Shown: positions 1 through 64,000 of the stretch, in pieces | Position numbering within the stretch: the first letter of the stretch is position 1 | How the letters are laid out: each line of letters starts with the position of its first letter | NCBI GenBank assembly: GCA_944391085.1 | Contig: CALXSE010000011.1 | Location: 4,012 to 68,011, forward strand | Origin: an uncultured Kiritimatiellota bacterium | GTDB lineage: Bacteria > Verrucomicrobiota > Kiritimatiellia > RFP12 > DVOR01 | Length of the DNA stretch: 64,000 bases | Reading direction: 5' to 3' | Notes under the pieces: generated by a model | The model's database searches: none | What the model was told of the DNA's origin: nothing | Seen by the model: the letters and a program-made list of their open reading frames with translations, nothing else | Position numbers and translations under genes: made by a program

Positions 1-173
1 ACGCCGAGGCTGGGGGCGAGGTGGCCGCCGGTCTTGGAGACGACGGCGACCATGCGGGCGCGGAGCTCCTCGGCAAGGCGCGGGAGGTCGGCCTCGGGGA
101 GCGCCTTGACGTCGGCCGGGGAGGCGATGGCGTCAAGGAGCGGCGTGGCGATCTCTGGCGCGGGCGTGGTCAT
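1..173 (-). CDS. dxs: 1-deoxy-D-xylulose-5-phosphate synthase, N-terminal fragment (gene runs off the left edge of the window)
   Basis: My own translation of the minus strand from the ATG at 173 gives [58 protein letters not shown]. This is a typical Dxs N-terminus including GGHLxxSLG. The start forms an ATGA overlap with the prc stop. It is absent from the ORF track because it is truncated. Confidence 0.8.
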   Translation of the reverse strand, partial: [57 protein letters not shown]

Positions 174-2317
174 TGGGCACCGAAGAGGCGGAAGAGGCGC
201 AGGCCAAGGTCGCCGTCGGTGTCGACGGGGGCGTCTGGGCCGCCGCGCAGGTCGATGTAGTCAGAGAGGATGCGCAGGGATTCGCGCAGGACGGGGTCGT
301 TCTCGACGGTGGGGCCTTCCTTGCGGGCCTTGGCCGAGCCGCCGCGGAGGGCGTCCTCCTGGAGCTTCTCCATGGCGCGCTCGGCGCGCATCCGCTCGCG
401 GCGCGCGTCGATGTTGAGGGGGACGGTCTGCTCGGCGTTGGCCCGGCGGACGTGGGCGATGAGGCTCTGCGCGGCCTGATATTGCGCGTCGTCCCTGAGG
501 CGGGCGTCGGAGGCGGCCTTGAGACGGGGCAGGAAGGGGGCGACGTCCTCGGTCTTGGCGTAGTAGGCCGGGGGGATCTCGGTGTAGGGAAGGGCGCCGG
601 GGAGCTGATCCTCGCCGAGGTCGAGCGCGTCGTAGATGGAGGGGAGGACGAGGTCGGGGACGACGCCGCGGAGCTGGGTGGTGCCGCCGTTGATGCGGAA
701 GAAGCAGGCGGAGGTGACGCGGTCGGCGCCGTAGACCTTGTTGTCGCCCAGGCCCAGCACCGTCTGGACGGTGCCCTTGCCGTGGGTCTTGGAGTCGCCC
801 ACCACAAGGGCGCGGCCGTAGTCCTGGAAGGCGGAGGCGACGATCTCGGAGGCGGAGGCGGAGTTGCGGTTCACCAGCACGAGCAGGGGCTTGCGGAAGG
901 CGACGCGGCCCTGGGCGTTGAGGGTCTGGACGCGCGAGCGGTCGCGCACCTGGACGGCGGGGCCGGTGACGAAGAGCCCGGTCATGGCGAGGGCCTCGGC
1001 GAGGGAGCCGCCGCCGTTGTTGCGCAGGTCGATGACCAGGCCGTCGACGTGCTCCTGGTTGAAATCCTGGATATAGCGCAGCAGGTCGCGCGTCATGGAG
1101 CGCGCGTCCGCGCCGTCCGCGCCGCCGACCATGCCGGCGTAGAAGGTGGGGATGCGGACGTAGCCCAGGCGCCGCTCGCCGCCGTCGGGCAGGGTCAGGC
1201 GCTCGACGCGCCCGGTGACGGCCTGCTCCTCGAGCTTGACCTCGTCGCGCACGAGGTCGACGAGCTTGGTGCGCGAGCCGGATTTGTCGGAGGCGGGGAT
1301 GACGCGCAGGACCACCTTGGAGCCCTTGGGGCCACGGATTTTGCGGACGGTGCGCGAGAGGGGCTTGTGGCGGATGTCCTCGATGGGGCCGTCTCCCTGG
1401 CCCACGCCGATGATGAGGTCGCCCTCCTGCAGGCGGATGTCGCGCGGGTCGCGGGCCGCGGGGCCGCCGGACATCAGCTCCATCACGCGCACGGCGCCGT
1501 CGTCGTAGCGCAGGCTCGCGCCGATGCCGCAGAGGGTGAGGTTCATCTCCATGCTGAAGTCCTCGAAATTCATCGGGGACATATAGTCGGTATGCGGGTC
1601 GTAGGCGTTGGCGACGGCCGAGAGGTAACGCTGGAGGACGGTCTCGGAATCCATCTCGGCGAAGGCGTCGCGCAGGGCGCCGTAGCGCTTGGCGAGGATG
1701 ACGGGGACGGGCTCGTCGAGATCCTCGTCGCGCGGGTCCTCGTCCTCCTCGGGCTCCTTGCCCTCGGCCTGGGCCTGGGCGGCCTCCTCGGCATCGAGCT
1801 CCTTGGCCAGGGTGAGGGCCAGGTACTCGTTCTTGAGGCAGGCGCGCCAGAGGGCGCGCTGCGCGGCCTCATCGGCGGGGCGCTCGGCCTTGCGGCGCTT
1901 CCAGAAGTAAGACTCGTCCACGGTGAAGTCGAAGGGCTCGGGCTCCTTGAGGATGGCCTCGACGAAGTCGCACCGGGCCTCGAGGCGCTCGCGGATAAGC
2001 TGCATGAGGTCATAGCCAAAGGAGAGATCCCCGCGGGCGATCATGTCGTCGAGGCGCTCCTTCTGCGGCTCCAGGCGCGCGAGGTCGGCCTGCGTCAGCA
2101 ACGAGCGGTCGTAGTCGAGCGCGTCCACCAGGTTCGTCCAGGCGACGGCGGAAAGGCGGTCCCCGAAGCGTTCGCCGGAGAGGTGGTTGAGGGCCAGCTG
2201 GCGGGTGACGCGGCGGGCGATCTCGGGGTAGACCGGCTCGGGGGCGACGGGGGCGACGGCGGCCCGAAGCGCCGCAGCGGCCAGCAGGCCAAGGAGGGCA
2301 AGGAGGCGTTTGTCCAT
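170..2317 (-). CDS. prc: S41 family C-terminal processing (tail-specific) peptidase, secreted
   Basis: Internal ATG at 2317 (MDKRLLALLGLLAAAALRAAVA signal peptide) within ORF 170..2704. Contains a PDZ-like region and the S41 catalytic block LVNRNSASASEIVASAFQDYGRALVVGDSKTHGKGTVQ. Confidence 0.85.
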   Translation of the reverse strand: MDKRLLALLGLLAAAALRAAVAPVAPEPVYPEIARRVTRQLALNHLSGERFGDRLSAVAWTNLVDALDYDRSLLTQADLARLEPQKERLDDMIARGDLSFGYDLMQLIRERLEARCDFVEAILKEPEPFDFTVDESYFWKRRKAERPADEAAQRALWRACLKNEYLALTLAKELDAEEAAQAQAEGKEPEEDEDPRDEDLDEPVPVILAKRYGALRDAFAEMDSETVLQRYLSAVANAYDPHTDYMSPMNFEDFSMEMNLTLCGIGASLRYDDGAVRVMELMSGGPAARDPRDIRLQEGDLIIGVGQGDGPIEDIRHKPLSRTVRKIRGPKGSKVVLRVIPASDKSGSRTKLVDLVRDEVKLEEQAVTGRVERLTLPDGGERRLGYVRIPTFYAGMVGGADGADARSMTRDLLRYIQDFNQEHVDGLVIDLRNNGGGSLAEALAMTGLFVTGPAVQVRDRSRVQTLNAQGRVAFRKPLLVLVNRNSASASEIVASAFQDYGRALVVGDSKTHGKGTVQTVLGLGDNKVYGADRVTSACFFRINGGTTQLRGVVPDLVLPSIYDALDLGEDQLPGALPYTEIPPAYYAKTEDVAPFLPRLKAASDARLRDDAQYQAAQSLIAHVRRANAEQTVPLNIDARRERMRAERAMEKLQEDALRGGSAKARKEGPTVENDPVLRESLRILSDYIDLRGGPDAPVDTDGDLGLRLFRLFGAQ

Positions 2318-2318
2318 G

Positions 2319-3035
2319 TCAGAGTCCTTCCGTGAGCGTGAGGGCCCCCAGCCGCGCCACGCAGCGGGCGACGGCCGCGGCGTCGAGGACGGCGGGGCCG
2401 AGGGTGAGGGCGGAGACCAAATCCAGATGCGAGCAGACGAGGATTTCATCGACGTGCGCCGACGCGTCGGCGAACTGCGGCCCGGCAAAGCAAAGCACCC
2501 CGCGCAGCGCCTCGGGGCAGACCTCCGCGGCGCGGGAGACGGCGTTGACGGCGCGGCGCACCTGCTCGATGGGCGAGCTGCTGAGGGGGCGGCCGTTGGC
2601 CAGGATCTGCGCGCCGGAGACGGAGACCTCGCCGCTCCAATGCTTCGTCTCGATGACGAAGAGGCCCTGCGGGCCGACGGCCACGTGGTCGACGTCGCGC
2701 CCATCGGGCAGGAGCACGCCGTTAAGGACCGTCCAGGCGGCGGGCAGGTGGGCCAGCTCGCCGGCCACCATCTCCTCGCCGCGCGCGCCCTTGAAGAAGC
2801 CGTAGACCAGCGCGGGCTGGCGCCTGCGGTACGCCGCGAACCCCGCGACGGCCGCGGCCAGCGCCGCCGCGCCCGCCCACCACGGCACGAGCCCGGCGCC
2901 GCCCACCGTCAGCCCCACGCCCGCGCCGAAGGCGAAGCCGAAGGCTGCCACCGGCCAGAGGACGCGCCTGAGGCCCCTGCGGCGCGCGGCGTCTCCGGGG
3001 ACGCCTTTCATCGTGGCTCTGGAACGAAGCGGCAT
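2319..3035 (-). CDS. NERD (nuclease-related domain) membrane-anchored protein
   Basis: 238-aa ORF. Two N-terminal TM helices are followed by HVAVGPQGLFVIETKHWSGEV, typical of NERD domains. The start could instead be M9 at 3011. Confidence 0.7.
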   Translation of the reverse strand: MPLRSRATMKGVPGDAARRRGLRRVLWPVAAFGFAFGAGVGLTVGGAGLVPWWAGAAALAAAVAGFAAYRRRQPALVYGFFKGARGEEMVAGELAHLPAAWTVLNGVLLPDGRDVDHVAVGPQGLFVIETKHWSGEVSVSGAQILANGRPLSSSPIEQVRRAVNAVSRAAEVCPEALRGVLCFAGPQFADASAHVDEILVCSHLDLVSALTLGPAVLDAAAVARCVARLGALTLTEGL

Positions 3036-3047
3036 GGCGGGCCTTTC

Positions 3048-4151
3048 TCAGGGCAGTTTTCGGAACAGCGCCGCCGCCGCCGCCCCGAAGACGATGCAGG
3101 GCAGGGAGACGGCGAGCGCAGGCTTGATGACGTCGGCGTTGGAGAGGGACATCGACGCGGCCGTGAGCACGTAGTAGGAGAGGAAGAGCCCCAACGCCAA
3201 CAGGATGCCGCGGAAGACCGACTGCCGCCCCGAGGCGATGCCCGCGGGGATGGCGAAGAGCGTCACCAGCACGATGGAGAAGGGCGCGGCGTAATGGTTG
3301 TAGGTGACGTAGGAATCCTCGTTCTTCTGGCGGGTGGACATCCCGCTCTGCTCGCGGATCTCGCGGTTGGCCTCACGGTCGCCGACCGAGGCCAGGGAGA
3401 GATCCGAGAGGTTCTGCACCAGGATCTGCTGGGGCGTCTCGGGCGCGTCGTACAGCGCCAGGGAGGGGAACGTCTCGGGCGCGCCCTCCTGGTCGTTGAG
3501 CTCGTTGTAGCGCGTGCGGCGCACGCCGCCGAGCAGCCACCACGCGCCGTCGAGCCACCGGGCGAGGGGCGCGGCGTAAGCCACGCGCTGCGAGCCGTCC
3601 GGGCGGAAGAAGGTGACGCGGACGTCCCGGAGCGTCTCCGGATGCTCCGGCGAGAGCTCGCCGATGATCCAGCTGTGGTCGCCCCGCGGCGCGAAGAAGC
3701 CCCCGGGCATCGCCTCGCGCCCCGTCGCGCGGAAGTCGGAGTTCTTGATGGCCATGGCGCGGGCGGCGGCCGTGGGCTTGTAGAGCTCGGTGTTGGCGAA
3801 GGAAAGCCCCGCGGCCACGAAGGCCGCCAGCAGGATGGGCGCGGCGATGGTGCCCATGCCGATGCCGCCGGCGCGCATGGCCACCAGCTCGCTGTGCCGG
3901 CAGAACTGCCACATGGTATAAAGCGTGGAGAGCAGGAAGACCGCCGGGAGCAGCCACTCCAGGTACATCGAGAGCGTCCCCGCCAGGAAATCGAACGCCA
4001 CGCGCCAGGTGACGCTCGACTTCGGGTCGAAGCAGGCCCCGATGAGGTCAAAGCTCATGAAAAGCAGCGTCAGCGCGCAAAGCCCCACCAGGCAGATGGT
4101 CGCCGGCACCGCGAAGGAGCGCAGGACATAACGGAACAGGATGCCGCTCAT
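3048..4151 (-). CDS. LptF/LptG family permease (YjgP/YjgQ)
   Basis: Internal ATG at 4151 (MSGILFRYVLRSFAVPATICLVGLCALTLLF) within ORF 3048..4646. Topology is multi-TM, a large periplasmic loop, then C-terminal TMs. ATGA overlap with the upstream gene. Confidence 0.75.
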   Translation of the reverse strand: MSGILFRYVLRSFAVPATICLVGLCALTLLFMSFDLIGACFDPKSSVTWRVAFDFLAGTLSMYLEWLLPAVFLLSTLYTMWQFCRHSELVAMRAGGIGMGTIAAPILLAAFVAAGLSFANTELYKPTAAARAMAIKNSDFRATGREAMPGGFFAPRGDHSWIIGELSPEHPETLRDVRVTFFRPDGSQRVAYAAPLARWLDGAWWLLGGVRRTRYNELNDQEGAPETFPSLALYDAPETPQQILVQNLSDLSLASVGDREANREIREQSGMSTRQKNEDSYVTYNHYAAPFSIVLVTLFAIPAGIASGRQSVFRGILLALGLFLSYYVLTAASMSLSNADVIKPALAVSLPCIVFGAAAAALFRKLP

Positions 4152-4711
4152 TGCCCGATCACCTCCCCCAGCGCAAAGGCCGCGCACACCGCCGCCGCGC
4201 CAGACGCCAGGAAAAGCGCCGCGGTCAGCCGGCGGAGCCCCGGCCGGCCGGCCAGCGCGTCGCACGCCGCCCGGAAGACCCACGGGTAAAAGACCACCAC
4301 CATCCCAAAGGTGAGGCTCGTGTAACCTACCGAGACGGGCACCAGGCGCCACGCCGTCGCCTGCTCGCGCACCGCGAGGATGACGGGCATCGGCCACAGC
4401 ATCATCAGCCCGCCCAGCGCCCGCGCGCACAGCAGGTTGCCCAACAGCAACCACGTCAGCGCCAGGCAGACCGCCGCGCCCACGATCGTCCGCGCCGGCG
4501 TCAGGAAGGCCAGGAAATCGATCGGGTGCAACGTCAGCTGCGCCGCCACCCACGCCCAGCAAAGCGCCGAGAGCCCCCACCCCAGCGCCCGGGCCCGCGG
4601 CAGGCGCGCCACCGCCGCCCCGGCGCCCGGCGCGAAGAGAAAACACCCAAAGGCCGCCAGCGCCGCGGCCAGCGCCCCCACCATCACCCGCGCCAAAGCC
4701 AGCTCACTCAT
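4148..4711 (-). CDS. hypothetical polytopic membrane protein
   Basis: 187-aa hydrophobic ORF in the same array, with start and stop overlaps to both neighbours. No motif recognised. Confidence 0.6.
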   Translation of the reverse strand: MSELALARVMVGALAAALAAFGCFLFAPGAGAAVARLPRARALGWGLSALCWAWVAAQLTLHPIDFLAFLTPARTIVGAAVCLALTWLLLGNLLCARALGGLMMLWPMPVILAVREQATAWRLVPVSVGYTSLTFGMVVVFYPWVFRAACDALAGRPGLRRLTAALFLASGAAAVCAAFALGEVIGQ

Positions 4712-5864
4712 CGCCGCCCTCCTTCCCGGACGCGCCGACCAACCGCTCCGAGGTCGCCCGCAGTTCCCCCCACGAGGCCTTGACGAAGGCCGTCAGCGGG
4801 ATGGCCAGAAGCAACCCCAGGAACCCGCCCAGCCGCGTCCAAAAGAGCAGGGCGAAGACAATCTGCCACGCGGCCAGCTTCATGCGGTTGCCCTGGATGT
4901 AGGGCTGCATGACGTAGCCGTCGAAGGTCTGCACGGCGCAGTAGACCGCGAAGATGGCCAGCGTATACCACGGCCCGCCGGAGACGAACGCCACCGGCAA
5001 CGCCACGCACAGCCCCAACGTCGCGCCCAGATACGGCACCAGGTTCATCAACCCCAGCACGAAGCCGATGAGGAAGCCGTTGGGCAGCCCCAGCAGCTGG
5101 AAGCCCGTGCCGTAAAGGATGCCCTGCAGCACCACGTCGATGATCTGCCCGCGGAAGTACGACACCACGATGTCGCTGAAGTTCCGGAAATACCGCGCCA
5201 CCGCCGCGCGCCCGCGCTCCCCCAGGAAGGGCAGTTTCGCCGCAAAGCCCTCCCCCGTCAGCGGCTCCTGCATCACGAAGAGCAGCCAGTAGAAGAAGGT
5301 CAGCAGCCACAGCAACGTCGTCGCCCCCGCCGAAAAGACCGCCCCGCCCACGGACATCCCCTTGCCGAACCACGCCGCCAGCTGCGTCAGGATGATCGAG
5401 CCATCCGCCCCGAAGACCCTCGGCAGGCTCGGCACCAGCCCCTGCACCAGCTCCCGCGCGTTGGGGAAGCGCGCCACCAGCTCCGCGCGCACCTGCTCCA
5501 TCACCCCCGGCAACACCTGCAGCAGCGCCGTGCCCTGCTCATAGAAGAACGACCCGAAGAACCACACCAGCAGCGCCAGCGGGATCAGGATCGACAGCGC
5601 GAAGGCCACCGCCGTCGGCACGTCATGCCGGCACCACCGCCGCAGCCGCGCATACCACGGCCGCGTCAGCAGGCTCAGGAAAAAGGCCACGATCACCGGC
5701 CCGACGATGTGCAGGAAATAGCCCAGCACCTCCAGCACCAGCCACACAAAGGCCACGAACCCCACCGCCAGCGCGGCGGCGCTCAAAAAGGTCAGCGACG
5801 CGGCGACCACGCGGTTCTGCGCCTCGCCCAACGTCACGAAACGCGCGCCCCTCTGCTCAGGCAT
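4704..5864 (-). CDS. AI-2E family transporter (PerM/UPF0118)
   Basis: 386 aa, multi-TM. The block GFVLGLMNLVPYLGATLGLCVALPVAF is typical of the AI-2E family. Confidence 0.8.
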   Translation of the reverse strand: MPEQRGARFVTLGEAQNRVVAASLTFLSAAALAVGFVAFVWLVLEVLGYFLHIVGPVIVAFFLSLLTRPWYARLRRWCRHDVPTAVAFALSILIPLALLVWFFGSFFYEQGTALLQVLPGVMEQVRAELVARFPNARELVQGLVPSLPRVFGADGSIILTQLAAWFGKGMSVGGAVFSAGATTLLWLLTFFYWLLFVMQEPLTGEGFAAKLPFLGERGRAAVARYFRNFSDIVVSYFRGQIIDVVLQGILYGTGFQLLGLPNGFLIGFVLGLMNLVPYLGATLGLCVALPVAFVSGGPWYTLAIFAVYCAVQTFDGYVMQPYIQGNRMKLAAWQIVFALLFWTRLGGFLGLLLAIPLTAFVKASWGELRATSERLVGASGKEGGDE

Positions 5865-6639
5865 CGCCGTCCTCCCCCGTCTTGAAACTCTCGGATCGGA
5901 TGGCGCGCACGGTCAGCTTCGTCACGCGCCCCATCCCCGGCCGGCGCACGCGGAACTCCCGGGGCACCCAACGCCCCTCCTCGCGCCCCAGCCGCTGCAC
6001 ATACATCTGGCGCACGGCCTTCCCGTCCGCGTCCAACTGCTCGGTCTGCAACAGGTTGCCGCTGCCTTTGTCCACCCACAGGCGCACCGCCGCCAATCCC
6101 GGCACGGGCGCCGGCGGCGTGGCCTCCAGCACCACGCAGTCGCGGCTGTTCTGGCGCGTCCGGATCCCCTTGGCGGCGATTTCCGCCTCGTCCAGCCGCC
6201 GCACGTCGGGCCACCAGAGGTAATCGAAGGAGAGATCCATCCACGTCAGGTCACTCTCGCCGATGGGCGTGTTCAGGCGCACGCCCTCCACGCGCGTGCC
6301 GTCGTCCTGCGTCAGGGCCAGGACGGGCGCGCCGCCGCGGCGCGTCAGCTCGGCGCGCAGCAGCCGCGTGCGGTCGCCCTGCGCGCGGAAGAGGTCGCAC
6401 GTCGCCGAGGGCTCCCCGCCCGACCAATCCAGCGTCAGCGCATAGGGCCGCTCCGTCTCCTCCAGCCCGCGGGCCTTGGCGGTGATGAGCGAGCCGGTGA
6501 CGGCGACGCGCTCGCGCGGGAACATCGAGCGGGCCTGGACCAGGATCTGCCGCGGCGAAAGCCCCGCCGTGGCGTCCTCCGCGCGGAGGGGCGCGCCCAG
6601 GGCCAGCGCGGCCAACAGAAGGGCTGCCAGGCGCCTCAT
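5857..6639 (-). CDS. secreted protein, outer-membrane lipoprotein-sorting (LolA-fold)-like
   Basis: Internal ATG at 6639 with signal peptide MRRLAALLLAALALGAPLRA. The beta-rich ~260-aa body resembles lipoprotein-sorting or DUF4367-type proteins. The function call is weak. Confidence 0.55.
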   Translation of the reverse strand: MRRLAALLLAALALGAPLRAEDATAGLSPRQILVQARSMFPRERVAVTGSLITAKARGLEETERPYALTLDWSGGEPSATCDLFRAQGDRTRLLRAELTRRGGAPVLALTQDDGTRVEGVRLNTPIGESDLTWMDLSFDYLWWPDVRRLDEAEIAAKGIRTRQNSRDCVVLEATPPAPVPGLAAVRLWVDKGSGNLLQTEQLDADGKAVRQMYVQRLGREEGRWVPREFRVRRPGMGRVTKLTVRAIRSESFKTGEDGDA

Positions 6640-7733
6640 TGCCCGTCGGCCCTTTCGATCAGCTCGCGCGAGAGCGCAAAGCCCGCCAGCGGCCGCATCC
6701 ACGCGGCGCGCAGGGCCTCTTCGCGCCACGGCTGGTAGGTGTCCACGTCGTGCGGCAGGGAGAGCTTGCGGCGCAGGGCGCGCCCATGCCTGCGGAAGAA
6801 GACGCGGTCGGTGGCGTCGTCGAACCACTGCGGGGACAGCGGGTCCACCTTCCGCGCCGTCGCCGCGCCGGTGGTCAGCCCCAGGCGCAGGTCGGAAAGC
6901 AGGTCGAGCGCCTCGGCCTCGCCCATCATCGTGGCGGCCTTGAGCACGGCCTTGGCGCGGGTGAGGATGTCGAGGAAGACGAACGGCTCGTCGCGCAGCA
7001 GCCGCCAGCGCGCCTCGGTCTCCTGCTCGGAGACGCGCACCAGGAACTCCCGGAAGTGCCCCGCGATTTCGGCCGTCGTCCCGCCCAGCGAGAAGCGGTT
7101 GAAGAGGATGATCAGGCTCCCGGGGGGCGGGTTCTCGGGATGCTCCAGCTCCACGAGCGCGCCCTTCGCCTCGGCCGCGTTGCAGAGCTCGTTCAGGTAG
7201 CCGAAGTGGGCCAGCCCCCCCAGGTGCATCCACGAGCGGATGCGCATCCCCGTGCCCACGAGCGTCGGCTGGGCCGTCAGGTACCCCAGGCCTGGCGCGG
7301 AGACGAAGCGCAGCGGCTCGGCAAGCGCGTCCACGAAGGCCCGCAGCAGCGCCGTCTTCCCCACGAAGTCCAGGAACGTCCCGCTCACCGAGAAGGTCAG
7401 GTGGTTGGCGCTCATCACCTCGCACCAGACCGTCGTCTCGCCGTCGCCGGCCGTCGCCTTGAGCAGGCGGTAGCCCGGGCCGCGCTCGCCGCGCGGCGAG
7501 AGGCCGTGGCAGACCTCGCCCATCTCGGCCAGGTCGTCGTCGTCGGTCACGTCCTCCGCGGCCACGCACGCCAGGAGCGCCTCCTGCAGCCGCCGCCCGA
7601 AGGCCTTGGCCGCGCGCTCGCCCATGCTCCCGGGGAAGACGGCCCCGCGCACGTTGCGCACCAGGGAGATCTGCGTCTTCGTGCAGAAGAGGCGCAGGTT
7701 CCGCTCCGCCGCGGCCGAGGGCTCATACGCCAT
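6636..7733 (-). CDS. mcsB: protein arginine kinase McsB-like (ATP:guanido phosphotransferase domain)
   Basis: ATG at 7733 (MAYEPSAAAERNLRLF). The guanidino-kinase core includes LTAQPTLVGTGMRIRSWMHL. Lies directly downstream of the McsA-like gene. Confidence 0.75.
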   Translation of the reverse strand: MAYEPSAAAERNLRLFCTKTQISLVRNVRGAVFPGSMGERAAKAFGRRLQEALLACVAAEDVTDDDDLAEMGEVCHGLSPRGERGPGYRLLKATAGDGETTVWCEVMSANHLTFSVSGTFLDFVGKTALLRAFVDALAEPLRFVSAPGLGYLTAQPTLVGTGMRIRSWMHLGGLAHFGYLNELCNAAEAKGALVELEHPENPPPGSLIILFNRFSLGGTTAEIAGHFREFLVRVSEQETEARWRLLRDEPFVFLDILTRAKAVLKAATMMGEAEALDLLSDLRLGLTTGAATARKVDPLSPQWFDDATDRVFFRRHGRALRRKLSLPHDVDTYQPWREEALRAAWMRPLAGFALSRELIERADGQ

Positions 7734-8286
7734 CGCCCGGCCCCCCTTCCGCGCCGCGCAGGGCGTCAAGCGCCGCGCGCAGACGTTTGGCCTCGCGGTA
7801 ATCCTCGCGCCGCAGCGCCTCGCCCAGGCGCCGCTCCAGGTCGCGCTCGGCCCCGGCCCGCTCCGCGCCGGGCAACGGGTCGCCCTTGTACGCATGGCCG
7901 CCCTGGCAGTCGTCGAAAAGGGCGCGCAGGGGCTTGGCGAAGGTCTTGTAGCACTGCGGGCAGCCGATGAGGCCGACCGAGCGGATCGCCTCCATCGTCG
8001 CGCCGCACCCGGGGCAGCGCGGCTCGCCGCCCCCGGCTTCCGGGTCGGCAAGGCCCTCGAGCATCTTGCCCAGGCGCCCGAAGAGCTCGCCCATGGGCGA
8101 GCCCCCCTGCCGCGGCGCCTCCCCGTCCGTATCGATGGCCGCCACCTGGATGCCGCGCGATTCGTCGAAGGCACGCTCGCGCTCGGCGCAGGCGTTGCAG
8201 ACGTAGAGCTCCTCGCGCTTCCCGTCGGGCCGCGTCCGGTACAGCACGGTCTCGGCGTCCTGCCGATGGCACAGCTCACACTTCAT
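7723..8286 (-). CDS. mcsA: McsA-like activator (paired CxxC zinc fingers plus UVR domain)
   Basis: ATG at 8286. The protein starts MKCELCHRQ...CNAC and continues with CPGCG...CPQC. The C-terminal part, LERRLGEALRREDYREAKRLRAALDAL, is UvrB/C-like. Confidence 0.7.
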   Translation of the reverse strand: MKCELCHRQDAETVLYRTRPDGKREELYVCNACAERERAFDESRGIQVAAIDTDGEAPRQGGSPMGELFGRLGKMLEGLADPEAGGGEPRCPGCGATMEAIRSVGLIGCPQCYKTFAKPLRALFDDCQGGHAYKGDPLPGAERAGAERDLERRLGEALRREDYREAKRLRAALDALRGAEGGPGDGV

Positions 8287-8831
8287 GACGCTCGGCCCTC
8301 CGCGATGCGGCGCAGGGCGGCCATCAGCGCCTCGGGCTCCGGCAGGCGCCCCGTGCCCTTGACCCCGCAGGCCAGCTCGCCGGCCTCCGGGTCCAGGAGG
8401 CGCGCGCCGCGGGCCTTGAGCGCCTCGGCGTTGGCCTGGGTGGCCGGGTTCGCCCACATGGCCGCGTTCATCGCCGGGGCCAGGATCAGCGGCCGCTCGC
8501 ACGCCAGGGCCGCCTGCGTCAGCAGGTTGTCGGCCAGGCCGTACGCCAGCTTCGACAACGTGTTGGCCGAGCACGGCGCCACGACGAACAGGTCGCACCA
8601 CCGCGCCAGCTCGATGTGCAGGGGGCGCCAATCCGCGCGCGGCGCGAAGGCGTCCGTCTCCACCGGGTGCTGCGAAAGCGTCCGCCACGTGATCTCGCCC
8701 ACGAAGTCGAGCGCACGCGGCGTCGCCGCCACGCGCACCTCCCACCCCTCGCGCACCATCAGGCGGACAAGGGAGCAGACCTTGTAGCACGCGATGGCCC
8801 CGGTCACGCCCAGAGAGACCTTCACGCTCAC
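8283..8831 (-). CDS. coaC: phosphopantothenoylcysteine decarboxylase-type flavoprotein (CoaC domain only)
   Basis: 182 aa with a GTG start that overlaps the gmk stop (GTGA). Motifs LGVTGAIACYK...VVAPCSANTLSKLAYGLADNLL...PAMNAAMW. Confidence 0.8.
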   Translation of the reverse strand: MSVKVSLGVTGAIACYKVCSLVRLMVREGWEVRVAATPRALDFVGEITWRTLSQHPVETDAFAPRADWRPLHIELARWCDLFVVAPCSANTLSKLAYGLADNLLTQAALACERPLILAPAMNAAMWANPATQANAEALKARGARLLDPEAGELACGVKGTGRLPEPEALMAALRRIAEGRAS

Positions 8832-9421
8832 AGCTCGCCCCCCTTCACCAAAAGGATGTCCCGCAGGCGGCGATAGGCCACCTGCAGATCGTCGTTCACC
8901 ACGCGGTAAGCGAACTCATGGGCGCGCGCCAGCTCGCCCTGCGCGTTGGCCAGGCGCGTCTCGATGCTCTCGGGGCTGTCCTCCCCGCGCCCCTCCAGGC
9001 GCCGGCGCAGCTCCTCCACGCTCGGCGGCTCGATGAAGACGTCCACGAACCCTTCGCGCAGCGGGTCGCCCGCCGGCAACCCCGCCACGAAGCGCCGCAC
9101 CGACGCCGCCCCCACCACGTCGATGTCCATCAGCACGCTCTGCCCCTCGGCGAAGGCCTCGCGCACCGGCCCCGCGGGCGTGCCGTAACGGTTGCCGTGG
9201 ACGGTGGCGGATTCCAGCAGCAACCCCTCGCGCTCCTGCCGCGCGAACGCCTCGGGCGTGAGGAAGAAGTAATCCACCCCGTCCTCCTCCTCCCCGCGCG
9301 GCGCGCGCGTCGTGCACGAAATCGAATAGGTGATCTCCGGGAACTCCCGCAGCAGCAGGTCGCACAACGTGCTCTTGCCCGCCCCGCTGGGCGCGCTCAT
9401 CACAATCAGCAACGGCTTCAT
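8828..9421 (-). CDS. gmk: guanylate kinase
   Basis: Internal ATG at 9421. MKPLLIVMSAPSGAGKSTLCDLLL (P-loop) is followed by SCTTRAPRGEEEDGVDYFF. Confidence 0.9.
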   Translation of the reverse strand: MKPLLIVMSAPSGAGKSTLCDLLLREFPEITYSISCTTRAPRGEEEDGVDYFFLTPEAFARQEREGLLLESATVHGNRYGTPAGPVREAFAEGQSVLMDIDVVGAASVRRFVAGLPAGDPLREGFVDVFIEPPSVEELRRRLEGRGEDSPESIETRLANAQGELARAHEFAYRVVNDDLQVAYRRLRDILLVKGGEL

Positions 9422-9457
9422 CAGACGCCTTTTCCTTTCCAACGCCATAACCCTATA

Positions 9458-9470
9458 AGCATACCAAAAA
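9458..9470 (-). promoter_or_regulatory. extended -10 promoter (TTTTTGGTATGCT) of the gmk...dxs array
   Basis: Motif match. It lies about 37 nt upstream of the gmk ATG. Confidence 0.5.
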
Positions 9471-9561
9471 CCCGCCCCGCTTGCGCGGACGGATGCCGCG
9501 CGCCGCCGGTTGGGCCCCGGCGGACGCACCGGCCGGGCAGGCATCCCATGCGGCGTGGCCC

Positions 9562-9588
9562 CAAAAAAGCCCCGGCGGCGCCGGGGCT
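9562..9588 (-). terminator. intrinsic terminator after the mini PEP-CTERM gene
   Basis: Minus strand AGCCCCGGC-gcc-GCCGGGGCT followed by TTTTTT. Confidence 0.7.
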
Positions 9589-9610
9589 CCCACAATAGTT
9601 GTTCATTCTC

Positions 9611-9724
9611 TTACACACGACGCCGCAACGCCACCCCGGCCACGCCCAGCGCAAGCAACGCCAGCGCCGTCGGCTCAGGCACAACGATGGGTTTCTCCGG
9701 GTCAGACATAAACGCACGTTTCAT
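9611..9724 (-). CDS. 37-aa peptide consisting essentially of a PEP-CTERM sorting signal
   Basis: MKRAFMSDPEKPIVVPEPTALALLALGVAGVALRRRV. An AAGGA RBS lies 5 nt before the ATG. The gene has its own promoter (9776..9804) and terminator (9562..9588). The tail is near-identical at protein level to the C-terminus of the CDS at 25976..26617. Confidence 0.6.
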   Translation of the reverse strand: MKRAFMSDPEKPIVVPEPTALALLALGVAGVALRRRV

Positions 9725-9775
9725 CTTTGTCCTTATCCGCCCCATACGGGGGCTCTCCTTTTCAGAAACGCGCTT

Positions 9776-9804
9776 ATAATACCACCCCCCCCCCATTCGG
9801 TCAA
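9776..9804 (-). promoter_or_regulatory. sigma70-type promoter TTGACC-17nt-TATTAT (TG-extended) with a G10 homopolymer inside the spacer
   Basis: The minus strand reads TTGACCGAATGGGGGGGGGGTGGTATTAT. It lies 45-50 nt upstream of the mini PEP-CTERM CDS. Confidence 0.6.
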
Positions 9805-9914
9805 GTGCTTCTTCTCGCCCTGCCCTTTTTCCTGTCTTCGCCCCGGCAAAAGGCCGACGGGAAAGCGGCGCCCGCTTCCCAGATGCGCTCCCGTGGCGGG
9901 GGCCGTGCGGGGGG

Positions 9915-10532
9915 TCAGCGGAGGGCGGCCCAGCGGTCTTGGAGGCGACGGATGGCGTCGTAGGGCGCGGGGTCGCGGCAGACGGCGCGGACGACGGCGA
10001 AGGCGGTGGCGCCGGCGGCGGCGACGGCGGGGAGGCGCGCCTCGTCGATCCCGCCGATGGCGATGGTGGGCCAGGGGGCGGCGCGGATGATGCGCCCGGC
10101 CTCGTCGGGGCCAAGGGTGGGATCCGGGATGGCTTTGGTGGGGGTGGCGTAGAGGGGGCCGACGCCGATGTAGTCGGGGGAGACGGCCCGGGCGGCCTCC
10201 ATCTGGGCATGGGAATGGGTGGACAGGCCGAAGAGGCGGAGCGCGGGGAAGGCGGCGCGGGCCTCGGGGAGCGGCATGTCGCCCTGGCCGAGGTGGACGC
10301 CGTCGGCCCCGGCCTCGGCGGCGAGCGCGGGGTCGTCGTTGACGATGAACAGGGTGCCAGTGCCGCGGGTAAGGGCGCGCAGGCGGCGGGCGGTGGCGAG
10401 GACGTCGGCGCGGGGGGCGCGCTTCATGCGCAATTGGAGGTAGCCGACGCCGGCCTTGACGGCGGCTTCGGTGACGGCCTCATAGCTGGTGACGGGGTCG
10501 GTGACGACGAGGCAGAGTCCGGAGAGTGTCAT
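9915..10532 (-). CDS. thiE: thiamine-phosphate synthase
   Basis: 205 aa. Motifs YLQLRMK...VHLGQGD...GLSTHS...DYIGVGPLYATPTK...IAIGGI. Confidence 0.9.
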   Translation of the reverse strand: MTLSGLCLVVTDPVTSYEAVTEAAVKAGVGYLQLRMKRAPRADVLATARRLRALTRGTGTLFIVNDDPALAAEAGADGVHLGQGDMPLPEARAAFPALRLFGLSTHSHAQMEAARAVSPDYIGVGPLYATPTKAIPDPTLGPDEAGRIIRAAPWPTIAIGGIDEARLPAVAAAGATAFAVVRAVCRDPAPYDAIRRLQDRWAALR

Positions 10533-10712
10533 GGTTGGGCTGGGGAGGTTGAAGGCTTAGGCGCCCCTGCGGGAGACAGAGGCCCGGCGAGGGCGGGCGC
10601 ACAAACGGCCGGGACGCGCCCCGCCGGGTCTCCGCGCCAACGCGGTCGCCCCGGGCGGCAGGGAGAGGCGGGCGGCAGGCCTTGCCGCCCGCGCCCGTCC
10701 CCAGGCGCGCCC

Positions 10713-11495
10713 TCAGGGACGGAGATCCTGAAGGATGAGCTCGGCGACCTTCTTGCCGGATTTGAGCATCCCGCCGAAGATGGGGCCCATGCGGAAGCCG
10801 CCCTGGACGTTGTTGGCGGCCATGCCCGAGGCATAGAGCCCGGGGTAGAGGCGCTTGGTGTTGAGGACGGTGGTGCGCTCGCCGTCCTCCATCCACATGG
10901 GCTTCTCGCCCATGATGCCGCCGGTGGGGGAATCGACCTTGATGCCGGCCTTGTCGACGGCCTTGTGGACGATCTCGGAGGGATGGCCGGTGCCGTCGAG
11001 GACGGCGCGGGCGGTGACGACGACGGGATCGACGTGCATCTCCAGCCGGCGGACGGGGTTCCAGTTGACGACGAGGCCGCAGACCTTGCCCTCGCGGACG
11101 CAGATATCCTCGACGCACATGGTGTTGAAGATGACGGCGCCGGCCTTGCGCGCGCCGAAGATGAGCCCGGAGGCCATCTCGACGGAGTCCAGGGTGTGGT
11201 AGCCGTTGCCAAGGTCGCGGGTGGAGACGCCGAAGTCGTGGAGGATGGGCGCCGCGTCGTCCTGGACGACGACCTCGTTGAACAGCATCCCGCCGCCCCA
11301 GGTGCCGCCGCCGGGGGCGAGCTTGCTCTCGAAGACGGCCACCTTGAGCCCGGCCTGCGCCAGGTAACGGGCGGCGACGAGGCCGGAGGGGCCCGCGCCG
11401 ACGATGCCGACGTCCACCGCCAGGTGGCGCTCGAACTTCTCGAAGAAGGCGCGCACAATCGCGCCGGAAATGGTCTCTTCCATCACGTCGGCCAT
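10713..11495 (-). CDS. thi4: Thi4-family thiazole synthase (sulfide-dependent ADP-thiazole synthase type)
   Basis: [19 protein letters not shown] is an FAD/NAD fold motif. [31 protein letters not shown] is also present. The ATG at 11495 has an AAGGAG RBS 6 nt upstream. The track start at 11501 is a TTG. Confidence 0.85.
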
Positions 11496-11511
11496 GGCCA
11501 ACTCCTTTCTG

Positions 11512-11539
11512 GGAAAAGAAAAGCCCCGGCAAGCGGGGC
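11512..11539 (-). terminator. intrinsic terminator after tig
   Basis: Minus strand GCCCCG-cttgc-CGGGGC followed by TTTTCTTTTC. It abuts the thi4 RBS. Confidence 0.65.
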
Positions 11540-11558
11540 GTTTGGGAAGCGGCGGGCC

Positions 11559-12851
11559 TCAGAGCACCGCGCAGGCAGGCACCAGGGCGTTGAGCACCTT
11601 CTGGCAGAGGGCGTCCTCAAACACCTGCTCCAGGCGGCCGTTGTTGCGCAGGCGGCGGACGACCTCCTTGGCGGGCATCCGCAGGCGCTCGGCCAGGGAC
11701 GTGATGGCGCCGTCGGCCTCCTGGGCGGAGAGCTTGAGGTCGCGGGCCTTGGCGGCGGCCAGCAGGGTGTAGTGGCGGCGCAGGCGCTGGGCGGCGCGCT
11801 TCTCGGCCTCGGCGTAGACGGGATCCTTGCGCAGGCCCTCGGGGTCGTCCTTGAAGCGCTCGAGGGGGTTGGACTGGTCGCTGGAGAGCTCGTCGTACGT
11901 CCAGCGGTCAAGCACCGTCTGGGGCAGGTCGAAGGAGACGGAGGCGTCGATGGCGGCGATGAGGTCGTTGAGGGCGCGCTGGCCTTCCTCGTACTGGCGG
12001 GTGAGGGCCAGGCTCTCCTTGACGTTCTGGCGGACCTCGTCCATGCTCTTGGCGTTGAAGCGGGAGACGACCGCCGCGTCGTCGGCGGGGACGTACTTGC
12101 GCAGGGTCTTCAGGGTGAGGTCGTAGTGGACGGCCTTGCCGGCGAGGTCGGCGACGCGGAAATCCGCCGGGAAGGCGACGTCGAGCGCGAAGGCCTCGCC
12201 GGGCTTCTTGCCGCGGAGGGCCTCGGCCAGGCCGGGGATGAAGGCGTCCGTGCGCAGCTGCATCCAATAGCCGGCGTCCTCGGCGTAGCGCGCGGCGGCG
12301 TCGGAGAGCCCCTCCTTGGAAAGGTCGGAGGTGAAGGAGACCTCGGCCAGGTCGTCCTCGGCGGCGGCGTCCTCGCCCTCGGCGTTGCGGAAGGAGGCGG
12401 CCATCTTGCGCACGTCGGCAAGGCGGGCCTCGAGCATCTCGTCGGTGACCTCGGCGTCGATCTTGCGGACATGCCACTTGGCCTCGTCGGGGAGGGCGAC
12501 GGCGGGCTCGAGGTCGCAGACGACGGTGGCGGAGGCGGAGGCGTCCTCGGCCTTGAAGTCCTTGAGGTCGACGACGCGGGCCAGCTCGCGGCCCTTGTCC
12601 TTGGCGGCCTTGGCGGCGGCGTCGACGAAGAGGTTGACGATCTCCTGGTTGGAGGATTGCTCGATTTCCTTGCCGTAAAGCGCCTGGATGCGCGCCGGGG
12701 GCACCTTGCCGGGGCGGAAGCCGGGCAGGCGCACGCGCTTGGCATACTCGCCGCGGACGCGCTTGCGGATGGGGACGATCTCCTCGGCGCCCGCCTCGAC
12801 GCTGACAATCACGCGGCAGGGGCCTTCCTCTTTGACAATCTCGCTCTTCAT
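11559..12851 (-). CDS. tig: trigger factor
   Basis: FRPGKVPPARIQALYGKEIEQ is the ribosome-binding TF signature region, and the PPIase and C-terminal domain layout follows. The ATG at 12851 (MKSEIVK) has an AAGGA RBS. The track start at 12875 is a TTG. Confidence 0.9.
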   Translation of the reverse strand: MKSEIVKEEGPCRVIVSVEAGAEEIVPIRKRVRGEYAKRVRLPGFRPGKVPPARIQALYGKEIEQSSNQEIVNLFVDAAAKAAKDKGRELARVVDLKDFKAEDASASATVVCDLEPAVALPDEAKWHVRKIDAEVTDEMLEARLADVRKMAASFRNAEGEDAAAEDDLAEVSFTSDLSKEGLSDAAARYAEDAGYWMQLRTDAFIPGLAEALRGKKPGEAFALDVAFPADFRVADLAGKAVHYDLTLKTLRKYVPADDAAVVSRFNAKSMDEVRQNVKESLALTRQYEEGQRALNDLIAAIDASVSFDLPQTVLDRWTYDELSSDQSNPLERFKDDPEGLRKDPVYAEAEKRAAQRLRRHYTLLAAAKARDLKLSAQEADGAITSLAERLRMPAKEVVRRLRNNGRLEQVFEDALCQKVLNALVPACAVL

Positions 12852-12890
12852 CGGTTGGGTGTCCTTTGGGTTCAAATCGATTGGCCAGAC

Positions 12891-12899
12891 AACATACCA
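12891..12899 (-). promoter_or_regulatory. extended -10 (TGGTATGTT) upstream of tig
   Basis: Motif match about 40 nt upstream of the tig ATG. Confidence 0.4.
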
Positions 12900-12923
12900 T
12901 ATCCGGCCGAAAAAGGAAAGCCT

Positions 12924-14519
12924 TCAGCGCGCCGCCGCGCGGGCCAGGCAGCACCCGCCCCCGCGGAGCCGCGCAAAGAGGGCGCTGGCGCGGTAGGCCG
13001 CCGGCAGGTCATACCCAAAGTCGCGCACGTTCCCGCCGTCGGCCTCGTAAAAGCCGCAGGGCTGCAGGCGCCCGTCGTGCGCCAGGAAGCAGAAGCCCGC
13101 GCCGGCCAGGCACCCGTTGAGGCGGCTGCGCGGCGTCAGCCCCCGGGCCTTGGCGCGGGCCAGCACGCGCGGCTCGCAGGTGACATGGACGGGCAGCGCG
13201 CCCTCGGCGTCAAGGTCGAGGATCTCGTCGAGCGCGGCCTCGGTCTGCGCGTCGTCCAGGCACTGCCCGGCGATGGCCGCGCCGCGCCCGACGGGCACCA
13301 GGAAAAAGTAGTCGATGCGCGTGGCGCCCTGGGCCAGCGCCAGGTCGCGCATCGCCCGGAGCGTGCCGCGGGTGGCGCGGGTGACGGTGTGGTTCAGCTG
13401 GAAGGGCAGCCCCGCCTCCCGCGCGGCGGCCATCGCGCGCAGGGCCATGTCGAAGGCCCCGGGCACGCCGCGGAAGGCGTCGTGCGCCGCCGCGTCGGGC
13501 CCGTCGAGGCTGATGGAGAGGGCGCGCACGCCGGCGGCCTTAAGGGCGCGCAGGCGCCCGGCCGTGGCGAAGCGGCCGCAGGGGGCGAGCACGCAGGGGA
13601 ACCCGAGCGCCGTGGCGCGGCGGACGATGTCCTCGAGGTCGTCGCGGTACATCGGCTCGCCGCCGGTGAGGATGAGCAGGGGCTTGCCGCCCCCGGGATA
13701 GGCCGCCGCGAGGGTCTCGAGCACGCGGCCGCAGGCCTCGGCGGAGAGCTCGCCGGCGCAGGCGGCGTCCCGCGCGGCGCCGCGGCAATGCCTGCAGGCC
13801 ATCGGGCAGCGCCGCGTCAGCTCCCACGCCAGCACGCGGATGGGCAGGGGCGCGGGGGCGAGGGCCTCGACGGCGCGCAGGGCCGCGGGCAGGTCGCCGT
13901 AGCCCGGGAGGAGGCCCTCGGCGTCGGCAAGCTCCCGGGGCGTCTTCCAGCCGGCGACGGAGACGGCCAGGCAGGGCAGGCCCGCGGCGTGGGCGGCCTG
14001 GATGTCCTTGGGCGTGTCGCCGACGAGGAGGCAGGGCTCCGCGCCCAGGTCCCGGGCGCGTCGGCAGGCCAGGCGGGCGAGGGCGTCGCGGTCGGTGTCG
14101 TCGCCCGCGTAGGCGCCGAAGTCGAAGAGGTCGGCCAGGCCCGCATGGATGAGCTTGGCCCACGCGGTGGCGCGGATGTTCCCGGTGACGACGCCCAGCA
14201 GGAAACCGCGGCCGCGCAGGGCCTCGAGGAAGGCGCGCGCGCCGGGGTAGACGGCGGGCGGCGTTTGGGCCAGGCGCGGCTCAAGGCGCTTGGCCAGCTC
14301 GATGTAGAAGCGTTCCTCGCGCGCCGGGGTGGAGGCGACGCCGCAGGCCCGGGCCAGGTCGCGGACGACGCCGGTGTCGGTGGCGCCGACGAAGGAGACA
14401 GACGCCACGTCCACCCCCACCCCATAGGCCGCGCGGAAGGCCTCGGCGAAGGCGGGGCGGCCGATGCCTTTGGCGTGGAGGAGCGTGCCGTCGATGTCAA
14501 AGAGGATTGCGCGTCTCAT
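12924..14519 (-). CDS. fusion protein: HAD-superfamily phosphatase (N) plus radical SAM/SPASM enzyme (C)
   Basis: The N-terminal part has FDIDGTLL...VVTGN...VGDTPKDI (HAD motifs I-IV). This is followed by ELTRRCPMACRHC (CX3CX2C), LILTGGEPMYR, and the SPASM-like block GCLAGAGFCFLAHDGRLQPCGF. It is a single uninterrupted frame. Confidence 0.8.
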   Translation of the reverse strand: MRRAILFDIDGTLLHAKGIGRPAFAEAFRAAYGVGVDVASVSFVGATDTGVVRDLARACGVASTPAREERFYIELAKRLEPRLAQTPPAVYPGARAFLEALRGRGFLLGVVTGNIRATAWAKLIHAGLADLFDFGAYAGDDTDRDALARLACRRARDLGAEPCLLVGDTPKDIQAAHAAGLPCLAVSVAGWKTPRELADAEGLLPGYGDLPAALRAVEALAPAPLPIRVLAWELTRRCPMACRHCRGAARDAACAGELSAEACGRVLETLAAAYPGGGKPLLILTGGEPMYRDDLEDIVRRATALGFPCVLAPCGRFATAGRLRALKAAGVRALSISLDGPDAAAHDAFRGVPGAFDMALRAMAAAREAGLPFQLNHTVTRATRGTLRAMRDLALAQGATRIDYFFLVPVGRGAAIAGQCLDDAQTEAALDEILDLDAEGALPVHVTCEPRVLARAKARGLTPRSRLNGCLAGAGFCFLAHDGRLQPCGFYEADGGNVRDFGYDLPAAYRASALFARLRGGGCCLARAAAR

Positions 14520-14527
14520 GGCCGCAG

Positions 14528-14538
14528 ATTATAGCACA
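14528..14538 (-). promoter_or_regulatory. extended -10 (TGTGCTATAAT) 8 nt upstream of the HAD/radical-SAM ATG
   Basis: Perfect TATAAT preceded by TG. Implies a leaderless or near-leaderless mRNA. Confidence 0.55.
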
Positions 14539-14541
14539 GCC

Positions 14542-16257
14542 TCAGCGCAGGGCCTCGGCGGCGCGCAGGAGCGCGGCGTCGAGCGCCTCGAGGTCGTCCT
14601 CGTAGGGGCAGCCCGGCCCCATGCCGCGCGCGACGGTGAAGCGTGCGAGGGCCTCCTCCAGCGGGGCGAGGGCCCCGGGGCGGCCGAGCGCGGCGGCCCT
14701 GGCGCGGAGGAGGCGGATCTTCTCGAAGGTCTCCACGCCGTTGCGCAGGGCCTCCCAGCGCAGGCTCGGGCGGTCGCCGGGGTAGACGAGCGAGGTGTCG
14801 GCGGCGGGCCAGTTGGCGGGGCGGTAATCCTGGCTGGCGAAGGGGTTCTCGGGCCAGGAGTGGTAGGCCCAGCGGAGGAAGCCGTCGAGGCCATAATGCG
14901 CGGCGGCGGGCAGGAGCCACTCGGCCTCGGCCAGGGCGGAGTGGGCGAAGGTGTTGGGGCGCGGCTGGGCGCAGCAGACGTAGAAGGTGGTGCGCTTGCC
15001 CTGCGCGCGGCGCGCGGCGGCCAAAGGCGCAAGGCGCTCGCTGATGTCCAACCCGTACGAGCAGTCGTCGAAGTCCGCGGTGACGGCGCTGGGCGCGTTG
15101 CATGCCGCGACGATGCCGAGGGTGGGCGCGTGGCGGCGCACCACCTCGAGCGTGGGGCGGAAGAGCGCGTCGGGGCGCTCGTCCATCGCCAGGCGCACGC
15201 GCCCTTCCCAGCCCTTGGCGCGGACGTGGGCCACGAGCGCCTCGAGGAAGGGCCCCCAGAAGGCCTCGTACTCGGGCGTGCCGGGGGTGAGCCGGGGCGC
15301 CACCGTGCGCCCCTGCGCCTCGTCGTGGTAGGCGAAGGTGAGCGACCAGGGCAGGAGGCCGTAACAGTTCACCGTGGCCTCCGCCAGGCCGGCCTCCTCG
15401 CTCATGAAGGCGACCCAGCGGTCGAAGACGGAGAAGTCATACGCCCACGAGCCGTCCTTGCGCCGGGTGACGCGCACCATCGCGCCGAAGGCGTCGTAGG
15501 TCTGCCGGTCCCACGCCTCGTCGATGAGGGTGGCGGTGATGGTCTTCTGGCCCGCGTCGGCCAGGCGGCGCATGGCCGGGCGCAGGAGGGCGAAGTGCGC
15601 GGGCGACCACATCGGCACGTCGTGCCAGCGGGCGACGGCGTCGGGGTGCTGCCAGATGTCCAGGTGGCAGGCCCACTCGCGCGGCGGCGGGAGGGTCTCG
15701 GGGTCGATCGTCAGCGTGACGGGGGCGGAGAGGGGCGTGCCGTTGACGCGGAGGGCGAGCGTGCCCGTGGCCCGGCCCGGCGCGGCGTCGGCGGGGATAT
15801 CCACGGTCAGCACGAGGGGCCGCGTCACGCCCGCGAAGGTCGTCTGCGCCGTGCCGTCGAGGATGTCGGCGAAGAGGACGCCCCCGCCAGTCGTGTAGCG
15901 CACCAGATCCAGCCGCACGGGGATTTCGCGGCCATCCTCGGCGCGCAGCGCGCACGGCTCCAGGCGGAGCTCGCTGAAGCCGGCGGGGCTCTCGATGAGC
16001 ACCTGCGCGCAGACGCGCTCGCCGCGCCAGCCGCGCATCGCCAGCCCGGGGCGCTTGGGCGCGGGGACCGCGCTCGGCACGTCGCGCCCGAAGCGCTGGC
16101 GCATGGAGACGGGCGTCAACCAAGGCTTGGCCCCGGCCCGGAGCACCGCGGCGGGGCGGCCCTGCGGGTCTTTGCCGTCGGGCTCGTAGGCGGGGTGGCG
16201 GGCCGGCTCGGCCAGGGCGGAGGCGGCGAGGAGGCAGGCGAGCGGGGCGAGCTTCAT
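14542..16257 (-). CDS. secreted DUF4091-type glycoside hydrolase-like protein (GH123-like)
   Basis: Internal ATG at 16257 with signal peptide MKLAPLACLLAASALA. The architecture (beta-sandwich followed by a TIM-like region) and the C-terminal block FLRWAYHSWPENPF are typical of DUF4091 proteins. Confidence 0.65.
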   Translation of the reverse strand: MKLAPLACLLAASALAEPARHPAYEPDGKDPQGRPAAVLRAGAKPWLTPVSMRQRFGRDVPSAVPAPKRPGLAMRGWRGERVCAQVLIESPAGFSELRLEPCALRAEDGREIPVRLDLVRYTTGGGVLFADILDGTAQTTFAGVTRPLVLTVDIPADAAPGRATGTLALRVNGTPLSAPVTLTIDPETLPPPREWACHLDIWQHPDAVARWHDVPMWSPAHFALLRPAMRRLADAGQKTITATLIDEAWDRQTYDAFGAMVRVTRRKDGSWAYDFSVFDRWVAFMSEEAGLAEATVNCYGLLPWSLTFAYHDEAQGRTVAPRLTPGTPEYEAFWGPFLEALVAHVRAKGWEGRVRLAMDERPDALFRPTLEVVRRHAPTLGIVAACNAPSAVTADFDDCSYGLDISERLAPLAAARRAQGKRTTFYVCCAQPRPNTFAHSALAEAEWLLPAAAHYGLDGFLRWAYHSWPENPFASQDYRPANWPAADTSLVYPGDRPSLRWEALRNGVETFEKIRLLRARAAALGRPGALAPLEEALARFTVARGMGPGCPYEDDLEALDAALLRAAEALR

Positions 16258-16259
16258 GG

Positions 16260-16727
16260 TCAGTGGGCCTCGGTGTGCCGGCCGGGGGCGGCCAGGTAGG
16301 CCGGGAGGTCGGCGATGAGGTGGGCGGGGAGCAGGTTGGCGGCGGCCAGCGAAGGCGCGTCGAAGGGCACCCACGCGAAGGCGATCCAGGGCTCGGCGGC
16401 CTTGGGCGCGGCGGGGGGCCGCGGCAGGCCGGGGACGTCGAGCAGGAAGATGAGGTTGACCTCGCAGTGCGGCTCGCCCGCCTGCTCGAAGGCGTTCTCG
16501 GAGACGGCCAGGAAGGCGCCCGCCTCGGCGTCCAGGCCGAGCTCCTCGCGCACCTCGCGCACCAGCGCCCGGCGGGCGGTCTCGCCGAATTCGACGTGGC
16601 CCCCGGGCAGGTAGCATCGGCCGCCCTTGGCGGGCTTGCAGACCAGGAGGTGGCCGTCCCGCAGGCAGACGCCGCGGGCGATGGTCTCGATGTTGGCGTT
16701 CTCGTAAGGCATGGCCGTTCCCTTCAT
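16260..16727 (-). CDS. NUDIX hydrolase
   Basis: Nudix box GGHVEFGETARRALVREVREELGL. Confidence 0.85.
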   Translation of the reverse strand: MKGTAMPYENANIETIARGVCLRDGHLLVCKPAKGGRCYLPGGHVEFGETARRALVREVREELGLDAEAGAFLAVSENAFEQAGEPHCEVNLIFLLDVPGLPRPPAAPKAAEPWIAFAWVPFDAPSLAAANLLPAHLIADLPAYLAAPGRHTEAH

Positions 16728-16764
16728 GGAAGAGGCCGCCCGGCGGGGCAGCCTCCGGCGGGGC

Positions 16765-17289
16765 TCAGCGCCCGCAGCAGTGCTTGTATTTCTTGCCGGA
16801 GCCGCAAGGGCAGGGGTCGTTGCGCCCCACCTTCGGGGCCTCGCGCACGATGGTGACGCCCTTCTGCCCGGCCTCGGGGGTGATCAGCTCGCCGTCGATG
16901 AAGCGCCATTCGCCGCCGACGCGCCGGAAGACGGAACGCTCGTGGTGCGAGAAGGGGCGCTGCTTGACGGTGTAATGGGCCACGAACTCCACCGTTCCCT
17001 CATCGTCGTCCACCCCGCCGCCCTGGACGCCGAGCACCTCCATGCCCGTCCAGACGGAGTTGCGGGCCCACTTGTGCGAGCCCTCGGGGTCGAACTCCGC
17101 GCGCACGGCGTCGCCGCTCGAGGCGTAGAGGAAGTCCACGTCGTCCGTCGCGTAGGCCGTGTAGCGGGCGCGCATGAGGGCCTCGGCGGTGAGGGCCGCC
17201 CGGGTGCCGCCGAGGATGGGGCCGCAGCAGTCGCCGTAGGCTTTGCCGGAGTGGCAGGGGCAGGGGTCGGAGGCTTCGGGTTTGGTCAT
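16765..17289 (-). CDS. ychJ: YchJ family protein (UPF0225) with SEC-C metal-binding motifs at both ends
   Basis: N-terminal [13 protein letters not shown] and C-terminal [13 protein letters not shown]. Confidence 0.8.
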
Positions 17290-17298
17290 GGTCGCTCC

Positions 17299-18327
17299 TT
17301 AGATGAGGCCGCGGCGGATGAGCTCCTCGGCGATTTGGACGGCGTTGAGGGCGGCGCCCTTGCGGATGTTGTCGCCGCAGCACCACAGCGCCAGGCCGTT
17401 CTCGACGGAAGGGTCGACGCGGATGCGCCCGACGCCGACGTCGTCCTGCCCGCCGAAGTCCTTGGGCATGGGGTAGACGGCGTTGGGCAGGTCGTCCACC
17501 ACCTTGACGCCGGGGGCCTTGGCGAGGACGGCGCGGGCCTCCTCGGCCGTGAAAGGCCGCTCGAACTCGGCATGGACGGCGATGCTGTGGGCGTAGAAGA
17601 CCGGGACGCGGACGCAGGTGCAGGCGATGCGCAGGCCCGGCGCGCCGAGGATCTTGCGGCTTTCGAAGGTGAGCTTGGCCTCCTCGGTGGTGAAGCCGGG
17701 CATCTCGGGCTTGGCGCCGCCGATCTGCGGGAGGACGTTGGCGGCGATCTGGTGGGCGAAGGCCTTGGGCACGGTCGGCTCGCCGGCGGCCAGCTGGCGC
17801 GTCTGCAGCTCCAGCTCGTCGATGGCCGCGCGCCCGGCGCCGGAGACGCTCTGGAAGGTGACGGCGGTCATGTGGCGCAGGGGGTTCACGCGGTGGAGCG
17901 CGGCCACGCCCATGAGGGTGATGATGGTGGAGCAGTTGGGGTTGGCGATGAAGCGCGCGCCGCCGCGCACCATGCGCTCCATGTCGTCGGCGTTGATCTC
18001 GGGGATGACGAGGGGGACGTCCTCGCGCATCCGGAAATCGTCGCCGTTGTCGATGACGATGGCGCCGGCGTCGGTGGCCGCCTTGCCCCACATCTTGCTG
18101 GCGCCCTTGGCGCCCTCGGTGCCGGCGAAGAGCACCACGTCCAGCCCCTCGAAGGCCTCGGGCGTGGTGGCGCGGACGCGGAAGGTTTCCCCGGCGATCT
18201 CCTCGTCGCGGTCGCGCGTCGCGAGCACGCGGATCTCGGAGGCGGGGAACTTGCGCTGGCGCAGCACCTTGACCATCTCGGTGCCGACGGCGCCGATGCC
18301 GACCAATCCGACTTTGTATTCCTTCAT
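17299..18327 (-). CDS. asd: aspartate-semialdehyde dehydrogenase
   Basis: ATG at 18327 (MKEYKVGLVGIGAVGTEMV). The block NPNCSTIITLMGVAALH holds the active-site Cys. QSVSGAG is also present. Confidence 0.9.
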   Translation of the reverse strand: MKEYKVGLVGIGAVGTEMVKVLRQRKFPASEIRVLATRDRDEEIAGETFRVRATTPEAFEGLDVVLFAGTEGAKGASKMWGKAATDAGAIVIDNGDDFRMREDVPLVIPEINADDMERMVRGGARFIANPNCSTIITLMGVAALHRVNPLRHMTAVTFQSVSGAGRAAIDELELQTRQLAAGEPTVPKAFAHQIAANVLPQIGGAKPEMPGFTTEEAKLTFESRKILGAPGLRIACTCVRVPVFYAHSIAVHAEFERPFTAEEARAVLAKAPGVKVVDDLPNAVYPMPKDFGGQDDVGVGRIRVDPSVENGLALWCCGDNIRKGAALNAVQIAEELIRRGLI

Positions 18328-18360
18328 GAAAGCACTCCAATCTGTCGAAAGACGTCCGCT

Positions 18361-18371
18361 ATGATAGCACA
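18361..18371 (-). promoter_or_regulatory. extended -10 (TGTGCTATCAT) upstream of asd
   Basis: Motif match 33 nt upstream of the asd ATG. Confidence 0.5.
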
Positions 18372-18372
18372 A

Positions 18373-18858
18373 TCACTCGAAGTCCAGGCGCAGCGCGCGC
18401 CCTTCCACCGCCAACGTCCGGAGCGACCCTTCCAGGGTGACGCCGCGCATCTGCGCCAGCGTGCGGACGGCCACGGTGAGCGTGTTGCCCGCCACCGTGA
18501 GCCCGGGCTTGCCGGCGACGGCCGCGGCCAGCTGGCCCATCAGCTGCGTGGCGATGGCCCCGCCGCCCATCATGGCCAGGGAGACCTTCTCGAGCGTGAC
18601 GTCGAGCGCCGCGCCCTCCTGCGCCGGGGCCAGGCGGATCTGCGCCTCCACCGGCACGGGCAGCAGGCCCATCGAGGCCTTGCACTTGAAGACCACGAGC
18701 CCCTCCTTGAGCTCCACGCGCGGGTTCTTGATTTTCTTGAGGCCCTCGCCCTGCGGCCCCTCGGCCATCTTGGCCAAGGCGCCCTCGAGGCCCTTGTTGA
18801 TGTCGTCCTCGGTCACGGCCAGTGCCAGCTTGCTCAGCGTCATCTGCGGTTTCTCCAT
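18373..18858 (-). CDS. hypothetical protein
   Basis: Only the C-terminal part of ORF 18373..19152 looks coding (MEKPQMTLSKLALAVTEDDINKG...). An alternative start at 18843 has a GGAGA RBS. No motif recognised. Confidence 0.55.
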   Translation of the reverse strand: MEKPQMTLSKLALAVTEDDINKGLEGALAKMAEGPQGEGLKKIKNPRVELKEGLVVFKCKASMGLLPVPVEAQIRLAPAQEGAALDVTLEKVSLAMMGGGAIATQLMGQLAAAVAGKPGLTVAGNTLTVAVRTLAQMRGVTLEGSLRTLAVEGRALRLDFE

Positions 18859-18876
18859 TCGATTGCGATGGGGGCC

Positions 18877-18888
18877 ATTATAGCAAAA
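18877..18888 (-). promoter_or_regulatory. extended -10 (TTTTGCTATAAT) upstream of the hypothetical CDS 18373..18858
   Basis: Perfect TATAAT. The T-run is shared with the csoR-family terminator. Confidence 0.55.
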
Positions 18889-18914
18889 GGAGGCCGCCGG
18901 GAGGCGGCCTCCTT
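18883..18914 (-). terminator. intrinsic terminator after the CsoR-family gene
   Basis: Minus strand AAGGAGGCCGCC-tccc-GGCGGCCTCCTT followed by TTTG. Confidence 0.7.
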
Positions 18915-18932
18915 GCGTCGGGGCGGCGCGCG

Positions 18933-19220
18933 TCAGTCCTCCAGGCGGCAGAAGTAGTCCACGGCCTTGGTCTCGCGGCGGATGATCTCCTCGGCGTCGC
19001 CCTTCGCGACGCCGTCGCGGGCGCATTCCTTGAGGTGATGGACCAGAAGCAGCTGGCCCACGCGGTGGAGGGCGCTCTTGGCGGCGCTCACCTGCAGGAT
19101 GATGTCGGCGCAGGCGGCCTTGCGGTCGATCATGCGGCTGATGCCGTTGCATTGGCCGATGATTTTATGGAGGCGGCGGTGGATCGCCTCGATGTCCAAA
19201 TCCGTGGGTTCTTCCTTCAT
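18933..19220 (-). CDS. CsoR/RcnR/FrmR family metal-sensing transcriptional repressor
   Basis: 95 aa. RLHKIIGQCNGISRMI...ILQVSAAKSALHRVGQLLLVHHLKEC fits the Cys/His ligand pattern of the DUF156 family. Confidence 0.8.
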   Translation of the reverse strand: MKEEPTDLDIEAIHRRLHKIIGQCNGISRMIDRKAACADIILQVSAAKSALHRVGQLLLVHHLKECARDGVAKGDAEEIIRRETKAVDYFCRLED

Positions 19221-19295
19221 GTTGCTCTCGCCTTTGTTCGTTTGCTCTTTCTATATGGTTTCACCGGAAGACCGGTGCCCAACCAATTGCCGTTT

Positions 19296-19303
19296 ATTAT
19301 ACA
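19296..19303 (-). promoter_or_regulatory. extended -10 (TGTATAAT) upstream of the CsoR-family gene
   Basis: Perfect TATAAT with TG. A possible -35 TTGTTT lies at a 17-nt spacing. Confidence 0.5.
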
Positions 19304-19341
19304 ACGGAACAGACGTGCAAACAACACTTTTTTGCCCGTGG

Positions 19342-19382
19342 AAAAAAGCGGCGGCGCCCGCCGCTGGGGGGGCGGGCGCCGC
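19342..19382 (-). terminator. intrinsic terminator after the prepilin-type gene
   Basis: 12-bp stem GCGGCGCCCGCC / GGCGGGCGCCGC with an 8-nt loop, followed by CGCTTTTTT on the minus strand. Confidence 0.75.
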
Positions 19383-19404
19383 GGGGTGCGAGGACGCGCC
19401 GGGC

Positions 19405-20154
19405 TCAGTTGCCCGAGCCGGTCTCGAGGAACTTGAAGGCGTTGCCGTCCTGCTCGATGTCGGTGAGCTTGCCGTTGCCCAGGCCCGAGACCATGTCGCG
19501 CATCAGCACGCCGGCCGCGTCAAAATCCCGGCCCGACCCGTCGCGGTAGATCAGCACGCAACCATCCTTGCCGAAGGGCTGGTTGTCGGTCAGCAGGGTG
19601 TCGTAATCCGCGCCGGTGTCGTTGCCGGCGGTGCCGGCGAAGGTGGAGCCGTTGATGTTGCGGGAGATGAGCACGGGGGTGGTGCCCGCCGCGCGCCCGG
19701 CGTTGGAGGCGATGGTCCACGCGCAGTTGCGGTCGGTGATGGTCGTGCCGGTGGCCTCGGTGTAGCCGTCGGCCACGAGGTCGGCGGGCTCGATCTCCTG
19801 GAGCACCTTCAGGCGGTTGCGGCGGTTCGTGTCCGTCTCCTCCATGTAAAGCGCCTCGGTGAAGTAGTCGGCGGTGGAGCTGAAGGCCTGGTAGAGATCC
19901 GGGCCGGTGGGCTTGTCGCCGTCATACTCGCCGTTGCTGTCCGCCGGCCACGCATAGCCGCGGTAACGGCCCGTCGCGTCCGCCGTGATGATCGCCTGCA
20001 CGATGTGCCGGCCCACGTTCATCATGCCCGAGCGCCGGGCCGAGGCCAACGCGCCGGTGATGGGGCCGAAGAGGGCGCCTGCCAGAATGCCGATAATCAC
20101 GATGACCACGAGCAGCTCGATCAACGTGAAGCCTTGCTTGCGGGATGCTTTCAT
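19405..20154 (-). CDS. prepilin-type N-terminal cleavage/methylation domain protein (orphan pseudopilin-like)
   Basis: The N-terminus MKASRKQGFTLIELLVVIVIIGILAG is the class III signal. The gene has its own promoter and a strong terminator. Confidence 0.85.
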   Translation of the reverse strand: MKASRKQGFTLIELLVVIVIIGILAGALFGPITGALASARRSGMMNVGRHIVQAIITADATGRYRGYAWPADSNGEYDGDKPTGPDLYQAFSSTADYFTEALYMEETDTNRRNRLKVLQEIEPADLVADGYTEATGTTITDRNCAWTIASNAGRAAGTTPVLISRNINGSTFAGTAGNDTGADYDTLLTDNQPFGKDGCVLIYRDGSGRDFDAAGVLMRDMVSGLGNGKLTDIEQDGNAFKFLETGSGN

Positions 20155-20209
20155 TTCCGTACTCCTTTTAAGTCATGGTTCGGGCTCTGACCGCCCTCGC
20201 ACGTCATGT

Positions 20210-20239
20210 ATCCTAGCACAGCCCCGCCCGCATGGTCAA
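20210..20239 (-). promoter_or_regulatory. promoter TTGACC-18nt-TAGGAT (TG-extended) of the prepilin-type gene
   Basis: The minus strand reads TTGACCatgcgggcggggctgTGcTAGGAT. Confidence 0.5.
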
Positions 20240-20329
20240 ACATTTTTTGGGCGCCGGCGCGCCCCCCGGGCCGCCGCAGGCCGCCCGCGCACCCCCGGCA
20301 GGGCACAAAAACCTTGCGCGGAAGCGCCC

Positions 20330-20342
20330 TTTTTGCTAGTCT
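20330..20342 (+). promoter_or_regulatory. extended -10 (TTTTTGCTAGTCT) upstream of the H1-like/DksA gene
   Basis: Motif match about 70 nt upstream of the ATG at 20414. Confidence 0.45.
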
Positions 20343-20413
20343 TTCCCTGTTCCGTGCGAGGGCATGGGCCACGCGCCCCCTCGTGCCTTGGAGCCCCAAC
20401 AAGGAGTGACACC

Positions 20414-21235
20414 ATGGCGACAAAAACGACAGCCTCCAAGCCGGCCAAAAAAGCGGCCGCCAAGCCCGCGGCGAAAAAGGCCGCCCCCGCCACCAAAGCC
20501 GCCGCCAAAAAGCCCGCGGCCAAGGCCCCCGCGAAGGCACCGGCCAAGCAATCCCCCGCCAAAAAGGCCACTCCCCTGAAGAAGGCCCCCGCCAAGAAAC
20601 CCGCCGCCGCGACCAAGAAGACCGCCGCCAAGGCGCCCGCCAAAAAGGCCACTCCCGCCAAGGCCGCCGCCCAAAAAACCGCCGCCGCGACCAAGAAGCC
20701 CGCCGCCAAGCCCGCGGCCAAGGCCCCCGCCAAGAGGCCCGCGGCCAAGGCGCCCGCCAAAAAGCCCGCGGCGAGGGCGCTCAAGCCCAACTACGCGATC
20801 GTCCGCCCCTCCGGCGCCAAACCGGCGAAGTCCGCCGACAGGCCCGCCCCCGCCAAGCAGCGGTTCAGCGACGCCACGCTCGAGACCTTCCGCAAGCGCC
20901 TCATCGCCGACCGCGAGGAGATCCTGTCCCAGCTCAACTCCGCGCGCTCCAACGCCCTGCGCCAGACCGACGAGGAGAACGTGGAGGAGGACGGCTCCAA
21001 CGCCTTCAACCGCACGGCCGACCTTACCCGCGCCGACGGCCAGCATATGCGCCTGCGCGCCATCGACGACGCCCTGCGCGCCATCAAGAACAAGACCTAC
21101 GGCGTGTGCGCGATGTGCGGCAAGCTCATCCCCACCGAGCGCCTCAAGGCCGCCCCCTTCGCCATCCGTTGCGTGGCCTGCAAGGAGCAGTGGGAGCAGA
21201 CCCTTGCCAGAGAGCGCCGCGCCCAGAACCAATAA
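20414..21235 (+). CDS. fusion of a Lys/Ala/Pro-rich histone-H1-like tail with a DksA/TraR C4 zinc-finger domain
   Basis: ATG at 20414 with an AAGGAG RBS at 20401. About 120 aa of AKKAAAKPAAKK-type repeats are followed by a DksA-like coiled coil and CAMCGKLIPTERLKAAPFAIRCVAC. Confidence 0.8.
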   Translation: MATKTTASKPAKKAAAKPAAKKAAPATKAAAKKPAAKAPAKAPAKQSPAKKATPLKKAPAKKPAAATKKTAAKAPAKKATPAKAAAQKTAAATKKPAAKPAAKAPAKRPAAKAPAKKPAARALKPNYAIVRPSGAKPAKSADRPAPAKQRFSDATLETFRKRLIADREEILSQLNSARSNALRQTDEENVEEDGSNAFNRTADLTRADGQHMRLRAIDDALRAIKNKTYGVCAMCGKLIPTERLKAAPFAIRCVACKEQWEQTLARERRAQNQ

Positions 21236-21253
21236 GCGCGCCCGGGGCAAAAC

Positions 21254-21288
21254 AAGGCGGGGCATGGGCAACCATGCCCCGCCTTTTG
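21254..21288. terminator. bidirectional intrinsic terminator between convergent genes
   Basis: 14-bp stem AAGGCGGGGCATGG / CCATGCCCCGCCTT, flanked by an A-run on one side and a T-run on the other. Confidence 0.75.
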
Positions 21289-21401
21289 CGTCCCCATGGC
21301 GCCCCACGAAAGACCGGGATGGACGGCGCGCGGAAGCCTTCCCCGTGCGCCACGGTCGGCGGACGGGGAGGCACGGGGGCGGCGGCGAAGGCGCCCCGTG
21401 A

Positions 21402-22307
21402 TCAGCTGAGGGGCTTGCGGGGATTGTTGGCCTTGATGCGCTCGATCTTGTCGTGGTCGCTCTTGCGCTGGTCCTCGCTTTTCTGGATGAGGGCGTCGAG
21501 GTCGGCACGCATCCCGTTGAGGCGCTCGGTGTCAGCGGTGGCGGGGTCGAGGAGGGATTGCGTGGAGCGGCGGACGAATTCGTTGGGCAAAGACCAGAAG
21601 ACGTTGCGGACGTAGAACTCCGGGGTGGCGCGGTGGAGGAGGACGACCTCGCCGGCGGGGGAGATGTTGAGGCGGGGGGTGACGAGGGGAAGGTAGGCGC
21701 CGAGCATGACGGTGGGGAAGGTGCGGCCGTCGGGGGTGTCCTGGATGCGGAGGAAGAGGCGGTCGATGTGGTTGCGGGGCCAGCGCACGAGGGTGAAGTG
21801 GCGCTGGCGGGTGGGGTCGTTGGCAAAGAGCTGGGTGCCCTCAAGGACAACGCCGCCGGGGACGAGGTCGACGGCCTTGGGCTGGGTGTCGTGCCGCACG
21901 CCGTGGACGATGGCGCCGAAGGTGACGAGGTATTTGCCCTGGCGCGAGAGGTCGGCGCAGACGGAGAGGTCAAGGTCGAAGACGCGCTCTTCGTTGGGCC
22001 TGAGGGTGAGGGGCTTGGGGAGGCAGCCGTTGGGCTCGCGGGCGAGGTTGCGGCGCTGAGGGTCGCCATGGCGGATGACCTCGAAGGCGCCGGCAGGGTG
22101 GTCGCCCTTGCCAAGGGTGAGGGGCGCGGGGGTGTTGTTGCGCACGAGGACGCGGACGGGGACGGTCTCGCCCAGGACGTAGCTGCCGGCCTCGATGGCC
22201 AGGCCGACGGAGACGGGGGCGAGGCGCTTGGGGGCGTCCGGGCGCTGGGCGACAAGGAGGGCGGGCAGGAGGGCGAGGAGGGCGAGGAGGTGGTGGGCGC
22301 GGCGCAT
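21402..22307 (-). CDS. hypothetical secreted protein
   Basis: Internal ATG at 22307 with signal peptide MRRAHHLLALLALLPALLVA. The start overlaps the upstream stop by 1 nt (TGATG). No motif recognised. Confidence 0.6.
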   Translation of the reverse strand: MRRAHHLLALLALLPALLVAQRPDAPKRLAPVSVGLAIEAGSYVLGETVPVRVLVRNNTPAPLTLGKGDHPAGAFEVIRHGDPQRRNLAREPNGCLPKPLTLRPNEERVFDLDLSVCADLSRQGKYLVTFGAIVHGVRHDTQPKAVDLVPGGVVLEGTQLFANDPTRQRHFTLVRWPRNHIDRLFLRIQDTPDGRTFPTVMLGAYLPLVTPRLNISPAGEVVLLHRATPEFYVRNVFWSLPNEFVRRSTQSLLDPATADTERLNGMRADLDALIQKSEDQRKSDHDKIERIKANNPRKPLS

Positions 22308-24919
22308 CAGGCTTCCTCTTTCTGCGGGGGGGAGAAGTGGGTAAGCCCCTGGGTTCCCCTGCGGTTGGGGAAGACGAAGGAGAGCACCCAGGCGACGACG
22401 ACGCAGGCGGCCAGGCCGATGCCGCCGTACGTGAAGAAGTGCAGCCCGGGGAAGACGTGGCCGATGCCCAGGCTGATGACGTAGTTGACAACGAGCGCGA
22501 CCATCGCGGCCACGCCGCCGACGCGCGGCATGAAGATGCCGATGAGGAAGAGCGCCGAAAGGCCGCCGGTGAGCGTGCCGATGAAGTTCTGGAACTCGTC
22601 GAAAAGCGAGCGGCTGGGCAGGACGGAGAGCACGAGCGCCGCGGCCACGCCCAGGACGCCGACGACGATGACCAGCCAGCGGCCCCAGCGCACCTGCGCG
22701 TCGCCGTCCATGTCCTTGCGGAAGCGGGCGACGAAGTCGGTGACGATGGAGGTGGCCGAGCTGTTGAGGTTGGTGGCGAGGGTGGAGATGGTGGCCGCGA
22801 AGATGGAGGCGACGATGAGGCCGGCGACGATGGGGTGTAGCTCGATGGCCATGAAGGTGGGGAAGATCGAGTCGCTTTTGGGCATCGTCACGTCCATCAG
22901 CTCCGGATGCTTCACGTAATGGGTGTAGAGGGCGGTGCCGATGAGGTAGAAGATGACCGAGGAGAGGACCGAAAGGACGCCGTTGAACCAGATGGAGCGG
23001 GCGGCGGACTTCTCGTCGGGCGTGGTGATGTAACGCTGGACGACGCATTGGTCGGCGGTGTAGCTGTTCAGGTTGCTGACCAGGCCCATGACAAGGACCA
23101 CCCAGAAGACCGGCTCGCCGAAGAGGAAACGGAAGTCCCAGGTGCGGAACTTCTCCGCGCCCCAGGCCACGGAGGCGAACTCGCTCACGCCGCCCGAGCC
23201 GACGACCAGCGCCACGAGCACGACGATGGCGCCGCACAGGAGGATGAGCCCCTGCACGAAGTCGCACCAAATCACGGCGTCCACGCCGCCGAAGAAGCAG
23301 TACACGATGGTGGCGACGCCGCACAGGAGGATGGCCAGCCAAATCGGGATGTCCGTCACCGCGCCCAGCGCGATCGCCGGCAGCAGCGTGACGACCGCCA
23401 CGCGGCAGACCATGAAGACGTTGAAGGCCGCCGCGCCGAAGAGCCGCACGCCCACGTTGAAGCGCCGCTCCAGGTACTCATACGCGCTGGTGATGTTCAG
23501 CCGGCAGAAGAAAGGCAGGTAGAAGAAGATGGCGATCGGCGCCATCGCCAGGATGCACAGCGCCATCGTGAAGTACCGCCAGTCCGAGATATACGTCATC
23601 GTCGGGATGGAAATGAAGGTGATGGAGCTGAGCATCGTCGCGTAAATCGAGACGCCCGCCACATACCACGGGATGCTCTTGCCCCCGCGGAAATACGTGT
23701 CCGCCGTCTTCGGCTTCAGCGCGAAGTAAATCCCCATCCCCGCCATCGAGGCGAAGAAGAGCCCGATGACGATCCAGCTCTCCCACCCAAAGCGCCACCC
23801 CTGCCGCTCAAACCCGGCCACCCCCACCTCCGCCGTCCGCACCTGCGGCTTCACCTCGCCCCCCGCCACGATCAGGCGCACGCCCCGGCCCGCGCCCGCC
23901 GGCAGGATGGCCGCCGCCGCGCCGCACCGCGCGTCCATCCCCGCCGGCAGCTCGCCGAGCTCCGACCACTTGCCCGTCACCGCGTGCCAGGCATAGACCC
24001 TGCGGTTCCAGCCGAATGCCTCCGGCGGCTCCTTCAGCTTGCTCGCCCACCCCGCCGGCAGCATCCGGTTCGCGGCGTCCCACATCTCCCCGTCATAGCC
24101 GCCCACCAGGAGCACATGCTGGTCGCCCACCGGCAGGAAGGCCGCCCCGATGGCGCAGACGGGCGCGGACTCGAGCGGCTTCCACACCCAGTTCCCGTCG
24201 AAATCCTTCGTGAACCCCCACCCGTCCGTCGTCGCCTTCGGCTTCCCGTCCGCCCCCACGACCGACCCGCCGAAGACCGCCAGGATCGGGCTCTTCTGGT
24301 CGCCGTTCTGGCTCGCCGCCACCGCCTGCCAACGCGCCGCCCCGGGCAACGGCGGCAGCTCGCCCCACACCCACGCCCCGCCCTGGCGCTTCAGCGAGAA
24401 GACGCGGTTCGTGGGCTTGCCGTCCAACAGGCCGCCCGCGAAGACCGCCCCGCCGCGCCACGAGGCCCCCGCGGTCATGGACAGCGTCCCAAAGGGGAAA
24501 TCCGGCAACGCCTCCGTCGAGCCGTCCGGGGCCAGGAGGAAGGCCTTGGACGTCGGCCCCTGCGCCGTCACGCCGCCCACGCACGCCAGGCGCGGCTCCG
24601 GGGCGAGCGCCGTCCCGGCCTCCACCACCGCCGCGCCGCCCTCGGCCACCCCCGCCGGCAGCGCCCCCAGCCCCTGCCAGGCGTTCGCCGCCGGGTCATA
24701 CGCCGCGATGGCCGCCGAATACCCCTTCGCCTCCGCGAAGGTGGAGCCGCCCGCCGTCACCAGCCTGCCCCCGAGCACGCCGGAGAAGGCCCGCGCCACG
24801 GCCTCGGGCGCGGCCGCCGGCGCGGCCTCCCCCTCCTGCCAGGACAGCCGCATCGGGCCCGCGGCAAGCACCCCCGCCGCGACTGCGGCGAATACCGACA
24901 ACAAACCTCGCATACGCAT
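22307..24919 (-). CDS. fusion protein: Kelch/cyclically-permuted mutarotase (NanM-like) domain plus sodium:solute symporter
   Basis: A signal peptide is followed by ~380 aa of Kelch-type beta-propeller repeats. Then come 13-14 TMs with the SSS block YFRGGKSIPWYVAGVSIYATMLSSITFISIP. Confidence 0.8.
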   Translation of the reverse strand: MRMRGLLSVFAAVAAGVLAAGPMRLSWQEGEAAPAAAPEAVARAFSGVLGGRLVTAGGSTFAEAKGYSAAIAAYDPAANAWQGLGALPAGVAEGGAAVVEAGTALAPEPRLACVGGVTAQGPTSKAFLLAPDGSTEALPDFPFGTLSMTAGASWRGGAVFAGGLLDGKPTNRVFSLKRQGGAWVWGELPPLPGAARWQAVAASQNGDQKSPILAVFGGSVVGADGKPKATTDGWGFTKDFDGNWVWKPLESAPVCAIGAAFLPVGDQHVLLVGGYDGEMWDAANRMLPAGWASKLKEPPEAFGWNRRVYAWHAVTGKWSELGELPAGMDARCGAAAAILPAGAGRGVRLIVAGGEVKPQVRTAEVGVAGFERQGWRFGWESWIVIGLFFASMAGMGIYFALKPKTADTYFRGGKSIPWYVAGVSIYATMLSSITFISIPTMTYISDWRYFTMALCILAMAPIAIFFYLPFFCRLNITSAYEYLERRFNVGVRLFGAAAFNVFMVCRVAVVTLLPAIALGAVTDIPIWLAILLCGVATIVYCFFGGVDAVIWCDFVQGLILLCGAIVVLVALVVGSGGVSEFASVAWGAEKFRTWDFRFLFGEPVFWVVLVMGLVSNLNSYTADQCVVQRYITTPDEKSAARSIWFNGVLSVLSSVIFYLIGTALYTHYVKHPELMDVTMPKSDSIFPTFMAIELHPIVAGLIVASIFAATISTLATNLNSSATSIVTDFVARFRKDMDGDAQVRWGRWLVIVVGVLGVAAALVLSVLPSRSLFDEFQNFIGTLTGGLSALFLIGIFMPRVGGVAAMVALVVNYVISLGIGHVFPGLHFFTYGGIGLAACVVVAWVLSFVFPNRRGTQGLTHFSPPQKEEA

Positions 24920-24931
24920 GACGTCTTCCCT

Positions 24932-25603
24932 TCAACCAAGCGGCAACCGTTCAAACAAAGCCCGCGGCATCAGCCGCAGCGCCGCCGCGACCCAACGCCA
25001 ACGGGGCGTGACGTAGGCCACGGCCTGCCCACGCTCCAACGCCTTTAGTATACAAAACGCCGCCGCCGTTGTCGAACACCGCCAAAAGGCGCTCGCCTGC
25101 CCCATCGCCGTGTCCACGAACCCCGGCACGAGCGAGACGTAACGGCAGGCGTGGCCCCCGTGCCGCGCCAGTCGGCGGTACCCTTCCATCGCGTTGAGCA
25201 TATAGGCCTTCGAGGCCGAATAGCCATTCGTCCGCTCCAGCCCCCTCACCCCCGCCACGCTCGCCGTCGCCGCGAAGGTCTCGCAATGGGTCAGCGCCCA
25301 CCCCGCCACCCGCTCGAAGGCCAGCACGTTCAGGCGCAGCGTCCGCTCCGTCAGTCCCCAGTCCGGGCGCTCCGAGCGCTCCCCGAAGCCGGCGTTGAAG
25401 ACCACCGTGTCCGCCCCCACCGCCCCGATGCGCGCCAGGGCGTCCGGCGCCGTCACGTCCAACGCCAGCGTCTCCCCGCCGATCTCGCGCAGCAGCGCCT
25501 CGCGCCGACCCGCCGCCACGGCCTCGTAGCCGCGCGCCCGCGCCGCCTCCACCAGCGCCCGCCCGATCCCGGACGTCGCCCCGATCACCAAAATCCGCCT
25601 CAT
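24932..25603 (-). CDS. SDR family oxidoreductase
   Basis: ILVIGATSGIGRAL (TGxxxGxG), NAG, and YSASKAY (YxxxK). Confidence 0.85.
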   Translation of the reverse strand: MRRILVIGATSGIGRALVEAARARGYEAVAAGRREALLREIGGETLALDVTAPDALARIGAVGADTVVFNAGFGERSERPDWGLTERTLRLNVLAFERVAGWALTHCETFAATASVAGVRGLERTNGYSASKAYMLNAMEGYRRLARHGGHACRYVSLVPGFVDTAMGQASAFWRCSTTAAAFCILKALERGQAVAYVTPRWRWVAAALRLMPRALFERLPLG

Positions 25604-25609
25604 GCCCCC

Positions 25610-25621
25610 ATGATACCAAAA
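25610..25621 (-). promoter_or_regulatory. extended -10 (TTTTGGTATCAT) 6 nt upstream of the SDR ATG
   Basis: Motif match. Implies a leaderless mRNA for the SDR/symporter/hypothetical operon. Confidence 0.55.
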
Positions 25622-25643
25622 GCCGTTTGCCCCGGCCGGGCGG

Positions 25644-25655
25644 TTGTGTTATCCT
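25644..25655 (+). promoter_or_regulatory. extended -10 (TTGTGTTATCCT), divergent from the SDR promoter
   Basis: Motif match. Would drive the structured RNA at 25662..25786. Confidence 0.4.
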
Positions 25656-25661
25656 GATGGC

Positions 25662-25786
25662 ACGCCGTGGGAGAGCCACGGCGACACCCGCACAGTGCTG
25701 CGCAAGTTGTCCGTTCGAACCTGAGAAATTCGCGCTTTAGGCAACAAGACAAGGCAAGGTGCGCCAATTTTGGCGCATCCCTTTTC
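25662..25786 (+). ncRNA. candidate small RNA or attenuating leader upstream of the PEP-CTERM protein gene
   Basis: Lies downstream of the putative -10 box. Contains hairpin GCCGTGG-gagag-CCACGGC. Ends in the 9-bp hairpin GGTGCGCCA/TGGCGCATC followed by CCTTTTCG. The CDS begins 190 nt further on. Confidence 0.35.
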
Positions 25787-25975
25787 GTGTTCCTAAAGAG
25801 GCTTCTCAGGGCCTGAACGGAGACCGGCGAGGGGTGCGTCCCTTTTGGGGGCGGCCCCGGCGGCGACGGCGGGCGGCGCACGCGGGCGCGTGTCCGCGGC
25901 GCGACAGCCGAAGGGCCCACCTCCCGCCCCAGTCCCCCTCGGCCACCCTCGGGGCGGAAGGAGCAATCCAACCAC

Positions 25976-26617
25976 ATGAAACGCGCATACTTCGCCGCGG
26001 CCTTCGCCGCCGTGGCCCTTTCCGCCGCTCAGGCGGTGACCTTCGACTGGGTGGAATCAAGCGTGAGCAACAATTCCCCGGTGTCGATCGGCAATGGCTA
26101 CAGCGCCTCCACGGGCTTCACCGTCGCGGTCGTCCTCTCCGGCGGCTCCCTGCCTGCGGAGGACAGCTACCAAACGCTGCTGACGCTCAGGAACAACGCG
26201 ACCTCGAACCAGCAGGTGAGGCTGCAAGTCGGCTCGGACGGGACGTTCTACACCGAGACCAGAATCGGCTCTGATTGGGGCGGGAACACGCCTGTGACCA
26301 CAGCGCCGGACTTCTCCTGGAACGGCACCGACTCCCTCGTCGCGGCCATCGTCTTCGGCGATACGACGATCTCGTTCTACGCCAACGACACGCTGCTCGG
26401 CACGATGGCGACGCCGGACAGCTGGAAGACCGGCGATTGGACGGATGTCTTCGTCGGCGCCCAGCCGTACGGCGCCACGTGGAGCGGCGACGCCCAGCTG
26501 GCCGTGGCGGCCGGCGTGGCGACCGGCGACGAAATCGCCGCCCTGCCCGAGCCGACGGCGCTTGCCCTGCTGGCCCTCGGCGTGGCCGGCGCGGCGCTCC
26601 GCCGCCGCGTGGCGTGA
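25976..26617 (+). CDS. PEP-CTERM sorting-domain protein with a LamG/concanavalin-like body
   Basis: Signal peptide MKRAYFAAAFAAVALSAAQA. The C-terminus LPEPTALALLALGVAGAALRRRVA fits PEP, a TM helix, then an Arg cluster. A GGAAGGAG RBS is present. Confidence 0.85.
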   Translation: MKRAYFAAAFAAVALSAAQAVTFDWVESSVSNNSPVSIGNGYSASTGFTVAVVLSGGSLPAEDSYQTLLTLRNNATSNQQVRLQVGSDGTFYTETRIGSDWGGNTPVTTAPDFSWNGTDSLVAAIVFGDTTISFYANDTLLGTMATPDSWKTGDWTDVFVGAQPYGATWSGDAQLAVAAGVATGDEIAALPEPTALALLALGVAGAALRRRVA

Positions 26618-26628
26618 ACGGCCCCCTC

Positions 26629-26678
26629 GGCCATGCAAAGAAGGCCCCCGGCGCTTGCCGGGGGCCTCTTGCATGGCC
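26629..26678. terminator. long bidirectional hairpin between convergent genes
   Basis: GGCCATGCAAAGAAGGCCCCCGGC-gctt-GCCGGGGGCCTCTTGCATGGCC, an almost perfect 23-bp stem. Confidence 0.7.
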
Positions 26679-26692
26679 AAAGGGCGGGGCGC

Positions 26693-27727
26693 TCAGGGAG
26701 CCGCGGGCGCGGGGTCGTCGGCGAAGAGGGTGGCGAGGTAGGCCTTGACGGCCTCGACGGCGGCCTTGGGCTTGCAGTGGAGGTCGCAGCCGGCGGCGCG
26801 GAGGTGGCCGCCGCCGCCGAAGTGCGCGGCGATGGTGGCGGCGTTGAAGGTGGCCGGCTCGTTGCGGGTGCGGACGCTGAGGCGGGTGACGCCGGGTTTA
26901 TCCTTGGTCTCGTAGAAGAAGAGGCAGACCTGGGCGGTGGGGATGGAGCGGGGGATGTCGATGGCGTCCTCGATCTCGCTCTTGGCGACGCCGGCGCGGC
27001 GGAAGTCCCTAGCGGTGAGGCAGATGAGGGCGACGCGCCCGCGGAACCAGGTGGCGAGGGAGTCGTAGGCCTTGCGCTTGAGCAGGACGGCGCCCTCGCT
27101 GGCGTACAGGAAGAGGCGGTCGTTGATGGCCGAGGAGTCGACCCCGAGGGCGAGCAGGTCGGCCGCGGCCCGGAGCGTGGAGGGGTGGGTGCAGGAATAG
27201 GCGAAGCGCCCCGTGTCGGTGACGAGGGCCACCCACAGGGCCTCGGCGGCGGGCAGGTCAAGCGCCCAGCCCTGGCGTTTGGCGAAGCGGTGGACGAGCT
27301 CGCCGGTGCTGCTGGCGTCCGGGACGACCCAGCGGGCGACGCCGTAGGGCTTGGAGGTGGCGTGGTGGTCGACGACGAGCGCGGGGAGCCTGGCGGCGGC
27401 GTCGCGCAGGGGGTCGGGCAGGCGCTCGGGCCCGCCGCAGTCGAGGATGAACACGCAGTCGTAGTCGCGCGCCTTGACGTTGGTGGGGGCGACGCAGGCG
27501 GCGTAGTCCAGCAGGAACCTAGGCGGCCCCATCCCGAGGGGCGAGAGGGCGACGGTGGGCTCCCAGCCGTTGGCCTTCAGGAGCCGGGCCATGGCCACGC
27601 ACGAGCCCACCGCGTCGCCGTCGGGGCGGACGTGCGCGGTGAGGAGGACGCGCCGGAAGCGGCGCAGGGCCTCCATGACGGCCTTGATGCTGCCCCGCTG
27701 ACGGTGCTTCGTGAGGTTGGGGGACAT
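26693..27727 (-). CDS. nrnA: DHH family phosphoesterase (NrnA-like oligoribonuclease/pAp phosphatase)
   Basis: Contains HVRPDGDAVGS and DHH (VVDHHAT). The DHHA1 block GGGGHLRAAG is also present. The ATG at 27727 overlaps the greA-like stop (TAATG). Confidence 0.8.
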   Translation of the reverse strand: MSPNLTKHRQRGSIKAVMEALRRFRRVLLTAHVRPDGDAVGSCVAMARLLKANGWEPTVALSPLGMGPPRFLLDYAACVAPTNVKARDYDCVFILDCGGPERLPDPLRDAAARLPALVVDHHATSKPYGVARWVVPDASSTGELVHRFAKRQGWALDLPAAEALWVALVTDTGRFAYSCTHPSTLRAAADLLALGVDSSAINDRLFLYASEGAVLLKRKAYDSLATWFRGRVALICLTARDFRRAGVAKSEIEDAIDIPRSIPTAQVCLFFYETKDKPGVTRLSVRTRNEPATFNAATIAAHFGGGGHLRAAGCDLHCKPKAAVEAVKAYLATLFADDPAPAAP

Positions 27728-29886
27728 TAAGCGTTGGGCTCGTACTGGGTGGGGATGGCCGCCAGCCACGCCTTGACGGCCTCGTCGAGCGGCTCGATGG
27801 CCACGAGGGTGGCCGGCTCGGCGCCGCGCTCGGCGGGGAGCTCCACCTTGGCGCCGGCCTGTTGCCCGAGGAGGGCGGCGGCCAGGCGGGAACGGCTGGA
27901 GATGATGTTGAGCGCCTCGTCGCGGTCAAGCTCGCCGAGGATGGTGTAGGTGGCGCGGCCCCGGGCCGTCTCGACGGTCACGCGGGTGCCGGGCTCGGCC
28001 GTCTCGCAGGAGACGCCGGCGAAGTCGGTGGCCTTGAGCAGCTTGAGGGTGCGGTCCATCTCGTCCTGGCGGCCGAGGAGGACGCGCTGGTGGTCCTTGG
28101 CGAACTGGTATTCCGCGTTCTCGCGCAGGTCGCCGTAGCTGCGGGCGGTGGCGATGTCCTTGGCGTTGGCGGGGATCTCGACGTTGGTGAGGTGGTCGTA
28201 GGCCAGGCGGTAGGCCGCGAGGGAACGCGCCGAGGTCAGGTGCGCGCGCTCCTGCGGCTGGCGCTCGGTGCGGCGCAGCTTGGCGAGCGTGGGGTCGAAG
28301 CGGGCCATGCGCACGAGCACGTTGCGCTTGCTGGCGGCGTCCCACTCGTTGGCCGTGGAGGCCTGGATGCGCTCGAAGACGACGCGGCGGTCGAAGTCCG
28401 AGAGTTCCTTGCAGACGCCCTCAAGCCACTTGGCGCTGTCGAAGAAGGCCTGGAGCGCGTTGCGCATCTTGAGGCTCTCGCCCGTGAGGCGCTGCTCGAC
28501 GATGTGGATGGCCTGCGTGATGAGCTCGTTGAGCGCGGGCGCGCCCCAGGCCTCGGCGTCGGTGCGGTTGCGCAGGGCCCAGACCACGAGGGTAGGCACG
28601 GGGCTGGCCTGGCGGGCCAGGAGCTTGCGCACCTCCGCGCCGGCCTCCTCGTCGCCGGCCAGCGCCCCGAGCGTCGCGCCCAGGGCGACGCTGTTGAGCT
28701 GCGGCAGATGTGCCAGGATCAGCGCCTTCTTCTCCGGCGCCACCGCGAGGATGAAGCGCACCGTGGCGGCCACGTCGCGGGCCGAGAGGCCCTTCATCGC
28801 GGCCAGGAAGTTATCCTGCTCGTCCTTCTCGGTCAGCGCCTCGGCCTGCCTGGCGCGCTCGGCGTCGGAGGAGAGGCCCAGGCGGGCCAGGAGCGCGGCC
28901 ACCTGCGCGTAACGCGGGTAGTCGGCGCGGTCGGCGCCCTTGAGGGCGAAGTTCAGGCGGTTGGCCACCGTGTCGCGGTAGCCGTCGGGCAGCTCGCCCT
29001 TCTTGTCGGCAAGCATCGCCAGGGTGCCGTCGTAGATCGCCTTGATGTCGCGCAGCTTGGCGAACTTCTTCAGCCAGGCGTCGCCGAAATCCTCCTCCGC
29101 CTCCAACAGGCGGATGGGCTCGGTCCGCTTGGCGGGGATCTCCACGGGGCGGGCCTTGTCGGCCTTCAGGCCCCGGCGCGCGGCGTCCCAGAACCCCTTC
29201 CACGCGTCCTGCGCCACCAGGCCGGCCGAGGCCAGGCGCTCCTGCAGGCGCTGGATCGTCAGCGGCCCGTAGCTCTCCAGGGCCAGGCGCACCAGCTCGG
29301 CCGGGCGCTTCTGCGCCATCTCCACGATTTCCTCGCGGTTCTTCAGCAGGCGCGTCATCAGGTGCGCGTCGTCGGCGATCTCCAGGTTCTGCCCCGCCAC
29401 CGCCAGGCTCATCGCGTGGCCCTTCTTCCCCTCAAAGTCGATGATCGCCTTCCCGTAAAAGGCGTCGATGCTCTGCACCTGCCCGAAGCCCCACGACTGG
29501 CTGCTCACGTACACCCCCGGCTTCAGCGCCAGCAGCACCGACAGCCGCCGCACGATCGCCGACGCCGTCGCCGAGGCCAACCCCACCGAGTCCACCATCA
29601 GCTTCTCGTCGGCCGTCGCCGCGCTCCGGCGCACCACCTCGCGCATCTGCGCCAGATCCACCCGCTTCAGCTCCGCCCCGCGCGCCGCGAAGAACGCCAT
29701 GCACGCCAGCGCCCCGCGCAGATCCTTGTGCTCCACGGCCTTCTCCGTGGCCGCCGCGAACGCCGTCGACGCGCCGGAGGCATCGTTCGCCAGCTGCTCC
29801 CCGATGGCCGCCAACGCCTCCTTGAAATCCGGCGTCTCCCCGTCCAGCGCGTTCTGGATACGCATGTTGAAAGCGCTCTTGTCCAT
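27727..29886 (-). CDS. greA: long-form GreA/GreB family transcript-cleavage factor (about 560-aa N-terminal extension)
   Basis: ATG at 29886 (MDKSAFNMRIQ). The C-terminal ~150 aa carry ARSYGDLRENAEYQFAKDHQ (the acidic tip) and the GreA C-terminal domain block PGTRVTVE...YTILG. Confidence 0.75.
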   Translation of the reverse strand: MDKSAFNMRIQNALDGETPDFKEALAAIGEQLANDASGASTAFAAATEKAVEHKDLRGALACMAFFAARGAELKRVDLAQMREVVRRSAATADEKLMVDSVGLASATASAIVRRLSVLLALKPGVYVSSQSWGFGQVQSIDAFYGKAIIDFEGKKGHAMSLAVAGQNLEIADDAHLMTRLLKNREEIVEMAQKRPAELVRLALESYGPLTIQRLQERLASAGLVAQDAWKGFWDAARRGLKADKARPVEIPAKRTEPIRLLEAEEDFGDAWLKKFAKLRDIKAIYDGTLAMLADKKGELPDGYRDTVANRLNFALKGADRADYPRYAQVAALLARLGLSSDAERARQAEALTEKDEQDNFLAAMKGLSARDVAATVRFILAVAPEKKALILAHLPQLNSVALGATLGALAGDEEAGAEVRKLLARQASPVPTLVVWALRNRTDAEAWGAPALNELITQAIHIVEQRLTGESLKMRNALQAFFDSAKWLEGVCKELSDFDRRVVFERIQASTANEWDAASKRNVLVRMARFDPTLAKLRRTERQPQERAHLTSARSLAAYRLAYDHLTNVEIPANAKDIATARSYGDLRENAEYQFAKDHQRVLLGRQDEMDRTLKLLKATDFAGVSCETAEPGTRVTVETARGRATYTILGELDRDEALNIISSRSRLAAALLGQQAGAKVELPAERGAEPATLVAIEPLDEAVKAWLAAIPTQYEPNA

Positions 29887-29971
29887 GTCTCCGAATCCTT
29901 TCCGATGAAAGCGACGCCCCCCCGCGCCGCGACGGCAGACCGCCGACGCGCCACCAAGGGCACTCCCATAC

Positions 29972-29983
29972 ACAATAGCAAAA
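29972..29983 (-). promoter_or_regulatory. extended -10 (TTTTGCTATTGT) upstream of the long greA
   Basis: Motif match about 85 nt upstream of the ATG at 29886. Confidence 0.45.
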
Positions 29984-30050
29984 TCCCCCCAAACGCCGCA
30001 ACCGCCCCACCCCGCGCCCGCCCGCCGCCCCTCCCCCGAGCGCCCTGCGG

Positions 30051-30061
30051 TTTGGTACAAT
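30051..30061 (+). promoter_or_regulatory. extended -10 (TTTGGTACAAT) 6 nt upstream of the trkA ATG
   Basis: Motif match. Implies a leaderless mRNA. Confidence 0.55.
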
Positions 30062-30067
30062 GGGCGC

Positions 30068-30736
30068 ATGAAACGCATCGGCATCATCGGCTCGGGCCGC
30101 TTCGGCGAGGCCCTCGTGCAGGCGCTCGCGGCCCAGGGCGCGGAGGTGCTCCTCATGGACACCGACCGCCGCAAAATCCAGGAGCTCTCCGAGTACGTCA
30201 CCAAGGCCATCGAGGGCGACGCCACGAACATCCACGCCCTCGAGGAGGCCGGCTTCGGCAGCTGCGACACAGTGGTGGTGGCCATCGGCGAGAACGTCGA
30301 GGGCTCCATCATGGCCACGGTGAACTGCAAGGACCTCGGCGTCCGCACCGTCGTCGCCAAGGCCTCCACCGACGTCCACGGCCGCGTCCTCCGCCGCGTC
30401 GGCGCCGACGTCGTCATCTTCCCCAACCGCGACCGCGCCCAGCGCCTCGCGCGGAGCCTCCTCACCGTCAGCCAGGTCGACCTCTTCGAGATCGCCGACG
30501 GCCTCTGCGCCGCCGAGATCCAGGCCCCCGACGCCGTCGCCGACAAGACCCTCGCCGAGGCCGACGTCCGCCGCGCCCACGGCATCACCGTCCTGGCCAT
30601 CCGCCGCCTCGACGACGCCGACCCCGCCGCGCCCCGCCGCCTCCTCATCCCCCAGGCCGACACCCCCATCCGCAGCGACGACCACCTCCTCGTCTGCGGC
30701 GCGTCCGACAAGATTGACGCCTTCGCCCAAGCCTAA
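30068..30736 (+). CDS. trkA: TrkA/KtrA-type potassium uptake regulatory protein (RCK N plus C)
   Basis: IGIIGSGRFGEAL is the Rossmann motif. An RCK_C domain follows. The ATG lies 6 nt after a TACAAT -10 box. Confidence 0.85.
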   Translation: MKRIGIIGSGRFGEALVQALAAQGAEVLLMDTDRRKIQELSEYVTKAIEGDATNIHALEEAGFGSCDTVVVAIGENVEGSIMATVNCKDLGVRTVVAKASTDVHGRVLRRVGADVVIFPNRDRAQRLARSLLTVSQVDLFEIADGLCAAEIQAPDAVADKTLAEADVRRAHGITVLAIRRLDDADPAAPRRLLIPQADTPIRSDDHLLVCGASDKIDAFAQA

Positions 30737-30751
30737 CCCCCAGGAGCCCCC

Positions 30752-31243
30752 ATGGAAGCAGAGGAAGTCGTCGTCCGCCGCGCCACCCTCGAGGACGTGT
30801 TCGCCATCCACCGCCTCATCCAGAGCTACCCCCACGAGCTCATCCTCAGGCCCGTCAACAACCTCGTCGAGAACATCGACCGCTTCACCGTCGCCGTGCG
30901 CGGGCGCGAGCTCATCGCCTGCGCCGGCTGGCAAATCCTCCCCGAGATCGGCTGCCCGGAAGGCGCCACCGTCGAGCTCCAATCCGTCGCCGTCGCCAAG
31001 GCCTGGCGCGGGCGCGGCATCGGCAAGCGCCTCGTCCGCTTCGTCCTCCAACGCATCGACGGCTTCAAGCCCGCCCAAGCCCTCGTCCTCACCTTCCAGC
31101 CCGAGTTCTTCGGCTCCCTCGGCTTCCGCGAGGTCCCCAAGACCCAGATCATCCACAAAATCTACCGCGGCTGCGTCTACTGCACCAAACACACCAACCC
31201 TTTCACCTGCCCCGAGATCGCCATGGCCCTCCCCCTCCGCTGA
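30752..31243 (+). CDS. GNAT family N-acetyltransferase (short ArgA-like)
   Basis: Acetyl-CoA binding block QSVAVAKAWRGRGIGKRLV. A CAGGAG RBS is present. Confidence 0.8.
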   Translation: MEAEEVVVRRATLEDVFAIHRLIQSYPHELILRPVNNLVENIDRFTVAVRGRELIACAGWQILPEIGCPEGATVELQSVAVAKAWRGRGIGKRLVRFVLQRIDGFKPAQALVLTFQPEFFGSLGFREVPKTQIIHKIYRGCVYCTKHTNPFTCPEIAMALPLR

Positions 31244-31268
31244 CCGCCCCGCCAAGGGCGGCGCGGCG

Positions 31269-33776
31269 TCACCAGCCGGCGGGGGATTCGCCGGCGTGGC
31301 GGTCGACGCCGGCGTAGGAGAGGCTCGCGTCCTCGTAGCGCTTGAAGTTCAGCACGGCCAGGTTCATCAGCTCGTCGTTGAAGAGGCGCAGGGAGACGAG
31401 CAGCCGGAAATCTTCCAGCGTCAGCCCCGTCACCCGCTCGAAGAGCGCCGTCTCCAGCTGCTCGATCACCTCGCGGAGCGACCGCTCGCGATAATCCGTC
31501 AGATACATGAAGACGGGGAGGCGCGCGGCGAACTTGATGAGCTTCTCCTGCACCTGCCTGCGCAGGCTCTTGAGCTCCTTCTCCTCCGGCGTCTCCCTGG
31601 GCCGCTCGCGCGCCTTGCCCGGCCCGTCCCGGGATTCGCGCTTGCCCTTCTTGATGGCATCCGTGCGGTTGATGATGGTCTCGATGGTGTCCCGGCCGAG
31701 GTTGCGGTCGGCGATGATCTTCCCGATGGCGTCCAGCGCCGCCGGGTTTCCCTGCACGCGCCTGAGCGTCTCGTTGTCCACGTTCACGAGCAGGGCGCTC
31801 TGCCAGCGGCGGGCCAGGAGGGTGGCCGCGTCGCCGGTGAAGGCGAGCTCCAGCACCTGCGCGGCGTTGATGGGGGTGAGCCTCCCGCCGTCGGAATAGA
31901 GGATGGGGAGGAAATGGATGAACTCCCCTACGCGCGCCTCGTCCGTCTGCGGGGCCGTCTCGTTGCAGCTCAGCTTGCCGCTGTACTCCGCCACCTGGCG
32001 CAACGCCCGGTTCGGCGCGAAGTCCAGCACGTAGCACTGCCGCTTGATGATGACCTCCCCGCCCTGCGCGTCGCGCGTCGTCCACGGGCTCTGCACGCGG
32101 AAGGCCGCCTGGAAATAGGTCTCCGGGCTCTGCAGGTTGCGCAACATCAGGATGCCGCCCCACGGCCGTACCGTCACGCCCGTGGTCAGCTTGCCGCACG
32201 TCAGCGTGATGGTCTTCGAGGCCATCGGGTCCTCCATCCGCGCCTCCACCGCCTCCAACGCCGCCGCGCCCATGCCCACATGCTTCCCCGCGCACACGAT
32301 CACCCCAAAGTCCCGCCACCACGCGTTCCGCTTCGCGCGCAGCAGCGCGGCCATCGCCTCGCACGCCGCCACGCTCGGCAGGAACCACACCGAGTGCCGG
32401 AGCGCGTCGGCCAACGCCCCGTGCGCGAAGGGCAGCGCCACGGGCTCGTGGCTCCTCAGCCCCTCCACCTCGCTCGGCAGGTAACGCCCCCGCAGGTAAT
32501 CCAGCCACTGCTGCACGTTCTCCTCCCACACGAACCGCGGCCGCCCGTCCGCCTCCTTCGCGGTCGAGAAGAAGGTGTTCAGGTCAAAGGTATCGAACTC
32601 CCCCTGCTCCGCCACCTTGCGGATGGCCTCCGGCAGGCGGTAGGTCAGCATCACCATCTGCGGCAACGCCGCATAGGGGTTCGGCCCCGGGCCCTTCCAC
32701 GCCGCCTTGGCCCGCTGCTCATCCGCGTACGTCCACCCATAGACCTGCTCCTCGATGAACTCCCCGCTCGCCAGCGACCGGAAGGGCGTCCCGGAAAGAT
32801 AAAGGTAACGCTCCGCCCGGATGGGCAGATCCGCCTCGGACAGGCGCCCCGCGCCCGTGGGCGCCGCCCCCTCCGCGGCCTCTGCGGCCTCCACCTCCTT
32901 CTCCTCGTCCTCCTTCGCGAAAAGCTCCTGCGCCCGCTCCCGCCACGCGCCGTAGTGATACTCGTCAAAGATGACCAGATCCCACCGCTCCTCGCGCACC
33001 CACCTGTGCTGCTCCTTGATGCCGCCGAGCGCGTTCAGCCCCAAAAAGTCCTGGAACGACCCAAAGCAGACGATGGGCCGCCGGCCGTCCGCGGCCAGAT
33101 ACTGCTCCTCCAGGCCCGGCGCCGACGGGTCGCCGTCCCGCCGCCGGATGAACTGCCACCCCTCGAAATCCACATGCGTCAGGCAATCCTCCTCCCACGC
33201 GCTCACCACCGCCGGCTTGAACGTGAGGATAAGGATCCGCCTGAACCCCATCGCCTTCGCCAGCTCATAGGCCGCGAAGGTCTTCCCGAAGCGCATCTTC
33301 GCGTTCCACAGGAAGCGCGGCCTCGTCCCCGGCTCCTCCCGCGCCTTCCGGCGGAAGTAATCCGCCGTCACCCGCACGGCCTCGGCCTGCTCCGGGCGCA
33401 TCGCGAAGTCCCGCGTCCGCCCCCGCTGGAACTCCCGCCGGTTGCGCGCCGCCACGATGGCCGCGCGCACCACCTCCACCCCACACCGAACCCACTCCCC
33501 CGCAAGCCGCCGCACCCCCTGCCGCCTCAGCTGGCGAAAGACCGCATGGTCGCCGAAGGTCGTCCCATCCCGCCGCATCGCCGACTCCCGCAACACGACC
33601 TCATAGATGGCGTGCGGCATCTTGATGGCCGCCACCTGCTCGCGGATGCGTATCTCCACCTCCCGCTCCGTGTAGCCCACCTTCAGCAGCCCCTCGTAAC
33701 CCTCCGCCTTCAGCCGGTAGGCATAGATCGTCGGCCGCACCGCGGCCCGCCCCTCAAGCACAAACGCTTCCGCCAT
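31269..33776 (-). CDS. T5orf172/GIY-YIG-like domain fused to an SF2 (DEAH, type III Res-like) helicase; putative restriction/defence subunit
   Basis: The N-terminal TIYAYRLK...LLKVGYTEREVEIRIREQ...GEWVRC is a T5orf172-type pattern. Helicase motifs are FGKTF (I), VIFDEYHYG (II), LSGTPF (III) and QAAFRVQSP (VI). The start lies 1 nt after the methyltransferase stop. Confidence 0.8.
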   Translation of the reverse strand: MAEAFVLEGRAAVRPTIYAYRLKAEGYEGLLKVGYTEREVEIRIREQVAAIKMPHAIYEVVLRESAMRRDGTTFGDHAVFRQLRRQGVRRLAGEWVRCGVEVVRAAIVAARNRREFQRGRTRDFAMRPEQAEAVRVTADYFRRKAREEPGTRPRFLWNAKMRFGKTFAAYELAKAMGFRRILILTFKPAVVSAWEEDCLTHVDFEGWQFIRRRDGDPSAPGLEEQYLAADGRRPIVCFGSFQDFLGLNALGGIKEQHRWVREERWDLVIFDEYHYGAWRERAQELFAKEDEEKEVEAAEAAEGAAPTGAGRLSEADLPIRAERYLYLSGTPFRSLASGEFIEEQVYGWTYADEQRAKAAWKGPGPNPYAALPQMVMLTYRLPEAIRKVAEQGEFDTFDLNTFFSTAKEADGRPRFVWEENVQQWLDYLRGRYLPSEVEGLRSHEPVALPFAHGALADALRHSVWFLPSVAACEAMAALLRAKRNAWWRDFGVIVCAGKHVGMGAAALEAVEARMEDPMASKTITLTCGKLTTGVTVRPWGGILMLRNLQSPETYFQAAFRVQSPWTTRDAQGGEVIIKRQCYVLDFAPNRALRQVAEYSGKLSCNETAPQTDEARVGEFIHFLPILYSDGGRLTPINAAQVLELAFTGDAATLLARRWQSALLVNVDNETLRRVQGNPAALDAIGKIIADRNLGRDTIETIINRTDAIKKGKRESRDGPGKARERPRETPEEKELKSLRRQVQEKLIKFAARLPVFMYLTDYRERSLREVIEQLETALFERVTGLTLEDFRLLVSLRLFNDELMNLAVLNFKRYEDASLSYAGVDRHAGESPAGW

Positions 33777-33777
33777 C

Positions 33778-35286
33778 TCACGCCTCCATCGGCTTCACCA
33801 TACCCTCAATGAACGCGACCTCTTCGTCCGTCAGCCCATACTTCGCGTACAGCTCCGCGTCCGTCCACGGCCTCGAAAAGTCCTGCAGGGGGACAAGCCG
33901 ATAAACGCGTTTTGTCGCATGTTGAGTATTTTTCAAGAGTAAGATTAGGAATCGACAGAAACAAGTAGACATATACTGTTTGACATTTTCTGCGACCCTC
34001 TGGTCTTTGTATACACCTATTACAAGATAGGTCTCAGAGCAACACGATTCGGGTTCCGCAAGAAAAGGTTTTCCTATCACTTGATAGGGGAAATCGCCAC
34101 GTTCGCCATAAGCATAGGAAATCATTACCTTCCAACGGTCTATCCACGCTTGTTTCTCGGGCACGTCCGCGCGGGCAATGTAACGGGGTTCCTTTGTAGC
34201 GTTTTTACTGGCATACAGGCGGACATCTCCTTTTTCTTTGCCGACATGTCCCAATACCTTCGTCTCCAGGCCAAAGGGCCGTCTTTCACTCACCAGCAAA
34301 GCGAAGGAATGTTCCTTTTTCGCGCGCACCTTCTCCACGATGGACAAAGCCTCGTTGAAACGGATGAAGGCCTCCGACCAAGGGAAAAGCAATGTGCGCC
34401 GGGTCTCGGAGGTCGCCCGCTTCCCGACGTTGCGGAAGGTGCAAAGCCCGCGATAGTCGCGTTGCCAATGGAAATAACAAACCCCGCCCGAGATATCCAC
34501 CCCATCGCCGAAGCAAATCTTGGAGTCGAAGTAATCCACAATCGTTTTCAGGCGTTCGTCGCGGAGCATCGTCTCACGGAACCGAACGAGGCCTTTTCCC
34601 CCCGTGAACCAACGGGCGGGAATAATCATGACAAGGTGATTCGGATGCAGTGCCTTGGCCTGTTCGACGAAGAGGTTGTAGATGGGCGTGGCGCTGGCGC
34701 TGTCGCTGCCGTCATCCAGTTGATACGGGGGGTTGCCGATGATGACGTCGAACTTCATGTCGAAGAGCCTTTCTGGGTTGACGCCATGGATAAAGGCGTA
34801 GGCGTGGGATTCGGCGCGCTTCCCGAAGACCTCCGCGGAGGCGCCGCAGAGCGTACACCTGCCGCCCTTCCAGGCGTGCGCGGCGGGCGGCAGCGGGATG
34901 TTGCCCTCGGGAGTGTCGAAGTGGGAGATGGCGTATTCGCCGTCGGCGGACTTGGTGCAGTAGACGGTGCGGCGGGAGGTGAGGGCGGTGAGCTCGGTGA
35001 TGGCCAGCCCAAAGAGCTGCCGGTGGAAGATGTGGTCCAGGCGCTCCTGCAGGTCTGGGAAGGTCGGTTCCAGCCCCTTGATGAGGCGTTTGGCGATTTC
35101 GCGGAGGAAGACGCCGCTCTTGCAGCAGGGGTCGAGGAAGGTGGCCGAGGGGTCGGAAAAGAGCCCCTGCGGCAAGAGGTCGAGCATGGCGTTGGCCACG
35201 CGCGGGGGCGTGAAGACCTCGTCGTTGGACAGGTTGGCCAGGCACTCCAGCACGTCCGGGTTGCGCACAATCTTCTCCGTTTCCAT
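33778..35286 (-). CDS. gamma-class N6-adenine DNA methyltransferase (Eco57I-type methylase domain) with a C-terminal recognition-like region
   Basis: EVFTPPRVANAML (motif X), FLDPCCKSGVFL (motif I) and DVIIGNPPYQ (motif IV). The 3' half is visibly AT-richer than the genome. Confidence 0.85.
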   Translation of the reverse strand: METEKIVRNPDVLECLANLSNDEVFTPPRVANAMLDLLPQGLFSDPSATFLDPCCKSGVFLREIAKRLIKGLEPTFPDLQERLDHIFHRQLFGLAITELTALTSRRTVYCTKSADGEYAISHFDTPEGNIPLPPAAHAWKGGRCTLCGASAEVFGKRAESHAYAFIHGVNPERLFDMKFDVIIGNPPYQLDDGSDSASATPIYNLFVEQAKALHPNHLVMIIPARWFTGGKGLVRFRETMLRDERLKTIVDYFDSKICFGDGVDISGGVCYFHWQRDYRGLCTFRNVGKRATSETRRTLLFPWSEAFIRFNEALSIVEKVRAKKEHSFALLVSERRPFGLETKVLGHVGKEKGDVRLYASKNATKEPRYIARADVPEKQAWIDRWKVMISYAYGERGDFPYQVIGKPFLAEPESCCSETYLVIGVYKDQRVAENVKQYMSTCFCRFLILLLKNTQHATKRVYRLVPLQDFSRPWTDAELYAKYGLTDEEVAFIEGMVKPMEA

Positions 35287-35301
35287 GGCACACTCCTTCC
35301 G

Positions 35302-36021
35302 TCAAAGATCCAAGGTCATCTGGACAACGCCCGGGGCGACCGCCTCCACGGCGCGGCGTACCCCGGGCGGCGGGGCGTCGGCAGACAAGGGCGCGAGCGC
35401 ATGGTAGGGCACGGGGGGAAAGGCGTTGTTGGGGAGGGCCGCGAACGGAAGACTGTCCGAATCGTCGAGCAAATCGGCGAGGGAACACTCCGCGCGGGCC
35501 ACGGCGTCGCCCTGCCACCGCCACTCGGTGAAGACGATCGGCGGGTGGGTCTCCGTCCCCTCGGGGTGGAGCGTATCGCCCAGGACGATGTTCCGCTCCA
35601 GGACAAAGCGGGCGGCGGCCAGATAGACGGGGAATTGACGTTGCCCGCGCAGGCGCTTGCCGTGCGCCGCCTCCCAGCGGGCGAGGAGCGCGGCGCGGCA
35701 GGCGGCCACGTTGTCGGGCAGGATGTCGATGCCGTAGAGCGAGGTCAACGCCTCGAAGGCCGCGCGGCGGAAGCGGGCCGTATCGTTGCGGCCGCCGACC
35801 AGCCGGCGCGCCGCGCGCAGTTTCCGCCTGAAAATCTCGACCAGGAAGTTGCCGTCGCCGCAGGCGGGCTCAAGGAAGCGGGCGCCCACGTCGGCGCATT
35901 GGGCGGCCACCAAATCGCACATGTCGCGGACGAGCCAATCGGGGGTAAAGACCTCCCCATGGTCCCGCACGCGTTTACGGGACTTGATCAGTCTCTGTTC
36001 CGTCTCCCTGGCCTTCGCCAT
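35302..36021 (-). CDS. methyltransferase-like protein: SAM-binding N-terminal module only, motif IV degenerate
   Basis: EVFTPDWLVRDM (motif X), FLEPACGDGNFL (motif I) and LYGIDI (motif II). Where NPPY is expected the sequence reads THPPIV. ATG at 36021; the track start at 36024 is a TTG. Confidence 0.7.
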   Translation of the reverse strand: MAKARETEQRLIKSRKRVRDHGEVFTPDWLVRDMCDLVAAQCADVGARFLEPACGDGNFLVEIFRRKLRAARRLVGGRNDTARFRRAAFEALTSLYGIDILPDNVAACRAALLARWEAAHGKRLRGQRQFPVYLAAARFVLERNIVLGDTLHPEGTETHPPIVFTEWRWQGDAVARAECSLADLLDDSDSLPFAALPNNAFPPVPYHALAPLSADAPPPGVRRAVEAVAPGVVQMTLDL

Positions 36022-36051
36022 CAAAAAAGCACGCCTTCCTTGTCCGTGCTT
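36022..36051 (-). terminator. terminator-like hairpin plus U-run immediately before the first gene of the R-M-like operon
   Basis: Minus strand AAGCACG-gacaaggaagg-CGTGCTT followed by TTTTG, then the ATG. It shares 4 nt with the long stem at 36048..36166. Confidence 0.4.
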
Positions 36052-36166
36052 TAGCTGAGGCCTTCGGAGCCCTTAAAAGAACACGCACAAAGAAGACGTG
36101 CCACAACGGCACGCCTTGCTCGACATGTTGCCCTTTTAATGAAAGTTCCGAAGTTTCAGCTAAAGC
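36048..36166. repeat. 119-bp imperfect inverted-repeat element (about 25 bp pairable arms plus an apical hairpin), low GC
   Basis: GCTTTAGCTGA (36048-58) pairs with TCAGCTAAAGC (36156-66). CTTCGGA (36062-68) pairs with TCCGAAG (36147-53). TTAAAAG (36073-79) pairs with CTTTTAA (36133-39). An apical hairpin CGTGCC/GGCACG lies at 36097-36113. Confidence 0.6.
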
Positions 36167-36221
36167 AACCGTATCTGCGCAAAGCGCAAACAAAGCCGCG
36201 GCTTTCCCGCGACGTGCCTTC

Positions 36222-36233
36222 AAGGTAACAAAA
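36222..36233 (-). promoter_or_regulatory. possible extended -10 (TTTTGTTACCTT) for the R-M-like operon leader
   Basis: Weaker motif match about 200 nt upstream of the ATG at 36021. Confidence 0.3.
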
Positions 36234-36264
36234 GCGAAGGGGTTCAGGCAAGCCGGGCGGGCGG

Positions 36265-37017
36265 TCAAACGCGCAGGGGGCGGGCGAGGGCAAGGACGTA
36301 GACGCGCTTGGCGCCGGCGCGGCGCAGAAGCCGGGCGCAGGCGTCGCAGGTGGCGCCGGTGGTGAGGACGTCGTCGACAAGGAGCAGCGTCTTGCCGCGG
36401 AGGCGGTCGGGATGGGCGGGGCGGAAGGCGGCCTCGGCGTTGCGCAGGCGCTCGGCGCGGCCCAGGCGCGTCTGCGAGGGGACGCCGGTGGAGACGCGGC
36501 GCAGGAGCCCGGCGCGGCAGGGGAGGTGGAGCTGGCGGGCCAGCTCGCGGGCGAGCAGCTCGGCCTGGTTGTAGCCGCGGGCGCCGCGCTTGCGCCGGAG
36601 CATGGGGACGGGGACGACGGCGTCGATGCGGGGGCGCAGGGGGGCAAGGCGGTCAAGGTAGAGGGCCACGAGCAGGCGCGCGAGGTCGCGGGTGAGCCAG
36701 ATGCCGCCGTGGTATTTGAAGTCGTGGACAAGCCGACGGACGTCGCCCTCGTACCGCGCGGCGACGAAGGCGCGCTCAAAGGCGGGGCGGTGGCGGAGGC
36801 AGTCCGAGCAGACGAAGTCGGGCCCCTCCGGCATGGCCGACTCGGCGCCGCAGATCAGGCAGGAGGGGTTGCGCCGCAGGGGCAGGCGCCCCAGGCAGTC
36901 CAGGCAGACGTAGCCATCGCCGGAGGGGCGGCCGCAGAAGAGGCAGTCGCGCGGGTAGAGCGCGTCGAGCGCCCAGCCGCCCCACGTGCGCAAGGTCAGA
37001 GCGAGACGCCGAAGCAT
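36265..37017 (-). CDS. comF: ComF family protein (phosphoribosyltransferase domain)
   Basis: Internal ATG at 37017. Contains an N-terminal 4-Cys zinc ribbon (CLFCG...CLDC...CLICG...CSDC) and the PRTase block LLLVDDVLTTGAT. Confidence 0.8.
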   Translation of the reverse strand: MLRRLALTLRTWGGWALDALYPRDCLFCGRPSGDGYVCLDCLGRLPLRRNPSCLICGAESAMPEGPDFVCSDCLRHRPAFERAFVAARYEGDVRRLVHDFKYHGGIWLTRDLARLLVALYLDRLAPLRPRIDAVVPVPMLRRKRGARGYNQAELLARELARQLHLPCRAGLLRRVSTGVPSQTRLGRAERLRNAEAAFRPAHPDRLRGKTLLLVDDVLTTGATCDACARLLRRAGAKRVYVLALARPLRV

Positions 37018-37568
37018 CGCAGGCCCAGCCCCAGCGCCCCGCCCAGGAGGATGAGGGAGACGGCGCCGATCCTGACCCAGTGCGTGAGGGCGAAGAGGGC
37101 GACGGCGAAGCCGGCGGCGGCCCAGTGGAAGGGCTCGCCCGCGGGCAGGAGCGTGTGGCGCAACAGGGTGACGGCGGCCGCGCCGATGAGCCCGACGACC
37201 ACGGGTTTGGCGCCCTCGAGCGCCGCGCGCACGGCCCAGTGGCGCATGGCATAGTGGAAGGCCCCGGCGATGAGCAGGATGATCACCAGCGAAGGCAACA
37301 CCACGCCGCCGGTGCTGCAGAGGCTGCCCAGGAGGGGGCTGAGGCCGTGCTGCCCGGCCACGTGGACGCCGGAGAAGGTGGCGATGTTGATGGCGAAGGG
37401 GCCGGGCGTGCTCTCGGCGATGCCCACGAAGTCGGTGAACTGCTCGGGCGTGACCCACCCGTGGCGCTCGATGAGCTGCTGCTGGATGAGCGGGATCATG
37501 GCGTAGCCGCCGCCGATGGTGAAGAGCCCCACCTTCAGGAAGGTCCAGAAAAGCATCCAGTAGATCAC
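36996..37568 (-). CDS. chrA: chromate transporter family protein (short CHR, second half)
   Basis: LKVGLFTIGGGYAMIPLIQQQLIERHGWVTPEQF is present. ESTPGPFAIN is also present. The likely GTG start at 37568 overlaps the upstream stop (GTGA). An alternative ATG lies at 37556. Confidence 0.75.
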   Translation of the reverse strand: MIYWMLFWTFLKVGLFTIGGGYAMIPLIQQQLIERHGWVTPEQFTDFVGIAESTPGPFAINIATFSGVHVAGQHGLSPLLGSLCSTGGVVLPSLVIILLIAGAFHYAMRHWAVRAALEGAKPVVVGLIGAAAVTLLRHTLLPAGEPFHWAAAGFAVALFALTHWVRIGAVSLILLGGALGLGLRCFGVSL

Positions 37569-38182
37569 GGCCTGCCCCCTTTCAGGCGCGGGCGCACGCC
37601 GTACCACAGCACGCCGTAGAGCAGCCCGCCGACGATGACCCAGAGCGCGTTCCGCCCCAGCACCGCCACGAGCAGGAAGGCCAGGGCGAAGGCAAGCGCG
37701 TTGGCCGCGTTGCGCGGCACGCCGTGCCCCATCCGCAGGAAGGCCCGCGCGATGAGCACGATCGCCGCCACGCGGATGCCGCCCAGCGCCGCCGCCACCC
37801 ACGCATTCTCGCGGAACTGCAGGTAGAAGCCGCTGACGACCACGATGACCAGCCACGCGGGGAAGACGAGCGCCGCCGTGGCGACGCACCCGCCGAGCAC
37901 CCCCGCCAGGCGGTAGCCCACGAAGGTGGCCGTGTTCACGGCGATCGGCCCGGGCGTGCTCTCGCCCACGGTGATGATGTTGAAGAGCTCGTCCTGCGTC
38001 AGCCAGCCCTTCCGGCGCACAAGCTCCTCCTCCAGCAGCGCCACGATCGCGTAACCGCCGCCGAAGGTGATGCCGCCGAACTTCCCGAAGGTCAGCGTCA
38101 GCGCCCACAGGCGCTTGGCGAGCCCGGCTTCTTTCAGGGCGGATTCCGCGGCGGCCTGTCCCGGCTCGGGGGAGCGGCCCAT
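37565..38182 (-). CDS. chrA: chromate transporter family protein (short CHR, first half)
   Basis: FGKFGGITFGGGYAIVALLEEELVRRKGWLTQDEL is present. ESTPGPIAVN is also present. Confidence 0.8.
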   Translation of the reverse strand: MGRSPEPGQAAAESALKEAGLAKRLWALTLTFGKFGGITFGGGYAIVALLEEELVRRKGWLTQDELFNIITVGESTPGPIAVNTATFVGYRLAGVLGGCVATAALVFPAWLVIVVVSGFYLQFRENAWVAAALGGIRVAAIVLIARAFLRMGHGVPRNAANALAFALAFLLVAVLGRNALWVIVGGLLYGVLWYGVRPRLKGGRP

Positions 38183-38183
38183 C

Positions 38184-39473
38184 TCAGAGCCCGGCCTCCA
38201 GGCGCGCCTTGACGGCGGCGAGATCCGTGTCCGCCGGGGCGGCGCCGGACTTCACGGCGGCCTCGGCCACGGCGTAGGAGACGCGCGCGTAGAGGCGTTT
38301 GTCGAAGGCCTTGGGGATGATGTAGCCGGGGCCGAAGGCCAGCCGCTCACCGGGATAGAGCGCCTGCACCTCTGCCGGGACGGGCTCGCGGGCCAGCTCG
38401 GCCAGCGCCCGGCTGGCGGCCACCTTCATCTCGGTATTGATGGTGCGGGCGCGGACGTCGAGGGCGCCGCGGAACAAGAAGGGAAAGCCCAGGACGTTGT
38501 TGATCTGGTTCGGATAGTCCGAGCGGCCCGTGGCCATGACGTAGGGGCGGCCGGCCATCGCCTCGGCCACCGCCGCCGGCTCGATCTCGGGGTCGGGGTT
38601 GGCCATCGCGAAGACGGCGGGGAACTCGGCCATCGCGCGCACGTCCTCGCCGGAGAGCACGCCGGCGGCGGAGACGCCGATGAAGACATGCGCGCCCACG
38701 AGGGCCTCCTTCAGCGTGCGCTTGCCGGTGTCCACGGCGTGGCGGCGCTTGTGCTCGGTGAGATCCGCGCGGTCGGCGCGGATGACGCCCCTGGAATCGC
38801 ACAGCGTCAAATCCCTGACGCCGGCGGCCTTGCACATGTCGGCGATGCGGATGCCCGCGGCCCCGGCGCCGTTGACGACCACGCGCAGCTCGCCCAGCGC
38901 GCGCTTGGCGATGGCCGCGTAGTTGATAAGCCCGGCCACGGTGATGACGGCCGTGCCCCACTGGTCGTCGTGGAAGACGGGGATGTCGAGCTCCTCGTCC
39001 AGCACGCGCTCGATCTCGAAGCACGCGGGCGCGGCGATGTCCTCCAGGTTGATGCCGCCGTACATGGGGGCGATGGCGCGGCAGACCTCGATGACGCGCC
39101 GGGGGTCGGTCTTGCCCGTGTCCTGCCCGCCCTGGCGGCAATGGCCCACCGGCACCGGCCAGGCATCCACCCCCGCAAAGGCCTTGAAGAGCGCCGCCTT
39201 GCCCTCCATCACCGGGATGGAGGCCGCCGCGCCCAAGTCGCCCAGCCCCAGGATGGCCGTGCCGTCGGAGACCACGGCCACCAGGTTGCGCTTCGCGCTG
39301 AGGTCGAAGGCCGCCTTCGGCTCCGCCGCGATGGCCTTCACCGCCTGCGCCACGCCGGGCGTGTAGGCCAGGCACAGATCCTTCTGCGTCGCCAGGGGCC
39401 GCCGCAGCGCCACCCCCACCTTGCCGCCGTCATGGAACGCGAACACCTCTTCCTTGGAAATCTCGATGGCCAT
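38184..39473 (-). CDS. maeB: NAD(P)-dependent malic enzyme (short form, no PTA domain)
   Basis: LAYTPGVAQ...VAVVSDGTAILGLGDLG...PVMEGKAALFKAFAGVDA...VVNGAGAAG. Confidence 0.9.
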   Translation of the reverse strand: MAIEISKEEVFAFHDGGKVGVALRRPLATQKDLCLAYTPGVAQAVKAIAAEPKAAFDLSAKRNLVAVVSDGTAILGLGDLGAAASIPVMEGKAALFKAFAGVDAWPVPVGHCRQGGQDTGKTDPRRVIEVCRAIAPMYGGINLEDIAAPACFEIERVLDEELDIPVFHDDQWGTAVITVAGLINYAAIAKRALGELRVVVNGAGAAGIRIADMCKAAGVRDLTLCDSRGVIRADRADLTEHKRRHAVDTGKRTLKEALVGAHVFIGVSAAGVLSGEDVRAMAEFPAVFAMANPDPEIEPAAVAEAMAGRPYVMATGRSDYPNQINNVLGFPFLFRGALDVRARTINTEMKVAASRALAELAREPVPAEVQALYPGERLAFGPGYIIPKAFDKRLYARVSYAVAEAAVKSGAAPADTDLAAVKARLEAGL

Positions 39474-39502
39474 GTTGCCCGTCCTTTCTGAAAATCCCGC
39501 TC

Positions 39503-39514
39503 AGTATACCAAAA
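39503..39514 (-). promoter_or_regulatory. extended -10 (TTTTGGTATACT) upstream of the malic enzyme operon
   Basis: Motif match 29 nt upstream of the ATG, with an AAAGGA RBS in between. Confidence 0.55.
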
Positions 39515-39619
39515 TCCCACCCCCGCCACAGCCCCCGCCGCCGCGCCGGGAAGGCCGCGCCCCACCCTTCCCCGGCACCCAAGGCCCGCCCGAGGCCCGT
39601 ATCGCCGCGTCGCGGCGGC

Positions 39620-40050
39620 GTCCTGGCGGAGGCAGGGGCACTTCGTGCCGGCCGTTCCGCCACCTCGCCGCGGGTGCTCGCCCAGGCACGGGGCCGGGTA
39701 ACAGCCAACGCCCAGCCCGACGCGCCGGCCACGGGGGCCCGCCCGGGCGCAAGGACAGGCCGCCCTCCCCGCAACTTTGCACGGGTACGCATAGGTTCCG
39801 CCCAGGCACGGGGCCGGGGGCCCCTCCCGCAACGCGTGCGCGGGGCGCGTGGGTCTCGCCCCCAGCCCATCCGGAAACGCCTCCTTGGTCTTGCCCGCAA
39901 CGCTTGCACGGGGACGCGCGCAATCCCGTCCTGAGACGGGGCTGGGTTGTCTTGGCCGGCGCAAGGTCAAGCGTAAACGTGGGGAGCACCCGGGCGCGGG
40001 GGCGGGCCACCCGCACAAGTCTTGCACGGGGCGCATAAACCCCGCCTTGG
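39620..40050. repeat. degenerate ~58-68 bp tandem repeat field
   Basis: CCCGCAAC-n-TTGCACGGGG-like cores start at about 39767, 39825, 39893 and 40010, with a weak copy near 39958. GCCCAGGCACGGGGCCGGG occurs exactly twice, at 39680 and 39800. Confidence 0.5.
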
Positions 40051-40082
40051 GCGCGGGACGCGAAAAAAAGCAAAAAAGGGGA

Positions 40083-40110
40083 TTGACTGAGAGAAAATGT
40101 TTGATATAAT
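40083..40110 (+). promoter_or_regulatory. near-consensus sigma70 promoter TTGACT-16nt-TATAAT (TG-extended)
   Basis: TTGACT lies at 40083-88 and TGaTATAAT at 40102-10. Confidence 0.65.
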
Positions 40111-40116
40111 TTTAGG

Positions 40117-40175
40117 CGTTTTCTGAGATTCATTCTCAGATGCCGCCCACGGGCGGCGGGGCGATGCCCCTTTTG
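40117..40175 (+). ncRNA. three-hairpin RNA element, copy A (candidate sRNA or leader upstream of clpC)
   Basis: Begins with the 5' box TTAGGCGTTTTC. Hairpins lie at 40122-40140, 40142-40157 and 40158-40170, followed by TTTT. A paralogous copy on the minus strand at 50743..50808 shows compensatory stem changes. Confidence 0.5.
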
Positions 40176-40292
40176 CCGCCTTCGCGCGGCGTTCCCACGG
40201 GGGTGGGACAGTCTGCCTTAGCAACGTTTCCGAGCGTCGAAAGGCCCCGGCCTTTGCGCCGCCGCGGGCGCGTCCTGCGCGGGGGGGCGGAT

Positions 40293-40303
40293 TGTGGTAA
40301 AAT
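40293..40303 (+). promoter_or_regulatory. extended -10 (TGTGGTAAAAT), clpC-proximal promoter
   Basis: Motif match 33 nt upstream of the clpC ATG, with an AGTGAGG RBS. Confidence 0.5.
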
Positions 40304-40336
40304 GGCGGGTCAAAAGATTGAAAGTGAGGTTCGAGA

Positions 40337-42928
40337 ATGGAATTGCCGGATTTGAGTGGGTTCTCGCCGAACGCGCGGCGCGTGATGCGCCAGGCGCAGG
40401 TGGTGGCGCAGCGTCTGGGGCACGACCATGTGGGCTCGGAGCATCTGATCGTGGCGCTGGCGGAGGTGGAGTGCCGCGCGCAGGGGATCCTGCGCACGGC
40501 GTTCAGGACGTCGGCCGACGACCTGTGCGTCCGCGTGGAGGCGCAGGTCGCCTCGGGCGGGGTGCAGGAGGCGAACCCGGCGGGGTTGCCGTGGTCGCAG
40601 CGCGTGCGGAAGATCTGCGACGTGGCGCGCATGGTGGCCGAAACGCGCGGGCGCCAGGGGGTGGACACGACGACGCTGCTCTACGCCATCGTGGCGGAGG
40701 GGGGGCTGGGGGCGTTGGTGCTGCGCCAGCTGGGCGTGACGACCGAGGCCCTGGAGCGGTTCATGCCGCAGGTGGACGCGACGGAGCAGGAGTTCGAGGG
40801 CCCCGAGGCGATGAAGCCGGAGCAGGGCCAGGCGAAGCCCGAGGAGGGGAAGGAGCCGAAGAAGACGCCGGCGCTGGACACCTTCGGGCGGGATTTGACG
40901 GAGCTGGCCGCGCGCGGGAGGCTCGACCCGGTGATCGGGCGGGAGGCCGAGCTGCGCCGCCTGATCCAGATCCTGTGCCGCCGGAGCAAGAACAACGCCG
41001 TGCTCATCGGCGAGGCGGGCGTCGGCAAGACGGCGGTGGTGGAGGGGCTGGCCCAGGCCATCGCGGCCGGGGAGGTGCCCGAGGCGATGCTGGGCAAGCG
41101 GGTGGTGGCGCTGGACATGGCGCTGCTGGTGGCCGGGACGCAGTACCGCGGGCAGTTCGAGGAGCGCCTGAAGCGCGTCATCAACGAGGTGGCGCAGGGC
41201 GGGCGGATCATCCTGTTCCTGGACGAGCTGCACACCATCGTGGGGGCGGGCGGCTCCGAGGGCGCGATGGACGCGGCGAACATCATCAAGCCGGCCCTGG
41301 CGCGCGGGGAGTTCCAGTGCATCGGGGCGACGACGCTCAACGAGTACCGCAAGGGCATCGAGAAGGACGCGGCGCTGGAGCGGCGCTTCCAGACGGTGAT
41401 GGTGGAGGAGCCGACGGTGGCGCAGGCCATCGAGATCCTCCGCGGCCTGGCGCCGAAGTACGCCGAGCACCACGGCGTGCGGTATTCGCCCGCGGCGCTG
41501 GAGGCCGCGGTGCGCCTGACGGCGCGTTACCAGCCGGCGCGGCAGCTGCCTGACAAGGCCATCGACGCGATCGACGAGACGGGCTCGCGCCTGCGCCTGG
41601 CCGCCGCGATGCGCCCCGCGCACCTGCGGAAGCTGGAGCAGGAGCTGCGCGCCCTGACCAAGCAGAAGGACGTGGCGGTGGCGGCGGACAACTACGACGC
41701 CGCGGCCGTGCTGCGCGACCGCGAGACGGCCGCCGCCGAACGCTTCGAGGACGAGCTGCGCAAGTGGCAGGGCCGCCGCGGCGCCAAGCGCCTGGTCGTC
41801 TCCGCCGACGCGGTGGCGCAGACGGTGGCGACGATGACGGGCGTGCCCGTGAGCCAGATGACCGAGGGCGACCGCCGGCGGATGCTGGCCCTGGAGCAGG
41901 AGCTTGACGGGCGCGTCATCGGCCAGCACGACGCGGTCTCGGCCGTGGCGCGGGCGCTGCGGCGGGCGCGGGCGGGGATGAAGGACCCCTCGCGGCCGAT
42001 CGGGTCGTTCCTCTTCCTGGGGCCGAGCGGGGTCGGCAAGACGTTGCTGGCCAAGGAATTGGCCAGGGCGCTCTTCGGCGACGCGAAGGCGCTTGTGCAG
42101 CTGGACATGTCGGAGTACATGGAGAAGCACACCGTCAGCCGGCTGGTCGGCTCGCCGCCCGGTTACGTGGGGCACGAGGAGGGCGGGCAACTGACCGAGC
42201 GCGTCCGCCGCCGCCCCTATTGCGTGGTGCTCTTCGACGAGATCGAGAAGGCCCACCCGGACGTGGCGAACACGTTGCTGCAGATCCTGGAGGAGGGCTG
42301 CCTGACCGACGGGCTGGGGCGGCGCGTGGACTTCCGCAACACGGTGGTCATCCTGACCTCGAACCTCGGGTGCAACTTCGCCGGCGAGGCGCCGACGATG
42401 GGCTTCCTGCCCGGCGAGGCGGCCAAGGGCGTGCTGATGGCGCACGAGGCGCTGCGTACGAAGATCCTGGCCGAGGCGCGCAAGGCGCTCAAGCCCGAGC
42501 TGCTCAACCGGTTCGACGAGACCATCGTCTTCCGCGCGCTCGACCGCGAGGCGATGGCGAAGATCCTGGAGGTGGAGCTGGCGGCGGTGCGCAGGCGCCT
42601 GGCCGCGAACGGCATCCACTTTGAGCTCGACGCGGCCGCGGCCAAGCTGGTGCTCGACGAGGGCTTCAGGCCCGAGCAGGGCGCGCGCCCGCTCCGCCGC
42701 GCCATCGAGCGCCTGGTGGAGGACGCGCTGGCCGACGCCGTGCTGCGCGAGGGCCCCGGGAAGGCGCCCTACCTGCTCTCCCCCGGCGAGCCCGGGCCGG
42801 GCGGGGAGCGGCGCCTTGTGGCCACGCCGCGCCCGACGCCCGCCGCCGCGCCGCGCAAGGCCCCGCGCCAGCCGCCCTCGCGCCGCCGCGCCAAGCCCCC
42901 GCTCCCCGCGGCCTCGTCCACCCGCTGA
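40337..42928 (+). CDS. clpC: ATP-dependent Clp protease ATP-binding subunit ClpC
   Basis: Contains Clp_N repeats, two AAA+ modules ([15 protein letters not shown] and [17 protein letters not shown]) and a UVR-like linker. 863 aa. Confidence 0.9.
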
Positions 42929-42950
42929 CCCGCCCACGGAGGGAACGCCC

Positions 42951-44774
42951 ATGGCCAAGAACCCCGCCGATTACACCGCCGACAGCATCAAGACGCTCGA
43001 CCCGATGGAGCACATCCGCCTGCGCACGGGGATGTACATCGGGCGCAAGGGCGACGGCGCGCAGTATGAGGACGGCATCTATATCCTGCTCAAGGAGGTG
43101 CTGGACAACGCGATCGACGAGTTCATCATGGGCTTCGGCAAGCGCATCGTGGTGAAGCTGGACTACGCGACGGGCGAGGTCGCGATACGCGACTACGGGC
43201 GCGGCATCCCGCTGGAGAAGGTCGTCGCCTGCGTGAGTGAGATGAACACGGGCGGGAAGTACAACGACGACGTCTTCCAGTTCTCCGTGGGCATGAACGG
43301 CGTGGGCACGAAGGCGGTGAACGCCCTCTCGGAGCGCTTCACGGTGCGCGCGACGCGCGAGGGGCGCTTCGTGGAGGCCACCTTCGCGCGCGGCAAGCTG
43401 CTGGGGCGGCAGGAAGGCGAGACCCGCGAGCGCAACGGCACCTTCATGGCCTTTCTGCCGGACGCGGAGATCTTCCCGAAGTTCGCCTTCCGCGAGGAGC
43501 ACGTGGCGCGGCGCCTGAAGATGTACGCCTACCTCAACGCCGGGCTCACCATCGAGCTCAACGGCGAGCCCATCCGCTCGGAGAACGGCCTGATGGATCT
43601 CATCGGCGCGGAGGCCGACGGCGGGCAGCTCTACGGCCCCCTCCATTTCCGCTCCAAGATGCTCGAGGTGGCCTTCACGCACACCAACCACATGGGCGAG
43701 GACTACTACACCTTCGTCAACGGCCAATATACCAACGACGGTGGCACCCACCTCACCGCCTTCAAGGAGGGCTTCCTCCGCGGCGTGCAGGAGTTCTCCA
43801 AGAAGCGCTACGACGGCGACGTGGCGCGCGACGGCATCATCGCCGCCGTCGCCATCCGCCTCAAAGACCCCGTCTTCGAGAGCCAGACCAAGAACAAGCT
43901 CGGCAACCCCGAGATCCGTGCCGCCCTCGTCGCCGAAATCAAGAAGGTCGTCGAGGACGAGCTCCACCGCCACCCCGAGGACGCCCAGCGGCTCCTCGAC
44001 AAGGTCGACGAGACCGCCAAGCTCCGCGCCGCCAGCAAAGACCTCCAGAAGACCATCCGCGAGCGCGCCAAGCAGAGCGCCGTGCGCGTGGAGGAGCTCA
44101 TCGACTGCAAGCGCCACCTCGACAAGGCCAAGGACAAGGGCGAGGACACCATGATCTTCCTGGTGGAGGGCAAATCCGCCGGCGGCACCGTCGGCACCGC
44201 CCGCGACACCCAGACCCAGGCCGTCTTCAAGCTCCGCGGCAAGCCGCTGAACGTCTGCGACCTCCGCCGCGACGCCATCTATAAGAACAAGGAGTTCTAC
44301 GACCTCGTCAAGAGCCTCGGCATCGAGCAATCCCCCGACGCCCTCCGCTACGGCAAGGTCATCCTCGCCACCGACGCCGACGTCGACGGCCTGCACATCC
44401 GCAACCTCCTCATCACCTTCTTCCTGCGCTTCTTCGACCACATCGTCAAGGACGGGCGCCTCTTCATCCTCGAGACGCCCCTCTTCCGCGTCCGCAACGC
44501 CAAGCAAAGCTTCTACTGCTACGACGACGCCGAGCGCGCGGCCGCCATCAAGGCCTGCGGCCCCAAGGCCGAGATCACCCGCTTCAAGGGCCTGGGCGAG
44601 ATCAACGCCAAGGAGTTCAAGGACTTCATCGGCGAAGGCATCCGCCTGACCCCCGTGAACGTCCATGCCGACACCCGCGTCTGGGACACCGTCCAGTTCC
44701 TCATGGGCTCCAACACCCCCGAGCGCCGCCGCTACATCTTCGACAATCTCTTCGTCGACAACACCGATTTCTGA
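42951..44774 (+). CDS. parE: type IIA topoisomerase subunit B, ParE-like (short form)
   Basis: ATG at 42951 with a GGAGGG RBS. Contains MEHIRLRTGMYIG, the GHKL block LKEVLDNAIDE, the Toprim block IFLVEGKSAGG, and ATDADVDGLHI. Confidence 0.8.
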   Translation: MAKNPADYTADSIKTLDPMEHIRLRTGMYIGRKGDGAQYEDGIYILLKEVLDNAIDEFIMGFGKRIVVKLDYATGEVAIRDYGRGIPLEKVVACVSEMNTGGKYNDDVFQFSVGMNGVGTKAVNALSERFTVRATREGRFVEATFARGKLLGRQEGETRERNGTFMAFLPDAEIFPKFAFREEHVARRLKMYAYLNAGLTIELNGEPIRSENGLMDLIGAEADGGQLYGPLHFRSKMLEVAFTHTNHMGEDYYTFVNGQYTNDGGTHLTAFKEGFLRGVQEFSKKRYDGDVARDGIIAAVAIRLKDPVFESQTKNKLGNPEIRAALVAEIKKVVEDELHRHPEDAQRLLDKVDETAKLRAASKDLQKTIRERAKQSAVRVEELIDCKRHLDKAKDKGEDTMIFLVEGKSAGGTVGTARDTQTQAVFKLRGKPLNVCDLRRDAIYKNKEFYDLVKSLGIEQSPDALRYGKVILATDADVDGLHIRNLLITFFLRFFDHIVKDGRLFILETPLFRVRNAKQSFYCYDDAERAAAIKACGPKAEITRFKGLGEINAKEFKDFIGEGIRLTPVNVHADTRVWDTVQFLMGSNTPERRRYIFDNLFVDNTDF

Positions 44775-46081
44775 TGCCCTCCCCGCGCCCACGCCTCATC
44801 GGGCTCCTGCCCGTGGCCATCCTCCTGCTCCTCTTCCTGGGCGTGGGCATTCCCTTCCGCGGGCGCGTGGACCTGCCGGCGATCGTCCCCTTCCTCGCGG
44901 CGCTGGGCGTGGCCTTCCTCCAATGCCGCAGGCACGCCTTCCACGAGCGGCTCAACGTCACCGCCCGGGCCATGGGGCAGGTCGACGTCATGGTCATGTG
45001 CCTGGTCTTCCTCCTGGCCGGGGCCTTCGCGGGGGCAGCGCAGGCCGCGGGCGCGGTCGAAAGCACCGTCAACCTGGGCCTCACGCTCCTCCCGCCCTGG
45101 GCCGCCGTCGCCGGGCTCTTCGCCCTTTCGGCGCTCGTCTCCACGGCCATGGGCACCTCGGTGGGCACCATCGTCGCCTTTACCCCCATCGCCGTCGGCA
45201 TCGCGCTCAAGGCCGGCCTCCCCGGCGCGCTCTGCGTCGGCGCGGCCGTCTGCGGGGCCATGTTCGGCGACAACCTTTCGGTCATCTCGGACACCACCAT
45301 CGCCGCCACGCGCACCCAGGGCTGCGACATGCGCGACAAGTTCCGCGAGAACCTCCGGCTCGTCTGGCCCGCCGCGCTGCTCTCGCTCCTGCTGTTCGCC
45401 GTCCTGGCCCCCGGCGGCGCGCCCCTCGGGGATGGGTTGCCCTACAGCCTCCCGCGCCTGTTGCCCTACGTCGCGGTCCTGGCCGCGGCGCTCTGCGGGG
45501 TGAACGTCGTCCTCGTGCTGGCGCTGGGCACGCTCCTGTCGCTGGGCGTGGGCATCCTCACCGGGGCGCTCCCGCCGGCCGAGGCCTTCAGGGCGGTGGG
45601 CGACGGCGTGGCGGGGATGTACGACATCACGGCCATCTCCATTGTCGTGGCGGGCGTGCTGGGGTTGGTTCGCGAAAACGGCGGAATCGACTGGCTTCTC
45701 GGCCATATCCTCCGGCGCGCCAAGGGCCGCCGCGGGGCGCAGGCCGGCATCGCCCTGCTGGTCTCGGCGGTGGACGTGGCGACCGCGAACAACACCGTCG
45801 CCATCGTCATGGCCGGCCCGGTCGTCCGCGCCGTCGCCGAACGCCACGGCGTCTCCCCGGCGCGCGCCGCCGCGCTCATCGACATCTACGCCAGCGTCTG
45901 TCAGGGCCTTCTGCCCTACGGCGCGCAGCTCCTCTACGCCGCCGCCGGGGCCACCGCGCTGGGGCTGGCGCTCACCCCGGCGCAGCTGATGCCCTGGCTC
46001 TTCTACCCCATCCTCATGGGCCTCACCGTGCCGCTCGTCCTCTTCCTGCGCGGGTTCATCCGCAGGCGCGGTGTGGTATGA
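44774..46081 (+). CDS. nhaC: Na+/H+ antiporter NhaC family protein
   Basis: 435 aa, ~11 TMs. GAMFGDNLSVISDTTIAATRTQGCDMRDKF is typical of NhaC. TGATG overlap with parE. Confidence 0.75.
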   Translation: MPSPRPRLIGLLPVAILLLLFLGVGIPFRGRVDLPAIVPFLAALGVAFLQCRRHAFHERLNVTARAMGQVDVMVMCLVFLLAGAFAGAAQAAGAVESTVNLGLTLLPPWAAVAGLFALSALVSTAMGTSVGTIVAFTPIAVGIALKAGLPGALCVGAAVCGAMFGDNLSVISDTTIAATRTQGCDMRDKFRENLRLVWPAALLSLLLFAVLAPGGAPLGDGLPYSLPRLLPYVAVLAAALCGVNVVLVLALGTLLSLGVGILTGALPPAEAFRAVGDGVAGMYDITAISIVVAGVLGLVRENGGIDWLLGHILRRAKGRRGAQAGIALLVSAVDVATANNTVAIVMAGPVVRAVAERHGVSPARAAALIDIYASVCQGLLPYGAQLLYAAAGATALGLALTPAQLMPWLFYPILMGLTVPLVLFLRGFIRRRGVV

Positions 46082-46101
46082 TAAGGGCAAAAGGAGACAG
46101 C

Positions 46102-48090
46102 ATGAAGGACAATCCCTTTCTTGACGACGGATGGATGCCGAAGTACGACGCGATGACGCCGGAGGCGTGCGCGGCGGCGATGGAGGCGGCCCTGCCGGCC
46201 GCGGCGCGCGCGTTCGAAAGCGTGGAGCGGCGGCTGGACGTGTCATGGCAGGGGTTGGTGGTGGCGCCGGCGCTGGCGTTGCGCGCGCCCTTCGAGGCCT
46301 GGGGCGCCCTTTGCCACCTGACGAGCGTGGTCAACAGCCCCGCCTGGCGCGAGCAGGAGGAGAAGTGGCAGGCGCCGATCATCGCCCTCTCCCAGCGCGC
46401 CGCGCAAAGCCGGCCGCTTTACGAAGGCCTGATGGCGCTGAAGGACGACCCCGCCCTCGCGCCCTGGCAGCGCCACGTGGTGTCGCGCCAGCTCCTGGCC
46501 ATGCGGCAGGCCGGCGTGGGCCTGCCGGCGCCCCAACGCAGGAAGCTGAACGCCGTGCAGCGCAAGCTGGCGCGCCTCTCGATGGCCTTCTCGAACAACG
46601 TCCTCGACGCCGAGCGCGAGGCGAAGGTGGAAATCGCGCCCGACGAAGCCGCCGGCATCCCCGCCGACCTCCTGCAGGGCAAGGGCCCATGGACGCTGGG
46701 CGTGGACTTCGCCACCTATGACGCGGTCATGCGCCACGCCGAGACGCCCGCCGTGCGCGAGCGCTTCTGGCGGGCGCGGGTCTCGCGCGGCGCCGTGGCG
46801 CCACACGACAACACCGCCGCCATCGACAAGATCCTGGCCCTGCGCCGGCAGGAGGCCGAGCTGCTGGGCTACGCGGACTACGCGCACCTTTCCACCGACG
46901 CAAAGATGGCCGGCCGCCCGCAGGCCGTGCTCGACCTCCTCGCGCCGATGGCCGAGGCCGGCCGCCCCGCCGCCAAGGCCGAGGACGCCGCGCTGGCCGC
47001 CTTCGCCAAGGCCCACGGGCACAAAGGCAGGCTCCAGCCCTGGGACAAAGCCTTCTGGGCCGAGCGCCTCTCGCAGGAGACCTTCGGCTACGACGAGGAG
47101 GAACTGCGCCGCTACTTCCCGATGGAGCACGTGCTCGAAGGCCTCTTCGCCCTCATCGACCGGCTCTTCGGCGTGCGCGTCGAACGCCAGGCCGGCGCGC
47201 TCCACGCCTGGCACAGGGACGTGCGCTTCTACCGCCTCTACGAGGGCGGCGAACTCATCGCCGGCCTCTACCTCGACCCCTATGCCCGCCCCGGCACCAA
47301 GAACGGCGGCGCCTGGATGAACGAGATCCGCGGGCGCGACTTCGAGACCCGCCGGCAGCTGCCCATCGCCGTCGTCTGCTGCAACCAGAAGCCCCCGCGC
47401 GGCAAAGCCCCCGCCACCATGAGCTTCTACGAGGTCGCCACCCTCTTCCACGAGGTCGGCCACGCCCTCCAGGAGACCCTCACGCGCGTCGACTCCCCCA
47501 CCTGCTCAGGCATCAGCAACGTCGAGTGGGACGCGGTGGAGATCGCCTCGCAGTTCCTTGAGCAGTTCCCCTACGAGCCCGCCCTCCTGCGCGGCCTCTC
47601 CCGGCACGTCGAGACCGGCAAGCCCCTGCCGCCCGCCCTCGCCGCGCGCGTCGTCTCCAAACGCACCTACCGCGCCGGGAACGCCCTCGTGCGCCAGCTC
47701 CTCTTCGCCGAGACCGACCTGGCGCTCCACGCCAAGGGCTTCCCCCGCAAGGGCGACACGCCCCTCGCCCTCCTGCGCCGCACGGCCCGGCGCCTCATCC
47801 CCGGCGGCCTGCACGAGGACGACCGCTTCCTCAACGCCTTCACCCACATCTTCTCCGGCGGGTACGCCGCGGGCTACTACTCCTACAAATGGAGCGAGAC
47901 CCTCTCCGCGGACATCTACGCCCGTTTCCAGGGCGCCACCGCCGCCCAACGCCGCAAGCTCGGCCGCCGCGTCCGCGAGACCCTCTTCGCCCTCGGCGGC
48001 TCCGCCCCCGCCGCGCAGGTCTTCCGCGACCTCATGGGGCGCGACCCTGACGCCTCCGCCATCCTCCGCCTGGAGGGCCTGCTGGGCTGA
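46102..48090 (+). CDS. prlC: M3 family metallopeptidase (oligopeptidase A-like)
   Basis: ATG at 46102 with an AAAGGAGA RBS. The zinc site is TLFHEVGHALQ. The C-terminal block GGYAAGYYSYKWSE is also present. Confidence 0.85.
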   Translation: MKDNPFLDDGWMPKYDAMTPEACAAAMEAALPAAARAFESVERRLDVSWQGLVVAPALALRAPFEAWGALCHLTSVVNSPAWREQEEKWQAPIIALSQRAAQSRPLYEGLMALKDDPALAPWQRHVVSRQLLAMRQAGVGLPAPQRRKLNAVQRKLARLSMAFSNNVLDAEREAKVEIAPDEAAGIPADLLQGKGPWTLGVDFATYDAVMRHAETPAVRERFWRARVSRGAVAPHDNTAAIDKILALRRQEAELLGYADYAHLSTDAKMAGRPQAVLDLLAPMAEAGRPAAKAEDAALAAFAKAHGHKGRLQPWDKAFWAERLSQETFGYDEEELRRYFPMEHVLEGLFALIDRLFGVRVERQAGALHAWHRDVRFYRLYEGGELIAGLYLDPYARPGTKNGGAWMNEIRGRDFETRRQLPIAVVCCNQKPPRGKAPATMSFYEVATLFHEVGHALQETLTRVDSPTCSGISNVEWDAVEIASQFLEQFPYEPALLRGLSRHVETGKPLPPALAARVVSKRTYRAGNALVRQLLFAETDLALHAKGFPRKGDTPLALLRRTARRLIPGGLHEDDRFLNAFTHIFSGGYAAGYYSYKWSETLSADIYARFQGATAAQRRKLGRRVRETLFALGGSAPAAQVFRDLMGRDPDASAILRLEGLLG

Positions 48091-48092
48091 CC

Positions 48093-48785
48093 GTGTTCCG
48101 GGAAATCCCATCGCCCGTGCCCGACTTCCGCGGCTTCCGCGTGCGCACCTTCCGCCAGGCGCGCGCCGCCCTGTCCGAGCGCACGCTCCGCGGGCGCGTC
48201 TTCCACTTCGTCCCCTGGAAGCGCGTGGCGGGCGTCTTCCTGCCGGCCCACGAGTTCCCCGCGGAGGCCGACGCGCTCGAGGCCGCGTGGGCCGAGGCCG
48301 GCGCGCCGCCCCCCCACCCGCCCGAACCGGGCGAGACGCTTTGCCTTGGGCAAATCCTGCGGGTGCGGCCGCTGTTCGCCGGCGCGGAGGACGCCTGGCG
48401 CGAGGGCGGCGACCTCTTCCTGGCCTATCGCCGCAAACCCGACGCCGAGACCCTCGCCGCGCGGGTCGAGGCCTTCCGCCGCGACGCGCTCCTCTCCCGG
48501 GCCCAGGCCATCTTGACGGGATGGGGCGATCGGCTCCCGCGACAGCCCACGGGGCTGACCGTTTGGCCGCGCCTCAGGAACCGGACGCTGGGGCAATGTC
48601 TGCGCACGGGCGAAATCCGCCTCAACCCGCGCCTGGCCGACTGGCCCGAGGCGATCCTCGAGGAAACGCTCGCCCACGAGGCCGCCCACCTGCTGGAATT
48701 CAACCATTCGCCCCGCTTCTGGCGGGCCCTCGGCGCGCTGCTCCCAGACTGGCTCCCGCGCTCGCTCGTCCACTACCTGGCCTGA
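48093..48785 (+). CDS. YgjP-like (DUF45/M48-related) metal-dependent hydrolase
   Basis: GTG start. The C-terminal part is LNPRLADWPEAILEETLAHEAAHLLEFNHSPRFW (HExxH). Confidence 0.7.
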   Translation: MFREIPSPVPDFRGFRVRTFRQARAALSERTLRGRVFHFVPWKRVAGVFLPAHEFPAEADALEAAWAEAGAPPPHPPEPGETLCLGQILRVRPLFAGAEDAWREGGDLFLAYRRKPDAETLAARVEAFRRDALLSRAQAILTGWGDRLPRQPTGLTVWPRLRNRTLGQCLRTGEIRLNPRLADWPEAILEETLAHEAAHLLEFNHSPRFWRALGALLPDWLPRSLVHYLA

Positions 48786-48802
48786 GCGGCGCGCCCGCCC
48801 CT

Positions 48803-50584
48803 TTAGTTGGCCTGGGCGGCGAGGGCCTCCGACTTTTCCTCGAGCGCCAGATACTGCTCGACGGCCGCGTCGAGCGCGGCCTGCACCTGGGCCAGCTCCG
48901 CCGAAAGCGCGGCGTAATCCGCGCCCGGCGCGGCGAGGGCGGCGTTGAGTTCGGCGACGCGCCCCTCCATCCCCTCGATTTCCCCCGGCAGGGTCTCCAA
49001 CAGCCGCCGCTCCTTGTAAGAGAGGCGCGTGGCGGCATTGTCGCGCCGGGGCGGCGCGGCCTTCCTCGGCTCCGCTTCGGCGGGCGCCGGGACGGGCGCG
49101 GGCTGACGGGCCAGGGCGGCCTGCCAATCGCTGTAGCCGCCGGGATAGGCGGCCACGCGCCCGTCCTCGACGACGAGCACGGAGGTGGCCACGTGGTCGA
49201 TGAAATCGCGGTCGTGCGACACCAGCAGGAGCGTGCCGGGATACGTCGCGAGCTGCTCCTCCAACAGTTCGAGCGTCTCCACGTCCAGGTCGTTGGTCGG
49301 CTCGTCCATCACCAGCAGGTTCCCGGGATTGAGGAAGAGCCGCGCCAACAGCAGGCGCGCGCGTTCGCCGCCGGAGAGGGCCTTGACGGGCGTGCGGGCG
49401 CGCTGCGGGGTGAACAGGAAATCGCCGAGATAGCCGTACAGATGCTTGCGGACGCCGCCGACGGTGACGAACTCCTTGCCTTCCGCGACGTTCTCCGCCA
49501 CGGTGGCCTCCGGGTCGAGCGCCGCGCGCAGCTGGTCGAAGAAGGCCGGCCTCACGTTCGTGCCGAGGCGCTGTTCCCCCGCCTGCGGCGTCAGCCGCCC
49601 GAGAATCAGGTTGAGCAGGGTGGACTTCCCCGCGCCGTTCCCGCCCAGGATGCCGATGCGCTCCCCGCGCAGGATGCGCAGCGACACGTCGCGCAGGACG
49701 GGCCGCGCGGGGTCATACCCAAAGGTGACGCCCTCGCAGCGGTAGACCAGGTCTCCGGCGCGCCCCTCGGCGCTGAGGGTGAGCGTGGCCTGGCCCGCCT
49801 GGGTGCGGCGCTCGGCGAACTCCCGGCGCAGCTTCATGAGCGCGGCCACGCGCCCCTCGTTGCGGCAGGTGCGGGCCTTGACGCCGCGGCGGAGCCACGC
49901 CTCCTCCTCGGTCAGCTTCTTGGCCTTGCGCTCCCAGTAGACGGCCTCGTCGGACAGCAGGTCGGCCTTGCGCCGCAAGAAGGTCTGATAATCGCAGTCC
50001 CAGCCCGAGAGGACGCCGCGGTCAAGGTCGAAGACGCTCTTGGCCACGGCCCGGAGGAAGGCGCGGTCGTGCGTGATGAACAGGCACGCGAAGGGCGCCG
50101 TGGACAGGAAGCGCTCCAGCCACTGGATGGAGGCGATGTCCAGATGGTTCGTCGGCTCGTCCAACAGCAGCAGCTGCGGCTCCCGCGCCAGGGCGCACCC
50201 CAGCAGCACGCGGCGGCGGAGCCCGCCCGAGAGCGCGTTGAACGCGGCCGCCGGCGGCAGGGAAAGGCGCGTGCAGAGCGCGTCGGCCACGTGGGCGCGC
50301 GCAGGGTCGTGCAGCTCCGCCAGCAAAATCTCGTGCACCGTGCCGGGGCGGTCGGCGGGAACGTCCTGCGGCAGGTAGGCCACGCGCGTGGCGGGCGCCT
50401 TGAGCACCTCGCCGGAATCGGGCTCGATGAGGCCGGCGATGACCTTGAGCAGGGTGGATTTGCCCTCGCCGTTGCGCCCCGTGACGCAGGCGCGCGCCCC
50501 GGGCTCGATCGAGAGCGTGATGTTCTCCAGGACGGGCGCGTTGCCGAACCCCACCGTCACGTCATGCAAAGTCACCAAAGCCAT
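48803..50584 (-). CDS. ABC-F family ATPase (Uup-like, C-terminal coiled coil)
   Basis: Internal ATG at 50584 (MALVTLHDVTVGF). Contains two NBDs (GRNGEGKST, GGNGAGKST; LSGGLRRR, LSGGERAR) and no TM domain. Confidence 0.85.
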   Translation of the reverse strand: MALVTLHDVTVGFGNAPVLENITLSIEPGARACVTGRNGEGKSTLLKVIAGLIEPDSGEVLKAPATRVAYLPQDVPADRPGTVHEILLAELHDPARAHVADALCTRLSLPPAAAFNALSGGLRRRVLLGCALAREPQLLLLDEPTNHLDIASIQWLERFLSTAPFACLFITHDRAFLRAVAKSVFDLDRGVLSGWDCDYQTFLRRKADLLSDEAVYWERKAKKLTEEEAWLRRGVKARTCRNEGRVAALMKLRREFAERRTQAGQATLTLSAEGRAGDLVYRCEGVTFGYDPARPVLRDVSLRILRGERIGILGGNGAGKSTLLNLILGRLTPQAGEQRLGTNVRPAFFDQLRAALDPEATVAENVAEGKEFVTVGGVRKHLYGYLGDFLFTPQRARTPVKALSGGERARLLLARLFLNPGNLLVMDEPTNDLDVETLELLEEQLATYPGTLLLVSHDRDFIDHVATSVLVVEDGRVAAYPGGYSDWQAALARQPAPVPAPAEAEPRKAAPPRRDNAATRLSYKERRLLETLPGEIEGMEGRVAELNAALAAPGADYAALSAELAQVQAALDAAVEQYLALEEKSEALAAQAN

Positions 50585-50593
50585 AGCGCGCGC

Positions 50594-50604
50594 ATTATAC
50601 CACA
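50594..50604 (-). promoter_or_regulatory. extended -10 (TGTGGTATAAT) 9 nt upstream of the ABC-F ATG
   Basis: Perfect TATAAT with TG. Implies a near-leaderless mRNA. Confidence 0.55.
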
Positions 50605-50742
50605 CCGCACGTGCCGGGAACCGCCGGCACCCATCGCACGGCTTGGGCGGGGGAGAACGGCCCGCGCCGGCCTTGCGGGCCTGCCACGGGACAACGCCCG
50701 CGGGGGCGGGCAGGGGGCCGCGGACGCGGCGCGCCGGGCGAA

Positions 50743-50808
50743 CCGGCAAGGGCCCAACGGGCCGCCGCTCAGGGCGGCAGAGGCTTCCGCCTCGTGAAAA
50801 CGCCTAAT
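50743..50808 (-). ncRNA. three-hairpin RNA element, copy B (upstream of the ABC-F gene)
   Basis: The minus strand reads ATTAGGCGTTTTC, then the three hairpins GAGGC-ggaa-GCCTC, GCCGC-cctga-GCGGC and GGCCC-gtt-GGGCC, then CTTGCCGG. Confidence 0.45.
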
Positions 50809-50817
50809 ATTATAGCA
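50809..50817 (-). promoter_or_regulatory. extended -10 (TGCTATAAT) driving RNA element copy B
   Basis: Perfect TATAAT with TG, immediately upstream of the conserved TTAGGCGTTTTC box. Confidence 0.55.
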
Positions 50818-50855
50818 TCCATTTCCAGGAATGCAACTCTTTTTTTTGGCGGGAT

Positions 50856-50888
50856 GAAAAAAAAGGGCCCCCGGCGGGGCCGGGGGCC
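50856..50888 (-). terminator. intrinsic terminator after rubrerythrin
   Basis: Minus strand GGCCCCCGGC-ccc-GCCGGGGGCC followed by CTTTTTTTT. Confidence 0.8.
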
Positions 50889-50912
50889 TTTGGCGTGCGC
50901 GCCGGGCGCGCC

Positions 50913-51449
50913 TCAGTAGGCGTTTTCGGGCTCAAGGGCGAAGTAGGCGCGGGGATGCTTGCAGACGGGGCACATCTCGGGGGCCTTGTCGCTGATGATG
51001 ACGGCGCCGCAGTTGAGGCACTCCCAGCGGCGCTTGCCGGTGCGGACGAAGACCTCGCCGGTCTCGACGTTCTTGGCAAGGGCGTTGTAGCGGGCCTCGT
51101 GGCGGGCCTCGACCTCGGCGACGCCGCGCATCTGGCGGGCGATGTCGTGGAAGCCCTCGGCGTCGGCCTCGTCGGCCATGCGCTTGTACATGTCGGTCCA
51201 CTCGTAGTTCTCCCCGGCGGCGGCGGCCTTGAGGTTCTCGAGGGTGTTGCCGATGCCCTGGAGGTGCTTGAACCAGAGCTTGGCATGCTCCTTTTCGTTG
51301 TTGGCGGTCTCCTCGAAGATCCTGGCGATCTGGACGTAGCCCTCCTTCTTGGCGACGGAGGCGAAGTAGGTGTACTTGTTGCGGGCCTGGGATTCGCCGG
51401 CGAAGGCTTCCATCAGGTTCTTTTCGGTTTTGCTGCCTTTGAGTTCCAT
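50913..51449 (-). CDS. rbr: rubrerythrin
   Basis: Internal ATG at 51449. The ferritin-like [13 protein letters not shown]...EEKEHA region is followed by the C-terminal rubredoxin block CLNCG...CPVC. Confidence 0.9.
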
Positions 51450-51482
51450 GGCACTCTCCTTGTTGGGGTTTCGAACGGGGCC

Positions 51483-51493
51483 ATTATACAAAA
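51483..51493 (-). promoter_or_regulatory. extended -10 (TTTTGTATAAT) upstream of rubrerythrin
   Basis: Perfect TATAAT. An AAGGAGAG RBS lies before the ATG at 51449. Confidence 0.6.
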
Positions 51494-51547
51494 CTCCCGG
51501 GGGAAGAGGCAAGGCCTTTTTGCAATCATTCCAAAAACATGGCCGCC

Positions 51548-52537
51548 CTAGCGGTTGCGGAGGGCGGGGTCGAAGACGTCGCGCAGGGCGTCGGCGAGGC
51601 GGTTGAAGATGAGCACCAGGAGAAAGATCGCCAGGGAGACGAAGGCGAGCTCCCACCAGATGCCCTGCCAGAGGCGGGCGCGGGCGTTGTTGATCATGAT
51701 CCCCCACGAGGGCTCGCCCTGCACGCCGATCCCGAGGAAGGAGACGAAGACCTCGGTGGCGACGCTCGCCGGGAAGCGGATGGAGAAGGAGATGAGCACG
51801 ATGTGCATCACGTTGGGCAGGATGTGCAGAAAGAGGATGCGCGGGTGCGAGTAGCCCAGGACGCGGGCGGCCTGGACGTAGGCGCGGTCGCGGTGCTTGA
51901 GCACCTCGGCGCGGATGTTTCGGCAGACGCTCACCCACGTGGTCAGCCCGATGCCCAGGTAGATGCCGAAGAGCCCCTTGCCCGCGATGAGCGCGATGGC
52001 CAGGATGAAGAGCAGCCCAGGCATGGCCGAGACGGTGGCGCACAGCCACACCACCAGGCTGTCCACCTTCCCCCCGAAGTACCCGCCCAGGCACCCGAGC
52101 AGCACGCCCAGCGGGATGGCGATGAGCGAGGTCATGACGCCGACGTGGAAGGCGATGCGCGCGCCCTGGACCAGGCGTTGGAGGACGTCCCGCCCCAGGT
52201 TGTCGGAGCCCAGCCAATACCGGTGGCGCGTCTCGGGCACGGCCGTGCCGTCGGCCAGGGTGCGGGCCGGCCACGCGGCCACCGAGAGCGGCGGCAGGTA
52301 ACGGCTCTCCAGATGCACCTGGTTGTAGGGCGGGACGCGCTCGGGGCCCCAGGTGAGGCACGCGGGCGCGCCCTCCCAGAGCGCCCCCTTGTAGTAGCGG
52401 TAGACGGCCTCGCCGTAAAGCGCGGTGAGGGTGTAGAGCGCGATGGCCACCACGCACAGGCGCGTGACCTTGTCGGCCCACAGGCGCGCCCAGGCGGAGG
52501 GGCCGCGGCGCGCGGCGGTCTCGGCGGCGGCGTTCAT
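51548..52537 (-). CDS. ABC transporter permease (DppC/OppC-like)
   Basis: Has the binding-protein-dependent transport signature region [23 protein letters not shown], and 6 TMs. Confidence 0.8.
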
Positions 52538-53709
52538 TGGGCGACCCTCACGCGGGGGTCAAGCCAGCCGTAGGCGATGTCGGTGAGCAGGTTGACCGCT
52601 TGGTAGAGAAGCGCGCCGAAGATGACCACGGCGCGGACGACGGACATGTCGGCGGAGTTGATGGCGTTGATGGAGACGCTCCCCAGGCCCGGGATGCCGA
52701 AGAAGCTCTCCAGCAGCAGGCTCCCCGTGAAGAGGTAGGGGATGGAGAGCGAGACGTAGGTGACGATGGGGATGAGCGAGTTGCGCAGGACGTGGACGAA
52801 CAGCGTGCGCCCGCGCCCGAGCCCCTTGGAGACGGCGGTGCGGACGTAGGGGCGGTAGATCTCGTCGAGGATGGCCGCGCGGTAAAACCGCACGTCCCCG
52901 CCCAGCGCGCTCACCACCCCGATGGCCACCGGCAGCACCAGGTAATACGCGCTCTCGTAGCCCCAGATGGGGAAGAGCGGCCACTTGAAGCCCAGCAGGA
53001 ACTGCCCCAGCAAGATCCACACCACGTAGTTCACGCTCATCAGCGCCGTCGAAAAGGCCAGGATGCCGCGATCCAGCCACCCGCCCTGCGCCGCCGCGCA
53101 CAGCAACCCCAGCACCACCCCGAAGAGCGCCCCGAAGAACAAAATCGGCACCGAGAGCGAGAGCGTCGGCAGCAGCCCCTGCAACAGCACCTGCGTCACC
53201 GGCTGCTTCGTCTCCAGCGACATCCCCAAGTCCAGATGGACGAGGCCGTTCAGGTAACGTACGAACTGCGAATCGAAGAAGTGGCGCGTGTGCCGCCGGG
53301 CCGCGACCGCGCCGTCCGCCGCCGTCAGGCGCGCGCCCTCCGGCACCTCCACCGCCCCGTCGGCGCCCACGGGGAGCGTCCGCTCCGCACCCGTCCCGAC
53401 GTCGCGCAGGACGGCCTCGCGCGCGCCGGGCAGCGCGTAACGCCCCGGCCCAAGGGAAAAGGCCAGCTCCGTGCCGCCGCCCGGGGCCCTGCGCAGGGCG
53501 TCGAGCTCGGCCCAGTTGCCGCAGAAAAGCGGCAGGTCATAGCCATTGGCCGCGTCGAAGGCCGCGATGGCCTCCTGCGTGGCGTGCTGCCCCAGCACCG
53601 TCTGCGCCGGCGACCCGCCCACCACATAGAAAAGGACAAAGGAAAGCAACAGCACCCCGAACGTCGTGGGCACCATCTCCAGCAACCGTCTCAGTACGTA
53701 ACGTAACAT
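52534..53709 (-). CDS. ABC transporter permease (DppB/OppB-like, with a long periplasmic insert)
   Basis: N-terminus [27 protein letters not shown], and [25 protein letters not shown]. No ATPase or binding-protein gene is adjacent in this window. Confidence 0.8.
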
Positions 53710-53717
53710 CGTGCCCT

Positions 53718-53729
53718 ATTCTAACAAAA
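53718..53729 (-). promoter_or_regulatory. extended -10 (TTTTGTTAGAAT) 8 nt upstream of the ABC permease ATG
   Basis: Motif match. Implies a near-leaderless mRNA. Confidence 0.5.
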
Positions 53730-54114
53730 CCCCGCGCCCCTCCGCGAAGCCAACCGCCAGGCCCGGCACTCCCCGCGCCCACGGGGACGCCCGCCCGTCC
53801 CACTGTCCGCCGCGAACCCACCCCGCCCCAACGCAAGCGCCCTCCCGCGCGCCGGGGGCCGGATTACCCGTGCGGCGCACGACCCCGCGGGCTCGCCCCA
53901 CCCGCCCGTGTGGGACGGCGAACGGCCCCTTTCCCCAGGCCGCATCCCCGCCATGCCGATGCGAGGCCCCGAGGCTGGAGGCGGCTTGGCTCCCCGGGGT
54001 GAGGCGGAGGCGGGGACGCACGGCCCGCCCGCGCCTCGCATGGGGAACGGGACGGCGCGGGGCCCCTTTCGGCGCGGCGCCGAACGCCTCTCGCGCGGGG
54101 AAGGACGGGCGGGG

Positions 54115-54127
54115 TTTTTGGTATACT
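54115..54127 (+). promoter_or_regulatory. extended -10 (TTTTTGGTATACT) upstream of the sulfite-reductase-like gene
   Basis: Motif match 33 nt upstream of the ATG at 54161. Confidence 0.55.
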
Positions 54128-54160
54128 GGCAGGCAAACTTTCTTTCAGCGGGAGGACTCC

Positions 54161-55666
54161 ATGGGATACCACGACGAACTGCTCGGCGCCTGGGCCGATT
54201 ACAACGCCAGGAAGATCACGCCACTCCAGCTCAAGGCGGTCTCCTCCAACTTCGGCATCTACCAGCAGAAGGACGACGCGACGATGATGCGCATCCGGCG
54301 CACGGGGGGCATCGTCACCCTCGGCGACCTGGAGACCGTCTCCGCGCTGCTGGAGAAATACCGCGTGCCGTACGCGCACCTCACCACGCGCCAGGCCATC
54401 CAGCTGCACGGCGTGGCGGCGGCGGACGTGGGGGCCTGTCTGGCCGACTGCGAGGCGGCCGGGCTGCGCTTCCGCGGGGGCGGCGGCAACACGTTCCGCA
54501 ACGTGCTGGTGAACCCGAACAGCGGGCTGCACCCGGACACGGCCTTTGACGTGCTGCCCTACGCGCGCGCCCTCTCCGAGGCGTTCTATGCCTTCGACAC
54601 GGCCTATGCCCTGCCGCGCAAGATCAAGATCGCCTTCGCCGACCGCGCGGCCGACCGGATGCTCTGCGCCATCCAGGACCTGGGCTTCGTGGCCGTGGTG
54701 AAGGACGGCAGGCGGTGCTTCGAGACGTGGCTGGGCGGCGGCATCGGCAACAAGCCGCGCGTGGCCTTCAGGCTCTTCGAGGCCCTCCCGGCGGAGGCGT
54801 GCATCCGCGTGGCGATGGCCGTGACCGCGCTGTTCCATGACCACGGCGACCGCGCCTGCCGCGCCACCGCCCGCCTCCGCTTCCTGCGCGCCAAGCTCGG
54901 CGACGAGGGCCTGGCCGCCCTCTTCCGGGAGTACTACGCCCAGGCCGACGAGCGGGGCTACCCGTGGTGCCGCGAGGCCGACCTCCGGCCCGAGACGTAC
55001 CCGTTGACCACCTTGCCCGAGGGGGAGGCGCCCGCCGCGGGCTTCGAGGATTGGCGGGCCGTGGCCTGCGAGCCGTTGGCGGACGGCACCTTCGCGGTGC
55101 GGCTCTTCGTGCCCTTCGGGAACTTCACGCGGCCGATGCTGGCGCGGTTCTGCGCCTTCCTGAGGAAATACGGCCTCACGCGCCTGCAGCTGCTCGTCTC
55201 GCAGGACTTCGTCGTCCCGCGCGTCCACAAACAATGTCTGGCGGCGCTCTACAACGCGCTGCTGCGCGAGTTCCCGGACTTTGACCTGACGCTGCGCTCG
55301 TACGTGGGGCACATCCCCACCTGCATCGGCAACACCGTCTGCAAGATCGGCGCGGCGGATTCCCCGCGCATCGGCGAGCGCCTAGCCCGCGCCCTCGACG
55401 CCTGGCTCCCCGCCGACACGCCCGAGCGGCGGGCCCTCGCGCGCATCGTCACCACGGAGGTGCGCATCAGCGGCTGCCCGAACAGCTGCACGGCCCACCC
55501 CGCCGCGAAGTTCGGCTTCCAGTGCCGCAAACTCGGCGGGCAGGACGTGCTGATCCCGTTCAGCCCGGCCGCCGTGGAGCCGCCGACGCTCGGCGAGCCG
55601 CAGGCCACGCCCATCGCCGTCGACGACCTGCCGCATTACCTGCTGGCGAACCTGGGCCTGAGCTGA
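54161..55666 (+). CDS. nitrite/sulfite reductase family hemoprotein (siroheme/4Fe-4S type)
   Basis: ATG at 54161 with a GGGAGG RBS. The duplicated NIR_SIR ferredoxin-like and 4Fe-4S halves are present. Cys cluster CIGNTVCKIG...SGCPNSC. Confidence 0.75.
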   Translation: MGYHDELLGAWADYNARKITPLQLKAVSSNFGIYQQKDDATMMRIRRTGGIVTLGDLETVSALLEKYRVPYAHLTTRQAIQLHGVAAADVGACLADCEAAGLRFRGGGGNTFRNVLVNPNSGLHPDTAFDVLPYARALSEAFYAFDTAYALPRKIKIAFADRAADRMLCAIQDLGFVAVVKDGRRCFETWLGGGIGNKPRVAFRLFEALPAEACIRVAMAVTALFHDHGDRACRATARLRFLRAKLGDEGLAALFREYYAQADERGYPWCREADLRPETYPLTTLPEGEAPAAGFEDWRAVACEPLADGTFAVRLFVPFGNFTRPMLARFCAFLRKYGLTRLQLLVSQDFVVPRVHKQCLAALYNALLREFPDFDLTLRSYVGHIPTCIGNTVCKIGAADSPRIGERLARALDAWLPADTPERRALARIVTTEVRISGCPNSCTAHPAAKFGFQCRKLGGQDVLIPFSPAAVEPPTLGEPQATPIAVDDLPHYLLANLGLS

Positions 55667-55692
55667 GGCCGCGCGGGGACGGCGGGGCGCGG

Positions 55693-55704
55693 TTTTGGTA
55701 TCAT
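55693..55704 (+). promoter_or_regulatory. extended -10 (TTTTGGTATCAT) upstream of the DUF1846/rpe/MATE genes
   Basis: Motif match 47 nt upstream of the ATG at 55752. Confidence 0.55.
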
Positions 55705-55751
55705 AGCGCCCCGTTCCGGGCCGACGGGCCCGCCAATCTTGGGAGCGAAAG

Positions 55752-57272
55752 ATGAGACAGAACGGGTTTGACAACGAGGCTTACCTGAAGGCGCAGGCCG
55801 AGGGGCTGACGAGGCGCGCGGAGGCCTTCGGCAACAAGCTTTACCTGGAGTTCGGCGGCAAGCTGATGTTCGACTACCACGCCGCGCGCGTGCTGCCGGG
55901 CTATGACCCGAACGCGAAGCTGCGCCTGCTGCGCGCGCTGGGGGACCAGGCCGAGATCATCCTCTGCGTCTACGCCGAGGACATCGAGCGCAAGAAGATG
56001 CGCGCGGACTTCGGCATCTCGTACGACGACGACGCGCTCAAGCTCATCGACTCGCTCCGCGCCTGGGGCATCCACGTCTGCGCCGTGGTCATCACCCGCT
56101 TCGACGGCCAGCCCGCGGCGCTCCAGTTCCGCAACAAGCTCGAGGCGCGCGGCATCACCGTGAAGCTCCACCGCGCGGTGCCGGGCTACCCCTCGAACCT
56201 CGACCTGGTGGTCTCGCCCGAGGGCTACGGCGCGAACGCCTACGTGGAGACGACGCGCCCGATCGTCGTCGTCACCGGCCCCGGCCCGGGCTCGGGCAAG
56301 CTGGCCACCTGCCTGACGATGCTGTACCACGACCGCATGGCCGGGCGCCCGGCGGGCTACGCGAAGTTCGAGACCTTCCCGGTGTGGGACCTGCCGCTGA
56401 AGCACCCCGTGAACCTGGCCTACGAGGCGGCGACGGCGGACCTGGGCGACATCAACATGATCGACCCCTTCCACCTGGAGGCCTACGGCAAGGCGGCGGT
56501 GAACTACAACCGCGACGTCGACGCCTTCCCCATCCTGCGCGAGATCTGGACGCGCCTGGACGCCTCGGGCTCGTGCCCTTACCGGAGCCCGACGGACATG
56601 GGCGTGAACCGCATCTCCACCGGCATCGTGGACGACGCGGTCTGCCAGGAGGCCGCGCGCCAGGAGGTCATCCGCCGCTACTTCCGCCACCTCTCAGACG
56701 CCGTCGCCAAAGGCTCCAGCGACAAGCACCCCGTGGAGATCGTCGAGCGCCTGATGCGCCAGCTGGGGCTGCGGCCCGAGGACCGCCCCGTTGTCGTCCC
56801 CGCGCGCCAGGCCGCGCACGACGCCTCGCTCTCGCACACGCTCGAGGGCGTGGCCTGCGGCGCGGCGCTGGAGCTGCCCGACGGCACGGTCGTCCAGGGC
56901 AAGAACTCCCCCAGCCTCCACGCCGCCGCCGCCACCGTCCTCAACGCCGTCAAGCGCCTGGCCGGCATCCCGCGGGGGCGCCACCTGCTCGCCCCGGAGA
57001 CGATCGCCTCGGTCACCCACATGAAGCAGGGCATCCTCAAGGGCAAGTACGGCTCGCTGAACCTCGACGAGACGCTCGTCTCCCTGGCCATCTGCGCCGC
57101 CACCGACCCCGCCGCCAAGGCCGCGCTCGAGCGCCTGGCCGACCTGCGCGACTGCGAGATGCACCTGTCGCACATGCTCACCCCCGGCGACGAGGCCGGC
57201 CTCCGCCGCCTGGGCATCCGCGCGACGAACGACCCGCTCTTCGCCACCGCCGAGCTCTTCGTCGACGCCTGA
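55752..57272 (+). CDS. DUF1846 (UPF0371) family protein
   Basis: 506 aa. The N-terminus FDNEAYLKAQAEGLTRR...LYLEFGGKLMFDYHAARVLPGYDPNAK is characteristic of UPF0371. Confidence 0.7.
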   Translation: MRQNGFDNEAYLKAQAEGLTRRAEAFGNKLYLEFGGKLMFDYHAARVLPGYDPNAKLRLLRALGDQAEIILCVYAEDIERKKMRADFGISYDDDALKLIDSLRAWGIHVCAVVITRFDGQPAALQFRNKLEARGITVKLHRAVPGYPSNLDLVVSPEGYGANAYVETTRPIVVVTGPGPGSGKLATCLTMLYHDRMAGRPAGYAKFETFPVWDLPLKHPVNLAYEAATADLGDINMIDPFHLEAYGKAAVNYNRDVDAFPILREIWTRLDASGSCPYRSPTDMGVNRISTGIVDDAVCQEAARQEVIRRYFRHLSDAVAKGSSDKHPVEIVERLMRQLGLRPEDRPVVVPARQAAHDASLSHTLEGVACGAALELPDGTVVQGKNSPSLHAAAATVLNAVKRLAGIPRGRHLLAPETIASVTHMKQGILKGKYGSLNLDETLVSLAICAATDPAAKAALERLADLRDCEMHLSHMLTPGDEAGLRRLGIRATNDPLFATAELFVDA

Positions 57273-57284
57273 GGAGGACGCCCC

Positions 57285-57968
57285 ATGACGATCCGCATCC
57301 TGCCTTCCCTGCTGGCCGCCGACCTGGCGCGCCTGGGCGAGGAGATCGCCCGCGCCGCGCAAAGCGGCGCCGACGGCCTGCATCTGGACGTGATGGACGG
57401 GCACTTCGTGCCGAACCTCTCCTTCTCCCCGGCCGCCGCGGGGCTCTGCCGCGGGCTCCTGCCGGCGGGCGTCGAGCTGAACGCGCACCTGATGATGACC
57501 AACCCGGACAGATACGCCGGGCGCTTCGCCGAGGCCGGCGCCGACACCGTCCAGTTCCACCTTGAGCTGCGCGACGGGCTGAACGTCCGCGCCCTGGCGG
57601 CCGACCTCCACGCGCGGAAGGCCCGCGTGGGCCTGGCCCTCAACCCCGAGACGCCCGCCGAGGCGGCCCTCCCCTTCCTTGACTGCGCCGACGAGATCCT
57701 CTGCATGACCGTCCACCCCGGCTACGGCGGGCAGGCCTTCATCGCCGACGTCCTGCCGAAGATCCGCGCCCTGCGCGGGCGGGCGCCGGCGCTGGACATC
57801 ATGGTCGACGGCGGCGTGAACGGCGAGACCGCCGCGCTGGCCGCCGAGGCCGGCGCCAACGCCTTCGTCGCCGGCTCCTACCTCTTCGCGCAGGCCGACA
57901 TGGCCGCCGCCGTGGCCGGGCTACGCGGGCGGTGCGCCGAGGCCTTCGCCCGGGCCTGGGGCAGGTGA
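57285..57968 (+). CDS. rpe: ribulose-phosphate 3-epimerase
   Basis: PSLLAADLARLGEEI...LHLDVMDGHFVPNLSF...MTVHPGYGGQAF...VDGGV. Confidence 0.9.
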   Translation: MTIRILPSLLAADLARLGEEIARAAQSGADGLHLDVMDGHFVPNLSFSPAAAGLCRGLLPAGVELNAHLMMTNPDRYAGRFAEAGADTVQFHLELRDGLNVRALAADLHARKARVGLALNPETPAEAALPFLDCADEILCMTVHPGYGGQAFIADVLPKIRALRGRAPALDIMVDGGVNGETAALAAEAGANAFVAGSYLFAQADMAAAVAGLRGRCAEAFARAWGR

Positions 57969-57970
57969 GC

Positions 57971-59404
57971 ATGGCGGCGGCGACGCGGGCCTCGAAGGAA
58001 TTGGCGCGCTTCCCGGTGGGGAGGCTGCTGTGGAAGTATTCCGTGCCGGCCATCATCGGGATGCTGGTGATGGCGCTCTACAACGTGGTGGATCGGCTGT
58101 ACGTGGGGCGGTGCGTGGGGCAGGAGGGGCTGGCGGGCTTCGCGCTGACCTTCCCGCCGATGATGGTGATGCTGGCCTTTGGGCTGCTGTTCGGGGTGGG
58201 GACGGCCACGCGCATCTCCATCGCGATGGGGCAGGGCAAGCGCACGGTGGCGCAGTGCTACCTGGGCCAGGCGGTCTGCTTCTACGTGCTGCTCTCGCTG
58301 AGCGTCTACCCGCTGTGCGCGCTCTTCGTGGAGCCGATCCTGTGGGCTACGGGCGGCACGGAGAAGACGATCCCGTGGGCGGCGGATTACCTGCGCGTCG
58401 TCTTCCTCTGCGCCATCCTGCAATACGTCGGCTTCGGGCTGAACCACACGATGCGCGCCGAGGGCCACCCGAACAAGGCGCTCTTCACCATGCTCTTCGG
58501 GGCGGTGGCGAACGCCATCCTCGACCCGTTCTTCATCTTCGACGAGGTCCCCCTGGGCTTCTGCACGCTCCCGGGGCTGGGGCTCAAGATCCAGGGCGCG
58601 GCGATCGCGACGGTGCTCTCGCAGGGCGTCTCCTCGGCGTGGGTGCTGGCGCACTTCCTGCGCCGGGGCGCGGCGTTGCGCCTGCGCCTGGGCTTCGTGC
58701 GCCTGTACCGCCCGCTTTTCTGGAAGGTCATCGTGGCGGGGCTGCCGCCCTTCGCCCTCAACCTGGTGGGCAGCGGCGTCACCGCGCTCTACGCCATCCT
58801 GTTCCGCGCCTTCGCGCCGGACGCGCGCACGGCGGAGGTGGAGATCGCGGCCGTCGGCGTGGTGATGACGGTGCAGATGCTCGTCTGCATGCCCGTGCTC
58901 GGCGTGGCGCAGGGGATGCAGCCCATCCTCGGCTTCAACTACGGCGCGCGCAACTACCGGCGCATGGCGCGGGCCTTCACCCTGGCGGCCTGGTGGGGCG
59001 GCGGCTACATCTTCGTGCTCTCGGCCGCGGTCATGCTCCTGCGCAGGCCCCTCTTCCTGCTCTTCTGCCGGGAGGAGATGGCCGCCGACCTGCTGGCCGT
59101 GGGGCCCACGGACATGCTCGTCTTCTTCTGCGGCTTCTCCTTCGTGGGCTATGCCATCCTGGTGGGGCAATACTTCCAGAGCATCGGCCGCGGCGGCGTG
59201 GCGCTGGCGATGAGCCTCTCGCGCCAATGCTTCCTCCTGGTGCCGCTCATGTTCCTGCTCCCGCCGCTCCTGGGCCCCATCGGCGTCTGGTGGGCCGCGC
59301 CCATCTCGGACGTCCTCTCCGTGCTCATCGCCCTGACCTTCCACCTTCACGAACGCCGCCGCGTCAACCGCCTCATCGCCGCGCAGGGGGCCGCCTGCGC
59401 CTGA
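57971..59404 (+). CDS. MATE family efflux transporter
   Basis: ATG at 57971, 3 nt after the rpe stop. LLWKYSVPAIIGMLVMALYNVVDRLYVG is present, and there are 12 TMs. Confidence 0.8.
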   Translation: MAAATRASKELARFPVGRLLWKYSVPAIIGMLVMALYNVVDRLYVGRCVGQEGLAGFALTFPPMMVMLAFGLLFGVGTATRISIAMGQGKRTVAQCYLGQAVCFYVLLSLSVYPLCALFVEPILWATGGTEKTIPWAADYLRVVFLCAILQYVGFGLNHTMRAEGHPNKALFTMLFGAVANAILDPFFIFDEVPLGFCTLPGLGLKIQGAAIATVLSQGVSSAWVLAHFLRRGAALRLRLGFVRLYRPLFWKVIVAGLPPFALNLVGSGVTALYAILFRAFAPDARTAEVEIAAVGVVMTVQMLVCMPVLGVAQGMQPILGFNYGARNYRRMARAFTLAAWWGGGYIFVLSAAVMLLRRPLFLLFCREEMAADLLAVGPTDMLVFFCGFSFVGYAILVGQYFQSIGRGGVALAMSLSRQCFLLVPLMFLLPPLLGPIGVWWAAPISDVLSVLIALTFHLHERRRVNRLIAAQGAACA

Positions 59405-59424
59405 CCGAACAAGGAGAACCCGCC

Positions 59425-61071
59425 ATGCGATTGCCCGCCGCGCTCACCGCACTCTGCCTCGCCGCCGCGCTCCACGCAGAGGCCCTCCCCATCGAGGCCC
59501 TGCCCGCGGCGTTCCTGCGCGGCGAACGCCCCGCCGCCTGGCCCGGGGACGGGATCACCGTGGTGGAATGCTGGGCCCGCTGGTGCGGCCCCTGCCTCCG
59601 CGCCATGCCCCACCTCGAGGCGCTCCACCGGGAGCTCAGGGACGAAGGCGTCCACGTCATCGGCCTCAACGTCTGGGACCGCGGCACCGACGCCGAGATC
59701 CTCGACTTCCTCTCCAAGCAGCCCACGCCCCCGACCTACGACCTCGCCGTCGACCGCGCCGGCGACCTCCCCAAACGCCTCGGCGTCAAGGGCATCCCCC
59801 ACGCCATCGTCCTCCGCGGGGGCGATATCGTCTGGCAGGGCCACCCCGCCGCCCTCACCGCCGAGAGGCTCCGCGCCTGGCGCGACGAACGCAAGGCCCG
59901 GGAAGAGGCGAAGGAGGCCGACCCCATGGCCGCGCTCCTCGACCTGGAGCGGCAGGCCGACGCCGCCGCGGCCAAAGGCGACTGGGCCGCCGCCGCCGAC
60001 CTCCAGCGCCGCGCCCTCGCCGCGCACCCCCTCGCCGCCAAAGCGGGGCGGATTCCCACCCTTGAGGGAGCCGGGCCCGCGCTCCCCAAGGCCGACCCCA
60101 TCCCCCCCGCCGCCCTCACCGCCGAGGGCGACGCCGCCCCCTACGCCGCGCTCCTCGGCGCGCCCCTCCCCGCCGACGACGTGCCCACCCTCCTGGCCTA
60201 CTGGCCCAACCCCTTCTGGATCAAAAGCCTCAACTGGACGACCCTCTCCTTCCTGCCCGACCGCCGCATCGGCAAGGCCCTCCCCTACCCCCACCGCGTC
60301 ATCGTCGTCGTTCCAGACCGCGCCAAGCCCCACGCGACGGACCTCCTCGCCCCCCTGGCCTGGCGCGGCGCCGACCTCCGCTTCGTCCCGGGCGACCCCG
60401 GCGAACGCTTCGGGTTCAACGGCCGCAACAACCCGCCCTTCGTCGCCTACTTCCGCGGCGGGCGCCTGCTCTGGAAGGGCCCCCTCGAGGTCCTGCCCGC
60501 CGCCCTCCGCGCCCAGGCGCCGCTCGCCGACCCGGACGCCCTCCACACCGCCCTCGCCGCCGAACAGGAGGCGCAGGACTTCTTCCTGGGGACCTTCCGC
60601 GCCCTCCGCAAGGCCGACGACGAGGCCGCCCGCGAGGCGCTCCTGCGCGAGGCCGCCGCGCGCCCCATCCCCCGGGGCTGGGGCGCCCTGCTCATGCCGG
60701 ACTTCTTCGCCGCCCCCTACCGGGCCAAAGACCTCCCCGAAGGCAAACGCCGCCTGGCCTGGGCCATGGAGACCTTCCACGGCGACCCCGGCGCCCTCGA
60801 GATGCTCCGCAAGGTCGTCGACGGCTGGCCCGAGCTCTCCCTGGCGGCCATGCCCGAGCGCAGCCGCATCGCCGAGCGCCTCGGCGAGCTCAACGACCGC
60901 GACGACCCCGCCTATGCCCAGGCCTGGTTCGCCGTCGCCGCCGAGGAAGCCGGGCGCGCCGGCGACGGCGCCCGCGCCCAGGCCCTCTACGCCCGCGCCC
61001 TCGAGGCCTCCCCCGCCGCCTGCCGCCTGCGCCAGTTCCGGGCCGGGCTCCCCGCCCTCCCCAGCCGCTGA
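59425..61071 (+). CDS. secreted thioredoxin-fold (TlpA/ResA-like) protein with a ~400-aa C-terminal extension
   Basis: ATG at 59425 with an AAGGAGA RBS. A signal peptide is followed by VVECWARWCGPCLRAMP and GIPHAIVL. The remainder is unassigned. Confidence 0.7.
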   Translation: MRLPAALTALCLAAALHAEALPIEALPAAFLRGERPAAWPGDGITVVECWARWCGPCLRAMPHLEALHRELRDEGVHVIGLNVWDRGTDAEILDFLSKQPTPPTYDLAVDRAGDLPKRLGVKGIPHAIVLRGGDIVWQGHPAALTAERLRAWRDERKAREEAKEADPMAALLDLERQADAAAAKGDWAAAADLQRRALAAHPLAAKAGRIPTLEGAGPALPKADPIPPAALTAEGDAAPYAALLGAPLPADDVPTLLAYWPNPFWIKSLNWTTLSFLPDRRIGKALPYPHRVIVVVPDRAKPHATDLLAPLAWRGADLRFVPGDPGERFGFNGRNNPPFVAYFRGGRLLWKGPLEVLPAALRAQAPLADPDALHTALAAEQEAQDFFLGTFRALRKADDEAAREALLREAAARPIPRGWGALLMPDFFAAPYRAKDLPEGKRRLAWAMETFHGDPGALEMLRKVVDGWPELSLAAMPERSRIAERLGELNDRDDPAYAQAWFAVAAEEAGRAGDGARAQALYARALEASPAACRLRQFRAGLPALPSR

Positions 61072-61154
61072 CCCCCGCCGGCCGCGTGCGGGGAGCGGCG
61101 GCCCCCCACGCCCCGCCCGGGGCGGCGAGGGGCGGGGAGCGTGAACTTTTGCGC

Positions 61155-61183
61155 TTGCACTTTCGCTCGGAATGGGGTATTCT
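61155..61183 (+). promoter_or_regulatory. promoter TTGCAC-17nt-TATTCT upstream of the repeat lipoprotein gene
   Basis: Spacing and hexamers were read directly from the sequence. The stretch is locally AT-richer. Confidence 0.4.
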
Positions 61184-61219
61184 TTTGATGAGTATGAGAA
61201 CCAACCTAGCGAGGACGCT

Positions 61220-61786
61220 ATGAAGAAATCGATTGTGGCCCTTTTCGCCTGCCTGTCCCTGACCGTCTGCGCGACCGCGCAGGAGGCCGACGGGGCGGCC
61301 GCCGAGCAGCAGCGGCCCGCCCAGCCCACGCGCGTCGAGACGCGCACCATCTCGCCGGTCTGGTTCGCCCTGCAGGGGGACGAGACCGTCGACATCGTCG
61401 GCCTGCGCCTGGGCATCTGCGGCAAGTGCAACGACCTCACCGGCCTGGATCTCTCCATCGCCGGCGAGGCGGTGAACGCCTACGGCCTGCAGCTGGCCCT
61501 CGTGCGCAACAACGTCATCGACCGCGCCGGCGCCCTCCAGATCGCCATCGGCGCGAACGGCGCCGGCGAGCTTTCGGGCATGCAGGTGGGCCTGCTCAAC
61601 GAGGCCACCATCGCCAAGGGCCTGCAGGTGGGCCTCGTCAACGCCACCAGCGACATCCGCGGCGTGCAGATCGGCCTCATCAACTCGACGGACTCCATCT
61701 ACGGCTACCAGATCGGCCTCATCAACGTCATCCGCTCCTCGCCGGTCACCTTCTTCCCGATCCTCAACTTCATGCTCGGGTACTGA
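61220..61786 (+). CDS. lipoprotein with tandem G-x-Q-[VIL]-G-L-[VIL]-N repeats
   Basis: ATG at 61220. The lipobox-like signal is MKKSIVALFACLSLTVCA. Repeats include GLQLALVRN, GMQVGLLNE, GLQVGLVNA, GVQIGLINS and GYQIGLINV. Confidence 0.7.
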   Translation: MKKSIVALFACLSLTVCATAQEADGAAAEQQRPAQPTRVETRTISPVWFALQGDETVDIVGLRLGICGKCNDLTGLDLSIAGEAVNAYGLQLALVRNNVIDRAGALQIAIGANGAGELSGMQVGLLNEATIAKGLQVGLVNATSDIRGVQIGLINSTDSIYGYQIGLINVIRSSPVTFFPILNFMLGY

Positions 61787-61789
61787 GCG

Positions 61790-62218
61790 ATGGCCGATTG
61801 GAAGCAGGAGCTTGAGAACATCTTCCTGAGCGACTCGCAGGCCTCGCGGGCCGAGCGCGAGAACGCGCGCTTCGTCCGCTTCCTGCGCGAGGTCGCCACC
61901 CCCGCGCTCGAGGCGATCGCCGAGGAGATGCGGCGCCTGGGGCGCGTGGCCTCGGTGCGCGCCGCGCCGGCCTCCACCATTCTCACGGTCTACCGCGACG
62001 GCAACGTGGAGGAGATCTGCTACTCCGTCACCCGCCAGTACGTGAACGACGGCATCCTCCCCCGCGCCAACGCCCGCGTGGTGCGCATGAACGCGCGCAC
62101 CACCAACCACGACGAGCCCTTCCGCCCCGAGGGCGTCAAGTACACCATCGACGACGTGACGCAGGAAGACGTCATCCGCTCCTTCCTCACCTTTTACCGC
62201 ATGACGAAAGGCCAGTGA
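61790..62218 (+). CDS. hypothetical protein
   Basis: 142-aa ORF starting 4 nt after the lipoprotein gene stop and followed directly by pgpA. No motif recognised. Confidence 0.6.
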   Translation: MADWKQELENIFLSDSQASRAERENARFVRFLREVATPALEAIAEEMRRLGRVASVRAAPASTILTVYRDGNVEEICYSVTRQYVNDGILPRANARVVRMNARTTNHDEPFRPEGVKYTIDDVTQEDVIRSFLTFYRMTKGQ

Positions 62219-62219
62219 G

Positions 62220-62765
62220 ATGGGCTGGGAAGGCCCGGATCCCTACGCAGGCCAACGCCCGGAGGCAACCCTGGGCGTTTCCTTTCACCGACGCCTCTGC
62301 GTCTGGGTCGGCACCGGCTTCGGCATCGGGCTGGTGGCGCCCTTCGCCCCGGGCACCTTCGGTTCGCTCCCCGGCGTGGCGCTGGCCGCGGCGATGGCCG
62401 CCTGGATGCCCTGCTGGTGGGCGCAGGCGCTCCTTTGCGCGGCGCTCGCGCTCCTGGCCGTGCCCGTCTGCGCCGTGGCGGAGGACTGCCTGAAGAAGAA
62501 GGACGACGGGCGCATCTCGGCCGACGAGTGGATGCTCTACCCCATCGCCACCATCGGCCTGCCGCTGACGGCGTGCCCGTGGCTCATCCCCGCCACCTTC
62601 CTCGTCATCCGCGCGCTGGACGTGGCCAAGCCGCCGCCCGCGCGCCAGCTCCAGTTCCTCCCCGGCGGCTGGGGCATCGTGGCCGACGACTTCGCCGCGC
62701 AGCTCTACGCGCTGGCCGCGAACTGGGCCCTCTGGGTTTGGGTGCTCCGCCCATGGCTCGGCTGA
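62220..62765 (+). CDS. pgpA: phosphatidylglycerophosphatase A
   Basis: VGTGFGIGLVAPFAPGTFGSLPGV...DEWMLYP...GWGIVADDFAAQLYA. Confidence 0.8.
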   Translation: MGWEGPDPYAGQRPEATLGVSFHRRLCVWVGTGFGIGLVAPFAPGTFGSLPGVALAAAMAAWMPCWWAQALLCAALALLAVPVCAVAEDCLKKKDDGRISADEWMLYPIATIGLPLTACPWLIPATFLVIRALDVAKPPPARQLQFLPGGWGIVADDFAAQLYALAANWALWVWVLRPWLG

Positions 62766-63883
62766 CGGCCTGCGCGACCCTCTTCTGCGCGGCGGCGCTC
62801 CTGGCCTGCCGCGCCCTCGCCGCCGCGACGCCCTCGGTGCTCGAGCTGCAGGGGCAGCACGCCGACACGCGCCGGCCGGACATCCTCTTCCTGGCGCCCA
62901 GGCCCACCGCCGAGCCCCAGGCCTACGCCGCGGCGCTCAGCGCCGCGGAGGCCGCCGGCACCGCCCTCCCGAACGCCTTCCTCGCCGACGCCGACTTCCG
63001 GTCCGGCGGGCCCCTGCCCATCCTCGACGCGGCGGGCTACCGCTTCCTGCCGGTGCGCGACGTGCCATGGCGCGAGGCCTGCGAGACCCTCGCCGGGATG
63101 CTCGCCCTGCGCCGGCGCTCGCGCGTGGAGGACGGCATCGCGCTCGACCCGCTCTGCGTGATGCTCTGCGAGGACGCCGCGCCCGGGGATCTCGCCGCCA
63201 CGCTCCCGGCGCTTCTGGCGACGGACGCGCTCGTCATCCTGGCCCCGCAGCGCGGCGGCCTGCCGCTGATCGTCTGCTGGCGCAACGTCGTCTGGCCCGC
63301 GCACCTCGACCCCAAGCCCATCGACGCCGACCATTGGATCCCCACGATGGCCGACATCGTGGGCCTCCCCCCGCCCGCGGAGTGCGCCGCGGCCTCCATC
63401 TTCCCCCTCCTCACCGGCGTGGGCTACCAGCGGCCCCTCGAGGCGCCCCCGACGGGCAGGCCCGTGGCCGGCGAGAAGGGCGCGTATGCCATGCTCAGCC
63501 ACTTCGAGGATTGGGCGGAGCCCTGCCCGTGGGTGCCGGACTTCACCAACGCCACGGCCTGCCGCGCCTCCGAGCGCCTGTTCCTGCCGCACACGCTGCC
63601 GCTCCCGGCCAAGGACGCGGGGCTGGTCGAGCCCTCGCGCGGCACGCAGGGCTTCTACGTCCGCGCCGAGCAGGCCGCGCTGGACCTGACCTTCCCCGCG
63701 GGCGTCTCGGCCGTGGTGCGCGTGGGGCAGCGCCCCGTCTTCTCGGTCTGGGAGCCCGCCGAGCCCGTGCGCTGGCGCCTGGAGGGCCCCGAGCCGCAGC
63801 TCATCGAACTGTTCATCGTCACGCCGCCCGGGTTCGACCACGCGGCGCTGCCGATCTTCCAACCCCCGGACACCCCTGATTGA
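62753..63883 (+). CDS. hypothetical secreted protein (weak resemblance to a degenerate sulfatase C-terminal region)
   Basis: Internal ATG at 62753 with signal peptide MARLTACATLFCAAALLACRALAA. DHWIPTMADIVGLPPP resembles a sulfatase block, but the catalytic N-terminal motifs are absent. Confidence 0.5.
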   Translation: MARLTACATLFCAAALLACRALAAATPSVLELQGQHADTRRPDILFLAPRPTAEPQAYAAALSAAEAAGTALPNAFLADADFRSGGPLPILDAAGYRFLPVRDVPWREACETLAGMLALRRRSRVEDGIALDPLCVMLCEDAAPGDLAATLPALLATDALVILAPQRGGLPLIVCWRNVVWPAHLDPKPIDADHWIPTMADIVGLPPPAECAAASIFPLLTGVGYQRPLEAPPTGRPVAGEKGAYAMLSHFEDWAEPCPWVPDFTNATACRASERLFLPHTLPLPAKDAGLVEPSRGTQGFYVRAEQAALDLTFPAGVSAVVRVGQRPVFSVWEPAEPVRWRLEGPEPQLIELFIVTPPGFDHAALPIFQPPDTPD

Positions 63884-63966
63884 GATGCCATGAGGGCCCT
63901 GGGCGCCCTGCCTGCCCTCGCGCCCGGCACGCCGCAGGGTCCCGGGGGTCGGCGGCAGCCCTACCG

Positions 63967-63978
63967 TTTTGGTATACT
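63967..63978 (+). promoter_or_regulatory. extended -10 (TTTTGGTATACT) for a gene starting beyond the right edge
   Basis: Motif match, followed by AAAGGAGAG (RBS-like) at the very end of the window. Confidence 0.5.
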
Positions 63979-64000
63979 GGGGGGCAACAAAGGAGAGAAC

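Follow-up and report, generated by a model that had tools for sequence, protein, structure and literature searches.

A poly-G tract of variable length in the predicted promoter spacer of a PEP-CTERM gene remnant, and related tract promoters in an uncultured gut Kiritimatiellia genus

Organization of the thiE-gmk intergenic region

The window analyzed here, the whole stretch of 64,000 nucleotides, belongs to a 1.73 Mb genome of 69% GC from a gut Kiritimatiellia bacterium (Candidatus Spyradenecus-like); this genome is designated G000 below and its contigs are given as C numbers. The locus under study lies entirely on the minus strand. Its upstream neighbour is thiE (9915-10532, PF02581), which encodes thiamine-phosphate synthase, and its downstream neighbour is gmk (8828-9421, PF00625), which encodes guanylate kinase. 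Between the two genes we located a putative promoter (9776-9804), a predicted 5' UTR (9746-9775) with the ribosome-binding site AAGGAG (9755-9760), and an open reading frame of 44 codons (9611-9745; MGRIRTKMKRAFMSDPEKPIVVPEPTALALLALGVAGVALRRRV) that ends in a PEP-CTERM C-terminus according to PF07589 and to the alignment with an intact gene of strain L073. An intrinsic terminator, composed of a 12-bp GC-rich hairpin and a U-run (9563-9591, -21.6 kcal/mol), parts this unit from the gmk operon. Read-through into the gmk operon was judged unlikely, owing to the strong terminator and to a promoter-like box of gmk's own (TGG-TATGCT, near 9458-9470). An Rfam search around the locus gave no match to a known RNA element that would explain the region.

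The initial annotation had described the minus strand as TTGACC-GAAT-G10-TGG-TATTAT with a spacing of 17 nt, and this architecture can be read directly from 9804 to 9776. The -35 hexamer TTGACC occupies positions 9799-9804; other strains and the sister species have TTGACT at this place, so that TTGAC[CT] is present in all 12 assemblies of the locus that were compared. The spacer (9782-9798) consists of GAAT (9798-9795), the G10 homopolymer (9785-9794) and TGG (9784-9782), the last of which forms, together with TATTAT (9781-9776), a TG-extended -10 element (9776-9784) that is invariant across the assemblies of the locus. A consensus scan gave 10 of 12 hexamer matches with the 17-nt spacer and the TG-extended -10, and this was the only promoter-like match in the region 9300-10100, where shuffled sequences of 800 nt lead one to expect 0.1. 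The near-consensus hexamers, the TGn motif, a spacer within 16-18 nt, the distance to the start codon and the conservation are all those of a σ70-type extended -10 promoter; strains as distant as 96% identity still have the -35 element and the TGG TATTAT box, and so does the sister species, whose copy of the gene is intact. We therefore regard positions 9776-9804 as a predicted promoter and, by analogy with other σ70 promoters, would place the transcription start at about 9768-9770. An orthologous promoter upstream of gmk was found only in the sister species G005 among 46 related species, and JGI metagenome contigs, when scanned for exact occurrences of the -10/5' UTR sequence, gave no match.

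The G10 tract is the only G/C run of at least 8 nt in the 64-kb window, as had been claimed for runs of its length. Overlapping G8 matches number 3, versus 13.7 expected from dinucleotide shuffles, which indicates that runs of 8 nt or more are otherwise avoided in the window.

The downstream gene is a deletion remnant

In the initial annotation the promoter was assigned to a mini PEP-CTERM gene. The PEP-CTERM tail is genuine: the 44-aa product matches PF07589 with 32.6 bits (cut-off 20.7), and the PEP motif, the hydrophobic helix and the basic cluster are all present at its C-terminus (VPEPTALALLALGVAGVALRRRV), in agreement with PF07589 and TIGR02595. As a surface gene, however, it is probably no longer functional. 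Strain L073 (98.9% identity, same thiE synteny) carries an intact gene of 221 aa, in which a domain of about 170 aa lies between the signal peptide and the PEP-CTERM tail, and alignment with it revealed an in-frame deletion of 552 bp in the window copy, with the junction between 9711 and 9710. The deletion leaves MKRA, from the signal peptide, fused to the 33 C-terminal residues and removes the signal-peptide core and the entire mature domain. Intact orthologues were also found in L076 and in the sister species G005, and the stump persists in strains of 96% to 100% identity.

The ancestral start codon of the stump is the ATG at 9724-9722. In intact orthologues it is preceded by an upstream ORF of 7 codons (MGRKGQR*), whose TGA stop overlaps the main start as ATGA (L073:1626-1650). 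In the window (9722-9745) an insertion of 1 nt (GGAAAG to GGATAAG) brings the upstream ATG into frame, which is why 44 codons are called instead of 37.

Intact relatives begin with the signal peptide MKRALLLCVSLCAAFAARA, which the stump lacks; it can therefore hardly be a substrate of the single exosortase of the genome, an EpsH/Xrt-type protein (PF09721, 134.8 bits, G000 C1:47678-48451). With the signal-peptide core and the mature domain deleted, a switch at this locus is probably vestigial. As judged from the sequence, switching here would probably have no surface phenotype, and no selective benefit of it is evident. The main use of the locus is that of a natural neutral control in measurements of the slippage rate.

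A further paralog, at G000 C7:76958-77740, has the promoter TTGACT-GAAT-G9-TATTAT, which lacks the TGG and so has a spacer of 13 nt. Its PEP-CTERM gene is broken into two frames (150 aa and 177 aa); if the frameshift is not an artefact of assembly, this would be a second family member in decay.

Tract length among independent assemblies

Twelve independent copies of the locus were fetched from public assemblies via the neighbouring ThiE and Gmk proteins. Only two tract lengths, G9 and G10, were found among them, with G9 in seven assemblies whose samples span at least four accession series. Both lengths occur on the background TTGACC-GAAT (G10 in two copies, G9 in five), on TTGACT-GGAT (G10 in two, G9 in one) and on TTGACT-CAAT (one of each), and the presence of both on three backgrounds implies at least three independent changes. 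G10 is retained in the sister species. Between near-identical strains the tract is the sole indel and its flanks are unchanged; the copy in L005 and that in the window are one G apart and otherwise identical over 1,594 bp. Length heterogeneity at 9785-9794, which the initial annotation had proposed to look for, is thus seen among assemblies on three haplotypes. The shift in spacing that slippage was expected to cause was encountered in one direction: spacers of 16 nt (G9) and 17 nt (G10) both exist, and the anticipated 18 nt was never seen. We conclude that the tract is a real variable site, probably hypermutable, in front of a gene stump.

Alignments of near-identical independent assemblies, about 104 kb in total over this locus and four others, placed this variation in context. 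All five indels in the ~104 kb lay within promoter poly-G tracts, namely the present one and G12/G13 at G000 C3:32828, and 63 other homopolymers of 6-8 nt showed no change of length in 96 observations. By our own arithmetic this amounts to ~0.4 changes per tract observation, versus ~4e-4 substitutions per base. A coding C9 (G000 C4:11907) had the same length in 8 of 8 assemblies, which makes assembly error unlikely as the cause of the differences. For each of two G8 runs, 4 of 4 assemblies agreed, and a non-promoter G10 (C12:57689) was unchanged in ON61, a sample that differs at two promoter tracts; this last control comes from ON61 only, since most other contigs end before the tract. The contigs found near C6:107588/111478 also end before the tracts.

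It is important to mention the limits within which these lengths should be read. The promoter tract at C5:56859 (G10), a member of the family described below, did not differ among the four assemblies compared. The C10 at C14:21215, a neutral intergenic run, varies in length between strains of 98-99% identity, so that instability by itself is no proof of function. Some contigs have only 3-4x coverage. In the near-identical strains of samples ON61 and KG the length differences at two loci co-segregate, and these could represent as few as two old events in two lineages instead of rapid switching.

Immediately 3' of a G12 promoter tract, two assemblies (L031:6990-7082 and L032:1610-1703) read aaaggGgataccGtaatg where the MAG reads aaaggTgataccTtaatg. 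The T-to-G miscalls look like Illumina G-overcalls after poly-G; such artefacts make the lengths of long tracts unreliable, and caution is due with every tract length called from data of this kind.

A family of tract-containing promoters in the genome

With each additional base, the number of G/C runs in the genome drops by a factor of about 5 as far as length 8 (5032, 904, 190, 29), and it then flattens (20 runs of length 9, 11 of length 10 and 9 of length 12 or more). The 40 runs of at least 9 nt compare with about 6 expected by our own extrapolation from the shorter runs, so that long G/C runs, the G10 of the window among them, are in excess.

The suggestion to look for further G/C tracts of at least 9 nt relative to promoters proved fruitful. 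Twelve of the 29 PEP-CTERM ORFs have a G/C run of this length in the spacer position, ending 53-67 nt upstream of the start codon; among the other genes, some 1,450 in number, about 4 have one there (Fisher p ~4e-19). The tracts of these 12 promoters are from 9 to more than 30 nt long and sit between a TTGAC-type -35 and a TGn-TAnnnT -10, with implied spacers of 13, 14, 16 (four promoters), 17 (two), 18 (two) and 19 nt, and of more than 25 nt for two long tracts. An AT-rich box, AAATAAGTCTTTATAC, precedes TTGAC in six members. Genome-wide, 34 TTGAC/TGn-TAnnnT sites were found, and the G-runs in their spacers are either 9-11 nt or at most 5 nt long.

The products of ten paralogs have both a signal peptide and a PEP-CTERM tail. 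The paralogs share merely 24-32% protein identity, and their tracts are still uninterrupted. For the protein of the paralog on C25, a look-up gave no entry. A Pfam search of the N-terminal domains of the paralogs gave no match, and the full-length AlphaFold2 model of a paralog, built with 19 paralogs, is mostly β-strand with a mean pLDDT of 54, too poor for a fold search.

In addition to the G12/G13 difference at C3:32828, members of the family vary between assemblies from G13 to G34 at C15/C20 and from G18 to G39 at C20/C3. Contigs of the MAG end in poly-G/C runs of 16-39 nt (C15:49914-49995, C20:1-89, C20:21953-22064 and C3:1-61), and Scaffold_430 of the source metagenome, together with other assemblies, bridges C15-C20 (G13, G15, G31 and G34) and C20-C3 (G18 and G26) through single promoter tracts. 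The four contig ends in poly-G are thus due to two long promoter tracts. Missing mismatch repair was considered as a cause of tract instability and rejected, because both MutS and MutL are encoded in the genome.

The genes other than PEP-CTERM genes that have such a promoter include those for a secreted LamG-domain protein of 771 aa and for a HerA/FtsK-like ATPase. The former (G000 C6:107579-110003) is preceded by TTGACA-CTA-G10-CATGA-TACACT, with a spacer of 18 nt, and sits between kdsB and plsY. In L069, a more distant strain, plsY, gpsA and kdsB are adjacent and the LamG-domain gene is absent, and contigs of the same strain break at the site; the gene may be a strain-variable insertion. The promoter of the ATPase gene (L084:3916-3924, G000 C4:42315-42323) reads TTGCGC-AAAT-G9-TGG-TATAAT, with a spacer of 16 nt, and the encoded protein has 1,250 aa (PF01935, PF01580). 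This non-surface protein may also be under tract control and is possibly part of a defence system. At G000 C1:78480-78950 (L083), some 200 nt rich in GC and prone to form hairpins lie downstream of a promoter with a G9 spacer (TTGATG-16-TATCGT, with TGT), and we saw no convincing ORF in them; Rfam gave no match downstream of the tract promoter at C1:78901. From its sequence, this region may be an unannotated RNA or a long leader.

Distribution in the genus and the class

The pattern TTGAC-N0-5-G9+-N0-12-TAnnnT was searched for in the genomes of the genus, with the reversed pattern as a control. It was found in 21 of 28 genomes, with up to 18 matches per genome, and the reversed pattern in none of the 28. 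The spacers peak at 16-17 nt genus-wide. The architecture identical to that of the window locus, TTGACN-NNNN-Gn-TGG-TAnnnT, occurs at 44 sites in the genus, and the tract lengths at these sites are G7 (4 sites), G8 (5), G9 (19), G10 (15) and G13 (1), with no G11 or G12. Of 17 such promoters in a second species, 11 belong to genes whose products combine a signal peptide with a PEP-CTERM tail. Class-wide, genomes with many matches are restricted to the order to which the window belongs.

Long G/C tracts inside coding sequences

Long runs were also observed within genes. A C9/G9 run (L085:4402-4410, G000 C4:16701-16709) encodes GGG right after the signal-peptide cleavage site (..AFAQGSTGGGKPS..) of a secreted protein of 1,477 aa, for which Pfam gave no match. 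Assembly L041 has one more base in this run, and gene calling there yields a stub of 29 aa and a remainder of 1,392 aa, which makes the run a candidate frameshift-type switch. Likewise just behind the signal peptide, a C10 run (L086:216-225, G000 C2:66615-66624) encodes PPP (..THTPTPPPRV..) about 40 codons into a secreted protein of 2,189 aa, again with no Pfam match. A third run, G9/C9 at G000 C14:12062-12070, directly follows the ATG of a 195-codon ORF (ATG CCC CCC CCC, MPPPAPH..), so that a change of one base would shift the frame from the second codon onward; its length was the same in the single other assembly seen.

Proposed function of the tract

Taken together, we favour, with a probability of roughly 0.65, the interpretation that the G10 tract is a slipped-strand expression switch or rheostat. 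The tract would be a slippage-prone homopolymer that sets the distance from the -35 to the -10 element of a σ70-type, TG-extended promoter. Replication slippage would add or remove one G at a presumably high rate, and the spacer would change from 17 nt (the optimum, with G10) to 16 nt (G9, for which weaker activity is expected) and back, altering the amount of transcript. The promoter would represent one copy of a promoter-plus-tract module that, in this genome and its genus, is placed before roughly 40% of the small PEP-CTERM (exosortase-sorted) genes and before a few other secreted-protein genes, the likely purpose being that individual cells display different subsets of these proteins. In the window, where promoter and tract are intact and the length is still changing but the gene has lost 552 bp, this would most likely be a relic switch without a surface phenotype.

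Spacers of 16 nt and 17 nt are probably both active, especially with a TG-extended -10, and as only these two were seen at the locus, a volume control fits better than an on/off switch. The candidate phase-variation switch of the initial annotation is thereby supported in part. A TG-extended -10 moreover lowers the dependence on the -35 element, so that the difference between 16 and 17 nt may have a small effect. Phase variation is defined by length heterogeneity within one population.

The main rival explanation, which we consider unlikely, sees in the G-run a constant structural element of a promoter class peculiar to this lineage, such as a G-rich spacer to which a factor binds or which adjusts promoter strength, and takes the G9/G10 differences for neutral by-products of unstable homopolymers that have no regulatory role. 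It reasons that spacers of 16 and 17 nt both work, especially with a TG-extended -10, and it can draw on the restriction to G9 and G10 in the 12 assemblies of the locus, on the G10 kept in the sister species, on the tight clustering of the genus spacers at 16-17 nt and on the constancy of the C5 member in four assemblies. However, members of the family in the same genome have spacers of 13, 14, 18, 19 and more than 25 nt, which cannot all be optimal. An interrupted G-rich spacer would do equally well structurally, whereas the tracts are uninterrupted across species and across paralogs of 24-32% identity, as selection for mutability would give. The tie to a multi-copy surface-protein family, as in classical contingency loci, also argues against a fixed feature.

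The other two alternatives are minor. It is improbable that the tract is truly invariant and that the length differences are sequencing or assembly errors. The coverage of 3-4x in several contigs, the T-to-G miscalls just 3' of the G12 tract in two assemblies, and the breaking of contigs at long tracts whose assembled lengths scatter from 13 to 39 would be compatible with such errors, but they are difficult to reconcile with the coding C9 that is identical in 8 of 8 assemblies, the two G8 runs identical in 4 of 4 each, the non-promoter G10 constant in ON61 and the 63 shorter homopolymers constant in 96 observations, nor would they readily place G9 in seven assemblies from at least four accession series or make ON61 and KG differ at two promoter tracts and at nothing else nearby. 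Least probable of all is that the hexamers are a chance match from which no transcription starts and the G-run an unrelated mutational relic, as the remnant state of the downstream ORF might suggest, given the 0.1 promoter-like sites expected per 800-nt region in shuffles, the retention of TTGAC[CT] and TGG TATTAT down to 96% identity and in the sister species with its intact gene, and the same module 53-67 nt upstream of the start codons of a dozen paralogs.

Beyond the single locus, we see about even odds that a true phasome exists in this genus of uncultured gut Kiritimatiellia (Candidatus Spyradenecus-like): the portable poly-G/C spacer module would independently dim or silence about 40% of the PEP-CTERM/exosortase-sorted proteins, coding-tract switches would lie behind the signal peptides of giant secreted proteins, and each cell would wear a different surface coat. 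If true, the system would be, among promoter-spacer phase-variation systems, the first on record for exosortase cargo and for the phylum, and relic switches such as that of the window would record the turnover of the repertoire. For a handful of pathogens slipped-strand switches are textbook knowledge; in the abundant, uncultured commensals of the gut they have hardly been explored. If the family switches, PEP-CTERM/exosortase proteins would be under fluctuating selection by phage, host antibody or neighbours, which drives contingency loci elsewhere; metagenome assemblies would systematically break or be mis-sized at the tracts, where several contigs of the MAG end; and the expression of tract-controlled genes would not be predictable from a consensus genome.

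Comparison with known phase-variable systems

The proposed mechanism is of the type known from porA and tpr, and we found no report of it for this lineage and cargo class. A search of a literature library returned no paper joining Kiritimatiell* with phase variation, and the combination of PEP-CTERM, phase variation and homopolymers returned only the genome paper of Akkermansia muciniphila, a PVC relative with PEP-CTERM proteins, in which mononucleotide repeats in coding regions only are noted (PMC3048395) and no tract is tied to a PEP-CTERM gene or to a promoter spacer. The phasomes of Campylobacter jejuni and Helicobacter pylori, like the present genome, show a genome-wide excess of long G/C runs at surface or secreted functions. 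Unlike the promoter tract described here, the tracts of Campylobacter, Helicobacter and Akkermansia lie mostly inside coding regions and act by frameshift; the two giant secreted proteins with C9 or C10 just after the signal peptide resemble these coding phasomes. Campylobacter and Helicobacter are not known to have mismatch repair of the MutS/MutL type, whereas the present genome encodes both proteins.

The initial annotation had referred to poly-G/C tracts in promoter spacers as an established mechanism, and porA of Neisseria meningitidis and tprL of Treponema pallidum bear this out. Relative to 11G, 10G lowers the surface expression of PorA 2-fold and 9G 13-fold (PMC3639595). As at the present locus, a G tract of 9-11 nt lies in the spacer of a σ70-type promoter, in porA that of a surface protein, and slippage by one base there changes the spacing and grades the expression; opc and fetA of N. 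meningitidis are the poly-C counterparts. Neisseria has mismatch repair, as does the genome studied here with MutS and MutL. The two systems differ in their hosts, a pathogen in one case and an uncultured PVC gut commensal of 69% GC in the other, and in their cargo, which here is a family of PEP-CTERM/exosortase substrates of about 220 aa instead of porins. Also unlike porA, the module is shared by a dozen paralog promoters, and the gene at this locus is a deletion remnant.

In T. pallidum, tract length alters reporter activity of the tprL promoter (8G versus 10G; PMC7864442). Several members of the tpr group, namely tprE, tprF, tprI, tprJ and tprL, and also tp0126, have a variable poly-G in or next to the promoter, and the length of the tpr tracts differs between and within T. 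pallidum strains. The tpr tracts lie around the -35 region or upstream of it and are not known to fill a 17-nt spacer strictly. The protein family and the phylum are unrelated to those studied here; in both cases, a paralogous family of putative outer-surface proteins is concerned. A parallel to the window locus is found in T. pallidum subsp. pertenue, where a deletion took the tprL promoter and part of the ORF, whereas here the deletion spared promoter and tract and took the middle of the coding sequence; in both, a switch-controlled gene is decaying in a sub-lineage.

Follow-up and report, generated by a model that had tools for sequence, protein, structure and literature searches.

A predicted three-gene restriction-modification module pairing a degenerate methylase-like protein with a gamma-class adenine methylase and a T5orf172-SF2 helicase

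The window analyzed here, a stretch of 64,000 nucleotides from an uncultured Kiritimatiellota bacterium (contig CALXSE010000011.1), contains three tightly packed minus-strand genes, which we call HM, MT and HEL in their order of transcription (Table 1). The ORF coordinates agree with the layout proposed in the initial annotation, including the gaps of 15 nt (HM-MT) and 1 nt (MT-HEL) and the GNAT and comF flanks, and genes of these two kinds also border the trio in the relative L004. An alternative TTG start would lengthen the HM ORF to 240 aa (35302-36024). HM, MT and HEL each have thousands of homologs with very low E-values, so they are real genes rather than ORFs that arise by chance in a GC-rich genome. 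The neighbors in the window are housekeeping genes, and no mobility genes adjoin the trio. GC content falls from ~0.70 to 0.50-0.57 at positions 33500-34750, a dip that overlaps the swapped cassette in MT described below; the locus had been called a compositionally foreign island in parts, and while the partly foreign composition stands, the foreign island does not, as the dip corresponds to a recognition-domain cassette inside a single gene. The core reading of an accessory restriction-modification or defense-like module with a non-canonical layout is supported by the domain assignments that follow.

Table 1. Features of the locus, given as positions in the window.
Feature	Position	Strand	Description
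GNAT acetyltransferase ORF	30752-31243	+	flank
HEL	31269-33776	-	835 aa, T5orf172/GIY-YIG module and SF2 motor
HEL C-terminal region	31269-31976	-	aa 601-835, conserved in alignment A1
HEL SF2 motor	31977-33407	-	aa 124-600
HEL T5orf172/MUG113 domain (GIY-YIG superfamily)	33432-33740	-	aa 13-115
MT	33778-35286	-	502 aa, Eco57I-type gamma-class NPPY adenine methylase
Swapped low-GC cassette in MT	33920-34705	-	~aa 194-455, ~0.8 kb, holds variable loops of the recognition domain
HM	35302-36021	-	239 aa from ATG at 36021
Structured leader RNA motif	36022-36224	-	~200 nt, ends at the HM start codon
ComF-like ORF	ends 36265	-	flank

MT matches the Pfam family Eco57I (4.6e-29) and contains GNPPYQ, which bears out its description as a 502-aa gamma-class NPPY N6-adenine methylase; it also matches Pfam N6_Mtase and the PADLOC model MTase_II (2e-44). 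Its motifs run in the order X, I, NPPY and are followed by a C-terminal recognition domain, motif I reads FLDPccKSGVF, and the conservation profile reveals a conserved Cys/His cluster. By these motifs, MT is predicted to be a sequence-specific gamma-class N6-adenine DNA methylase with a recognition domain of its own. The comparison with L004 sets one part of the gene apart: 100-nt blocks of the cassette share 51-65% DNA identity, against 84-100%, mostly above 90%, in most other blocks of the module. At the protein level, the identity of MT in the comparison with L004 and P0248 is 50% in the cassette and 88-93% in its flanks, and the most variable blocks in the conservation profile are aa 281-300, 341-380 and 421-440. 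Judged from these alignments, the ~0.8-kb recognition-domain cassette was exchanged between near-identical strains, as would be expected of a specificity determinant under diversifying selection.

For HEL, the proposed N-terminal T5orf172/GIY-YIG-like module was recovered at the level of the family. The window protein has no match to Pfam T5orf172 at E<0.1; among aligned family members, T5orf172 is matched in 16 of 20 and MUG113 in 18 of 20, and Y18, Y20, K32, G34, T36, R43, E94 and W95 are invariant in the family alignment. The features of the T5orf172 branch of the GIY-YIG superfamily (GIY-like Tyr, a K-[IV]-G-x-T strand, Arg and Glu) are all present at the HEL N-terminus, where Lys takes the place of the second Tyr of canonical GIY-YIG domains, and the domain is modeled with a beta-beta-alpha-beta-alpha-beta-alpha topology (pLDDT 75-89). 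A module lacking the catalytic residues would have spoken against the annotation; R43 and E94 are conserved throughout. We therefore assign aa 13-115 to the GIY-YIG superfamily (T5orf172), with the catalytic Arg and Glu conserved, as a putative nuclease; the T5orf172 domain of the phage ICP1 protein Odn, which retains the Arg and Glu, is a proven nuclease (PMC8263062).

The motor that follows carries GKT (164-166), DEYH (271-274), SGTP (328-331) and QAAFRVQ (556-562), and the SF2 motifs first noted as FGKTF, DEYH, SGTPF and QAAFRVQ are family-invariant. Pfam ResIII matches the motor weakly in the window HEL and in 20 of 20 family members. The HEL model finds its best Foldseek matches in remodelers of the Snf2 family and in LlaBIII (4xqk), with E-values of ~1e-11 to 7e-11; the match to 4xqk has an E-value of 7e-11 and a TM score of ~0.35 and was obtained with an AF2 model of moderate quality (pLDDT 68.5). 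As modeled, the motor resembles Snf2 and Type ISP double-strand DNA translocases. The C-terminal region has no Pfam match, and from about residue 668 to the end (~170 aa) it is modeled as almost wholly helical with low-to-moderate AF2 confidence. A PD-(D/E)xK nuclease hidden here was considered and rejected, given this helical model and searches of Pfam, NCBIfam and PDB sequences that returned no nuclease match, in agreement with the motif's reported absence from HEL. The region may instead be a docking surface for MT or HM.

HM keeps motif X (GEVFTP), motif I (FLEPACGDGNFL), YGID and NIVxGDxL, has P-I-V-F-x-E-W at the NPPY position and lacks a recognition domain. This is what had been claimed for the first gene of the operon, namely a methylase-like protein with only the SAM-binding half and a degenerate paralog of the methylase. 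Its family comprises 1619 clusters at 50% identity (E<=1e-10), the best 150 of which are mostly 190-290 aa long, and the family alignments A2 and A3 show invariant residues of their own. A decayed fragment of an older methylase gene was rejected as an explanation, because HM is one of a large family of stand-alone proteins that are conserved in length and share an invariant motif of their own. The AF2 model has a pLDDT of 83; a fold search with it gave no significant match (E 0.2-1), a PDB sequence search gave only weak motif-level matches, and profile searches gave weak matches to the N-terminal part of the BREX methylase PglX. By its motifs, HM is predicted to be a catalytically dead methylase-like protein that keeps its SAM-binding motifs. 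It is most likely a non-catalytic partner, and any role we give it is a guess.

Upstream of HM, the predicted structured leader proved to be a covarying RNA motif with a fold z-score of -4.57. In the covariance model R1, both positions vary in 53 of 63 pairs, and the paired cells amount to 87%, compared with 40-53% in slid controls. A Shine-Dalgarno-like AGGAAGG lies within a predicted helix, and a terminator-like hairpin at 36195-36213 is helix 2 of the motif. The leader cannot be merely a comF terminator plus a promoter, since no sigma-70-like promoter was found and the hairpin belongs, as one covarying helix, to a larger motif; nor is it a known RNA family, as it has no Rfam match. The motif accompanies the trio in different chromosomal settings, and a second copy in the window and copies in metagenomes precede unrelated genes. 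A leader specific to the trio was thus rejected: the structure before the island holds up, but its tie to this operon does not. The metagenome pattern scan was unspecific, with ~24 of 120 stretches being true copies, and the invariance that helix 4 shows there is biased by the pattern used. We regard the motif as a candidate new cis-regulatory RNA of PVC bacteria, separate from the trio.

The gene neighborhood is well conserved, with the order HM>MT>HEL kept in 57 of the 61 evaluable loci and in many phyla. A genome scan confirmed at least 593 stretches carrying the module, which occurs in at least several hundred bacterial species, among them gut Bacteroidota, Bacillota and PVC bacteria, and also on plasmids; HEL matches more than 8000 protein clusters at 90% identity. 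RefSeq names for parts of the trio are generic. Most copies found are chromosomal, beside or around defense genes. The trio of Olsenella adjoins a relaxase, a Gabija-like pair (an OLD/TOPRIM-type ATPase and a UvrD-like helicase), AbiE and an integrase. Of the 57 loci, 18 have passenger ORFs between MT and HEL; labels assigned by eye include RhuM-like, YhcG-like (similar to DUF1016-family proteins), ATPase-like, Abi-like and toxin-antitoxin-like ORFs. Copies were also found on Enterococcus and Lactococcus plasmids. On the Enterococcus plasmids the module has two genes, one for a 1456-aa protein that unites nuclease, motor and methylase and, just upstream of it, a separate HM-like gene. The module is thus widespread and not rare by these counts, and HM appears as a separate gene in nearly every locus.

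Searches against described systems returned generic families. PADLOC, the check suggested for the three proteins, matches no named system to the trio. Its Type IIG model PDLC03626 (1359 positions) is matched by HEL at 148-803 (1e-25) and by MT at 1010-1352 (1.5e-43); Type IIG enzymes combine restriction and methylase in one polypeptide, and here two proteins match separate parts of the model, which as a generic model also covers the fused form. The matching of HEL and MT to different parts of PDLC03626, together with the real 1456-aa fusion, indicates split and fused forms. Among the named PADLOC systems with methylases or helicases (BREX, DISARM, Hma, MADS, Hachiman and others), there were only short, weak matches to N-terminal methylase motifs of PglX and mad2 and a match to HamB at E 0.028; the DISARM and Hma protein models gave no match. 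PHROGs returned generic helicase and methylase families only, PDB sequence searches with MT, HEL and the fused relative returned nothing useful, and literature searches found no paper on the exact HM-MT-HEL trio and no experimental study. The trio is conserved, as it would be in a classified family, but we could place it in no named PADLOC system or published family.

We consider it probable, from sequence comparison, that the trio represents a widespread and experimentally uncharacterized ATP- and SAM-dependent restriction-modification family, organized along the lines of Type ISP and Type I enzymes but built from different parts. This reading draws on the joint travel of the three genes, the domain assignments, the split and fused forms, the fold of the motor, the defense and plasmid contexts, the cassette swap and the passenger genes, and also on the nuclease activity of Odn and the precedents for MmeI-like methylases and Vibrio yeeAB given below. 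We infer restriction, a methylated motif, translocation and cleavage. In the mechanism we propose, MT, probably with HM, would modify a single adenine within a short, asymmetric site of the host DNA. Where this mark is missing, the methylase module bound at its site would recruit or activate HEL, which would pull the DNA through using ATP, and the T5orf172 domain would cut or nick at a distance from the site, for example when HEL collides or stalls. HM could make the decision to methylate or to restrict depend on the supply of SAM or on whether the site is methylated, or it could connect MT with HEL, and the gene order HM>MT>HEL would let methylation precede restriction on entering a new host. 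A more specific version, which we advance tentatively and hold somewhat doubtful, is that the trio is a distinct restriction-modification type, present in hundreds of species, in which the dead SAM-binding HM acts as a licensing switch between methylation by MT and a GIY-YIG-type nuclease on a Snf2-like translocase. If true, it would represent a subunit logic not seen in Types I, II, III, ISP or IV, overlooked because its parts get only generic annotations.

Several observations count against the restriction-modification reading: the null result for a Bacillus subtilis cluster discussed below, the Lys at the second GIY-YIG Tyr and the window N-terminus falling below Pfam significance. To these may be added the pLDDT of 68.5 for the HEL model, the non-significant fold matches of HM and the housekeeping setting without mobility genes. 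The trio could be a BREX-like, methylation-linked defense without cutting, in which the T5orf172 domain is DNA-binding or regulatory and the motor blocks replication or remodels non-self DNA. The weak resemblance of HM to the N-terminal part of PglX and the Lys substitution throughout the HEL family fit such a system, cleavage being something that we infer. We nevertheless judge it improbable: Arg43 and Glu94 do not vary across phyla, HEL is matched by none of the BREX, DISARM or Hma models in PADLOC, and T5orf172 proteins with the Arg and Glu are active nucleases (PMC8263062).

About equally unlikely, in our view, is that the module here is a domesticated or decaying relic, in which MT serves as an orphan methylase with an epigenetic role while restriction by HEL and HM has been lost, as proposed for B. 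subtilis DnmA; the dnmA-yeeB-yeeC genes of that species gave no restriction or phage protection (PMC9973331), and the module studied here is fixed between housekeeping genes, at the same site in L004. All three ORFs are intact, however, with every family-invariant motif present. HEL and HM share 93% and 96.6% protein identity with L004, without frameshifts, so both genes look maintained, and the recent swap of the recognition domain argues for ongoing selection on specificity. Large methylase-helicase proteins of plasmids or phages are thought to protect incoming DNA, and an anti-restriction or DNA-establishment function for mobile elements would suit a family carried by conjugative and mobilizable plasmids and, in Olsenella, by an integrative element. 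That function seems highly improbable, as the chromosomal, defense-associated copies predominate among those found, 36 of 81 matching plasmid records are non-mobilizable, and a nuclease-type domain with allelic variation of the recognition domain fits restriction better.

If the restriction-modification mechanism holds, the trio would be among the more abundant ATP-dependent restriction families still without biochemistry. The translocating restriction enzymes would then include one with a GIY-YIG-type nuclease, and a degenerate methylase-like subunit that has its own gene at nearly every locus would be open to study in a tractable setting. MT, as a scaffold whose recognition loops can be swapped, may serve specificity engineering, and the module has a practical bearing on genetic access to its carriers among gut Bacteroidota, Bacillota and PVC bacteria.

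Finally, we compared the trio with known systems. In Type III systems, Mod is a beta-class methylase, with catalytic motif IV before motif I and the recognition domain in the middle, and Res carries a C-terminal PD-(D/E)xK nuclease. The trio likewise has a methylase gene upstream of a helicase-type restriction gene, and Pfam ResIII matches the HEL motor, but it consists of three genes, and a Type III assignment was rejected because the methylase is gamma-class and the GIY-YIG-like domain N-terminal. The likeness to Mod-Res drawn in the initial annotation is accordingly poor; the nuclease-then-motor order is that of Type I HsdR and of Type ISP enzymes. In Type I systems, as predicted for the trio, a nuclease lies N-terminal to an SF2 translocase and the methylase is gamma-class, and the RhuM and DUF1016 genes reported between their core genes (PMC9881135) recall the ORFs between MT and HEL. 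They differ in their nuclease fold and in having a separate specificity subunit, whereas the recognition domain of the trio is fused to MT, and in having no counterpart of HM.

The DnmA/YeeA-YeeB-YeeC cluster, also found in defense islands, resembles the trio in having three genes, which between them encode an SF2 helicase, a T5orf172/GIY-YIG domain and a gamma-class adenine methylase that is fused to its recognition domain. In that cluster, helicase and T5orf172 protein have a gene each, with T5orf172 C-terminal in YeeC (PMC9973331), a comparison with HEL made by description only. DnmA/YeeA is an MmeI homolog without an endonuclease motif (PMC9973331; PMC2731913), whereas MT is a 500-aa Eco57I-type enzyme, and no HM-like gene is described for the cluster. 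The helicase and GIY-YIG partner of MmeI-like methylases has been predicted to form a new kind of restriction system (PMC2731913); Vibrio yeeAB confers phage protection (bioRxiv 10.1101/2021.05.05.442762), while B. subtilis dnmA-yeeB-yeeC showed no restriction or phage defense under the conditions tested (PMC9973331). Compared with the Type ISP enzymes LlaGI and LlaBIII, which are single polypeptides, the window has split MT and HEL genes with MT encoded first, a T5orf172/GIY-YIG domain in place of Mrr/PD-(D/E)xK and the extra degenerate subunit HM that almost always accompanies the trio, and no sequence similarity to the LlaBIII or LlaGI chains in PDB was detectable. In the fused relatives, the predicted parts nonetheless follow the Type ISP order of nuclease, SF2 double-strand DNA translocase, gamma-class adenine methylase and C-terminal recognition domain. 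LlaBIII ranks with the best structural matches to the HEL model, and a fold search with HM gave weak, non-significant matches to the methylase domains of LlaGI and LlaBIII. The closest described relatives of the trio are thus the Type ISP enzymes and, with YeeB and YeeC compared by description, the DnmA/YeeA-YeeB-YeeC cluster.

Three minus-strand genes were found where the initial annotation had placed them, 15 and 1 nt apart and between ORFs for a GNAT acetyltransferase and a ComF-like protein, with the same flanking genes in L004, a near-identical relative carrying the same module. In order of transcription they encode a methylase-like protein (HM), an Eco57I-type adenine methylase (MT) and a T5orf172/GIY-YIG module joined to an SF2 motor (HEL). 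Each has thousands of database homologs, so we regard all three as real genes; the closest named relative of HEL (84% identity) belongs to Candidatus Spyradenecus faecavium, phylum Lentisphaerota. We consider it probable that this trio is an ATP-dependent restriction-modification system. The observation behind the earlier restriction-modification or defence-like reading is confirmed, and the reading itself is supported with corrections.

Features of the module and of related loci (window positions unless a locus is named)
Feature	Position	Strand	Remarks
HEL	31269-33776	minus	835-aa ORF
MT	33778-35286	minus	502-aa ORF
Low-identity cassette	33920-34705		MT aa 194-455; 51-65% DNA identity to L004; low GC in both strains
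HM	35302-36021	minus	239 aa counted from ATG; TTG one codon upstream
Leader	36022-36224	minus	203 nt, upstream of HM; fold z = -4.57
Second leader copy	25653-25848	+	~200 nt, upstream of PEP-CTERM protein ORF (25976-26617)
Other leader copies	L003:979-1186, L013:194-408, L119, L103, L120, L160, L140, others
Gabija-like pair and AbiEi/AbiEii pair	L001/L002, 10004-12743 and 13970-15642		Olsenella profusa; directly downstream of trio
Loci with MT-HEL inserts	L041, L068, L031, L018, L052, L015, L033, L037, others		by-eye labels

Judged by its motifs (motif X NDEVFTPP, motif I FLDPccKSGVF and GNPPYQ), MT is a gamma-class adenine methylase with a fused recognition domain, as the initial annotation had proposed for its catalytic part; it matched the Pfam families Eco57I (4.6e-29) and N6_Mtase. 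Its conserved C-terminal half contains three hypervariable blocks (aa 281-300, 341-380 and 421-440). Between the SAM-binding half and NPPY, at aa 109-160 (window 34806-34961), lies a conserved Cys/His cluster, YC...H.W..G.C..CGAS...E.HAY..IH, which may be a zinc-binding element. HM and HEL of the window are 96.6 and 93% identical to those of L004, MT just 70%. In 100-nt blocks most of the module is 84-100% identical at the DNA level, mostly above 90%, and the divergence is concentrated in one stretch of MT, where the proteins share 50% identity, compared with 88-93% on either side, both for L004 and for the homolog P0248. On this sequence comparison, the stretch is an exchanged specificity cassette. 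The island had been described as compositionally foreign in parts; the low-GC stretch does exist, but is accounted for by the cassette exchange.

The GIY-YIG-like module proposed for the N-terminus of HEL was recovered through its relatives: the window protein itself falls below Pfam significance for T5orf172, but 16 of 20 aligned relatives match this domain and 18 of 20 match MUG113. Residues Y18, Y20, K32, G34, T36, R43, E94 and W95 are invariant, and the domain is modelled with the beta-beta-alpha-beta-alpha topology expected of it. The motor motifs GKT, DEYH, SGTP and QAAFRVQ, noted earlier in the window protein, are also invariant in the family, and the HEL model (pLDDT 68.5) matches best the Snf2-family double-strand DNA translocases Chd1, CSB, Mot1 and ISWI, together with the Type ISP enzyme LlaBIII. 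Beyond about residue 668 the model consists almost wholly of helices up to the C-terminus, and no family matches this region; a hidden PD-(D/E)xK nuclease was thus not seen there by family search or in the predicted model, in line with the first reading. Of the HEL homologs listed, about half are longer (950-1066 aa; P0024, P0030, P0097, P0109, P0118 and others), with an extension missing in the window HEL: a low-complexity linker followed by a C-terminal domain of ~50 aa that resembles the PcrA/UvrD Tudor domain. Pfam PcrA_UvrD_tudor matched one of them weakly.

HM is the least understood component. It retains motif X GEVFTP, motif I FLEPACGDGNFL, YGID and NIVxGDxL, lacks a recognition domain, and carries an invariant P-I-V-F-x-E-W at the NPPY position, which bears out its description as the SAM-binding half of a methylase, catalytically degenerate. 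We rejected the possibility that it is a decayed fragment, as the family comprises 1619 clusters at 50% identity (E<=1e-10) and its best 150 members are mostly 190-290 aa long. The predicted model is confident (pLDDT 83), with weak fold matches solely to the methylase domains of BsaXI, MmeI, LlaGI/LlaBIII and BrxX. Two representatives, P0439 (532 aa) and P0519 (500 aa), have roughly double the usual length, HM forming their N-terminal part; these may be fusions and could hint at its partner. The intact SAM-binding motifs, the loss of NPPY and the persistence of a separate gene even beside a fused form of the other two proteins suggest that HM is a non-catalytic regulatory or bridging subunit. 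That fused form was found on plasmids of Enterococcus and other lactic acid bacteria, where an HM-like gene (35% identity to the window HM, F-S-E-W likewise present) precedes a 1456-aa fusion of T5orf172 domain, motor and full MT homolog.

Scanning one genome per species, we confirmed at least 593 relatives in Bacteroidota, Bacillota, Actinomycetota, Pseudomonadota, Verrucomicrobiota, Spirochaetota, Fibrobacterota, Elusimicrobiota, Chloroflexota and other phyla. The order HM>MT>HEL on one strand was present in 57 of the 61 evaluable loci (those kept with >=2.4 kb upstream of the helicase); three exceptions are cut by a contig end. The fourth, L071 (386-3576), is the sole evaluable locus without HM and has upstream of MT a 727-aa ORF, part of which looks by eye like a cytosine-5 methylase, and a 334-aa ORF for a possible restriction enzyme. 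In 18 of the 57 trios MT and HEL are separated by 0.4-3 kb of extra DNA, whose ORFs, labelled by eye, are RhuM-like, YhcG-like (resembling DUF1016-family proteins), ATPase-like (alongside a small partner ORF), Abi-like or toxin-antitoxin-like, or encode an IS transposase; Type I loci are reported to contain RhuM and DUF1016 genes between their core genes (PMC9881135). The housekeeping neighbourhood of the trio differs among relatives whose HEL is 68-83% identical, indicating that the trio moves as a compact cassette. In Olsenella it sits in an element that also carries a relaxase, a Gabija-like pair (OLD/TOPRIM-type ATPase and UvrD-like helicase), AbiE and an integrase; with relaxase and integrases close by, we interpret the O. 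profusa locus as a defence island on a mobile element.

The structured leader predicted ahead of the island was substantiated by its folding score and by covariation: across 28 copies, both sides vary in 53 of the 63 predicted pairs, and pairing is kept in 87% of cells versus 40-53% with partners slid. It is found with the trio at differing chromosomal sites in five Lentisphaerota-like loci, and also in two more distant ones; in trio loci the motif runs as far as the start codon, and a predicted helix contains the Shine-Dalgarno-like sequence. We nevertheless rejected a trio-specific leader, as the second window copy and the metagenome copies precede unrelated ORFs, the latter labelled by eye as glycosyltransferases, an MBOAT-like acyltransferase, a Type I-like methylase, a sigma-factor-like protein and a nuclease. 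The motif, for which Rfam gave no match, should be regarded as a candidate cis-regulatory RNA in its own right, possibly a new one of PVC-type bacteria.

Beyond the observed domain content, fused and split variants, conservation and allele swapping, we infer a mechanism from the analogy to Type ISP and Type I enzymes. MT would methylate an asymmetric site, the methylase module would engage HEL on unmodified DNA, and ATP-driven translocation by HEL would lead to cleavage by the T5orf172 domain. T5orf172 domains keeping the Arg and Glu are active nucleases in Odn of phage ICP1 (PMC8263062). As a caution, the related dnmA-yeeB-yeeC cluster of B. subtilis gave no restriction (PMC9973331), although Vibrio yeeAB did protect against phage (bioRxiv 10.1101/2021.05.05.442762).

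The likeness to Type III Mod-Res suggested initially did not hold, as the two differ in the class of the methylase, in the kind and placement of the nuclease, and in the number of genes. Closer is Type ISP, which shares the parts list and the part order, and whose motor the predicted HEL model resembles in structure, but which has an Mrr-type nuclease, a single chain and no HM. The YeeA/YeeB/YeeC clusters, predicted to be a new restriction system (Morgan et al., PMC2731913), contain the same ingredients; by their descriptions they are set apart by an MmeI-like methylase and by separate genes for helicase and T5orf172 protein. Whether the proteins match an already classified family as a conserved trio has a divided answer: the trio is conserved, but neither PADLOC nor NCBIfam contains a named defence system that matches it, and our literature searches found no published description of HM>MT>HEL. 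HEL and MT both match one PADLOC model, the 1359-position PDLC03626 with the label Type IIG restriction enzyme-methyltransferase, at profile positions 148-803 and 1010-1352, respectively, as expected from the fused plasmid form. Smith et al. (PMC3553950) mentioned, as not yet studied, related enzymes that have helicase subunits and GIY-YIG nucleases. The family is abundant and unstudied, with an unusual obligatory degenerate subunit. Its functional class is well known and its parts already carry generic annotation; we rate the trio as a member of the known class of ATP-dependent restriction-modification systems rather than as categorically new.

What the first reader, a model, noticed from the sequence alone, without database searches (positions are those of the whole stretch)
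35302..36021. Leading methyltransferase paralog with degenerate catalytic motif IV (HPPI instead of NPPY)
This protein shares motif X (EVFTP), motif I (FLEPACGDGNFL) and motif II (GIDI) with the downstream active-looking methyltransferase (EVFTPP, FLDPCCKSGVFL, GNPPYQ). At the position after the I..GD block, where (D/N/S)PP(Y/F/W) is expected, it reads THPPIV. The protein then ends about 70 aa later without a target-recognition region. It could be a SAM sensor or regulatory subunit, a specificity or assembly partner, or a decaying duplicate.
Basis: partly seen in the sequence, partly recalled or inferred. Interest (0 to 1): 0.6.

Follow-up and report, generated by a model that had tools for sequence, protein, structure and literature searches.

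The report
Free-standing SAM-binding half-methyltransferase subunit
The small gene is not a decaying copy of the neighbouring methylase. It belongs to a very large, strongly conserved family of "half-methyltransferases" that keep only the cofactor-binding half, and it is the constant first gene of a widespread, untested three-gene restriction-modification-like defence cassette.

Summary
The ORF at 35302-36021 (-) is real, and THPPIV is in the sequence. However, HPPI is not a degenerate motif IV.

- **Family.** More than 5,300 homologues of about 210-270 aa exist. None of 120 inspected has (D/N/S)PP(Y/F/W). The conserved block is P-I-V-F-x-E-W; the H and the first P vary.
- **Where motif IV lies.** In single-chain relatives (about 500-575 aa) the same N-half, PIVFSEW included, is followed 20-80 residues later by a genuine FDVIIGNPPYQ and a catalytic/TRD half. 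In a split relative the second ORF starts MQFDVVIGNPPYQ. So the small protein is module A: the SAM-binding N-half (motifs X, I, II, III), ending before strand 4.
- **Selection and linkage.** dN/dS is 0.06-0.22. The gene is usually translationally coupled to the next one. It is followed by the other two cassette genes in 55 of 58 genome loci and precedes them in 54 of 55 helicase-anchored loci.
- **Partners.** These are a complete Eco57I/CamA-like MTase (own N-half B plus an exchangeable C-half) and a T5orf172-SF2 helicase (H). Actinobacteria carry a permuted form, A | H-B' | C.
- **Best reading (0.6).** It is an obligatory, non-catalytic SAM-binding subunit of this ATP-dependent R-M-like system. 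Its exact role is inferred, not shown.

The parts
35302..36021 (-). Module A: 239-aa free-standing SAM-binding half-methyltransferase. It has motifs X, I, II and III, then the family-specific PIVFxEW hairpin and tail. It has no motif IV, no strands 4-7 and no TRD.
   Evidence: ORF. More than 5,300 homologues. Conservation. AF2 model with pLDDT 82.7. dN/dS 0.055-0.216.
35521..35550 (-). T158-H-P-P-I-V-F-T-E-W167.
   Evidence: H159 and P160 vary; P161, I162, F164, E166 and W167 are near-invariant. In single-chain relatives the same block precedes the real FDVIIGNPPYQ.
33778..35286 (-). Complete gamma-class N6-adenine MTase of 502 aa. N-half B covers residues 1-176 (motif X DEVFTPP, motif I FLDPCCKSGVFL, Cys/His cluster). 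The C-half runs from F179-DVIIGNPPYQ and holds the catalytic core and TRD.
   Evidence: Pfam Eco57I E 4.6e-29. AF2 pLDDT 88.4. Foldseek matches full-length CamA at E 7e-17 and TM 0.58, plus BrxX, M.TaqI and MmeI.
31269..33776 (-). Module H: 835-aa protein with an N-terminal T5orf172/GIY-YIG-like domain and an SF2 (ResIII) helicase. It is the presumed translocating nuclease.
   Evidence: Pfam ResIII is weak. PADLOC PDLC03626 REase_MTase_IIG gives E 1.3e-25 over residues 116-777. Orthologues carry T5orf172/MUG113. The alignment has 57% mean column identity.
36023..36221 (-). Structured element of about 200 nt directly upstream of the small gene. It ends in a hairpin plus U-run that abuts the start codon. 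It is one copy of a dispersed repeat with about 24 copies in the genome, so it is not specific to the cassette.
   Evidence: Fold z-score -4.98. 14 of 52 pairs are compensatory in 4 sequences. No Rfam hit. Model R1 finds 26 matches (about 24 distinct copies) in the own genome, lying upstream of and co-oriented with unrelated genes.

Best explanation
**What it is**
- The 239-aa protein is 'module A', a free-standing N-terminal half of a gamma-class (Eco57I/TaqI/MmeI-type) adenine methyltransferase.
- It keeps the whole cofactor pocket contributed by motifs X, I, II and III, and adds a family-specific beta-hairpin (PIVFxEW...) and a short tail.
- It stops before strand 4, so it has no motif IV, no catalytic half and no DNA-recognition domain.

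**What it belongs to**
- It is an obligatory, translationally coupled third subunit of a four-module ATP-dependent restriction-modification-like system:
  - A;
  - B, a second and different N-half;
  - C, the NPPY catalytic core plus TRD, which is exchangeable;
  - H, the T5orf172 nuclease-like domain plus SF2 helicase.
- In this window the arrangement is A | B-C | H.

**Shown**
- Gene reality, family size and purifying selection.
- Near-obligate linkage to the cassette.
- Absence (not degeneration) of motif IV.
- Recurrent natural A-C fusions and an A|C split.

**Inferred**
- A binds SAM but cannot methylate on its own.
- It works by docking on the methylase/helicase complex, most plausibly on the conserved catalytic core of C or next to B.
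- It thereby acts as a cofactor-dependent assembly or control subunit that sets when the complex methylates and when it restricts.
For: **Family and motifs**
- More than 5,300 homologues of 210-270 aa, found across many phyla.
- EPACGxGNFL is present in 30 of 30 aligned sequences. Residue 99 is acidic in 30 of 30, G148 is present in 30 of 30, and residue 149 is D or N.
- None of 120 homologues has [DNS]PP[YFW].

**Selection and linkage**
- dN/dS is 0.055-0.216 in 10 pairs, comparable with the helicase.
- 55 of 58 genome loci with at least 5 kb downstream carry B, C and H.
- 54 of 55 helicase-anchored loci with enough upstream sequence carry A.
- The stop of the small gene overlaps the MTase start in most loci.

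**Relatives that place motif IV**
- Single-chain relatives join the same N-half, PIVFSEW included, to FDVIIGNPPYQ and a C-half homologous to the neighbour's.
- These fusions arose at least 6 times, by deletions that keep the tail of B.
- L140 is a true split, with its C-half ORF starting MQFDVVIGNPPYQ.
- The actinobacterial cassette is A | H-B' | C-only.

**Structure**
- The AF2 model of A folds confidently through strands 1-3 and a hairpin.
- It matches only the N-terminal part of CamA, LlaGI, MmeI and BrxX.
- The neighbouring MTase models as a complete CamA-like enzyme.

**Co-conservation**
- A, B and H are co-conserved (72-97% identity) between cassettes whose C core (55-73%) and TRD (27-37%) have been swapped.
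Against: - There is no biochemical or genetic datum for any member. No paper describing the small protein or this three-gene cassette was found.
- SAM binding is inferred from motifs only.
- The neighbouring MTase looks self-sufficient, so the need for A is unexplained.
- No complex prediction could be run, so no interface is known.
- One helicase-anchored locus (L194) lacks A.
- The related DnmA-YeeB-YeeC cluster of B. subtilis gave no phage protection in tests (PMC9973331). Defence activity of such helicase/T5orf172 systems therefore cannot be assumed.
Confidence: 0.6

Rival explanations
1. A is the true SAM-binding half of the system's methyltransferase and pairs in trans with the catalytic/TRD half C, as a split enzyme. 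The cis N-half B is mainly the coupler to the helicase-nuclease. C would then alternate between an A:C state (modification only) and a B:C-H state (restriction).
For: - A|C split gene pair in L140.
- C-half-only proteins of 345-351 aa in the actinobacterial cassette, where B' is fused to the helicase.
- PADLOC holds a 348-aa C-half-only MTase model that matches residues 178-496 of the neighbour.
- At least 6 independent A-C fusions persist as orphan MTases.
- A has the more canonical motifs I-III. In B the motif II acid E98 is kept in only 25 of 30 sequences, and B has K56 and H167 in unusual places.
- The recombination breakpoint for C swapping lies exactly at the B|C junction.
Against: - In the window B is covalently joined to C, and AF2 builds a complete CamA-like fold from B plus C.
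- B is as conserved as A and keeps a TaqI-like motif I pattern, xPxCxxGxFL.
- One C-half cannot hold two N-halves at once, and the genome has no spare C-half.
Confidence: 0.22
2. A is an independent enzyme with a non-canonical active site, the conserved E166-W167 standing in for NPPY. It would methylate something other than the MTase's target: the second DNA strand, RNA, a protein or a small molecule.
For: - E166 and W167 are near-invariant (29 and 30 of 30 sequences) and follow a strand, as NPPY follows strand 4.
- Free-standing copies exist in phages.
Against: - In single-chain relatives the same EW block coexists with a real NPPY further on, so it is not the motif IV equivalent.
- A lacks strands 5-7 and any substrate-binding domain.
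- Minimal phage forms of 149-166 aa end before the EW block.
Confidence: 0.06
3. A is a vestigial remnant of an ancestral MTase gene, cut when the B-C gene was inserted, and has no function of its own.
For: - It is the truncated form of a longer architecture seen elsewhere.
- Deleted or chimeric cassette derivatives are common in metagenomes.
Against: - dN/dS is 0.055-0.216.
- Cofactor motifs are invariant across phyla.
- Length is conserved among more than 5,300 homologues.
- A is retained in both the A|B-C|H and the A|H-B'|C arrangements.
Confidence: 0.03
4. A is a transcriptional or translational controller of the operon, a functional analogue of C proteins, that uses SAM as a signal.
For: - It is the first gene of the operon and is translationally coupled to the MTase.
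- The N-terminus is basic (KSRKRVRDHGE).
Against: - No HTH or other DNA-binding domain is detected.
- The fold is a half Rossmann domain.
- The structured upstream element is a genome-wide repeat, not a cassette-specific operator.
Confidence: 0.05

Closest known systems
Type ISP restriction-modification enzymes (LlaGI, LlaBIII)
   Same: They combine a nuclease, an SF2 translocating helicase, a gamma-class N6-adenine MTase and a TRD in one functional unit. The A model has partial structural matches to the MTase domains of LlaGI and LlaBIII.
   Different: - Type ISP enzymes are single polypeptides with an Mrr/PD-(D/E)xK nuclease.
- Here the modules are on three polypeptides.
- The nuclease-like domain is T5orf172/GIY-YIG-like.
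- There is an extra free half-MTase, which Type ISP enzymes lack.
DnmA (YeeA)-YeeB-YeeC cluster of Bacillus subtilis and its Vibrio crassostreae homologues (PMC9973331)
   Same: Both have an MTase without its own nuclease, linked to an SF2 helicase and a T5orf172 domain in a conserved operon found in defence islands.
   Different: - DnmA is a large MmeI-like MTase.
- In that cluster the helicase and T5orf172 are separate proteins.
- No half-MTase subunit is described.
- The B. subtilis cluster showed no anti-phage or restriction activity.
CamA / M.TaqI / Eco57I-type gamma-class adenine MTases (Pfam PF07669, PF02384, PF20473)
   Same: A shares motifs X, I, II and III and strands 1-3 of the Rossmann-like fold with these enzymes. 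The neighbouring MTase matches CamA over its full length.
   Different: A has no motif IV, no strands 4-7 and no TRD. It scores below every Pfam gathering threshold.
Catalytically inactive MTase paralogues that partner an active one (METTL14 with METTL3; DNMT3L with DNMT3A). This comparison rests on my own knowledge.
   Same: In concept, a non-catalytic MTase-fold protein is an obligate partner of an active MTase.
   Different: Those partners keep a complete, though degenerate, MTase fold. A is a half fold with an apparently intact cofactor pocket. There is no sequence relationship, and no test was run here.
Free-standing half-MTases of phages (BFVD: Phage sp. ctHEp8, 199 aa; Klebsiella phage KpV477, 153 aa; Prochlorococcus phage P-SSM2, 132 aa)
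   Same: They have the same truncated fold (E 2e-11 to 4e-4). Solitary homologues occur in viral contigs.
   Different: They stand alone, without the MTase and helicase. Many are shorter and end right after motif III. Their function is unknown.

Membership tests
Catalytically competent gamma-class N6-adenine DNA methyltransferase | SAM-binding motifs X, I, II and III | tested here: met
   GEVFTP, EPACGDGNFL, YGID and NIxxG(D/N)xL are present and near-invariant in the family.
Catalytically competent gamma-class N6-adenine DNA methyltransferase | Motif IV (D/N/S)PP(Y/F/W) after strand 4 | tested here: not met
   None of 120 homologues has it. In single-chain relatives it lies beyond the point where the small protein ends.
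Catalytically competent gamma-class N6-adenine DNA methyltransferase | Complete seven-stranded Rossmann-like fold plus a target-recognition domain | tested here: not met
   The AF2 model has strands 1-3, a hairpin and one further strand. Foldseek aligns only about 105-146 columns to MTase N-terminal parts, best E 0.03.
Catalytically competent gamma-class N6-adenine DNA methyltransferase | Score above the Pfam gathering thresholds (N6_Mtase, MmeI_Mtase, Eco57I) | tested here: not met
   MmeI_Mtase scores 21.4 against a threshold of 27. N6_Mtase scores 17.0 against 20.4.
Split MTase (N-half and C-half on separate polypeptides) | The partner polypeptide starts at strand 4/motif IV and lacks its own N-half | tested here: not met
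   - In the window the partner MTase has its own N-half B and models as a complete enzyme.
- The feature is met in relatives: L140 and the actinobacterial cassettes.
Type ISP restriction-modification enzymes | Single polypeptide: PD-(D/E)xK nuclease, SF2 helicase, gamma MTase, TRD | tested here: not met
   The window has three polypeptides, and the nuclease-like domain is T5orf172. Fused H-B-C forms exist elsewhere (PDLC03626, 1359 positions; P0290, 1439 aa).
Type III restriction-modification systems | Beta-class Mod MTase plus Res with a C-terminal PD-(D/E)xK nuclease | tested here: not met
   The MTase has gamma order (X, I ... IV ... TRD) and is CamA/TaqI-like. The nuclease-like domain is N-terminal T5orf172.
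Conserved A | B-C | H three-gene cassette (unnamed) | Half-MTase, then Eco57I-type MTase, then T5orf172-SF2 helicase, co-oriented and tightly packed | tested here: met
   The window genes have gaps of 15 nt and 1 nt. The same order is seen in 55 of 58 and 54 of 55 loci.
Anti-phage defence system (functional) | Protects against phage or foreign DNA; self DNA is methylated at a defined site | not testable with these tools
   Only context is available:
- PADLOC Type IIG hits;
- frequent location on prophage or viral contigs;
- a position next to McrBC in L250.

The most novel reading that the evidence does not exclude
The adenine methyltransferase of this system is a modular enzyme with two alternative cofactor-binding halves for one exchangeable catalytic/recognition half.
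- Free module A can replace the cis (or helicase-borne) module B on C.
- The same recognition subunit would then toggle between a nuclease-free methylating state (A:C) and a helicase-coupled restricting state (B:C-H).
- That would be a hard-wired solution to the modification-versus-restriction decision. Type I and Type III enzymes solve the same problem by subunit stoichiometry.
- Phage-borne solitary A copies would then be ready-made dominant-negative or methylation-promoting anti-restriction tools.
Probability: 0.2. Interest if true: 0.8.

Novelty: new variant of a known kind. Interest (0 to 1): 0.6.

Why it matters
- The cassette is common.
- No paper describing the small protein or this cassette was found. 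Databases label the small protein only generically, for example "restriction endonuclease subunit M" or "hypothetical protein".
- A conserved, cofactor-binding but non-catalytic half-enzyme as an obligate subunit is not part of the textbook Type I, II, III or ISP schemes.
- Natural A-C fusions, A|C splits and the permuted A|H-B'|C form amount to a ready-made series of domain-swap experiments.
- If A controls the balance between methylation and cutting, it would explain how these systems avoid self-restriction while swapping specificity modules. It would also give phages an obvious target or mimic.
- For annotation, the lesson is practical: such small 'truncated MTases' should not be called pseudogenes.

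Tried and rejected
1. **HPPI as a degenerate NPPY.** Rejected by family conservation and by alignment to single-chain relatives.
2. **Recent duplicate of the neighbour.** Rejected. Only 49-59 residues align.
3. **Pseudogene.** Rejected by dN/dS and by the size of the family.
4. **Sequence search of the PDB.** Only motif X-I matches were found.
5. **Fusions to other domains as hints to function.** The longer hits were mostly deletion chimeras or insertions: P0150, P0182, P0185 and P0179 join A to a truncated helicase, P0154 joins A to a truncated C-half, and P0149 carries a reverse-transcriptase fragment. They say nothing about function.
6. **Contexts of single-chain A-C MTases.** They are orphans, one of them in a phage-like region and neither with a cassette-type T5orf172 helicase. 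One look-up failed.
7. **Literature.** Four searches found no paper on this cassette or on half-MTase subunits.
8. **Cassette-specific regulatory leader RNA.** The upstream element is structured and conserved in four relatives. However, it is a dispersed repeat, with about 24 copies in this genome upstream of unrelated genes, so it is not specific to the system.
9. **Complex prediction.** Not possible with the tools. The read-through protein P0136 was used only as a search device.
10. **Second C-half in the genome for A to pair with.** None found in the 89%-complete assembly.

Full report
**The observation**

The minus-strand ORF 35302..36021 encodes 239 aa. It contains GEVFTP (motif X), FLEPACGDGNFL (motif I), YGIDIL..DN (motif II) and NIVLGDTL (motif III). 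It then reads T158-H-P-P-I-V163, and the protein ends 76 residues later.

It is the first of three tightly packed genes:
- the small ORF;
- 15 nt later, a 502-aa Eco57I-type MTase (33778..35286);
- 1 nt later, an 835-aa ResIII helicase (31269..33776).

The small protein reaches no Pfam threshold (MmeI_Mtase 21.4 bits, N6_Mtase 17 bits). It does match the N-terminal part of PglX (E 1.1e-8) and of Type IIG MTase profiles (E 1.3e-9). Its similarity to the neighbouring MTase is limited to motifs X-I: 41% identity over 49 aa, and 59 columns by profile-profile comparison. The sequence facts are therefore right. The two proteins are distant members of one superfamily, not recent duplicates.

**A large conserved family without motif IV**

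- A search of 5.8 billion proteins returned more than 5,300 hits of about 210-270 aa.
They come from many phyla:
  - Lentisphaerota, Kiritimatiellota, Planctomycetota and Verrucomicrobiota;
  - Bacteroidota and Bacillota;
  - Spirochaetota, Chlamydiota and Elusimicrobia;
  - Saccharibacteria, Pseudomonadota and Chloroflexota.
- In alignments, EPACGxGNFL, Y96-G97, an acidic residue at 99, D103-N104, N144 and G148 are invariant or nearly so.
- None of 120 homologues contains (D/N/S)PP(Y/F/W). In contrast, 112 of 118 contain P-[IL]-[IV]-F-x-E-W.
- dN/dS of the small gene in ten pairs of related cassettes is 0.055-0.216, similar to the helicase.

The 'decaying duplicate' reading is excluded.

**Where motif IV really is**

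The small gene and the MTase lie in the same frame. I therefore used the read-through translation (TGA as W, P0136) as a search device for longer proteins that carry the small-protein module. This found 500-575-aa single-chain MTases, for example P0159 of Niastella populi and P0168 of a Marinimicrobia MAG.
- Their first 170-240 residues are 35-50% identical to the small protein, PIVFSEW and the following KRRDF stretch included.
- They then continue with KFDVIIGNPPYQ and a C-half homologous to the C-half of the window's MTase.
- In viral contig L140 the same two parts are separate genes: a 215-aa small protein, then an ORF that starts MQFDVVIGNPPYQ.

The PIVFxEW block therefore lies between motif III and motif IV. 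The small protein ends before strand 4. It has no motif IV, rather than a degenerate one.

**Structure predictions agree**
- With a 30-sequence alignment, AF2 folds the small protein confidently (pLDDT 82.7, above 90 for residues 30-180). It has strands at 49-52, 95-99 and 145-147, a hairpin at 163-170/173-180, and a further strand at 200-205.
- Foldseek finds only partial matches (105-146 columns, best E 0.03) to the N-terminal parts of the MTase domains of CamA, BsaXI, LlaGI, MmeI, LlaBIII and BrxX.
- Among viral models it matches free-standing 130-200-aa phage 'N-6 DNA methylases' (E 2e-11 to 4e-4).
- The neighbouring 502-aa MTase models as a complete enzyme (pLDDT 88.4). It matches full-length CamA (E 7e-17, TM 0.58), BrxX/PglX, M.TaqI and MmeI.

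**Synteny**
- Distant homologues (40-45% identity) sit in the same order: small gene, Eco57I MTase of about 505 aa, T5orf172-helicase of 836-971 aa.
- Of 58 small-gene-anchored genome loci with at least 5 kb downstream, 55 have N-half B, C-half and helicase. The other three are internally deleted cassettes.
- Starting instead from the helicase in metagenomes, 54 of 57 loci with at least 2.4 kb upstream have the small gene. Two of the three exceptions are cut by the contig end. Only L194 truly lacks it.
- In most loci the stop of the small gene overlaps the MTase start.
- On IMG/VR contigs, 46 of 64 loci with enough flank carry the whole cassette, so it often rides on prophages or other mobile elements.
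- In the window the cassette has 65.4% GC against 69.1% for the genome. The first-stage note on this same stretch describes its flanks as housekeeping genes, a GNAT and comF.

**A four-module system**

I call the small protein A, the MTase's own N-half B, the NPPY-plus-TRD half C, and the nuclease-helicase H.
- **Window-type cassettes: A | B-C | H.**
- **Actinobacterial cassettes: A | H-B' | C.**
  - This is a large family (Rhodococcus hoagii, Microbacterium foliorum, Micromonospora, Streptomyces, Bifidobacterium).
  - The helicase protein is 1,094-1,096 aa in more than 100 clusters. It ends in a B-like module with invariant SLVFTP and FADLFSTAGLFL.
  - C is a separate 345-351-aa protein.
  - A precedes the helicase and overlaps it.
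- **Fully fused H-B-C forms also exist.** Examples are the PADLOC model PDLC03626 with 1,359 positions and P0290 with 1,439 aa.
- **C is exchanged between cassettes.** Between closely related cassettes A (72-96%), B (73-97%) and H (78-93%) stay similar. The catalytic core of C (55-73%) and the TRD (27-37%) do not. C is therefore swapped by recombination at the B|C junction, the same point at which natural splits occur.
- **A-C fusions are recurrent.** The single-chain A-C proteins are interspersed among cassette A proteins in the tree, with at least six switches forced by well-supported branches. Several keep the last 20-25 residues of B (..AYxFIH..MKFDVIIGNPPYQ). P0152 is closest to the same cassette (L035) in both halves. 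They thus arose repeatedly by in-frame deletion of most of B.
- **The fusions are orphan MTases.** In the two contexts recovered there is no cassette-type T5orf172 helicase, and one lies in a phage-like region.

**What this implies**

Comparative genomics shows the following:
- A is a functional protein.
- It keeps a canonical cofactor pocket but nothing of the catalytic half.
- It is a near-obligate partner of B, C and H in two very different gene arrangements.
- It is structurally compatible with C, because nature has joined or paired A and C many times.

The mechanism is inferred. My preferred reading (0.6) is that A is a non-catalytic, SAM-binding subunit that docks on the MTase/helicase complex. 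It would act as a cofactor-dependent assembly or control element that decides when the complex methylates and when it restricts.

The main rival (about 0.2) goes further. In it, A is the working SAM-binding half for C, and B is chiefly the coupler to H, so that C alternates between A and B.
- **For the rival:** A has the more canonical motifs I-III. E98 of B is kept in only 25 of 30 sequences, with unusual invariant K56 and H167. C-only proteins exist.
- **Against the rival:** B is covalently attached to C in the window and models as a complete CamA-like fold. B is as conserved as A. The genome holds no spare C-half.

The remaining rivals are unlikely, for reasons given in their own sections:
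- an independent enzyme using E166-W167;
- a C-protein-like regulator;
- a vestige.

**Comparison with known systems**
- In what it works like, the cassette is closest to Type ISP enzymes (LlaGI, LlaBIII) and to the DnmA-YeeB-YeeC cluster (PMC9973331).
- It fails the membership tests for Type ISP: it has three polypeptides, a T5orf172 rather than an Mrr nuclease, and an extra subunit.
- It fails the tests for Type III: the MTase is gamma-class, not beta-class, and the nuclease-like domain is N-terminal.
- The B. subtilis DnmA cluster gave no phage protection, so defence activity should not be assumed.
- Four literature searches found no description of the small protein or of the cassette.
- NCBI calls one orthologue 'restriction endonuclease subunit M'.

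**Earlier notes of this scan**

I read these only after my own analysis. They describe the same triad in other genomes with similar conclusions. I treat them as leads, not as evidence. I re-derived the split and fused relatives, the C-half swapping and the phage half-MTases independently.

On one point my result differs. The structured element upstream of the cassette is real here too: z-score -4.98, 14 of 52 pairs compensatory in four sequences, and no Rfam family. However, it is a dispersed repeat with about 24 copies in this 1.73-Mb genome. The copies lie upstream of and co-oriented with unrelated genes, including PEP-CTERM-type secreted proteins, a glycosyltransferase-like gene and infA.

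**Limits**
- No experiment exists for any member of the family.
- SAM binding, complex formation and defence activity are all inferences.
- No multimer prediction was possible.
- The loci sets are the best-scoring 80 of larger hit lists, so the frequencies describe the nearer part of the family.

Noticed in passing
window 36023-36221 (-); second copy at window 25741-25845 (+): - A structured element of about 200 nt ends in a hairpin plus U-run that abuts the start codon of the small gene.
- It is conserved with compensatory changes in L007, L008 and L009, and matches no Rfam family.
- It is a dispersed repeat: model R1 gives 26 matches (about 24 distinct copies) in the 1.73-Mb genome.
- Most copies lie upstream of and co-oriented with unrelated genes (PEP-CTERM-like proteins, a glycosyltransferase-like gene, infA).
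- It could be a promoter/leader module or a MITE-like element.
   Followed up: partly
L249 (Rhodococcus hoagii) 4460-9349; L250 (Microbacterium foliorum) 4310-9325; L164 5881-10941: Actinobacteria carry a permuted cassette: half-MTase | T5orf172-helicase fused to a B-like N-half (1,094-1,096 aa, invariant FADLFSTAGLFL) | C-half-only protein (345-351 aa). In M. foliorum it lies next to McrBC.
   Followed up: partly
L004/L011, L034/L065, L062/L085, L029/L073 and other pairs: Between near-identical cassettes (A, B and H 72-97% identical) the MTase catalytic core (55-73%) and TRD (27-37%) are replaced. Specificity swapping has its breakpoint at the start of strand 4.
   Followed up: yes
L105 1778-1936, L112 1239-1385, L120 6172-6309, L147 1178-1336, L083 10610-10753: In several loci the small gene is followed by only the first 52-59 codons of the MTase and then by unrelated genes. 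In L083 those codons lie 4 kb away. The break is always near MTase residue 52 (motif I). This may reflect insertion of a mobile element at a preferred site or recurrent deletion.
   Followed up: no
L110, L152, L157 (213-229 aa); L158-L162, L165, L167 (149-166 aa): Viral contigs hold solitary half-MTases with no MTase or helicase within 6 kb. The short forms end right after motif III. BFVD holds matching phage proteins (ctHEp8, Klebsiella phage KpV477, Prochlorococcus phage P-SSM2). They could be anti-restriction tools.
   Followed up: partly
L062 3150-3781, L085 8637-9286, L040 3846-4874, L080 8219-9997, L023 8428-9216 and others: About a third of complete cassettes (17 of 54) have 350-1,900 bp inserted between the MTase and the helicase. 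Most of the insertions hold unrelated passenger ORFs. One pair looks like a toxin plus an XRE-type HTH antitoxin, and another ORF is 342 aa and Abi-like.
   Followed up: no
window 34840-34960 (-), MTase residues about 110-147: N-half B carries a conserved Cys/His cluster (C110, H137, C144, C147; the last three are invariant). It lies in a stretch with little predicted secondary structure, where strand 3 would be expected. It may be a zinc-binding insertion.
   Followed up: no
L194 3415-7457: This is the one helicase-anchored locus with ample upstream sequence that has the MTase and helicase but no half-MTase gene. Unrelated ORFs lie upstream instead.
   Followed up: partly
L007 6001-9605: The closest genome relative of the window's small protein (62% identity, Lentisphaeraceae) has an internally deleted cassette. 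Only MTase residues 9-154 remain, and the helicase starts at residue 46.
   Followed up: no
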